Shown here: piece by piece, positions 1 to 32,000 of the stretch
How the letters are laid out: each line of letters starts with the position of its first letter
Numbering within the stretch: position 1 is the first letter of the stretch
Source of the DNA: Candidatus Saccharimonadota bacterium
Lineage (GTDB): Bacteria > Pseudomonadota > Gammaproteobacteria > Johnevansiales > Johnevansiaceae
Length of the DNA: 32,000 bases
Assembly: GCF_902713755.1 (NCBI RefSeq)
Contig: NZ_LR744089.1
Reading direction: 5' to 3' (one strand)
Notes under the pieces: model-generated
Databases searched by the model: none
What the model saw: only the letters and a program-made list of their open reading frames with translations
Told to the model about the DNA's origin: nothing
Made by a program: the position numbers and the translations under genes

Positions 1-216
1 ACATATTACTTGCCAAAATTGTTTACCATCATTTATAATACATAATTTCAAATTATCTGTATAATTAATAATTTTTTTAATACAAGATATAAATACACCA
101 TTAACTTTAACTATATATAATGATTTCAATCCAATCATAGTTAGTTGTTCTGTAATAATATTAGAATCATATTCTACTGAAACCCATTCACGTATCCAAT
201 GTTCTGAAAATTTCAA
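1..216 (-). CDS. pheT: Phenylalanine--tRNA ligase beta subunit, first 72 codons (continues beyond window start)
   Basis: Not in the ORF track because it has no ATG. The minus-strand frame ending at nt 1 reads (TTG)KFSEHWIREWVSVEYDSNIITEQLTMIGL..., like the conserved PheT N-terminus (recalled E. coli MKFSELWLREWVNP...ITMAGLEV). The TTG at 216-214 overlaps the pheS TGA stop (215-213). The pheS-pheT order is canonical. Confidence 0.75.
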   Translation of the reverse strand, partial: MKFSEHWIREWVSVEYDSNIITEQLTMIGLKSLYIVKVNGVFISCIKKIINYTDNLKLCIINDGKQFWQVIC

Positions 217-1205
217 AATTGCCGCAAAATCCTTATATCATTATTAAATAATGTACGTAAATCTTTAATACCATACCGTAGCATAGTTAATCTTTCAGCT
301 CCCATTCCAAAAGCAAAACCATAATATTTAGGATTAATTTTTAAACGTTTTAATATATTAGGCTGAATCAGACCACAACCTATAACTTCCAACCAATCCG
401 AATAAGGTCTTATACGAATATCTACTTCGGCAGAAGGTTCTGTAAAAGGAAAATATGAAGGTCTAAATCTTACTTCTATTTTTTGTCCTTCAAAAAAACA
501 TTTTATAAAAATATCAATAGTACCTTTAAGATCAGAAAAACTAACAACTTCGTCAACCAATAATCCTTCAACTTGATGAAACATAGGACTATGATTTAAA
601 TCCGAATCACATCGATAAACTTTTCCTGCACCAATTACTCTTAAAGGAGGATTTTGTTTTTCCATTGTTCTTATTAATATAGAAGATGTATGACTCCGTA
701 ACATATATAACATTGAGTTAAAATAAAAAGTATCATGCATTGCTCTAGCAGGGTGATTTCTAGGCATATTTAATGCTTCAAAATTATGAAATTCATCTTC
801 TATTTCTGGTCCTACAACTAATTTATAACCAATATTACTAAATATTTTTTTTATTCTATATAAAGTACGTGTAATAGGATGCAAATTTCCTATATTTTCA
901 CCACATCTACCTGTTAATGTAACATCAATTTTTTCTTTTGCTATTTTATTTTTTATTGTTTCTTTTTCTAATAAATTATTATGATATTTCAACTTTTTAT
1001 ATAAAGTTTTTTTAGTTTTATTAATTGCTTCTCCAATAATTGGGAAAACAAAATCCTCATATGGTTTTATATGTTTTATATGTAATGTTAATTTACCTTT
1101 TTTACCAAAATATCGTATACGAACTTCATTAATCTTATTAATATTATTAGCTGCATTAATTTTAATATTTGCTTCTTCTATTAATTTAATAATAGTATAA
1201 TACAT
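213..1205 (-). CDS. pheS: Phenylalanine--tRNA ligase alpha subunit
   Basis: 330-aa ORF with class II aaRS motifs (RxDxDxxHxPMFHQxEG, GFAFGMGxERLxMLRYGIxDLR). It lies between rplT and pheT as in the classical infC-rpmI-rplT-pheST cluster. Confidence 0.95.
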   Translation of the reverse strand: MYYTIIKLIEEANIKINAANNINKINEVRIRYFGKKGKLTLHIKHIKPYEDFVFPIIGEAINKTKKTLYKKLKYHNNLLEKETIKNKIAKEKIDVTLTGRCGENIGNLHPITRTLYRIKKIFSNIGYKLVVGPEIEDEFHNFEALNMPRNHPARAMHDTFYFNSMLYMLRSHTSSILIRTMEKQNPPLRVIGAGKVYRCDSDLNHSPMFHQVEGLLVDEVVSFSDLKGTIDIFIKCFFEGQKIEVRFRPSYFPFTEPSAEVDIRIRPYSDWLEVIGCGLIQPNILKRLKINPKYYGFAFGMGAERLTMLRYGIKDLRTLFNNDIRILRQF

Positions 1206-1208
1206 TTG

Positions 1209-1556
1209 TTATTCCATATTATTTTTAATTATATTATAAAAATAATTTGTTTTTCTTATAGCAAAATCAGCAATTATTTTTCGATCAATATTAATATTAT
1301 ATTTTTTTATTAAATAAATGAATTTACTATAATTAATACCATAACTTCTTGCTGCAGCATTAATACGCATAATCCATAAACTTCTTAATTGACGTTTACG
1401 TTGCCGCCTATCTCTATAAGCATATTGTTTTGATTTTATTACAGCTTGTTTAGCAACACGGTACACTCTAGACCTAGCTCCATAATAACCTTTAGCCTGT
1501 TTAATAATTTTTTTATGACGTTTATGGGTAACAACCCCACGTTTAACACGGGACAT
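1209..1556 (-). CDS. rplT: 50S ribosomal protein L20
   Basis: 115 aa, [39 protein letters not shown]...[26 protein letters not shown], nearly colinear with bacterial L20. Confidence 0.97.
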
Positions 1557-1579
1557 TATTTAATTATTCTCCAAAAGTT

Positions 1580-1771
1580 TTAAACTGGTAACATGCTTTT
1601 TATTTTTTTAATATTATAAATATTAACTATACTTAATTTACGAAGTTTACGTTTACGTTTTGATGATTTTTTTGTTAATATATGATTTCGAAAAGAATGA
1701 CGATATTTAAAATTTTTAGAAGTTTTACGGAAACGTTTAGAAGCTCCACTATTATTTTTTATTTTATACAT
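1580..1771 (-). CDS. rpmI: 50S ribosomal protein L35
   Basis: 63 aa, very basic, [17 protein letters not shown]...[15 protein letters not shown], matching the L35 pattern (recalled MPKIKTxRGAAKRFKKT...HILTKKxxKRKRxLR). It lies between infC and rplT. Confidence 0.93.
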
Positions 1772-1779
1772 AATAAAAC

Positions 1780-2307
1780 CTAATTATTTTTTTTGGGTGT
1801 AAGAATCATTGTCATTTGTTTACCTTCCAGTTTAGGTTTAGATTCTACTATTATTAAATCTTTTAAATCTATTAAAATACGTTCCATTAATTTTCTTCCT
1901 AATTCTTTATGAGCTATTTCTCGTCCTCTAAAACGTAATGTAACTTTACTACGATCTCCATTTTCTATAAAACGTATTAAACTTTTAATTTTTACTTGAT
2001 AATCACTTTCATCAGTAACAGGTCTAAATTTTACTTCTTTCACCTGAATTTGTTTTTTCTTTTGTGCAGATCTTTGTTTTTTTTGTTCAAATATAAATTT
2101 TCCATAATCCATAATTTTACATACTATTGATTCCGAATTATTATAAATTTGTACTAAATCTAAACCATATTCTTCAGCTTTATTTATAGCTTCATTAATA
2201 GATACTATACCTAATTGTTCACCTTCTTTACCAATTAAACGGACTTTATTAGCACGTATATTTCTATTTATTGGGGCTTCTTTTAATCTCCCGCGTTTAT
2301 TATTTAT
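1780..2307 (-). CDS. infC: Translation initiation factor IF-3, with a proposed non-canonical ATA start
   Basis: The track ORF (1780-2112) covers only the C-terminal domain. The same frame stays open upstream to an in-frame TAA at 2325-2323. It encodes ...[53 protein letters not shown]...[10 protein letters not shown], the IF-3 N-domain. That stretch has no ATG, GTG or TTG. ATA at 2307-2305 lies 8 nt after GGAG (2319-2316). Confidence 0.85.
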
Positions 2308-2353
2308 TTTTACGTCTCCGTATTATAAATTTTGCATTATTTTAATATTTAAA

Positions 2354-2374
2354 TTATAACAAAGTTTGTTATAA
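2354..2374. promoter_or_regulatory. Perfect 21-bp palindrome TTATAACAAA-G-TTTGTTATAA in the infC/proS divergent spacer, possibly back-to-back extended -10 elements
   Basis: The arms are 2354-2363 and 2365-2374. The plus strand reads TGtTATAAA (2367-2375) toward proS. The minus strand reads TGtTATAAT (2361-2353) toward infC. AT-rich DNA produces -10-like hexamers by chance, so promoter function is tentative. Confidence 0.25.
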
Positions 2375-2527
2375 AAGATATATTAACATTAGGATTTTTT
2401 ATGAAAAACCTAGAGCTTTGGCATTTTTCATGGGGATTACAATAATAGTTGTAATAATAATTCAAAAGTTTGATAATAAAGAATTAGTTATAGAGAATTG
2501 TTTTGGGGGAGAACAACAACTAATATT

Positions 2528-4183
2528 ATGCGTGCTAGTAAATTATTGATTTTAACATTAAAAGAAATTCCATCAAAAGCTGAAATTATTAGTCATAAAT
2601 TAATGTTACGGTCAGGTATGATTAGAAGTTTAGCTTCTGGAATTTATACTTGGTTACCTATTGGTATTAGAGTTTTAAAAAAATTTAAAAATATAATACG
2701 CCATGAAATGGCCTTAATTGGTGCTAATGAATTACTTATGTCATCAATACAACCTATAGAATTATGGAAAGAATCTCACCGGTATTTACAATATGGTCCA
2801 GAATTATTAAGATTTCAAGATCGTAATAAAAGAGAATTATGTTTTGGTCCCACTAATGAAGAAGTTATTACTGATTTAATACGTCGTGAAATTCATTCTT
2901 ATAAGCAATTACCATTAATATTATATCAAATTACAACTAAATTTCGTGATGAAATTAGACCTAGGTTTGGTTTAATTAGGGCACGTGAATTCATTATGAA
3001 AGATGCTTATTCATTTCATATTAATAATAAGTGTTTAGATGATACATATAAGGATATGTATGATGCTTATCTTCGGATTTTAAAACGGTTTAATGTTGAT
3101 TTTCGTTCAGTAATTGCAGAAAATGGTACAATTGGTGGTATTTGTTCTCATGAATTTCATATTTTAGCTAATTCAGGAGAAGATAAGTTAGTTTTATCTA
3201 ATAAATCTAATTATGCTGCAAATATTGAAATAGCTGAAGCTTTATCAAAAAATAATAAAAATTATATTAAAAAATCATCCTTAACATTAATTGATATAAA
3301 AAAAAATAAAAAGTTTTATATAAAAAAAAATATTAAAATATTAATTGTAAATGGTAAACAAAATAATTTAATAGCTTTAATATTACATTATGATCATGAA
3401 ATAAATAAAATAAAAGTTGAGAAACAATTAGAAGTTGCTAAACCTTTAAAGATATTAAATAATGAAGAAATATTAATAAAAATAGGAGAACACATAAATT
3501 TTATAGGACCTATTGGTTTAAATATACCTATTATAGTTGATAAAAGTGTATCTTTAATGAGTGATTTTAGTATAGGTGCTAATCAAAATAATAAATTCTA
3601 TGTTGGTATTAATTGGAATCGGGATTTACCTTTACCAAAAATTGTTGATATTAGAAATGTTGTATCTGGAGATTTATCACCTGATGGTGTTGGACACTTA
3701 ATAATAAAACGTAGTATTGAAGTTTGCCATATTTTTAAATTAGGTACAAAATATTCTACTTTAATGAATGCAAAAATTATGAATTCAATAGGTAAAAAAA
3801 AACCATTACTAATGGGATGTTATGGTATTGGCTTAACAAGAATAATCGCTGCTACAATTGAACATAATAATGATAAATATGGTATTATTTGGCCAGAAAA
3901 ATTAGCACCTTTTGAAGTTGTCTTAATACCGATTCATAAATCTAAAGAAGTAATTGAATTATCAGAAAAAATTTATAAAAGTTTTATTAAAGCTAATATT
4001 GATGTATTATTAGATGATAGAGAAATTAGATTAGGACATAAACTTACAGAATGGGAACTTATTGGAATTCCTCATCGTATTTTTATAAGTGATCGTAATA
4101 AAAAAAAAATAGAATATAATAATCGTAAAAATAAAAAATCTATTTTTATGAATCCAGATGATATAATAAAATTTTTTATTTAA
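2528..4183 (+). CDS. proS: Proline--tRNA ligase
   Basis: From ATG 2528 the product reads MRASKLLILTLKEIPSKAEIISHKLMLRSGMIRSLASGIYTWLPIGIRVLKK, colinear with the recalled E. coli ProRS N-terminus ([33 protein letters not shown]...). I regard the TTG at 2498 used by the track as a spurious 10-codon extension. The 3' end overlaps era by 8 nt (convergent). Confidence 0.93.
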   Translation: MRASKLLILTLKEIPSKAEIISHKLMLRSGMIRSLASGIYTWLPIGIRVLKKFKNIIRHEMALIGANELLMSSIQPIELWKESHRYLQYGPELLRFQDRNKRELCFGPTNEEVITDLIRREIHSYKQLPLILYQITTKFRDEIRPRFGLIRAREFIMKDAYSFHINNKCLDDTYKDMYDAYLRILKRFNVDFRSVIAENGTIGGICSHEFHILANSGEDKLVLSNKSNYAANIEIAEALSKNNKNYIKKSSLTLIDIKKNKKFYIKKNIKILIVNGKQNNLIALILHYDHEINKIKVEKQLEVAKPLKILNNEEILIKIGEHINFIGPIGLNIPIIVDKSVSLMSDFSIGANQNNKFYVGINWNRDLPLPKIVDIRNVVSGDLSPDGVGHLIIKRSIEVCHIFKLGTKYSTLMNAKIMNSIGKKKPLLMGCYGIGLTRIIAATIEHNNDKYGIIWPEKLAPFEVVLIPIHKSKEVIELSEKIYKSFIKANIDVLLDDREIRLGHKLTEWELIGIPHRIFISDRNKKKIEYNNRKNKKSIFMNPDDIIKFFI

Positions 4184-4988
4184 CTTTAACCCAAATTTTT
4201 AACATAATTTTTTTATTAAAAATATTTTCTATTGCAATTCGTGATTCACTACAAAGTTTTTTAATTATTCCTAATATAATATGTTTTTGACTATTACGTT
4301 TAACAATTATTAATGCATATATATAAATAATTTTAAATGTATTAATTAGTTTTTCTAATTTAACATTTATAAAATAAGGAATTTCAGAATGTAATTTATT
4401 TATTATTTTTTCTCTAATTAATTCAGCTATTAAAAAACTTTGATTTTGATCAGTTTTCTTATATGCAGGAAAATAATGATTGTTCTTAGGTAAATGAGAT
4501 ATTATTATAGATTCAAGTTCTTTAATACCTATACCTAATTTTGCTGAAATAGGTATTATTTCAGAACATTTAATTTTTTTATATAATTTTTTTAACCATG
4601 GTAACAAAATGTGTTTATTTTTTATCAAATCAATTTTATTAATTACAATTATTATTGATCTATTAATTTTTTTAAGATGTTTAAATAATATTTGTTCTTC
4701 AATATTCCAATACATACGATCTATTATAAATAATACGCAATCTGAATTTAAAATAGTATTTATCCATATTTGATTATATTTTTTATAATCTTTTTTTAAT
4801 ACACCTGGAGTATCTAAATAAATTATTTGAATATTACCTGTTGTTTTAATACCTATTATTTGTTTACGAGTAGTTAATCTATGACGTGAAGTAATAGAAA
4901 TTTTATGGCCTAAAATTCTATTAATCAAAGTAGATTTACCTACATTAGAACTTCCTACTAAAGTTACTAAACCACAAATATTATTCAT
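4176..4988 (-). CDS. era: GTPase Era
   Basis: 270 aa with G1 GSSNVGKST, G3 DTPG, G4 NKID and a C-terminal KH-like region. It lies immediately downstream of lepB, as in the lepA-lepB-rnc-era cluster but without rnc. Confidence 0.9.
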   Translation of the reverse strand: MNNICGLVTLVGSSNVGKSTLINRILGHKISITSRHRLTTRKQIIGIKTTGNIQIIYLDTPGVLKKDYKKYNQIWINTILNSDCVLFIIDRMYWNIEEQILFKHLKKINRSIIIVINKIDLIKNKHILLPWLKKLYKKIKCSEIIPISAKLGIGIKELESIIISHLPKNNHYFPAYKKTDQNQSFLIAELIREKIINKLHSEIPYFINVKLEKLINTFKIIYIYALIIVKRNSQKHIILGIIKKLCSESRIAIENIFNKKIMLKIWVKVK

Positions 4989-4989
4989 T

Positions 4990-5715
4990 TTATTTAATAA
5001 TTCTTATAGAATAAAAATTAGGTAAAATTTGATTTTTACCCCAATGCATCCAAACAGCAAGAGCGCGTCCTACAATATTTTGTTCGGGCACAAATCCCCA
5101 ATATCGACTATCATTAGAATGGTCACGATTATCCCCCATAACAAAATAATAATTTTCTGGTACAAAGAATTTTTTATATGATACACAGTTAGGATAATAT
5201 GGATCATGATATAATTGATGTTTATTGCTATCTATATCTTCTAACCAAATTTCTGTACTAAAGGTATTTTTTATAAATTTTTCAGGTATTTCATGTCCAT
5301 TAATCAAAATACGTTTATTAGTATAAGTAATAAAATCTCCAGGTAGTGCTATAACACGTTTAATAAAATCTAATTTTGTATCAAGTGGATATTTAAATAC
5401 AATTACATCACCTCTTGTAGGTTTTCCAATATTTAAAAGTTTTATATTTACTATTGGTAAACGTAAACCATAATTAAATTTATTTACTATAACAAAATCA
5501 CCTGAATGAAGAGTTGGTAACATTGAACATGAAGCAATTTGAAATGGTTCAAAAATAAATGAACGAACTAATAAAACTAATAAAAAAACAGGAAATAAAG
5601 ATCTAATATATTCTATATACCAATGTTTGTCTTGTATTGATATTTTTTTAAATCTCATTAATGATATTAATCCTGTTATTATTACAGCAAAAACTAAAAA
5701 TATGGAAAAATCCAT
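4990..5715 (-). CDS. lepB: Signal peptidase I
   Basis: 241 aa with an N-terminal transmembrane segment, the catalytic Ser box SCSMLPTL, the Lys box KRVIALPGD and GDNRDHSNDSRYWGFV. Its ATG overlaps the lepA TAA (TAATG). Confidence 0.93.
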   Translation of the reverse strand: MDFSIFLVFAVIITGLISLMRFKKISIQDKHWYIEYIRSLFPVFLLVLLVRSFIFEPFQIASCSMLPTLHSGDFVIVNKFNYGLRLPIVNIKLLNIGKPTRGDVIVFKYPLDTKLDFIKRVIALPGDFITYTNKRILINGHEIPEKFIKNTFSTEIWLEDIDSNKHQLYHDPYYPNCVSYKKFFVPENYYFVMGDNRDHSNDSRYWGFVPEQNIVGRALAVWMHWGKNQILPNFYSIRIIK

Positions 5716-7532
5716 TATTTACCTTTTTCAAATATATTTTGGTTTAATAAAGAAAATAATATATTTTTATTAATTTCTATACTTCCATTTTTTTTCATAC
5801 GTTTTTTACCTTCTTTTTGTTTTTCTATTAATTTTTTTTTACGAGTAATGTCACCTCCATAACATTTTGCAGTAACATTCTTTCTTAGTGCTTTAATTTT
5901 TGATTTTGCTATTATTTTCTTACCAATAACTGCATTGATTTTTATATCAAATAATTGTTTAGATAATAATATTTTTATTTTTTCTAAAAAACTTTTACCT
6001 TGTTTATATGCTTTATCAAAAGGAACAATCCTAGTTAAAGCTTCAATACGATTGTTATTTATTAATATATCTAAACGAACTAATTTATATTTTTTAAAAC
6101 GATAAACTTCATAATCTAATGATGCATAACCTTTAGAAACTGATTTAAGCCTATTAAAAAAATTTGTTATTACTTCAGCCATTGGTAATTCGTAAATTAA
6201 TTTAATATAATTTTTAATTAAAAACATATCAATTTGTTTTCCCCTATATTTAATACATTCTTTAATAACTTTACCTACATATTCTTTAGGTACTATAATT
6301 CTAGCAAGTACTATAGGTTCATATATTTTAAACAATTTATAATTTTCTGGAATTTTAGATGGATCATAAATATATTCTATTTTACCATTTTTGAATTTAA
6401 TCTTATATTCTACTGTTGGTAAAGTTATTATTAAATTTATACCATATTCACGTTCTATACGTTCTTTAACTATTTCTAAATGCAAATTACCAATAAAACC
6501 AATACGAAAACCACAACCATAAATATTAGAATTTTCTGGTATATAATTTAAAGAAGCATCATTTAATGCTAATTTTTCTATAGCGGTACTAAATTGTTTA
6601 TAATCTTTTATATTTACTGGATATACACCAGCATAAATTTTTGAATTAATTTTTTTAAACCCTGATATAAATGGAACATTATTAGTATTAGCATGTGTAA
6701 TTGTATCGCCTACTGGTGCTCCATGAATATCTTTTATACCAGCAACTATGAACCCAACTTCTCCTGCACTTAATTTACAAGTTAAATAACGCTTAGGGGT
6801 AAACAAACCTAATGTATTAATATACCAACTATGTCCTGTAGATTTAATAAGAATTTTATCACCTTTTTTTATAGTACCATCTTTAATTCGAATTAAAGAT
6901 ATTACCCCAAGATAATTTGTAAACCAAGAATCAATAATTAAAGCTTGTAAAGGCTTGTATGGATCACCTTTTGGTGCAGGAATATATTTTATTAATTTTT
7001 CTAATAAAATATTAATACCTAAACCAACTTTAGATGATATACAACAAACATTGCTATATTTTATATTAAATATTTTTTCAATGTTTTCAATTGTATTTTT
7101 AGGATTAGATTGAGGTAAATCTATTTTATTTACAACTGGAATAATTTTTAAACCACGTTTAAATGCTGTATAAAAATTATTTAAAGATTGAGCTTCAATA
7201 CCTTGACATGCATCAATAATTAATAATGCACCTTCACAAGCATATAACGACCTTTCAACTTCTATAGTAAAATCAACATGTCCTGGAGTATCAATTAAAT
7301 TAAATCTATATTTTTTACCTTGTTTACTTTTATATAATAATGTTACTGCTTGTGATTTAATTGTTATACCTCTTTCACGTTCTATATCCATAGAATCTAA
7401 AACTTGATCTTTAAAATCTCTTTTATATAAACCACCACCAATTTGAATAAATCTATCAGCTAAAGTAGATTTTCCATGATTAATATGTGCAATAATTGAA
7501 AAATTACGAATATATTTTGGAGTGATTAACAT
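5715..7532 (-). CDS. lepA: Elongation factor 4 (LepA)
   Basis: 605 aa, IRNFSIIAHINHGKSTLADR, DTPGHVDF, NKIDL and the LepA-specific C-terminal domain. The lepA-lepB order is conserved. Confidence 0.96.
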   Translation of the reverse strand: MLITPKYIRNFSIIAHINHGKSTLADRFIQIGGGLYKRDFKDQVLDSMDIERERGITIKSQAVTLLYKSKQGKKYRFNLIDTPGHVDFTIEVERSLYACEGALLIIDACQGIEAQSLNNFYTAFKRGLKIIPVVNKIDLPQSNPKNTIENIEKIFNIKYSNVCCISSKVGLGINILLEKLIKYIPAPKGDPYKPLQALIIDSWFTNYLGVISLIRIKDGTIKKGDKILIKSTGHSWYINTLGLFTPKRYLTCKLSAGEVGFIVAGIKDIHGAPVGDTITHANTNNVPFISGFKKINSKIYAGVYPVNIKDYKQFSTAIEKLALNDASLNYIPENSNIYGCGFRIGFIGNLHLEIVKERIEREYGINLIITLPTVEYKIKFKNGKIEYIYDPSKIPENYKLFKIYEPIVLARIIVPKEYVGKVIKECIKYRGKQIDMFLIKNYIKLIYELPMAEVITNFFNRLKSVSKGYASLDYEVYRFKKYKLVRLDILINNNRIEALTRIVPFDKAYKQGKSFLEKIKILLSKQLFDIKINAVIGKKIIAKSKIKALRKNVTAKCYGGDITRKKKLIEKQKEGKKRMKKNGSIEINKNILFSLLNQNIFEKGK

Positions 7533-7543
7533 AATAGTAGTAT

Positions 7544-8758
7544 TTAATTATTTTTTTTAAAAATTTTTATTGTTTTGTAGAATCTTTTCATACCTTCTTC
7601 AATTTCTTCATTAGAAATTATTAAAGAAGGAGCTAACCTTAATACATTATTACCTGCATTTAATAACATTAAACCATTTTCAAAAGCTAATTTTAAAATA
7701 TCTCTACCTCTGTTAATATAATTTTTATTTAATTCTATACCTATCAGCAAACCAATTCCTCGTATTTCTTTAAATATATCAAATTCTAAATTAATTCTTT
7801 TAATATGATTTTTAAATAACTCATGTTTTTTTTCAACTCCACTTAATACTTCATTAGAAGAAATTATATCAAAAGCTGTATTACCTACAGCACAAGCTAA
7901 TGGATTTCCACCATATGTAGAACCATGTACACCTAAACTAAATACTTTACCAATATTATTAGTAGTCAACATAGCAGCTAAAGGAAAACCACAACCTATA
8001 GATTTAGCTAAAGTAATAATATCTGGTTTAATATTATAATGCATATAAGTAAATAGTTTCCCTATTCGTCCCATTCCACATTGAACTTCATCAAATATAA
8101 GTAAGGCGTTATATTTTTTACATAAATAATGTACTTCTTCTAAAAAATAATGTTTTGCTACGTTTATACCACCTTCACCTTGTATTGGTTCTATAATAAC
8201 AGCACATGTATAATTATTAATTAATTTACGAACACTATTTATGTTATTAAATTCAGCATGTATTATTCCTATTGGAGCAGGTCCAAAACCTTTAGAATAT
8301 TTTTTTTTACCTCCTACGTTTACAGTAAACAAAGTACGGCCATGAAAAGATCTTTTAAAAGAAATAATTATATTTTTTTGTGAACCAAAAAAATTATAAG
8401 CATAACGTCTAGCTAATTTTAATGCTGCTTCATTAGCTTCTGCACCACTAGAACAAAAGAAGACTTTGTCAGCAAAAGTTTTTTGTACTAATTTTTTTGC
8501 TAAACATAAAGCAGGTTCATTAGTATAAAGATTAGATAAATGCCATATTTTATCAGCTTGTTCTTTTAATGCTGAAATTAGAGTAGGGTTAGAATGTCCA
8601 AGAGCATTAACTGCTATTCCACCTGCAAAATCAATATATTCACTACCATCTTGTACCCATATTTTACTACCATACCCTTTAACTGGAATTTTATTTTGAG
8701 GTGAATAAATTGGTAATATATAATTATAAAAATCTTTTATATTTGGAATAATATTCAT
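7544..8758 (-). CDS. argD: Acetylornithine/succinyldiaminopimelate aminotransferase (class III PLP aminotransferase)
   Basis: 404 aa, colinear with ArgD: YIDFAGGIAVNALGHSNP, FFCSSGAEANEAALKLAR, LLIFDEVQCGMGRIGKLF and THGSTYGGNPLA. Confidence 0.88.
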   Translation of the reverse strand: MNIIPNIKDFYNYILPIYSPQNKIPVKGYGSKIWVQDGSEYIDFAGGIAVNALGHSNPTLISALKEQADKIWHLSNLYTNEPALCLAKKLVQKTFADKVFFCSSGAEANEAALKLARRYAYNFFGSQKNIIISFKRSFHGRTLFTVNVGGKKKYSKGFGPAPIGIIHAEFNNINSVRKLINNYTCAVIIEPIQGEGGINVAKHYFLEEVHYLCKKYNALLIFDEVQCGMGRIGKLFTYMHYNIKPDIITLAKSIGCGFPLAAMLTTNNIGKVFSLGVHGSTYGGNPLACAVGNTAFDIISSNEVLSGVEKKHELFKNHIKRINLEFDIFKEIRGIGLLIGIELNKNYINRGRDILKLAFENGLMLLNAGNNVLRLAPSLIISNEEIEEGMKRFYKTIKIFKKNN

Positions 8759-8907
8759 AGTATTCTTTCTCTATTAGATTTAATTAATTTTTTAATGTTA
8801 TTATGATAAAATAATAAACTAAGAAAATTAAATAATAATTTAAATATATGTACTTTACAAGTTATTGTGTCAATTCATCAATCAAACCGTGCATGTGGAG
8901 TTATAAA

Positions 8908-11586
8908 ATGAAATATAATCCAAATCAAATTGAAAATTATTGGTATAAAAAATGGGAAAAAAATAAAAAATTTATTTCTAATAATTCAGTTATACCGTTT
9001 TCAATTATGATTCCTCCTCCTAATGTTAATGGAAAATTACATATTGGTCATGCTTTTGAATATACATTAATAGATACAATAATACGTTATAAACGTATGC
9101 AAGGTTATAATACATTATTGCAATTTGGTACTGATCATGCGGGGATAGCTACACAAATTCTAATTGATAATAATCTTGCTAATGATAAAATATCTCGTAT
9201 TTATTTGGGAAGAAAATTATTTATAAAAAAAACATTAAAATGGTGTAAGAAAACTATACCTAAAATTATTTTACAAATGAAACGTATGGGTATTAGTGTT
9301 GATTGGAAAAAAGAACGATTTACTATGGATTATGGTTTTTATCAAGCAGTACAAGAAGCTTTTATTAAATTATATAAAGAAGGATTAATTTATAGAGGAA
9401 AAAGATTAATTAATTGGGATCCAAAATTATTTACAGCTATATCTGATATAGAAGTTGAAAGTATTGAATCCAAGGGTATATTATGGTATATCCGTTATCC
9501 TTTATTAAATAATATTGATGGTAAAAAGTATTTAATAGTTGCTACTACACGTCCAGAAACTATTCTTGCAGACACTTGTATTGCTGTTAATCCTCAAGAT
9601 AAGCGGTATAAAAATTTAATAGGTAAATGTGTTAAATCTCCATTATTAGGTCGTATATTGCCAATTATATCAGATGAAGTTGTTGATAAAAATTTTGGCA
9701 CAGGTTGTGTTAAAATTACACCAGCGCATAATTTTCTTGATTATAAAATTGGTAAACGTAATAATAGTCTATTAATAAATATATTTACTAATAATTTTAA
9801 AGTTCGTAAAAAAGCAGAATTATGTAAGTTTAAATCAGGTAAAATTTTAAATTATAATTTTATTAAAATACCAAAATCATATATTGGTATGTCTATAAAA
9901 TTATTGCGTAAAAATATAGTTAAGGATTTATTAAAAAATAATTTTTTAGAAAAAAAAATAGATAATTATATATTAATGTTACCTTGTGGTGATCGTTCAG
10001 GGGCAATTATTGAACCTTTACTTACAGATCAATGGTTTGTTTCTATTAAAAAATTAGCTAAATTGGCTATAAATGCAGTAAAAAACGGTAATATAAATTT
10101 TATACCAAAAACTTATGAAAAAATATATATAAATTGGATGTATAATATTAAAGATTGGTGTGTTTCTCGTCAATTATGGTGGGGACATAGAATACCAGCT
10201 TGGTTTGATGATAATAATAATATTTTTGTTGGACGTAATGAAGAAGAAATAAGAAATAAATATTCTATAAAAACTAAATTATATCAAGATAATGATGTTT
10301 TAGATACTTGGTTTAGTTCAGGATTATGGACTTTCACTACTATTGGTTGGCCTCAAAATACATATTTTTTTAATTACTTTCATCCATCTAGTGTTTTAAT
10401 TACTGGTTTTGATATTATTCCTTTTTGGGTATCTCGTATGATAATGATGACACTTAAATTTATTAATGAAATACCTTTTAAAAAAGTCTACATACATGGT
10501 TTGATTAGAGATCAAAATGGACAAAAAATGTCTAAATCTAAAGGTAATGTTATAGATCCTATTGAATTAATAGATGGTAGTGAAACAAATAATTATGGTG
10601 CTGATGTTTTAAGATATACATTTTTATCTATATCTTTACCAGGTAAAGATATAAACTTTGATCTAGGAAGATTAAAGTGTTATAGAAATTTTTGTAATAA
10701 GTTATGGAATGCCACAAAATATGTTATATCTAAAGCAGTAATTTATTATAATAATGATTATAAAAAATTTTTTTATTGGGAAAATTTAAATTCAATCAAT
10801 AGATTTATTATTTCAATTTTACAAACAACTAAAAAAAAACTTTCTAATTATTTAGAAGAATATCGGTTGGATTTAGCATCTCAAATTATTTATGAATTTG
10901 TATGGTATGAATTTTGTGATTGGTATTTAGAATTTTCTAAAATAATTTTAAATAGTAAATATATATTATTTAAATTTAGTACAATAAATACATTAATATA
11001 TGTATTAAAAGAAATTTTATTATTATTAAATCCTATAATTCCTTTTATTACTGAAGAATTATGGAAAAATATAATGTTATTACAATATAAAAATAAAAAA
11101 ACAATGATAAGTAACCAATATTGGCCTAATATAGATAAAAATAAATTTGATGAAGACGCTATATATGATATAGAATTTATAAAAAAAATTATTATAAATA
11201 TACGTTATATGCGTGCATCAATGAATATTGATAACTTGAAAATAATAAAAATTTTTTGTTCTAAAGTAAAAATTTTTTATAAAGAATTATTAAAAAAATA
11301 TAATTATTATATATGCAAATTAGCTAATATTAAAATAATAAATTATTATGAACCAAATATTCCTTGTGTATCAAAAAATATTGAAAATATTATGATAATA
11401 CATATACCAATAATAAAATATTATGATTTTAAATTTATTATCGAAGAATTGAAAAAACAAAAAAAATTAATTAAAATTTTAGAAATTAAATTAAAAAATA
11501 AAAATTTTATTAATAAAGCTCCTAAATCTGTAATAACAAAAAATAAAATAAAACTAAAAAAAGCAAAAGATTTATTGATAAAATAA
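8908..11586 (+). CDS. valS: Valine--tRNA ligase
   Basis: Class I aaRS with the HIGH-type box PPPNVNGKLHIGHA, KMSKSKGN and a C-terminal coiled-coil. I place the start at ATG 8908 (MKYNPNQIENYWYKKW...), preceded by GGAG at 8896-8899. The track start at 8848 adds 20 non-conserved codons. Confidence 0.93.
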   Translation: MKYNPNQIENYWYKKWEKNKKFISNNSVIPFSIMIPPPNVNGKLHIGHAFEYTLIDTIIRYKRMQGYNTLLQFGTDHAGIATQILIDNNLANDKISRIYLGRKLFIKKTLKWCKKTIPKIILQMKRMGISVDWKKERFTMDYGFYQAVQEAFIKLYKEGLIYRGKRLINWDPKLFTAISDIEVESIESKGILWYIRYPLLNNIDGKKYLIVATTRPETILADTCIAVNPQDKRYKNLIGKCVKSPLLGRILPIISDEVVDKNFGTGCVKITPAHNFLDYKIGKRNNSLLINIFTNNFKVRKKAELCKFKSGKILNYNFIKIPKSYIGMSIKLLRKNIVKDLLKNNFLEKKIDNYILMLPCGDRSGAIIEPLLTDQWFVSIKKLAKLAINAVKNGNINFIPKTYEKIYINWMYNIKDWCVSRQLWWGHRIPAWFDDNNNIFVGRNEEEIRNKYSIKTKLYQDNDVLDTWFSSGLWTFTTIGWPQNTYFFNYFHPSSVLITGFDIIPFWVSRMIMMTLKFINEIPFKKVYIHGLIRDQNGQKMSKSKGNVIDPIELIDGSETNNYGADVLRYTFLSISLPGKDINFDLGRLKCYRNFCNKLWNATKYVISKAVIYYNNDYKKFFYWENLNSINRFIISILQTTKKKLSNYLEEYRLDLASQIIYEFVWYEFCDWYLEFSKIILNSKYILFKFSTINTLIYVLKEILLLLNPIIPFITEELWKNIMLLQYKNKKTMISNQYWPNIDKNKFDEDAIYDIEFIKKIIINIRYMRASMNIDNLKIIKIFCSKVKIFYKELLKKYNYYICKLANIKIINYYEPNIPCVSKNIENIMIIHIPIIKYYDFKFIIEELKKQKKLIKILEIKLKNKNFINKAPKSVITKNKIKLKKAKDLLIK

Positions 11587-11825
11587 TGTCTATTATAAAT
11601 AAAAATCATATGGATATAGGTAAGTGGTCGGTTATATTTTTTGCTGATTTTAGTTTTGTATGTCCAACTGAACTTGTAGATTTATCTGAAAATTCTTCTA
11701 AAACTTTACACATAAAGCATGGCTTGATAGTTCTAAAATTAAATAAATATATTAATAAAAATCCAGATGATGTTTGTCCAGCAAAAACTTTAAAACCTAA
11801 TATAGATTTAGTAGGTAAAGTTTAG
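11586..11825 (+). pseudogene. ahpC: Collapsed alkyl hydroperoxide reductase C (2-Cys peroxiredoxin) remnant, an intact 79-codon ORF
   Basis: MSIIN...GKWSVIFFADFSFVCPTELVDLSE...NPDDVCPAKTLKPNIDLVGKV matches the N-terminal, peroxidatic-Cys (FVCPTEL) and resolving-Cys/C-terminal (EVCPAKW...LDLVGKI) segments of the ~187-aa AhpC as I recall it. More than 100 internal residues are missing. The ATG overlaps the valS TAA (TAATG). Confidence 0.7.
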
Positions 11826-11827
11826 GT

Positions 11828-12025
11828 ATGTCTTTAATAATTACAAATGATTGTATAAATTGTGATGTATGTTCACATACCTGTCCAAATAATGCTATTT
11901 TTCCAGGTGAAGAAATTTATGTAATTAATCCTGATTTATGTAATGAATGTAGTGGTTCTTTCACTCATCCACAATGTCAACAAGTTTGTCCTGTTGCTTG
12001 CATTAATCAACGTACTCTAACTTAA
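11828..12025 (+). CDS. yfhL: Small 2x[4Fe-4S]-type ferredoxin (YfhL-like)
   Basis: 65 aa with CINCDVCSHTCP and CNECSGSFTHPQCQQVCP cluster motifs, colinear with recalled E. coli YfhL ([22 protein letters not shown]...CTECVGHYETPTCQKVCP). The C-terminus is truncated and ends inside a local duplication. Confidence 0.85.
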   Translation: MSLIITNDCINCDVCSHTCPNNAIFPGEEIYVINPDLCNECSGSFTHPQCQQVCPVACINQRTLT

Positions 12026-12041
12026 TTTAATCAACGTACTC
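12003..12041. repeat. Direct repeat with 24-bp period: TTAATCAACGTACTC at 12003-12017 and 12027-12041
   Basis: Exact 15-mer present twice. Copy 1 encodes the last residues of the ferredoxin (..INQRTL). Copy 2 is the reverse complement of the trpA terminus (..GVR-TGA). Confidence 0.9.
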
Positions 12042-12840
12042 CTTGAGATAATTTAATAGTTAATTTTAATACATTACTAATTGCTTTTTTAGGATCATAA
12101 CAATATTTTTCTATTTGTTCTAATAAAGCTGATCCCACCACAACTGCATCACTTATATTTGATAGTCTATTAACTTGTTGTATATTTCTAATACCAAAAC
12201 CAACTGCAATTGGTAAATTTGTATATTTACGTATTAACTTAACAGATTTTTCTACTTCATCAATTTTTGGAGCACTTCCTCCAGTTACTCCATTAATTGA
12301 AATATAATATATGTAACCTGATGAATTTTTTAAAATCAAAGGTATTCTATTTGCATTAGTATTAGGTGTAATTATACGTATAAAATCAATTCCCTGTTTT
12401 AGAGCTGGTATACAAACTTCTTGATCATGTTCTGGTGGTAAATCTACGATTATTAACCCATCAACTTGAGCTGTATAAGCATCTTTAATAAATTTTTTTA
12501 CTCCATATCTATAAATAGGATTATAATATCCCATCAATATTATTGGTGTTTTCTTATCAACTAAACGAAAACTTTTTACCATTTTAAGTGTTTTTTTTTG
12601 ATTATGACCACGATCTAATGACCTTTGAGTTGATTTCTGAATTATTTCACCATCAGCTATAGGATCTGTAAAAGGCATACCCAATTCTATAATATCTGCT
12701 CCTGCTTTAGGTAATTTTTTTATTAATTCTAAAGAATTTTCGTAATCTATATCTCCTGCTGTTATAAAAGTTACCATAGCGGTTCTTTTCTTATTGTATA
12801 TTTTTTCAAAACATTTTTTTATACGTTTATTAATAATCAT
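12031..12840 (-). CDS. trpA: Tryptophan synthase alpha chain
   Basis: 269 aa with ELGMPFTDPIADGEIIQ, LMGYYNPI and GFGI motifs. It lies immediately downstream of trpB with a TAATG overlap. Confidence 0.95.
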   Translation of the reverse strand: MIINKRIKKCFEKIYNKKRTAMVTFITAGDIDYENSLELIKKLPKAGADIIELGMPFTDPIADGEIIQKSTQRSLDRGHNQKKTLKMVKSFRLVDKKTPIILMGYYNPIYRYGVKKFIKDAYTAQVDGLIIVDLPPEHDQEVCIPALKQGIDFIRIITPNTNANRIPLILKNSSGYIYYISINGVTGGSAPKIDEVEKSVKLIRKYTNLPIAVGFGIRNIQQVNRLSNISDAVVVGSALLEQIEKYCYDPKKAISNVLKLTIKLSQGVR

Positions 12841-14021
12841 TAACTATGCTCACTTATTATTGATATATCCTTATCGCCTCTACCACTCATATTTACTATA
12901 ATAATAGTTTTATTTGACAATCTGGGAGCTATTTTACTTACATAAGCTAATGCATGAGCTGATTCAAGAGCAGGTATTATACCTTCTAAATAGCAACATT
13001 TTTTAAAAGCATCTATAGCTTCATTATCAGTAACAGATACATAATCAATACGCTTACATTTATAATAATAAGAATGTTCTGGACCTATACCAGGATAATC
13101 CATTCCTGCTGAAATTGAGTGGGCATCTTTAATCTGACCATCTTTATTTTGTAAAATATAAGTTCTATTACCATGAATAACTCCAGGTACCCCTCCATTT
13201 AGGCTAGCTGCATGTTTACCTGTTTCAATCCCCTTTCCACCAGATTCTACTCCTATCATACGTACATTATTATCATTTATCATTGGATAAAATAACCCCA
13301 TAGCATTAGATCCACCACCTATACAAGCTACTAATATATCAGGAAGTTTGCCTTCAATTTTAATAATTTGTTCACGTACTTCATAACCAATTATAGATTG
13401 AAAATCACGAACCATAACAGGATATGGATGTGGTCCAGCAACTGTACCTATAATATAAAATGTATTTTCTATATTATTTACCCAATCTCTTAAGGCTTCA
13501 TTCATAGCATCCTTTAATGTCCCCTTACCTGATTTAACAGGTACTACCTTAGCGCCTAATAATTTCATTCGAAAAACGTTTGTTTTTTGCCGGTGTACGT
13601 CAGTAATTCCCATATAAATTACACATTTCATACCAAATCTTGCAGCTACAGTAGCTGTAGCTACTCCGTGCATACCTGCCCCTGTTTCTGCAATAATACG
13701 ATTTTTTCCTAAACGTTTAGCTAATAATATTTGACCAATACAATTATTTATTTTGTGCGCACCTGTATGATTTAAATCTTCTCTTTTGAAATATATTCTA
13801 GCTCCACCTAATGATTGAGTAAATCTATCAGCTAAATATAATGGAATTGATCTGCCTATATAATTTTTTTGATAATATAATAATTCATTATTGAATGATT
13901 TATCTATTTTAGCGGATTGGTAAGTTTTTTCAAGTTCTATTATTAAAGGCATTAATGTCTCTGATACAAAACGACCACCAAAATCACCAAATAAACCTTT
14001 ATTATTAGGTATAATATTCAT
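12840..14021 (-). CDS. trpB: Tryptophan synthase beta chain
   Basis: 393 aa with [12 protein letters not shown], the PLP-Lys box [23 protein letters not shown] and GGGSNAMG. Confidence 0.97.
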
Positions 14022-14102
14022 TATTAATCCTTAATTTTTTATTACTTAATTTATATTTTATTATTTTTTATATTATTTACTAGTATAAAACTATTGATAA
14101 TA

Positions 14103-14600
14103 ATGCAAATTAAAAAAGTACCAATAATTATAAATTTTCAATATGAAATTAATAATATAATTAAATTAATTATACCAAATGAAAATTTAATGTATTCTTG
14201 GATTACTTTAGTTTTTAAACAACATTATAAAGATGATGTTATACGATATAAAGATGTTATAATACATAATGAATTGACTATACGTTTTGTTGAATATAAA
14301 GAAATTTATACACTTAACAGCTATTATCGTGGTATAAATAATTTAACAAATATACTTTCTTTTCCATATGAAGCTCCTTCTGGGATAACAATACCTTTGT
14401 TAGGTGAAATAGTAATAACACCAAATTTAATTTTATATGAATCATTAAAAAAAAATAAATCTTTTATAGCTCACTTGGCTCATATAATTATTCATGGTTG
14501 TTTACATTTAATTGGTTATAATCATAATAATGAAAATGATGCTGATAAAATGGAAAATATTGAATACTCAATATTAGAACAAATAAACTTATATTTATGA
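14103..14600 (+). CDS. ybeY: Endoribonuclease YbeY (16S rRNA 3' maturation factor)
   Basis: Zinc-binding motif HIIIHGCLHLIGYNH (HxxxHxxxxxH) and TNILSFPYE. I prefer ATG 14103 to the TTG at 14094. The stop overlaps the leuS start (ATGA). Confidence 0.88.
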   Translation: MQIKKVPIIINFQYEINNIIKLIIPNENLMYSWITLVFKQHYKDDVIRYKDVIIHNELTIRFVEYKEIYTLNSYYRGINNLTNILSFPYEAPSGITIPLLGEIVITPNLILYESLKKNKSFIAHLAHIIIHGCLHLIGYNHNNENDADKMENIEYSILEQINLYL

Positions 14601-17182
14601 ACAATTATTTTTCTTACATAGATATTGAACGAGAAGCCCAGACGTTTTGGGAAGATAACAAATGTTTTGAAATAGTAGAAGATATTAATAAGGAAAAATT
14701 TTATTGTTTATGCATGTTTCCATATCCTAGCGGTAATCTACATATTGGGCATGTACGTAATTATACAATAGGAGATGTAATATCTCGTTTACAACGTATG
14801 CTAGGTAAAAATGTATTAAATCCTATTGGTTGGGATGCTTTTGGTATGCCTGCAGAAAATGCTGCAAAAAAAAATATTGTTTCTCCTAATAAATGGACAT
14901 ATACTAATATTGAATATATGCGGAAACAACTAAAAAATTTAGGTTTTTCTTATAATTGGGATAGAGAAATAACAACATGTAATTTACATTACTATCGGTG
15001 GGAACAATGGTTTTTTATTAAATTGATAGACCATGGTTTAATATATAAAACTAATGCAAGTGTTAATTGGGATCCGTTAGATAATACTATTTTGGCGAAT
15101 GAACAAGTAATAAATGGTATTGGATGGCGTTCTGGGGCAAAAGTAGAACGTAGAAAAATTCCAATATGGTTTTTTAAAATTACAGAATATGCGGCAGAAC
15201 TTTTGAAATGTTTAGAAAATATTGATTGGCCCGAGTCTGTAAAAAAAATGCAAATAAATTGGATTGGTAAATCTAAAGGAATAGAAATTTTTTTCAAAGT
15301 TATGGCTTCTGTTCCTAACTTTTTATCTAAATTAAAAGTTTTTACAACACGCCCAGATACCCTATTAGGAGTTACTTATATAATATTAGCACCTGATCAT
15401 CCTTTAGTTGAATTAGCTGCACAATCTAATAAAAAATTAAATAAATTTTGTAATAATTTTCGTATAGGTGGTAATTCTTCATTAGAATTATTAAATAAGG
15501 AAAAAATTGGATTATATATAGGATATAAAGTATTACATCCAATTACCAATGAATATTTACCAATATATGTTTCTAATTTTATAATTATGGAATATGGGAC
15601 AGGGGCTATAATGGGTGTTCCAGCTCACGATAATAGAGATTGGGAATTTGCAATTAATTATGGATTACCAATAAAACCTGTAATTTCAGACAATAATGGT
15701 AATATACCTGATATTTCTAAAAAAGCATATACTGAATATGGATTACTTATAAATTCAGGTATATTTAATAAATTAAATTTTTTTGAAGCTTTTGATTCTA
15801 TTAATAAATATATAAAAAAAATAAATTGTGGTGTTATTAAAACTTTATTTAGATTGCGTGATTGGTGTATTTCTAGGCAAAGATATTGGGGCACTCCTAT
15901 TCCTATTAAATACGGTACCGAAGGACAAACAGTCCCCCTTACTGATAAAGAATTACCTATTTATTTACCTACTGATGTAATTTTTAATAGTAAATTTAAT
16001 TTAAAAAAATTAACATCATTTTACGATTTAGGAAATGGATGGGTTCGTGATACGGATACTTTTGATACTTTTATAGAATCATCTTGGTATTACGCACGTT
16101 TTTGTTGTAATGATAATAAACAATCAATTCTTGATGCAAGGGTAAACTATTGGTTACCAGTTGATATGTATATAGGTGGGATTGAACATGCTATTTTGCA
16201 TTTATTATATGCTAGGTTTTTCCATAAATTAATGCGTGATTTTGGCTTATTTGAATGTGATGAACCTTTCAAAAAATTAATTACTCAAGGTATGGTTGTT
16301 ACACCTACCTACTATAGAGAAATACATGGTAAAAAAGAATGGTTTAATCCTTTAGATGTTAAGTTAAATAAAGATAAAAACACCGGTCAATTTATAGCAA
16401 CTTTAACTACCGATGGTGCTACTGTTATAAGTAGCGGTATTGAAAAAATGTCTAAGTCTAAAAATAACGGTATTGATCCTAAAGTTCTAATTGATAAATT
16501 TGGTGCTGATACTTTACGTTTATTCATTATGTTTTCCGCACCTACTGAACAATCACTTATTTGGTCAGAAACTGGAATTAGAGGTGCTAACCGATTTATT
16601 AAACGTTTATGGAATATAGGGAATATACATATATCTAAATATTATTCAGAAAATAATAAAATAAAAATATCATCATTAACACCTGAACAATTTATTTTAT
16701 ATCGAAAAACCCATAAAACAATAAAAAAAGCTACTGAAGATATGATTATACGGCATACATTTAATACTGTAATAGCTAAAGTAATGAAATTAACTAACTT
16801 AGTATCACGTTTTATTGATTATAGTATCAAAGGATTAGCTGTAACTAGGGAAGCATTGAAATCTATTATACTAATATTGGCCCCTATTGTCCCGCACATT
16901 ACCCATATTTTATGGAAAAAAATGGGATACTCATATGCTATTATTGATGCAAAATGGCCAACTTTTAATGAAGAATGCTTAGTAGGAAAATTAATTACCG
17001 TTTTAGTACAAATAAATGGAAAATTACGTAAAATATTAAAATTACCTATTAATTATGGTACTAAAAAATTTGCAAGCGCTATTTTATCCTCTAAACAGAT
17101 TAAATGTTACATAATAGGGAAAAACATTAATAAAATTATTATCGTACCAGGAAAATTAATTAATATAGTAGTTTATGAGTAG
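14597..17182 (+). CDS. leuS: Leucine--tRNA ligase
   Basis: 861 aa with PYPSGNLHIGHVRNY (HIGH), KMSKSKNNG and a CP1 editing-domain region. The stop TAG (17180-17182) lies in the first unit of the 11-bp array. Confidence 0.97.
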   Translation: MNNYFSYIDIEREAQTFWEDNKCFEIVEDINKEKFYCLCMFPYPSGNLHIGHVRNYTIGDVISRLQRMLGKNVLNPIGWDAFGMPAENAAKKNIVSPNKWTYTNIEYMRKQLKNLGFSYNWDREITTCNLHYYRWEQWFFIKLIDHGLIYKTNASVNWDPLDNTILANEQVINGIGWRSGAKVERRKIPIWFFKITEYAAELLKCLENIDWPESVKKMQINWIGKSKGIEIFFKVMASVPNFLSKLKVFTTRPDTLLGVTYIILAPDHPLVELAAQSNKKLNKFCNNFRIGGNSSLELLNKEKIGLYIGYKVLHPITNEYLPIYVSNFIIMEYGTGAIMGVPAHDNRDWEFAINYGLPIKPVISDNNGNIPDISKKAYTEYGLLINSGIFNKLNFFEAFDSINKYIKKINCGVIKTLFRLRDWCISRQRYWGTPIPIKYGTEGQTVPLTDKELPIYLPTDVIFNSKFNLKKLTSFYDLGNGWVRDTDTFDTFIESSWYYARFCCNDNKQSILDARVNYWLPVDMYIGGIEHAILHLLYARFFHKLMRDFGLFECDEPFKKLITQGMVVTPTYYREIHGKKEWFNPLDVKLNKDKNTGQFIATLTTDGATVISSGIEKMSKSKNNGIDPKVLIDKFGADTLRLFIMFSAPTEQSLIWSETGIRGANRFIKRLWNIGNIHISKYYSENNKIKISSLTPEQFILYRKTHKTIKKATEDMIIRHTFNTVIAKVMKLTNLVSRFIDYSIKGLAVTREALKSIILILAPIVPHITHILWKKMGYSYAIIDAKWPTFNEECLVGKLITVLVQINGKLRKILKLPINYGTKKFASAILSSKQIKCYIIGKNINKIIIVPGKLINIVVYE

Positions 17183-17222
17183 CTTATGAGTAGCTTATGA
17201 GTAGCTTATGAGTAGCTTATGA
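17174..17222. repeat. Tandem repeat, 11-bp unit TATGAGTAGCT x4 plus partial TATGA
   Basis: The copies at 17174-17217 are perfect. The first contains the leuS stop and the last partial copy contains the holA ATG (17219). Each unit carries ATG..TGA. Confidence 0.97.
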
Positions 17223-18118
17223 AAATATTTTATTACCAGCTTTCTGAGTATTTAAATAATAGTTTATCTTCCCTTTATATTATATCTGGATCTGAACCAT
17301 TGGTAGATATGGAAGTATGTGACATGGTTCGTGCAAAATTAAATTCATTGGGTAGGGTAGAGCGTAAAGTTATAAATATAGAAAAAGAAAAAAGCTGGTG
17401 TAAAAAACTATTGGAAGTATCTACTAATTTATCACTTTTTTACATACTAAAGCTCATAGAAATACAAACACATAGTACACCTAATATTCAATATGCTAAG
17501 CTATTAATGAGTACTAATATTTTTTTATTGATTAGGACGATGAGGACCCTAGATATACAACAAAAAAATTGGTTTAAAGAACTAGAATGCGTTTTTGTGC
17601 CTATTTTTAAAATAGAAGATATTTATGGTTGGATTTTTAATCGAGCAGCAAAAAAACATCAAATCAGTCTTGATATAGATGCTATATATTTTTTAAAGCA
17701 GCGCTATGAAAGTAATTTACTTGCCTTGGATCAAGCTTTAGCCAACATTAAATTAAAATACCCTAATAATACTTTTTTAAAGGCACAGGATATATTAACT
17801 ACTATTAGTGATAATTCACGGTTTAATGTAATTGATTTGCTGGATGCTTGTATTTTAGGTGATACTAACCGCTGCATACATATTATTCAAGTATTGCAAA
17901 TATCAGATTTTGATGTATCTATTATTTTATGGAATTTAATTATTGAATTGCGTATATTGAGTAAAAAAACAAAACATAAGCTATCACTACAAAGGTTATC
18001 TATTTATTCCATACATAATATGTTATTATTTGCTCAAAAATTAGACATTGCAAATAAAAATGAGGATAAGGATAATATTTGGGTATCCTTGAATAATTTA
18101 ACTTTCATGCTTTTTTAA
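17219..18118 (+). CDS. holA: DNA polymerase III delta subunit
   Basis: 299 aa. LYIISGSEPLVDMEVCDMV and YESNLLALDQALANIKL align with recalled E. coli HolA (AYLLLGNDPLLLQESQDAV, YEGNLLALAQALERLSL). Its position after leuS matches the leuS-lptE-holA cluster. Confidence 0.82.
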   Translation: MKIFYYQLSEYLNNSLSSLYIISGSEPLVDMEVCDMVRAKLNSLGRVERKVINIEKEKSWCKKLLEVSTNLSLFYILKLIEIQTHSTPNIQYAKLLMSTNIFLLIRTMRTLDIQQKNWFKELECVFVPIFKIEDIYGWIFNRAAKKHQISLDIDAIYFLKQRYESNLLALDQALANIKLKYPNNTFLKAQDILTTISDNSRFNVIDLLDACILGDTNRCIHIIQVLQISDFDVSIILWNLIIELRILSKKTKHKLSLQRLSIYSIHNMLLFAQKLDIANKNEDKDNIWVSLNNLTFMLF

Positions 18119-18125
18119 TGATTAG

Positions 18126-18169
18126 CTCTAATCTCTCTCTAATCTCTCTCTAATCTCTCTCTAATCTAA
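18126..18169. repeat. Tandem repeat, 11-bp unit CTCTCTCTAAT x3, flanked by partial CTCTAAT and CTAA
   Basis: Perfect copies at 18133-18143, 18144-18154 and 18155-18165. The array fills the convergent holA/lpdA spacer. The trailing partial unit supplies the lpdA stop (CTA = TAG, 18166-18168). Confidence 0.95.
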
Positions 18170-19581
18170 ACCTTATGAATAGTAGTACCTGATGATGTAG
18201 CACAAGCTGCTTCGTGTATCGCTTCTGAAAGGGTAGGATGAGCAAAACATGTTAATGCCAAATCCTCTGCACTGGAACTAAATTCCATTGCAATAACACC
18301 CTGAGCAATTAATTCACTAGCATTTTGTCCCATTATATGTACACCCAAAATTTTATCATTTACATCTGCAATTATTTTAACCATTCCTTGTATTGCGTTA
18401 TTTGTCATAGCTCTACCGCAATTAGCAAACGGAAAAATACCTACTTTATAGTTAATACCTGCTGATTTAAGCTGCTGTTCATTTTTACCCACCCAAGCTA
18501 TTTCTGGTATTGTATAAATAACCCATGGAATAGTATCATAATTTAACTGTACATTGTTACCAGCAATAATTTCAGCTACCATAATACCTTCTTGAGCCGC
18601 TTTATGTGCTAACATAGGACCCCTAACAACGTCTCCTACAGCATAAATTCCTGATACACTTGTTTTACATTGATTGTCAACTTTGATAAATCCTTTATCA
18701 TCAATTTCTATCCCGCTATCTAGTTCTAGTAGCTTATGTGTATAAGGTATCCTACCTATACAAACTATCAACTTATCAAAAGTTAAGCTATGCTCACCAA
18801 ATTGATCCATAAAATTAACTTTAACTTCTTTATTTTTAATTTCGATACCCATAATACGCACATTGAATTTAATATTTAACCCTTGTTTTGTTAAGATTTT
18901 TGATATTTCTTTAGCTAAAGTTTCATCCACAACTGGAAATAATTTATCTAACGCTTCCAATATAGTAACTTGGCTACATAGCCTACTCCAAACTGAACCT
19001 AATTCTATCCCAATAATACCTGCTCCTATTATACCTAAACGATTAGGTACCTCCTGTAAACTTAATGCAGCTGCGGAGTCTATTATTGTATCTCCATTTA
19101 ATGGTACCTGCTTAATGCTACTAGGAATAGATCCTGAAGCAATAATAATATTATTAGCTTTTAAAATACTCTTTTTTTTATTATGAGACACTTCTACTTT
19201 TTTTTCATTTAAAATCTTACCAGTTCCTTTCAATACTATAACCCCATTAGCTCTAAACAAAGCATCAATTCCATCAATTAAACTATAAACAATTTTATTT
19301 TTATGCCTGATCATATTTTTAATATCGATACTAATTTTATCAATCTTAATACCTAATTCTTCGAATTTATCCCTAGCCTCAATAAACTTATGTGATATTT
19401 CTAATAATGTTTTTGAAGGTATACACCCAACATTTAAACAAGTACCCCCATAAATCATTCTTCCATCTTTAATCCATTTTTCAACACAAGCAGTTTTTAG
19501 TCCTAATTGCGCCGCTCTTATAGCTGCAACGTAACCAGCTGGACCAGCACCTATAACAATTACATCAAAATTAGCTTCCAT
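18166..19581 (-). CDS. lpdA: Dihydrolipoyl dehydrogenase (E3)
   Basis: 471 aa with GAGPAGYVAAIRAAQLG (FAD), the redox disulfide GGTCLNVGCIPSK, GAGIIGIELG (NAD) and a C-terminal HAHPTLSE. Confidence 0.97.
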   Translation of the reverse strand: MEANFDVIVIGAGPAGYVAAIRAAQLGLKTACVEKWIKDGRMIYGGTCLNVGCIPSKTLLEISHKFIEARDKFEELGIKIDKISIDIKNMIRHKNKIVYSLIDGIDALFRANGVIVLKGTGKILNEKKVEVSHNKKKSILKANNIIIASGSIPSSIKQVPLNGDTIIDSAAALSLQEVPNRLGIIGAGIIGIELGSVWSRLCSQVTILEALDKLFPVVDETLAKEISKILTKQGLNIKFNVRIMGIEIKNKEVKVNFMDQFGEHSLTFDKLIVCIGRIPYTHKLLELDSGIEIDDKGFIKVDNQCKTSVSGIYAVGDVVRGPMLAHKAAQEGIMVAEIIAGNNVQLNYDTIPWVIYTIPEIAWVGKNEQQLKSAGINYKVGIFPFANCGRAMTNNAIQGMVKIIADVNDKILGVHIMGQNASELIAQGVIAMEFSSSAEDLALTCFAHPTLSEAIHEAACATSSGTTIHKV

Positions 19582-19601
19582 ATTTATTTCTCTCGTTACA
19601 T

Positions 19602-20825
19602 TTAAATATTTAATATAAACCGAATAGGGTTTTCTAAAAGCTCCTTAACTAAATTTAAAAATTTTACTGCATCAACACCATCAAGGATACGATGATCATA
19701 AGACAACGCTAAATACATCATCGGACGTATAACTATTTCTCCATTTAAAACTACTGGACGTTTTTGAATTTTATGCATTCCCAGAATAGCTGTTTGAGGC
19801 GGGTTAATAATAGGAGTAGAAAAAAGAGATCCAAATACCCCTCCATTGCTTATAGTAAAAGTTCCACCAGTAATTTCTTTAATACTTAATTTTCCATTAA
19901 TACCACGTTGCCTGAAATCCATAATTAATTTCTCTATATCTACTATTTCCATAGAATCAGTATTTCTTAATATTGGAACAACTAAACCCCTATTTGTAGA
20001 AACTGCTATTCCAATATCTTGATAATTATGATAAACAATTTCTTTAGCATCAGCATCAATAAAGGCATTAACTTTATTATTTTTTTTTAGCGCTATAGTA
20101 CAAGCTTTTACAAAAAAACCCATTAATCCTAGCTTATTACCATGTATTTCTTTAAATAGCTCTCTATATTGTACGCGTATCTCTATTATATTACTCATAT
20201 CTACTTCATTATAAGTAGTTAACATTGCAGCCTTTTTTTGCGCTTTTACTATACGATTAGCTATTGTCTGACGTAACAGACTCATTGGTACCCTTTTTTC
20301 TCCGACTTCATTACGTTGAACATCTTCTTTTAGTATACAAGTACCAATAATGGTATTAGCAGTATTTGTTGATGGTGTTGATGGTGTTGATGGTGTTGAT
20401 GGTGTTGATGGTGTTGATGGTGTTGATGGTGTTGATGGTGTTGATGGTGTTGATGGTGTTGATGCTGAAGATGCTGAAGATGCTGAAGATGCTGAAGATG
20501 CTGAAGATGCTGAAGATGCTGAAGATGCTGAAGATGCTGAAGATGCTGAAGATGCTGAAGATGCTGAAATATCTTCTTCTCTATCTCCTACAACAATAAT
20601 ACCTAGCAATTGCTCTGATTTGCATGTCTTACCTGCTGGTATCTTTATATCTTTAAGAATCCCTACCGCTGGTGACACCACCTCTAGCAATACTTTATCA
20701 GTTTCTACTTCAACAATAATTTCATATCGTAAAATTTTATCCCCAGGTTTTTTATGCCAAGTAGCAACTGTACCTTCATTTACCGATTCAGGAAAGCTAG
20801 GAGCTTTTATATCTATATATTTAAT
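19602..20825 (-). CDS. sucB: Dihydrolipoyllysine-residue succinyltransferase (E2o), with a proposed ATT start
   Basis: The track ORF starts at TTG 20690, just after the lipoyl-Lys motif. The frame is open upstream to TAA 20873-20871 and encodes (I)[44 protein letters not shown]. This is the lipoyl domain (recalled E. coli [29 protein letters not shown]...IETDKV). No ATG, GTG or TTG is available. ATT 20825-20823 lies 8 nt after AAGGA (20838-20834). The catalytic core contains SYDHRILDG. Confidence 0.85.
20371..20460. repeat. Perfect tandem array GATGGTGTT x10 (9-bp unit), read as (TPS)n on the sucB strand
   Basis: 90 bp with no mismatch, in frame inside sucB. Confidence 0.98.
20461..20568. 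repeat. Perfect tandem array GATGCTGAA x12 (9-bp unit), read as (SAS)n on the sucB strand
   Basis: 108 bp with no mismatch, directly abutting the first array and in frame inside sucB. Confidence 0.98.
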
Positions 20826-20845
20826 CTTAATTATCCTTTTTATTA

Positions 20846-23449
20846 TTAAAGAAAGGCTTCTTTTATTAAATTAGCCTGCTGTTTCATATGTACATCAATA
20901 TAACCAGCTGCTGGTGCTGCGGCTGCAGTACGACCTACAAACTTTAGCTTAACAATCTTATTTAAATAGTACTTAATTTGATACCAAGCTCCTTGATTTT
21001 TAGGTTCTTCTTGACACCATATAATATGTTCACACTTAGAGTAAATAGATAATTTTTCTATAATACTTTTTTCAGGAAAAGGATAAAGCTGTTCTATTCG
21101 TAAAATAGCAGTATCATTAATATTATTTGCTTTACGATAAGCAAATAAATCGTAATATACTTTACCTGATGTAAGTATAATTCTTTTTACTATATCTGGA
21201 TCAATCTTCTCCGTTTCCCCAATAACCGTTTTAAAACTTCCATAAGATAAATCTTCAAAACTAGACTTAGCATATTTATGCCGCAATAAACTTTTTGGTT
21301 GCATCAATATTAATGGTTTACGTAATTTACGTTTTACCTGACTACGTATTAAATGAAATAGTTGTGAAGGATTTGTAGGAAGACATACTTGCATATTTTG
21401 TTCAGCACATAACTGAATAAATCGTTCAATACGTGCAGAAGAATGCTCTGGACCTTGACCTTCATAACCATGAGGTAGTAATAAAGTTAGACCGCATAAA
21501 CTTCCCCACTTAGTTTCACCAGAAGATATAAATTGATCAATCACTACCTGAGCTCCATTAGCAAAGTCTCCAAACTGAGCTTCCCAAGCTACGAACATAT
21601 TTTGTGATGTAGTAGAATAACCATATTCAAAAGCAAGCACAGCTTCTTCTGAAAGAATAGTATTTACTATAGTAAACTTAGGTTGCCCTTTTTTTATATG
21701 TTGCATAGGTGTCCATACTGATCCATCTTTCTGATTGTGTATTGCTGCATGCCGATGAGAGAAAGTTCCTCTTCTTGTATCTTGACCTGTTATACGAATG
21801 GCATAGCCTTCATCTAATAAAGTAGCATAGGACAACATCTCCGCAAAACCCCAATTTATATTCATCCCACTACTATTTACCATTTTACGACGATCTTCGT
21901 AAATTTTAGAAACTTTACTTTGAACTTCGATTCTACCCAACTTGCACATTTTTCCCGCTAATTCCTGCATACGCTTCATTTCAAATGAGGTATCATCATA
22001 CTCATTATCATAATATTTATACATAATAACACTTACAATTGATTTTTTATATGACTTTTTAGCATTATTTTTAACCTCATTCTTTGATATTAAACCTTGT
22101 TTTAATAAATATTTTGAATAAATTTCCCGTGTAGTTGGATGATTTTTTATTTTTTTATACATAATTGGTTGTGTTATTGATGGTGAATCTGACTCATGAT
22201 GACCTCTACGACGGTAACATATCATATCAATTAACACATCTTTTTTGAATTTATTCCTATAATCAACTGATAATTGGGTTACATATTGAACAGCTTCTGG
22301 ATCATCTCCATTTACATGGAAAACAGGATATTGAAACATTTTTGCAATATCACTACAATATTTAGTAGATCGTGCATTGTGTCTATAAGTAGTAAAACCT
22401 ATCTGATTATTAATTATAATATGTAAAGTACCCCCCGTATTATATTCCTTTATTTTTGACATTTGTAATGTTTCCATTACCACACCTTGTCCAGAAAATG
22501 CTGTATCCCCATGTATAACAATAGGTAATACTTTTGTCATAGTCATATCATTAATATAATCTTGTCTCGCACGAACCGCTCCTTCTATTACTGGATAAAT
22601 AATTTCTAGATGTGATGGATTAAATGCTAATTTTAAATACACACCACCACCTTTTGTCATTATTTTTGAACTAAAACCATGATGATATTTAACATCACCA
22701 GAACCTGATTCATATATTTGTTTTCCTTCAAATTCATTAATTATATCTGATGGGCTCTTACCCAAAATATTAACTAATACATTTATACGTCCTCTGTGAG
22801 CCATACCCATAAAAATTTCTTTAATACCATAATTACCAGAACGTTGAATTAATTCATATAACATAGGAATTAAAGTTTCTCCACCCTCTATACCAAAACG
22901 TTTAGTACCAGGATATTTACTAGATAAATAATTTTCTAATCCTTCAGCTGCAGTAAGTAATTCTAGAATATGCAAACTTATTTTTTTTGTTGTTGAGTAT
23001 TTGTTACGTACAGATTCAAAACTTTGCTCTAACCACACTTTTTCTTCATTATTAATAAGATGCATAAATTCACATCCTATGGATCTACAGTAAGTCATAT
23101 CCAAAACGTCAATAATTTCTTTTAATGTTGCTTTATTTTTACCAACTCCAGTATAAAAGACTTTATTTATATCTTCTTTATTCAATTCGTATAATGACAA
23201 TTGAAGCGCATTAACAGTAGTCTTACCACTTATTGGGTCTATATTTGCCTTTATATGCCCCATATAACGATAAGCGTTAATAAGTTGCAAAACGCTCATT
23301 TGTTTTTTTATATTTTCTTTTGTTTGAACAATGCATTCTTTGTTACTAATATAGTCAAAATATTGCCGCCATTCTTCAGTAACCTTACCTTTATGGTATT
23401 GTTCGTATATTTCTTCTAAATAACTAACATTATCTAATGCTATTTGCAT
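20846..23449 (-). CDS. sucA: 2-oxoglutarate dehydrogenase E1 component
   Basis: 867 aa. The ThDP-enzyme signature regions ([45 protein letters not shown]) are colinear with SucA. It lies upstream of sucB-lpdA. Confidence 0.96.
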
Positions 23450-23464
23450 ATTTGTTTTGATACC

Positions 23465-23483
23465 TTATTTAGTTTATTTAGTT
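23465..23483. repeat. 9-bp tandem duplication TTATTTAGT x2 spanning the gltX stop codon
   Basis: The minus strand reads ACT AAA TAA ACT AAA TAA. The last two codons plus the stop of gltX are repeated once, immediately downstream and in frame. Confidence 0.85.
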
Positions 23484-24886
23484 AGTTTGATATCTTCTAT
23501 TCCTCCTAATATATTTATTGCCTGCTTTATACGTATACGAGTTATATCTTTACCAATAATTACTATAGTATCAATTACCGATGTAGAAATTAATCTTCCA
23601 TTTATTGCAATAAAAATTGGAGCTATTATTGTTTTCATTTTTATTTTAAAATGGTTAGATAATTGTTTAACCTTATATAGTATAGTTGCCTTGTCCCATT
23701 TTTCTATATATTCTAACTGCAACCATAAAAATTTAAGTACTTTAATTTGCATTGTGTTTTTCAAAGCAATAACTTTAAAATCTTCCGCTTTTAATTTAGG
23801 TAATACAGAAAAAAAATGTTCAGATAAAGGAATAATATCAGTTAAAATTTTTATACGAGGTTTAATTGATGGTAAAATCTTATATATATAGTCTTTAGAC
23901 CATTCATACATAACCTTAATTAAAGTTTTATCTTCCATTGAGCGTATATAAATACCATTTAACCAAGTCAATTTGTCTAAATCAAATATTGGACCTCCTA
24001 AAGATATACTCTTAATATCAAATTTAGATTGCATATTTTCTATAGAAATACCACCAATACTACCTAAGTACTTGATTATTGTTTGGGGTAAATAACCCAT
24101 TTTACGATAATATTCAATTGAATTATTTTGTTTGCGCTTAGATAGTTTTGATCTATCTGGATTACGTAACAATGGTAAGTGACAAAAATTTGGAATTTTC
24201 CAGCCTAAATATTCATAAATCAACTTATGTTTTGGAGTAGAATTTATCCAATCTTCACCCCTTATTACATTAGTAATCCCCATCAAATAATCGTCTACTA
24301 CATTAGCTAAATGATAAGTAGGTGTTCCGTCAGATTTTATTAAAATTTGTGAATCAACCTGATCCCAATTCATTTTAATACTACCCCTTAATACATCATA
24401 AAATACGCATATTCCTTCATTAGGAACCTTAAGCCGTATTACATAAGGCCAATTGTTTTTTTTACGAAATTTTAATTCTTTATAATCTAACTGTAAATCT
24501 TTTTCTTTTAATGCTTTATCAAACTTTAATTTGCGCAATTTATATAATTCTTCACAAGTACGATAACATTTAAATACCTTACCTGAATTAATTAATTTCT
24601 CAACATATTTATTATAAATACTATTACGTTCGCTTTGACGATAAGGTCCGAAATTTCCTCCTATATCCGGTCCTTCATCCCATTGAATGCCTAACCAATG
24701 TAATAATTCTAAAATTTTTTTTTCAAATTTACTTTTTGATCGCAATCTATCTGTATCTTCAATACGAAGAATTAATTTTCCATTATTAATACGAGCAAAA
24801 TAAAAATTTAATAAAGCAATATAGGCTGTACCTATATGCGGTTCTCCTGTAGGAGAAGGTGCAATACGTGTGCGAATATTCTGCAT
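23474..24886 (-). CDS. gltX: Glutamate--tRNA ligase
   Basis: 470 aa with RIAPSPTGEPHIGTAY (HIGH-type), KLSKR (KMSKS-type) and YHLANVVDD. Confidence 0.95.
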   Translation of the reverse strand: MQNIRTRIAPSPTGEPHIGTAYIALLNFYFARINNGKLILRIEDTDRLRSKSKFEKKILELLHWLGIQWDEGPDIGGNFGPYRQSERNSIYNKYVEKLINSGKVFKCYRTCEELYKLRKLKFDKALKEKDLQLDYKELKFRKKNNWPYVIRLKVPNEGICVFYDVLRGSIKMNWDQVDSQILIKSDGTPTYHLANVVDDYLMGITNVIRGEDWINSTPKHKLIYEYLGWKIPNFCHLPLLRNPDRSKLSKRKQNNSIEYYRKMGYLPQTIIKYLGSIGGISIENMQSKFDIKSISLGGPIFDLDKLTWLNGIYIRSMEDKTLIKVMYEWSKDYIYKILPSIKPRIKILTDIIPLSEHFFSVLPKLKAEDFKVIALKNTMQIKVLKFLWLQLEYIEKWDKATILYKVKQLSNHFKIKMKTIIAPIFIAINGRLISTSVIDTIVIIGKDITRIRIKQAINILGGIEDIKLTK

Positions 24887-24900
24887 ATTATAATGTATTT

Positions 24901-26205
24901 TTACTTACGTTGCTTTTTGCAACCAATTGGAGCCTCTTTTTCACGTGCTAAATGTGCAAATACTGCTGCTAATTCTATCGGATTAAAACCTTTATCTACT
25001 AATTCTTGTACTAAATCCCGTTGATTATAATTTCTAGAAGCTAATATTGAGGTAGCACGATTTTTAAAAATACGATCACGATGATTTCTTAATGCCTTTT
25101 CATTTGGTATTTCCATTATTTCCATCTTTTGTCCAATAGCTTTTTCTAACCATTTTATTTTTCGTAATTCACTTCTATTTACAAAAGTAATAGCTGTGCC
25201 GGTACGTCCTGCACGACCTGTACGACCAATACGATGAATGTATGCTTCTTTATCATTTGGTATATCATAATTAATTACATGAGTAATACTAGGTAAATCA
25301 AGTCCTCTTGCAGCTATATCTGTAGCAACTAATATATTAACTTTACCTAATTTTAATCTTTCTACCGTTCTGTCACGTAAAGTTTGATTTAAATCACCAG
25401 AAAGTGCTGCTGCTAATATACAACGTGTATTTAATTTTTCCACTAACTTACTACAATAAGCTCTCGTACGTACAAACACAATTGCTGCATCAATTTTATA
25501 AATTTCTATAATACGCGATAATGCTTCAACTTTATCATTATTTTCAATTTTACATAATCTTTGAATAATAGTTACTTTTTTATATTCAATCTGAATTTTT
25601 ACAGGATTAACTAAATAACGATTAACTATTGGTTCTATTTCGAAGGGTACCGTTGCAGAAAAAAACACCCTTTGGCTTGTTATTGGCATCTTTTTAAGTA
25701 TTATTTCTACATCTTCTATAAACCCCATACGTAACATTTCATCAGCTTCATCCAGTACAAATGCATTTAGATATTTTAAATTCATAGAACCTCTTTTTAA
25801 ATGATCTATCACACGTCCTGGAGTACCTACTACAATATGAGCACCTTTATTTAAACCACATACTTGATCTCTATATTCTTGACCACCACATATAGTTATT
25901 ACTTCAATATTTTTTACATAATTCCCATATCTAATAAAATTTAAAGATACTTGTTGTGCAAGTTCACGAGTAGGTGCTAATACTAATACTTGAGTATGTT
26001 TAATATTAATATCTATTCTATTTAATAAAGGTAATGCAAACGCCGCTGTTTTCCCTGTTCCTGTTTGAGCTTTACCTAATAAATCACGCCCTTCAAGTAA
26101 CCAAGGAATTGTTTTCAGTTGTACAGTGGAAGGATTTTCATAACCCTTAACTTTAATCGACTTTAAAACCGCTGGCAATAAAGCAAATTTTTTAAACTTA
26201 GACAT
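24901..26205 (-). CDS. deaD: DEAD-box ATP-dependent RNA helicase, DeaD/CsdA-like and C-terminally short
   Basis: 434 aa with Q-motif/motif I GKAQTGTGKTAAFALPLL, DEAD (VLDEADEML), SAT, and HRIGRTGRAG. The N-terminus and the post-core segment (..ELAAVFAHLAREKE) resemble recalled E. coli DeaD. The basic C-terminal tail of the 629-aa E. coli protein is absent. Confidence 0.85.
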   Translation of the reverse strand: MSKFKKFALLPAVLKSIKVKGYENPSTVQLKTIPWLLEGRDLLGKAQTGTGKTAAFALPLLNRIDINIKHTQVLVLAPTRELAQQVSLNFIRYGNYVKNIEVITICGGQEYRDQVCGLNKGAHIVVGTPGRVIDHLKRGSMNLKYLNAFVLDEADEMLRMGFIEDVEIILKKMPITSQRVFFSATVPFEIEPIVNRYLVNPVKIQIEYKKVTIIQRLCKIENNDKVEALSRIIEIYKIDAAIVFVRTRAYCSKLVEKLNTRCILAAALSGDLNQTLRDRTVERLKLGKVNILVATDIAARGLDLPSITHVINYDIPNDKEAYIHRIGRTGRAGRTGTAITFVNRSELRKIKWLEKAIGQKMEIMEIPNEKALRNHRDRIFKNRATSILASRNYNQRDLVQELVDKGFNPIELAAVFAHLAREKEAPIGCKKQRK

Positions 26206-26269
26206 TTTATACCTTTATACCTTTATACCTTTATACCTTTATACCTTTATACCTTTATACCTTTATACT
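26206..26269. repeat. Tandem repeat, 8-bp unit TTTATACC x7 plus a variant TTTATACT
   Basis: The array occupies the entire spacer between the 5S rRNA 3' end and the deaD ATG (26205-26203). The minus strand reads (A/G)GTATAAA x8 followed by ATG, so each unit is both SD-like (AAGG) and -10-like (TATAAA). Confidence 0.97.
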
Positions 26270-26389
26270 AGCCTGACGATAACCTACTCTCACATAAGGA
26301 GAACCTCATACTACCATTGGCGTTAGGTGATTTAACTTCTGAGTTCGGAATGTTATCAGGTTGGTCCCACCAACTATAATCGTCAAGCT
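26270..26389 (-). rRNA. rrf: 5S ribosomal RNA
   Basis: The reverse complement reads GCTTGACGATTATAGTTGGTGGGACCAACCTGATAACATTCCGAACTCAGAAGTTAAATCACCTAACGCCAATGGTAGT...GAGAGTAGGTTATCGTCAGGC. It has the conserved CCGAACTCAGAAGT and GAGAGTAGG boxes and a terminal helix I (GCTTGACGAT/ATCGTCAGGC). Ends are accurate to about 2 nt. Confidence 0.95.
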
Positions 26390-26413
26390 AATTTTTTAAA
26401 AAATTATGTTACT

Positions 26414-29280
<2,867 letters not shown>

Positions 29281-29289
<9 letters not shown>

Positions 29290-29375
29290 CTATTTATCAC
29301 TATTTACTACTATTTACTACTATTTACTACTATTTACTACTATTTACTACATATTACTACATATTACTACATATT
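29281..29375. repeat. 10-bp-period tandem array in the tRNA-Ile/23S spacer, running into the 23S 5' end
   Basis: The minus strand, 5' to 3', reads GTAGTAATAT x2 (plus a partial unit), GTAGTAAATA x5, GTGATAAATA x1, then GTGATAAAGC, which is the 23S 5' terminus. Similarity to the 23S end falls off with distance from it. Confidence 0.93.
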
Positions 29376-29379
29376 TTTT

Positions 29380-29452
29380 TGGGTCTGGGCAGAATTGAAC
29401 TACCGACCTCACCCTTATCAGGAGTGCGCTCTTCCATCTGAGCTACAGACCC
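29380..29452 (-). tRNA. tRNA-Ile (anticodon GAT), no encoded CCA
   Basis: The reverse complement GGGTCTGTAGCTCAGATGGAAGAGCGCACTCCTGATAAGGGTGAGGTCGGTAGTTCAATTCTGCCCAGACCCA folds as a cloverleaf. It has a 7-bp acceptor stem, GCTC/GAGC D stem, CACTC/GGGTG anticodon stem, CTGATAA loop and GGTAG/CTGCC T stem. It closely resembles the E. coli rrn-spacer tRNA-Ile. Confidence 0.95.
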
Positions 29453-29502
29453 AATACCTTTTGTAATGTAAGTACTTAGTTCATCATAAAGACTATATAT
29501 TT

Positions 29503-31037
<1,535 letters not shown>

Positions 31038-31111
31038 TATCCTTTTTTGGTCTTTATTATATGAAGAACCAAGTACCTACTTTAAATAGATATCTTTTAA
31101 TTAATTAATTA

Positions 31112-31140
31112 ATTATATTAAATCTATTTTTTTTTGTCAA
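31112..31140 (-). promoter_or_regulatory. Consensus sigma70 promoter for the rrn operon: TTGACA, 17 nt, TATAAT
   Basis: On the minus strand, TTGACA is at 31140-31135, followed by a spacer of exactly 17 nt and TATAAT at 31117-31112. This is about 75 nt upstream of the mature 16S 5' end. The -35 hexamer overlaps the trpS TGA stop (31139-31137). An exact match to both hexamers with optimal spacing is unlikely by chance, even in AT-rich DNA, because of the G and C in the -35. Confidence 0.6.
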
Positions 31141-32000
31141 ATTATATTATTTTTTAATTCAGATATTCTTAGTTTTGCTTTATATCGTGCTATATCTTCT
31201 CCTTTTTTAAGTATTTTATTAATATATGTATAATCTTTTAAAAGTCTTAAATAAATATCTCTTGGAGAACGTAGTGATTCATTAATATAATCAAAAACTA
31301 TTTTTTTTACTTCACTCCAACTTATACCTTCATTATATCTATTTTTTAAACAATAAATTTCTTCTTTATTTGCAAATGCTGAGAATATTTTAAATAAAGT
31401 ACAATTTTTTATATCTTTAGGATCACTTACTTTAGTTGAATTAGTTTTTATTTTACGAATCATATTATATAATGTTTTTTCTGTACAAAATAAAGGAATA
31501 GTATTACCATAACTTTTAGACATTTTTCTTCCATCTAAACCATTTATAATTTTATTTCTTTTATCTAATTTTATTTTTGGTAAAACAAAATATTTTCCAT
31601 ACATACTATTAAATTTTAAAGCAATATCTCTTGTGATTTCTATATGTTGAATTTGATCTTTTCCTACTAAAACAAAATTTGCATTAAATAATAAAATATC
31701 AGCCGCCATAAGTAAAGGATAACTATATAACCCCATATTAATATTATTTTTGCCATTTATTAATAATGACCGATAAGCGTGAGCTCTATTTAATAAACCT
31801 TTGTAACAAATACAACATAAAAACCACATTAATTCAGTAATTTCTGGTATAGATGATTGACAATATAATATTACTTGATTTGGATCTAATCCAATTGCTA
31901 ACCAAGCTGCTAACATTTCTAATCTATAACGTTTTATTTTTTTAGGATTTTTTAATTTTATTAAAGCATGTAAATCCGCAATAAAACAATATGTTTTTAT
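31137..32000 (-). CDS. trpS: Tryptophan--tRNA ligase, C-terminal 287 codons (N-terminus beyond window end)
   Basis: The frame is open to nt 32000 (..IKTYCFIADLHALIKLKNPKKIKRYRLEMLAAWLAIGLDP...). It has the KMSKS box (RKMSKSYGN), YPLLMAADILL and GKDQIQHIEITRDIA. The HIGH region would lie upstream of the window. Confidence 0.92.
   Translation of the reverse strand: MKTYCFIADLHALIKLKNPKKIKRYRLEMLAAWLAIGLDPNQVILYCQSSIPEITELMWFLCCICYKGLLNRAHAYRSLLINGKNNINMGLYSYPLLMAADILLFNANFVLVGKDQIQHIEITRDIALKFNSMYGKYFVLPKIKLDKRNKIINGLDGRKMSKSYGNTIPLFCTEKTLYNMIRKIKTNSTKVSDPKDIKNCTLFKIFSAFANKEEIYCLKNRYNEGISWSEVKKIVFDYINESLRSPRDIYLRLLKDYTYINKILKKGEDIARYKAKLRISELKNNII

What the first reader, a model, noticed from the sequence alone, without database searches (positions are those of the whole stretch)
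20371..20568. Two abutting perfect 9-bp arrays form the SucB linker and seem to replace most of the E3-binding domain
Seen: the plus strand has GATGGTGTT x10 followed directly by GATGCTGAA x12, 198 bp with no mismatch. On the coding strand this reads (SAS)12 then (TPS)10, 66 aa in all. It lies between the lipoyl domain (lipoyl-Lys motif ETDKV encoded at about 20705-20691) and the acyltransferase core (SYDHRILDG). The 9-bp unit preserves the frame. Established: E2 inter-domain linkers are flexible Ala/Pro/Ser/Thr-rich segments, so the array is compositionally a linker. Inference: against my recalled E. coli SucB, only the tail of the peripheral-subunit (E3)-binding domain is recognisable ([10 protein letters not shown] vs GGRLTREDVE). 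The first helix (SPAIRRLL-type) is absent, even though the E3 gene lpdA follows directly. Copies with zero divergence imply recent or ongoing slippage. Arm length is therefore probably polymorphic, giving a natural length series of a swinging arm in an essential-looking enzyme.
Basis: partly seen in the sequence, partly recalled or inferred. Interest (0 to 1): 0.7.

Follow-up and report, generated by a model that had tools for sequence, protein, structure and literature searches.

The report
Repeat array overwrote SucB's E3-docking domain
In the whitefly endosymbiont Portiera (host Pealius mori), two perfect in-frame 9-bp repeat arrays have replaced most of the small domain that normally docks the E3 enzyme onto the core (E2) subunit of 2-oxoglutarate dehydrogenase. 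Sister lineages lost or eroded the same domain independently, much as mitochondria did.

Summary
Window 20371-20568 holds GATGGTGTT x10 followed directly by GATGCTGAA x12, with no mismatch. It is in frame in minus-strand sucB and encodes (SAS)12(TPS)10.

The window comes from Candidatus Portiera aleyrodidarum PeMo (LR744089). Contigs from two independent read sets end inside each array edge. The arrays are therefore real, but the copy numbers 10 and 12 rest on one short-read assembly.

Codon alignment with close relatives that keep a full E3-binding domain (PSBD) shows three lesions in the window:
- helix 1 was overwritten by the arrays;
- six codons were deleted;
- the GKGG loop was deleted.

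No E3_binding hit appears at E<=10, and the remnant matches no solved PSBD.

The lipoyl and catalytic domains, sucA and lpdA are intact and under purifying selection.

Aleurodicus Portiera replaced the whole PSBD with a (KEISSN)n array, and that state is at least about 18 Myr old. The Bemisia-clade PSBD has eroded. Trialeurodes keeps the PSBD but carries a different array, with 4 copies in one assembly and 8 in the other.

A perfect array is therefore not necessarily a young one. Polymorphism of this particular array is plausible but has not been shown.

Verdict: a real feature and a new variant of known kinds, of moderate interest.

The parts
20461..20568 (-). Array A: 12 perfect copies of a 9-bp unit (plus strand GATGCTGAA; coding TCA GCA TCT). 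It encodes (SAS)12 and lies directly after ...EEDI at the end of the lipoyl domain.
   Evidence: the array edge is seen independently in Logan contig L083
20371..20460 (-). Array B: 10 perfect copies of a 9-bp unit (plus strand GATGGTGTT; coding TCA ACA CCA). It encodes (TPS)10. The unit is 6/9 identical to the array A unit.
   Evidence: the array edge is seen independently in Logan contig L084
20310..20369 (-). Remnant of the peripheral-subunit (E3)-binding domain: [20 protein letters not shown]. Helix 1 is gone, six codons (NSIDVK-type) are deleted, the GKGG loop is deleted, and the conserved Arg is Cys. Only helix 2 (LKEDVQR) is recognisable.
   Evidence: codon alignment with L001 and L002; no PF02817 hit; no PDB PSBD hit, against 38 hits for the Trialeurodes segment
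20595..20813 (-). Lipoyl domain (Biotin_lipoyl). The lipoyl-lysine motif ETDKV is at 20705-20691.
   Evidence: 56.4 bits, profile 2-73 of 73; dN/dS 0.22 against Trialeurodes Portiera
19614..20300 (-). Succinyltransferase catalytic core (2-oxoacid_dh), with SYDHRILDG.
   Evidence: 270 bits; E. coli E2o core 1C4T/1E2O/1SCZ, 4.7e-84; dN/dS 0.39 against Trialeurodes Portiera
19602..20825 (-). sucB coding sequence: 407 codons plus stop, with a probable ATT start 8 nt after AAGGA. No canonical start codon lies upstream of the lipoyl domain.
   Evidence: (TIGR01347 483.7 bits against a cutoff of 378.65). The same non-ATG N-terminus IKYI[D/E]IKAP is found in the other Portiera lineages translated.
20846..23449 (-). 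sucA (E1o), 867 aa, intact.
   Evidence: (exact match to CAA3705562.1)
18166..19581 (-). lpdA (E3), 471 aa, intact, 20 nt downstream of sucB.

Best explanation
**Shown**
- The window is from Candidatus Portiera aleyrodidarum PeMo, the obligate endosymbiont of the mulberry whitefly Pealius mori.
- Its sucB gene (E2o of 2-oxoglutarate dehydrogenase) carries two abutting in-frame 9-bp arrays. They sit at the position where close relatives encode the start of the E3-binding domain (S-P-S-A-R-K-M-M...).
- The arrays, a 6-codon deletion and a 4-codon deletion (GKGG) leave only helix 2 of that domain.
- The lipoyl domain, catalytic core, sucA and lpdA are intact and evolve under purifying selection.
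- The same domain was lost completely in Aleurodicus Portiera, where an 18-bp (KEISSN)n array replaces it. It has eroded beyond detection in the Bemisia clade. It is retained in Trialeurodes, which carries a different 24-bp array next to it.

**Inferred**
- The arrays arose by replication slippage. The likely seed is the TCA-CCA-TCG-GCA motif at the domain boundary. The looped-out units are 9 bp, which from my own knowledge is too long for MutS-type mismatch repair.
- They persist because their unit length is a multiple of three and the region tolerates any flexible sequence.
- The product works as a two-domain E2o: lipoyl domain, then a tether of about 98 residues rich in Ser/Ala/Thr/Pro, then the core.
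- E3 no longer docks through a PSBD. The reduced lipoyl group would be reoxidised by untethered E3 or by E3 recruited some other way.
- The enzyme probably still supplies succinyl-CoA for the succinylase branch of lysine synthesis, plus NADH.
- Copy number probably drifts by continuing slippage.
For: **Identity of the source genome**
- Ten window proteins match records of the 277,700-bp Portiera genome exactly.
- Table 1 of PMC7821994 assigns that genome size to PeMo, LR744089.

**Arrays and frame**
- Searches show the arrays and their reading frame.

**Loss of the PSBD**
- There is no PF02817 hit at E<=10. The same model gives 45.2, 39.0, 20.8, none and none for the TV, L001, SiSi, BT and AD-CAI sequences.
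- One search gives the residue-by-residue lesions.
- PDB control: 38 PSBD hits for the Trialeurodes segment and 0 for the window remnant.
- The AlphaFold2 model has no helix 1 and pLDDT of 30-45 across residues 89-183.
- According to the literature read here, helix 1 carries the E3-recruiting charges (PMC9974300).

**The gene is still functional**
- TIGR01347 scores 483.7 bits, above its cutoff.
- dN/dS against Trialeurodes Portiera is 0.22 (lipoyl) and 0.39 (catalytic). The published lineage-wide omega for PeMo is 0.231.
- sucA and lpdA are intact in all seven lineages checked: six by tblastn and AF-CAI by its gene calls.
- The PSBD-less Aleurodicus gene has stayed open in two species that split about 18 Ma, with catalytic dN/dS of 0.21.

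**Frame selection**
- The four sucB arrays have units of 9, 9, 18 and 24 bp.
- The other arrays in this window have units of 8, 10, 11 and 11 bp. All of them sit between genes or at gene ends.

**Ongoing slippage**
- The 11-bp arrays at 17167 and 18126 are 33 and 22 bp shorter in a sample that is about 99.4% identical. A 35-bp duplication differs at 23484.
- Trialeurodes Portiera has (LKEDVQRS) x4 in one assembly and x8 in another that is almost identical.
- The Aleurodicus array has 9.3 copies in one species and 11.3 in the other.

**Need for succinyl-CoA**
- The window encodes an acetylornithine/succinyldiaminopimelate transaminase.
- Lysine is reported to be made within Portiera.
Against: - No experiment or docking calculation shows that E3 binding is lost. 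Helix 2 (LKEDVQR) is retained in every lineage except Aleurodicus, which may mean some residual function.
- The AlphaFold2 control (Trialeurodes SucB) also had pLDDT below 50 across its genuine PSBD. The confidence values therefore do not discriminate.
- Copy numbers come from one short-read assembly of pooled insects. Polymorphism of this array could not be measured because independent contigs break at it.
- The gene has no canonical start codon.
- SucB of PeMo was not found among 5.8 billion proteins. This is not informative, because SucB of AF-CAI, which is a called gene on its record, is missing from those lists too.
- The seed motif proposed for the arrays is a plausible reading, not a demonstrated history.
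Confidence: 0.75

Rival explanations
1. sucB of PeMo is a decaying gene or pseudogene. The array and the deletions are early lesions of a gene no longer needed, and the open frame is residual.
For: There is no ATG, GTG or TTG start before the lipoyl domain. The PSBD is destroyed by at least three separate lesions. Catalytic-domain dN/dS of 0.39 is somewhat above the lineage-wide omega of 0.231. PeMo is reported to have three pseudogenes, which are not named in the text I could read. sucA of PeMo also carries a private 11-aa deletion.
Against: A frame of 407-414 codons stays open in a genome of about 24% GC. The equivalog model scores above its cutoff. dN/dS is well below 1. The same non-canonical start context occurs in the other Portiera lineages translated, including genes annotated as functional. 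All sucB arrays have units that are multiples of 3, unlike the intergenic arrays in the same window. The PSBD-less Aleurodicus orthologue has stayed open and constrained for about 18 Myr.
Confidence: 0.08
2. The remnant ([13 protein letters not shown]), perhaps together with the new Ser/Thr/Pro tract, still docks E3. E3 tethering would then be retained in a minimal form.
For: Helix 2, LKEDVQR, is conserved almost unchanged in PeMo, Trialeurodes, L001 and SiSi, and is even the unit amplified in Trialeurodes. This suggests constraint on that segment.
Against: According to the literature read here, E3 recruitment runs through charged side chains of helix 1, and helix 1 is the part that is missing. 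The conserved loop Arg is Cys and GKGG is deleted. There is no Pfam or PDB similarity. Aleurodicus lacks helix 2 as well and keeps the gene.
Confidence: 0.1
3. The arrays are real, but their lengths (10 and 12 copies) or their direct abutment are products of short-read assembly. The true locus would be longer, shorter or heterogeneous within the pooled sample.
For: The genome comes from NovaSeq reads (trimmed to a minimum length of 98) of 50 pooled abdomens, assembled with SPAdes. The 198-bp perfect repeat probably exceeds the read length, which the text I read does not state (my inference). Independent k-mer assemblies all break at the arrays.
Against: Each sub-array (90 and 108 bp) could be spanned on its own by a read of about 150 nt, anchored in unique sequence on one side and in the other array on the other. 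The assembly was closed and polished. Both outer edges are confirmed independently.
Confidence: 0.25
4. The expansions are selected, not merely tolerated. After Portiera lost the ancestral Ala/Pro linkers, in-frame repeat growth restored the reach of the swinging arm. This adds to the best explanation and does not exclude it.
For: The inter-domain length is 98 residues in PeMo, against a median of 97.5 (range 87-107, n=22) in free-living single-lipoyl relatives. BT has 96, P0161 has 96 and Trialeurodes TV-BCN has 103. Every Portiera lineage except L001 carries its own lineage-specific insertion or array in this segment. All lineages aligned lack the second linker.
Against: Lengths range from 48 (L001) to 103, and Trialeurodes has either 71 or 103. 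An unconstrained segment in a slippage-prone genome would show the same pattern. There is no functional data.
Confidence: 0.25

Closest known systems
Bacterial SucB (E2o), e.g. E. coli: lipoyl domain, PSBD and catalytic core (PDB 1PMR, 1BAL/1W4H/2CYU, 1E2O/1SCZ)
   Same: The lipoyl domain and catalytic core are clearly homologous. The inter-domain spacing is about the same.
   Different: The PSBD is not present as a domain. Helix 1 and the loop are gone. The single long tether is a perfect Ser/Ala/Thr/Pro minisatellite instead of two Ala/Pro linkers flanking a folded PSBD.
Eukaryotic (mitochondrial) E2o/DLST, which lacks a PSBD and recruits E3 through the adaptor MRPS36/KGD4 (PMC9974300)
   Same: The PSBD position is occupied by an unstructured tract rich in small residues and proline, while the lipoyl and core domains are kept. 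The paper describes the PSBD as preserved across prokaryotic E2o, so Portiera is a bacterial exception with the eukaryote-like layout.
   Different: No adaptor is known or was searched for here. The loss is recent, lineage-specific and repeated within one genus. The replacing tract is a tandem repeat.
Tandem repeats in Portiera genomes (Sloan and Moran 2013, PMC3673631; Santos-Garcia et al. 2020, PMC7821994)
   Same: It is the same genome and the same class of feature. The 2020 paper counts 31 tandem repeats in PeMo, 24 of them overlapping coding genes, and 10 in Trialeurodes.
   Different: Those papers give counts and discuss genome stability. sucB does not occur in their main text, nor in the one 2020 supplementary file held as text. 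The 2013 paper was not searched for sucB. Only two papers in the searchable library contain both 'Portiera' and 'sucB'; the one listed is about planthopper symbionts. I did not find the domain replacement or the cross-lineage pattern described.
Aleurodicus Portiera SucB (AD-CAI, AF-CAI) with a (KEISSN)n array
   Same: An in-frame perfect array sits between the lipoyl domain and the core, and there is no PSBD. sucA and lpdA are intact.
   Different: The unit is 18 bp and unrelated in sequence. The PSBD is lost completely, helix 2 included. The array is shared by two species and is therefore at least about 18 Myr old.
Coding minisatellites and contingency-type repeats in bacterial genes
   Same: There are perfect head-to-tail copies, and a slippage origin is likely. 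Copy number varies between closely related genomes at sister arrays.
   Different: The unit is a multiple of three, so changes alter length and not frame. There is no on/off switching and no sign of a role in variation of surface structures.

Membership tests
SucB / E2o of 2-oxoglutarate dehydrogenase (TIGR01347) | Full-length match to the equivalog model above its curated cutoff | tested here: met
   483.7 bits against a cutoff of 378.65; NF004309 scores 481.4 against 449
SucB / E2o of 2-oxoglutarate dehydrogenase (TIGR01347) | N-terminal lipoyl domain with the lipoyl-lysine (DK) motif | tested here: met
   PF00364 scores 56.4 bits over residues 7-79; ETDKV is present
SucB / E2o of 2-oxoglutarate dehydrogenase (TIGR01347) | C-terminal acyltransferase core with the DHRxxDG active-site motif | tested here: met
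   PF00198 scores 270 bits; SYDHRILDG is present
SucB / E2o of 2-oxoglutarate dehydrogenase (TIGR01347) | Peripheral-subunit (E3)-binding domain between the lipoyl domain and the core, as in bacterial E2o | tested here: not met
   There is no PF02817 hit at E<=10. Codon alignment shows helix 1 and the loop removed.
SucB / E2o of 2-oxoglutarate dehydrogenase (TIGR01347) | Gene context sucA-sucB(-lpd) | tested here: met
   sucA lies at 20846-23449, sucB at 19602-20825 and lpdA at 18166-19581, all on the minus strand. The order is the same in every Portiera locus fetched.
PSBD / E3_binding domain (PF02817) | Helix 1 (xPxxRRLAxExxxD type) with the basic residues that contact E3 | tested here: not met
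   SPSARKMMANNSIDVKA of the relatives is replaced by (SAS)12(TPS)10TNTANT. The role of helix 1 is taken from PMC9974300.
PSBD / E3_binding domain (PF02817) | Loop GTGxxGRI | tested here: not met
   The window has IIGT-CI: GKGG is deleted and Arg is Cys
PSBD / E3_binding domain (PF02817) | Helix 2 (TKEDV type) | tested here: met
   LKEDVQR is retained
PSBD / E3_binding domain (PF02817) | Detectable sequence similarity to the family model or to solved PSBDs | tested here: not met
   Pfam gives no hit. PDB gives 0 hits at E<=10 for the remnant, against 38 hits for the Trialeurodes segment.
PSBD / E3_binding domain (PF02817) | Binds the E3 dimer | not testable with these tools
   This needs a binding assay or a multimer prediction
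Flexible E2 inter-domain linker | Composition rich in Ala, Pro, Ser and Thr | tested here: met
   Of the 98 inter-domain residues, 34 are Ser, 14 Thr, 13 Ala and 10 Pro
Flexible E2 inter-domain linker | No stable fold | tested here: inconclusive
   pLDDT is 30-45 with no secondary structure over residues 89-183. However, the Trialeurodes control also had pLDDT below 50 over a genuine PSBD.
Slippage-generated coding minisatellite | Perfect head-to-tail copies whose unit length is a multiple of three | tested here: met
   Units of 9 bp, x10 and x12, with 100% matches
Slippage-generated coding minisatellite | Copy-number polymorphism of this array among individuals or strains | not testable with these tools
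   Independent contigs break at the array. There is no hit in the metagenome contigs.
Eukaryote-type PSBD-less E2o with an E3 adaptor (MRPS36/KGD4) | PSBD replaced by an unstructured tract while the lipoyl domain and core are kept | tested here: met
   compared with the description
Eukaryote-type PSBD-less E2o with an E3 adaptor (MRPS36/KGD4) | A separate adaptor protein that bridges the E2o core and E3 | not tested
   No candidate was looked for. The paper reports no prokaryotic orthologues of MRPS36.

The most novel reading that the evidence does not exclude
Portiera would be a bacterial replay of what happened to mitochondrial E2o. Within one endosymbiont genus the E3-docking domain of 2-oxoglutarate dehydrogenase was discarded at least three times independently (Pealius, Aleurodicus and Bemisia clades), and the complex still works. 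In-frame minisatellite growth rebuilt the swinging-arm tether to about the ancestral length. On this reading, E3 is recruited by another route (E1o, the E2 core, or a host-supplied factor) or acts untethered. The lineages would then offer a natural series of arm lengths and PSBD states in an otherwise almost unchanged enzyme.
Probability: 0.3. Interest if true: 0.65.

Novelty: new variant of a known kind. Interest (0 to 1): 0.5.

Why it matters
The PSBD is regarded as the universal way in which bacterial E2 cores hold E3. A recent survey states that it is preserved across prokaryotic E2o and absent only in eukaryotes, where an adaptor protein took over (PMC9974300).

Here a bacterial lineage on the same evolutionary path as organelles shows the domain in four states side by side:
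- intact (Trialeurodes, L001);
- weakened (Singhiella);
- eroded (Bemisia clade);
- overwritten by repeats (Pealius) or completely replaced (Aleurodicus).

The rest of the enzyme barely changes across these lineages.

This gives a natural test of whether E3 tethering, and a particular arm length, are needed for 2-oxoglutarate dehydrogenase to work. It also shows how slippage in a tiny genome can remodel an enzyme's architecture without breaking it.

In practical terms, annotation pipelines may mis-call such genes because of the non-ATG start and the low-complexity core. Short-read assemblies break at these arrays or may mis-size them.

Tried and rejected
1. **AlphaFold2 as a test for a folded PSBD.** The window model is disordered over residues 89-183. 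The Trialeurodes control also had pLDDT below 50 over its genuine PSBD with this 30-sequence alignment. I therefore use only the presence or absence of helix 1, not the confidence values.

2. **Measuring copy number in independent data.** Logan contigs from ERR13328207 and ERR13328202 stop inside the arrays. A scan of the JGI metagenome contigs for the junction between the two arrays found nothing.

3. **Exact look-up of window LpdA.** No record was found, probably because the annotated start differs. sucA and nine other proteins did match.

4. **Inferring pseudogene status from a database absence.** I first read the absence of PeMo and AD-CAI SucB from the 5.8-billion-protein search as a sign that they are annotated as pseudogenes. 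I withdrew this because AF-CAI SucB, a called 381-aa gene on its record, is absent from those lists too.

5. **The antisense plus-strand ORF at 20350-20874 (174 aa).** I rejected it as a gene. Its length is produced by the stop-free arrays. Relatives without arrays have only 74-121 open codons on the antisense strand, and array-bearing AD-CAI has 167.

6. **Whether Portiera AceF keeps its PSBD.** I could not retrieve that protein with the tools and caps available.

7. **Literature.** The Portiera papers I searched for sucB do not mention it, and a library-wide search for 'Portiera' plus 'sucB' found only two papers.
Full report
**1. The observation**

The plus strand reads GATGGTGTT x10 at 20371-20460, followed directly by GATGCTGAA x12 at 20461-20568, with no mismatch. 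Tandem Repeats Finder gives 100% matches and scores of 196 and 216. These are the two strongest arrays in the window.

On the minus strand the arrays are in frame within one long open frame. It reads ...[12 protein letters not shown](SAS)12(TPS)10[30 protein letters not shown].... ETDKV is encoded at 20705-20691 and SYDHRILDG is present.

The frame has no ATG, GTG or TTG before TTG 20690.

**2. Source**

Ten window proteins match records of a 277,700-bp Candidatus Portiera aleyrodidarum genome exactly. Table 1 of PMC7821994 assigns that size to strain PeMo from the mulberry whitefly Pealius mori, accession LR744089.

That genome was assembled with SPAdes from NovaSeq reads of 50 pooled abdomens. 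The paper counts 31 tandem repeats in PeMo, 24 of which overlap coding genes. sucB does not occur in its main text or in its one supplementary file held as text. The other Portiera papers I searched for sucB do not mention it either, and a library-wide search for 'Portiera' plus 'sucB' returned only two papers.

**3. Are the arrays real?**

Two Logan assemblies from other read sets are about 99.4% identical to the window.
- ERR13328207 (L083) ends ...GAAGATATT TCAGCATCT TCAGCATCT TCAGCATCTTC.
- ERR13328202 (L084) ends ...TTTGT TGATGGTGT TGATGGTGT TGATGGTGT.

Both outer array edges therefore exist in independent data. These k-mer assemblies break at the arrays, so they say nothing about copy number or about whether the two arrays abut. 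The counts of 10 and 12 rest on one short-read assembly. Each sub-array (90 and 108 bp) could be spanned by a read of about 150 nt, but I could not check this.

**4. What the gene is**

- The product matches the SucB equivalog TIGR01347 at 483.7 bits, against a cutoff of 378.65.
- Pfam finds Biotin_lipoyl (residues 7-79) and 2-oxoacid_dh (178-406). It finds no E3_binding domain even at E<=10.
- sucA (20846-23449) lies upstream and lpdA (18166-19581) lies 20 nt downstream. Both are intact.

**5. What was replaced**

I fetched sucB loci from seven other Portiera lineages or assemblies.

| Lineage | Locus or protein |
|---|---|
| Trialeurodes TV | L002 |
| Trialeurodes TV-BCN | P0019 |
| Unnamed Logan relative | L001 |
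| Aleurodicus dispersus AD-CAI | L003 |
| A. floccissimus AF-CAI | L088 |
| Singhiella SiSi | L004 |
| Bemisia BT-B | L008 |
| Bemisia-like clade | L085/L086 |

The closest relatives, L001 and L002, read as follows:

...GAA GAT ATT TCA CCA TCG GCA CGC AAA ATG ATG GCT AAT AAT AGT ATA GAT GTT AAA GCA ATT ATT GGT ACT GGA AAA GGG GGA CGT ATA CTA AAA GAA GAT GTT CAA...

This encodes ED-I-SPSARKMMANNSIDVKAIIGTGKGGRILKEDVQ, a complete PSBD.

The window reads:

...GAA GAT ATT (TCA GCA TCT)n (TCA ACA CCA)n TCA ACA AAT ACT GCT AAT ACC ATT ATT GGT ACT TGT ATA CTA AAA GAA GAT GTT CAA...

Compared with the relatives, the window shows these changes:
- The helix 1 codons are overwritten by the arrays.
- Six further codons are deleted.
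- The four GKGG codons are deleted.
- The loop Arg is Cys, a change shared with L001 and SiSi.

Only helix 2 survives.

Controls agree with this reading:
- The Trialeurodes PSBD segment matches 38 solved PSBD sequences. These include E. coli E2o (1W4H, 1BAL, 2CYU; E about 1e-7) and 1EBD chain C.
- The corresponding 40 residues of the window match nothing at E<=10.
- PMC9974300 states that E3 is recruited through the charged side chains of helix 1.

**6. The genus-wide pattern**

| Source | Pfam E3_binding score |
|---|---|
| Cobetia (free-living) | 49.6 bits |
| Trialeurodes | 45.2 bits |
| L001 | 39.0 bits |
| SiSi | 20.8 bits (below the 23.7 cutoff) |
| BT | none |
| AD-CAI | none |
| PeMo (window) | none |

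- AD-CAI has no PSBD at all. Its lipoyl domain is joined to the core by (AAA GAA ATA TMT TCT AAT) x9.3, which encodes (KEI[Y/S]SN)n.
- AF-CAI has the same unit x11.3, perfect.
- The two Aleurodicus symbionts are 97.4-97.8% identical in the flanks. Their split is dated at 18.35 Ma, with a 95% interval of 12.3-24.9.
- Their sucB has stayed open with a catalytic-domain dN/dS of 0.21. sucA and lpdA are intact next to it.
- Trialeurodes keeps the PSBD but has amplified the 24-bp unit that encodes LKEDVQRS. One assembly has 4 copies and the other has 8, and the two assemblies are described as almost 100% identical.

Trialeurodes, L001 and the free-living outgroup all keep the domain, and the lesions differ between lineages. 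I therefore infer, by parsimony, that the losses in the Pealius, Aleurodicus and Bemisia lineages were independent.

**7. Is the gene still in use?**

- dN/dS for PeMo against Trialeurodes is 0.22 (lipoyl) and 0.39 (catalytic), with dS of only 0.07-0.08. The published lineage-wide omega for PeMo is 0.231.
- The non-ATG N-terminus IKYI[D/E][10 protein letters not shown] is shared by the other Portiera lineages translated. It is therefore a trait of the genus and not a lesion.
- All four sucB arrays have units that are multiples of three: 9, 9, 18 and 24 bp.
- The other strong arrays in this window have units of 11, 11, 8 and 10 bp, and all lie outside coding frames:
  - at the leuS stop / holA start junction (17167-17222);
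  - between the 3' ends of holA and lpdA (18126-18167);
  - between 5S rRNA and the DEAD-box helicase gene (26206-26268);
  - between a tRNA and 23S rRNA (29289-29376).

This contrast is what selection for an open frame would produce.

As for a likely role (inference), the window encodes an acetylornithine/succinyldiaminopimelate transaminase, and lysine is reported to be made inside Portiera. Succinyl-CoA from this enzyme is therefore probably needed.

**8. Age and dynamics**

- At the published PeMo synonymous rate of 8.25e-10 per site per year, 198 neutral bp expect one substitution per about 6 Myr. A perfect array could therefore be millions of years old.
- The Aleurodicus array shows that an array can be at least about 18 Myr old and still be nearly perfect while its copy number changes.
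- The PeMo array must post-date the split from the Trialeurodes and L001 lineages, which lack it.

Ongoing slippage in the PeMo lineage is supported indirectly. Against the 99.4%-identical Logan sample:
- the 11-bp array at 17167 is 33 bp shorter;
- the 11-bp array at 18126 is 22 bp shorter;
- a duplication of about 35 bp differs at 23484.

Those Logan contigs run through the shorter arrays but break at the long ones. I infer from this that the short versions are real and not collapsed.

Trialeurodes Portiera keeps mutS and mutL. From my own knowledge, loops of 9 bp and longer are not substrates for MutS-type repair.

**9. Tether length**

I measured the inter-domain segment from the residue after LLGII to EKRV.

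| Source | Length (residues) |
|---|---|
| 22 free-living single-lipoyl relatives | median 97.5 (range 87-107) |
| PeMo | 98 |
| BT | 96 |
| P0161 | 96 |
| Trialeurodes TV-BCN | 103 |
| Trialeurodes TV | 71 |
| SiSi | 81 |
| L001 | 48 |

All Portiera sequences aligned lack the second Ala/Pro linker, the one between the PSBD and the core. Every lineage except L001 carries its own insertion or array. This hints that arm length is being restored. The spread from 48 to 103 is equally what an unconstrained, slippage-prone segment would give.

**10. Structure prediction**

- The window SucB model has confident lipoyl and core domains. Residues 89-183 have pLDDT of 30-45 and no helices.
- The Trialeurodes control shows helix 1 (92-101) and a long helix 2 that runs through the LKEDVQRS repeats (120-148). 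It also has pLDDT below 50 there.

The confidence values therefore do not discriminate. Only the absence of helix 1 in the window model is informative.

**11. Comparison with what is known**

The enzyme is a member of the SucB family, but without the PSBD that is typical of bacterial E2o. The nearest architectural parallel is eukaryotic E2o. There the PSBD is absent, an unstructured Ala/Pro tract takes its place, and MRPS36 recruits E3. The same paper describes the PSBD as preserved across prokaryotic E2o.

Whether Portiera uses an adaptor, another contact, or free E3 is unknown. Portiera also has aceE, so E3 probably also serves a pyruvate dehydrogenase complex. Retention of lpdA does not by itself show that OGDH still uses it.

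**12. Verdict**

Two points need correcting. A perfect array is not evidence of youth, and polymorphism of this particular array is untested.

What I add is the comparative picture: repeated, independent loss or erosion of the E2o PSBD within one endosymbiont genus, with a different in-frame repeat array in the same segment in three lineages.

This is a new variant of known kinds (coding minisatellite; PSBD-less E2o). It is of moderate interest and can be tested with simple experiments.

Noticed in passing
window 17167-17222: A perfect 11-bp array (AGTAGCTTATG x5.1) lies exactly at the leuS stop / holA start junction. Each unit carries a TAG and an ATG. The array is 33 bp shorter (about 2.1 copies) in the 99.4%-identical Logan sample ERR13328202 (L084).
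   Followed up: partly
window 18126-18167: A perfect 11-bp array (CTCTAATCTCT x3.8) fills the gap between the convergent 3' ends of holA and lpdA. It is 22 bp shorter in L084.
   Followed up: partly
window 26206-26268: A perfect 8-bp array (TTTATACC x7.9) fills the space between 5S rRNA (26271-26387) and the start of the DEAD-box helicase gene (26205). Logan contig L083 begins inside it.
   Followed up: partly
window 29289-29376: An imperfect 10-bp array (ACTATTTACT x8.7, 91% matches) lies in the rRNA operon spacer between the tRNA (29380-29452) and the 5' end of 23S rRNA (29288).
   Followed up: no
window 23465-23490: Logan sample ERR13328207 (L083) has about 35 extra bases here, a tandem duplication TAACTAAATAAACTAAATAAGGTATCAAAA. 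The site is where the start of sucA meets the 3' end of gltX. It is a length polymorphism that cannot be an assembly collapse.
   Followed up: partly
window 20810-20846 (sucB 5' end): sucB has no ATG, GTG or TTG start upstream of the lipoyl domain, here or in the other Portiera lineages translated. Public annotations use ATT or ATA starts (for example, AF-CAI begins at IKY). An AAGGA motif lies 8 nt before ATT 20825. The gene starts within about 20 nt of the sucA stop, so translational coupling is possible.
   Followed up: partly
window about 22030 (sucA, near residue 473): PeMo SucA lacks 11 residues (MVYLYRHNLDY-type) that are present in all five other Portiera lineages aligned. AD-CAI SucA has a small tandem duplication (KVNQFN) near its N-terminus. 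In-frame indels seem common in this operon.
   Followed up: no
L002 6001-7155 and P0019 (Trialeurodes Portiera sucB): The 24-bp unit encoding LKEDVQRS (PSBD helix 2) is repeated 4 times in CP004358 and 8 times in the TV-BCN protein. AlphaFold2 draws the repeats as one long helix continuing helix 2, at low confidence.
   Followed up: partly
L087 1-30 (Logan SRR25685069): This is a PeMo-like lineage, 96% identical in the catalytic domain and sharing DGVDAVKF. Its contig starts TAA GTC GGA GAA AAA AGG GTA ACA ATG, which puts an in-frame TAA where PeMo has GAA. This is either a truncated sucB or a contig-end effect next to another array.
   Followed up: no
window 20350-20874 plus strand: A 174-aa antisense ORF runs through the arrays, (DGV)10(DAE)12. 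It exists only because the arrays contain no stop codons. Relatives without arrays have 74-121 open codons there.
   Followed up: yes
window 11580-11634: This is a dense cluster of mismatches and small indels against L084, at the 3' end of valS and the following spacer. The rest of the 11-kb alignment differs at only scattered single bases.
   Followed up: no
alignment A1 (all Portiera SucB sequences aligned): All Portiera sequences aligned lack the second Ala/Pro linker, between the PSBD and the catalytic core, that free-living relatives have. Helix 2 abuts EVGEKRV directly. BT and the P0161 clade instead carry a non-repetitive insertion of about 50 residues before the PSBD remnant.
   Followed up: partly
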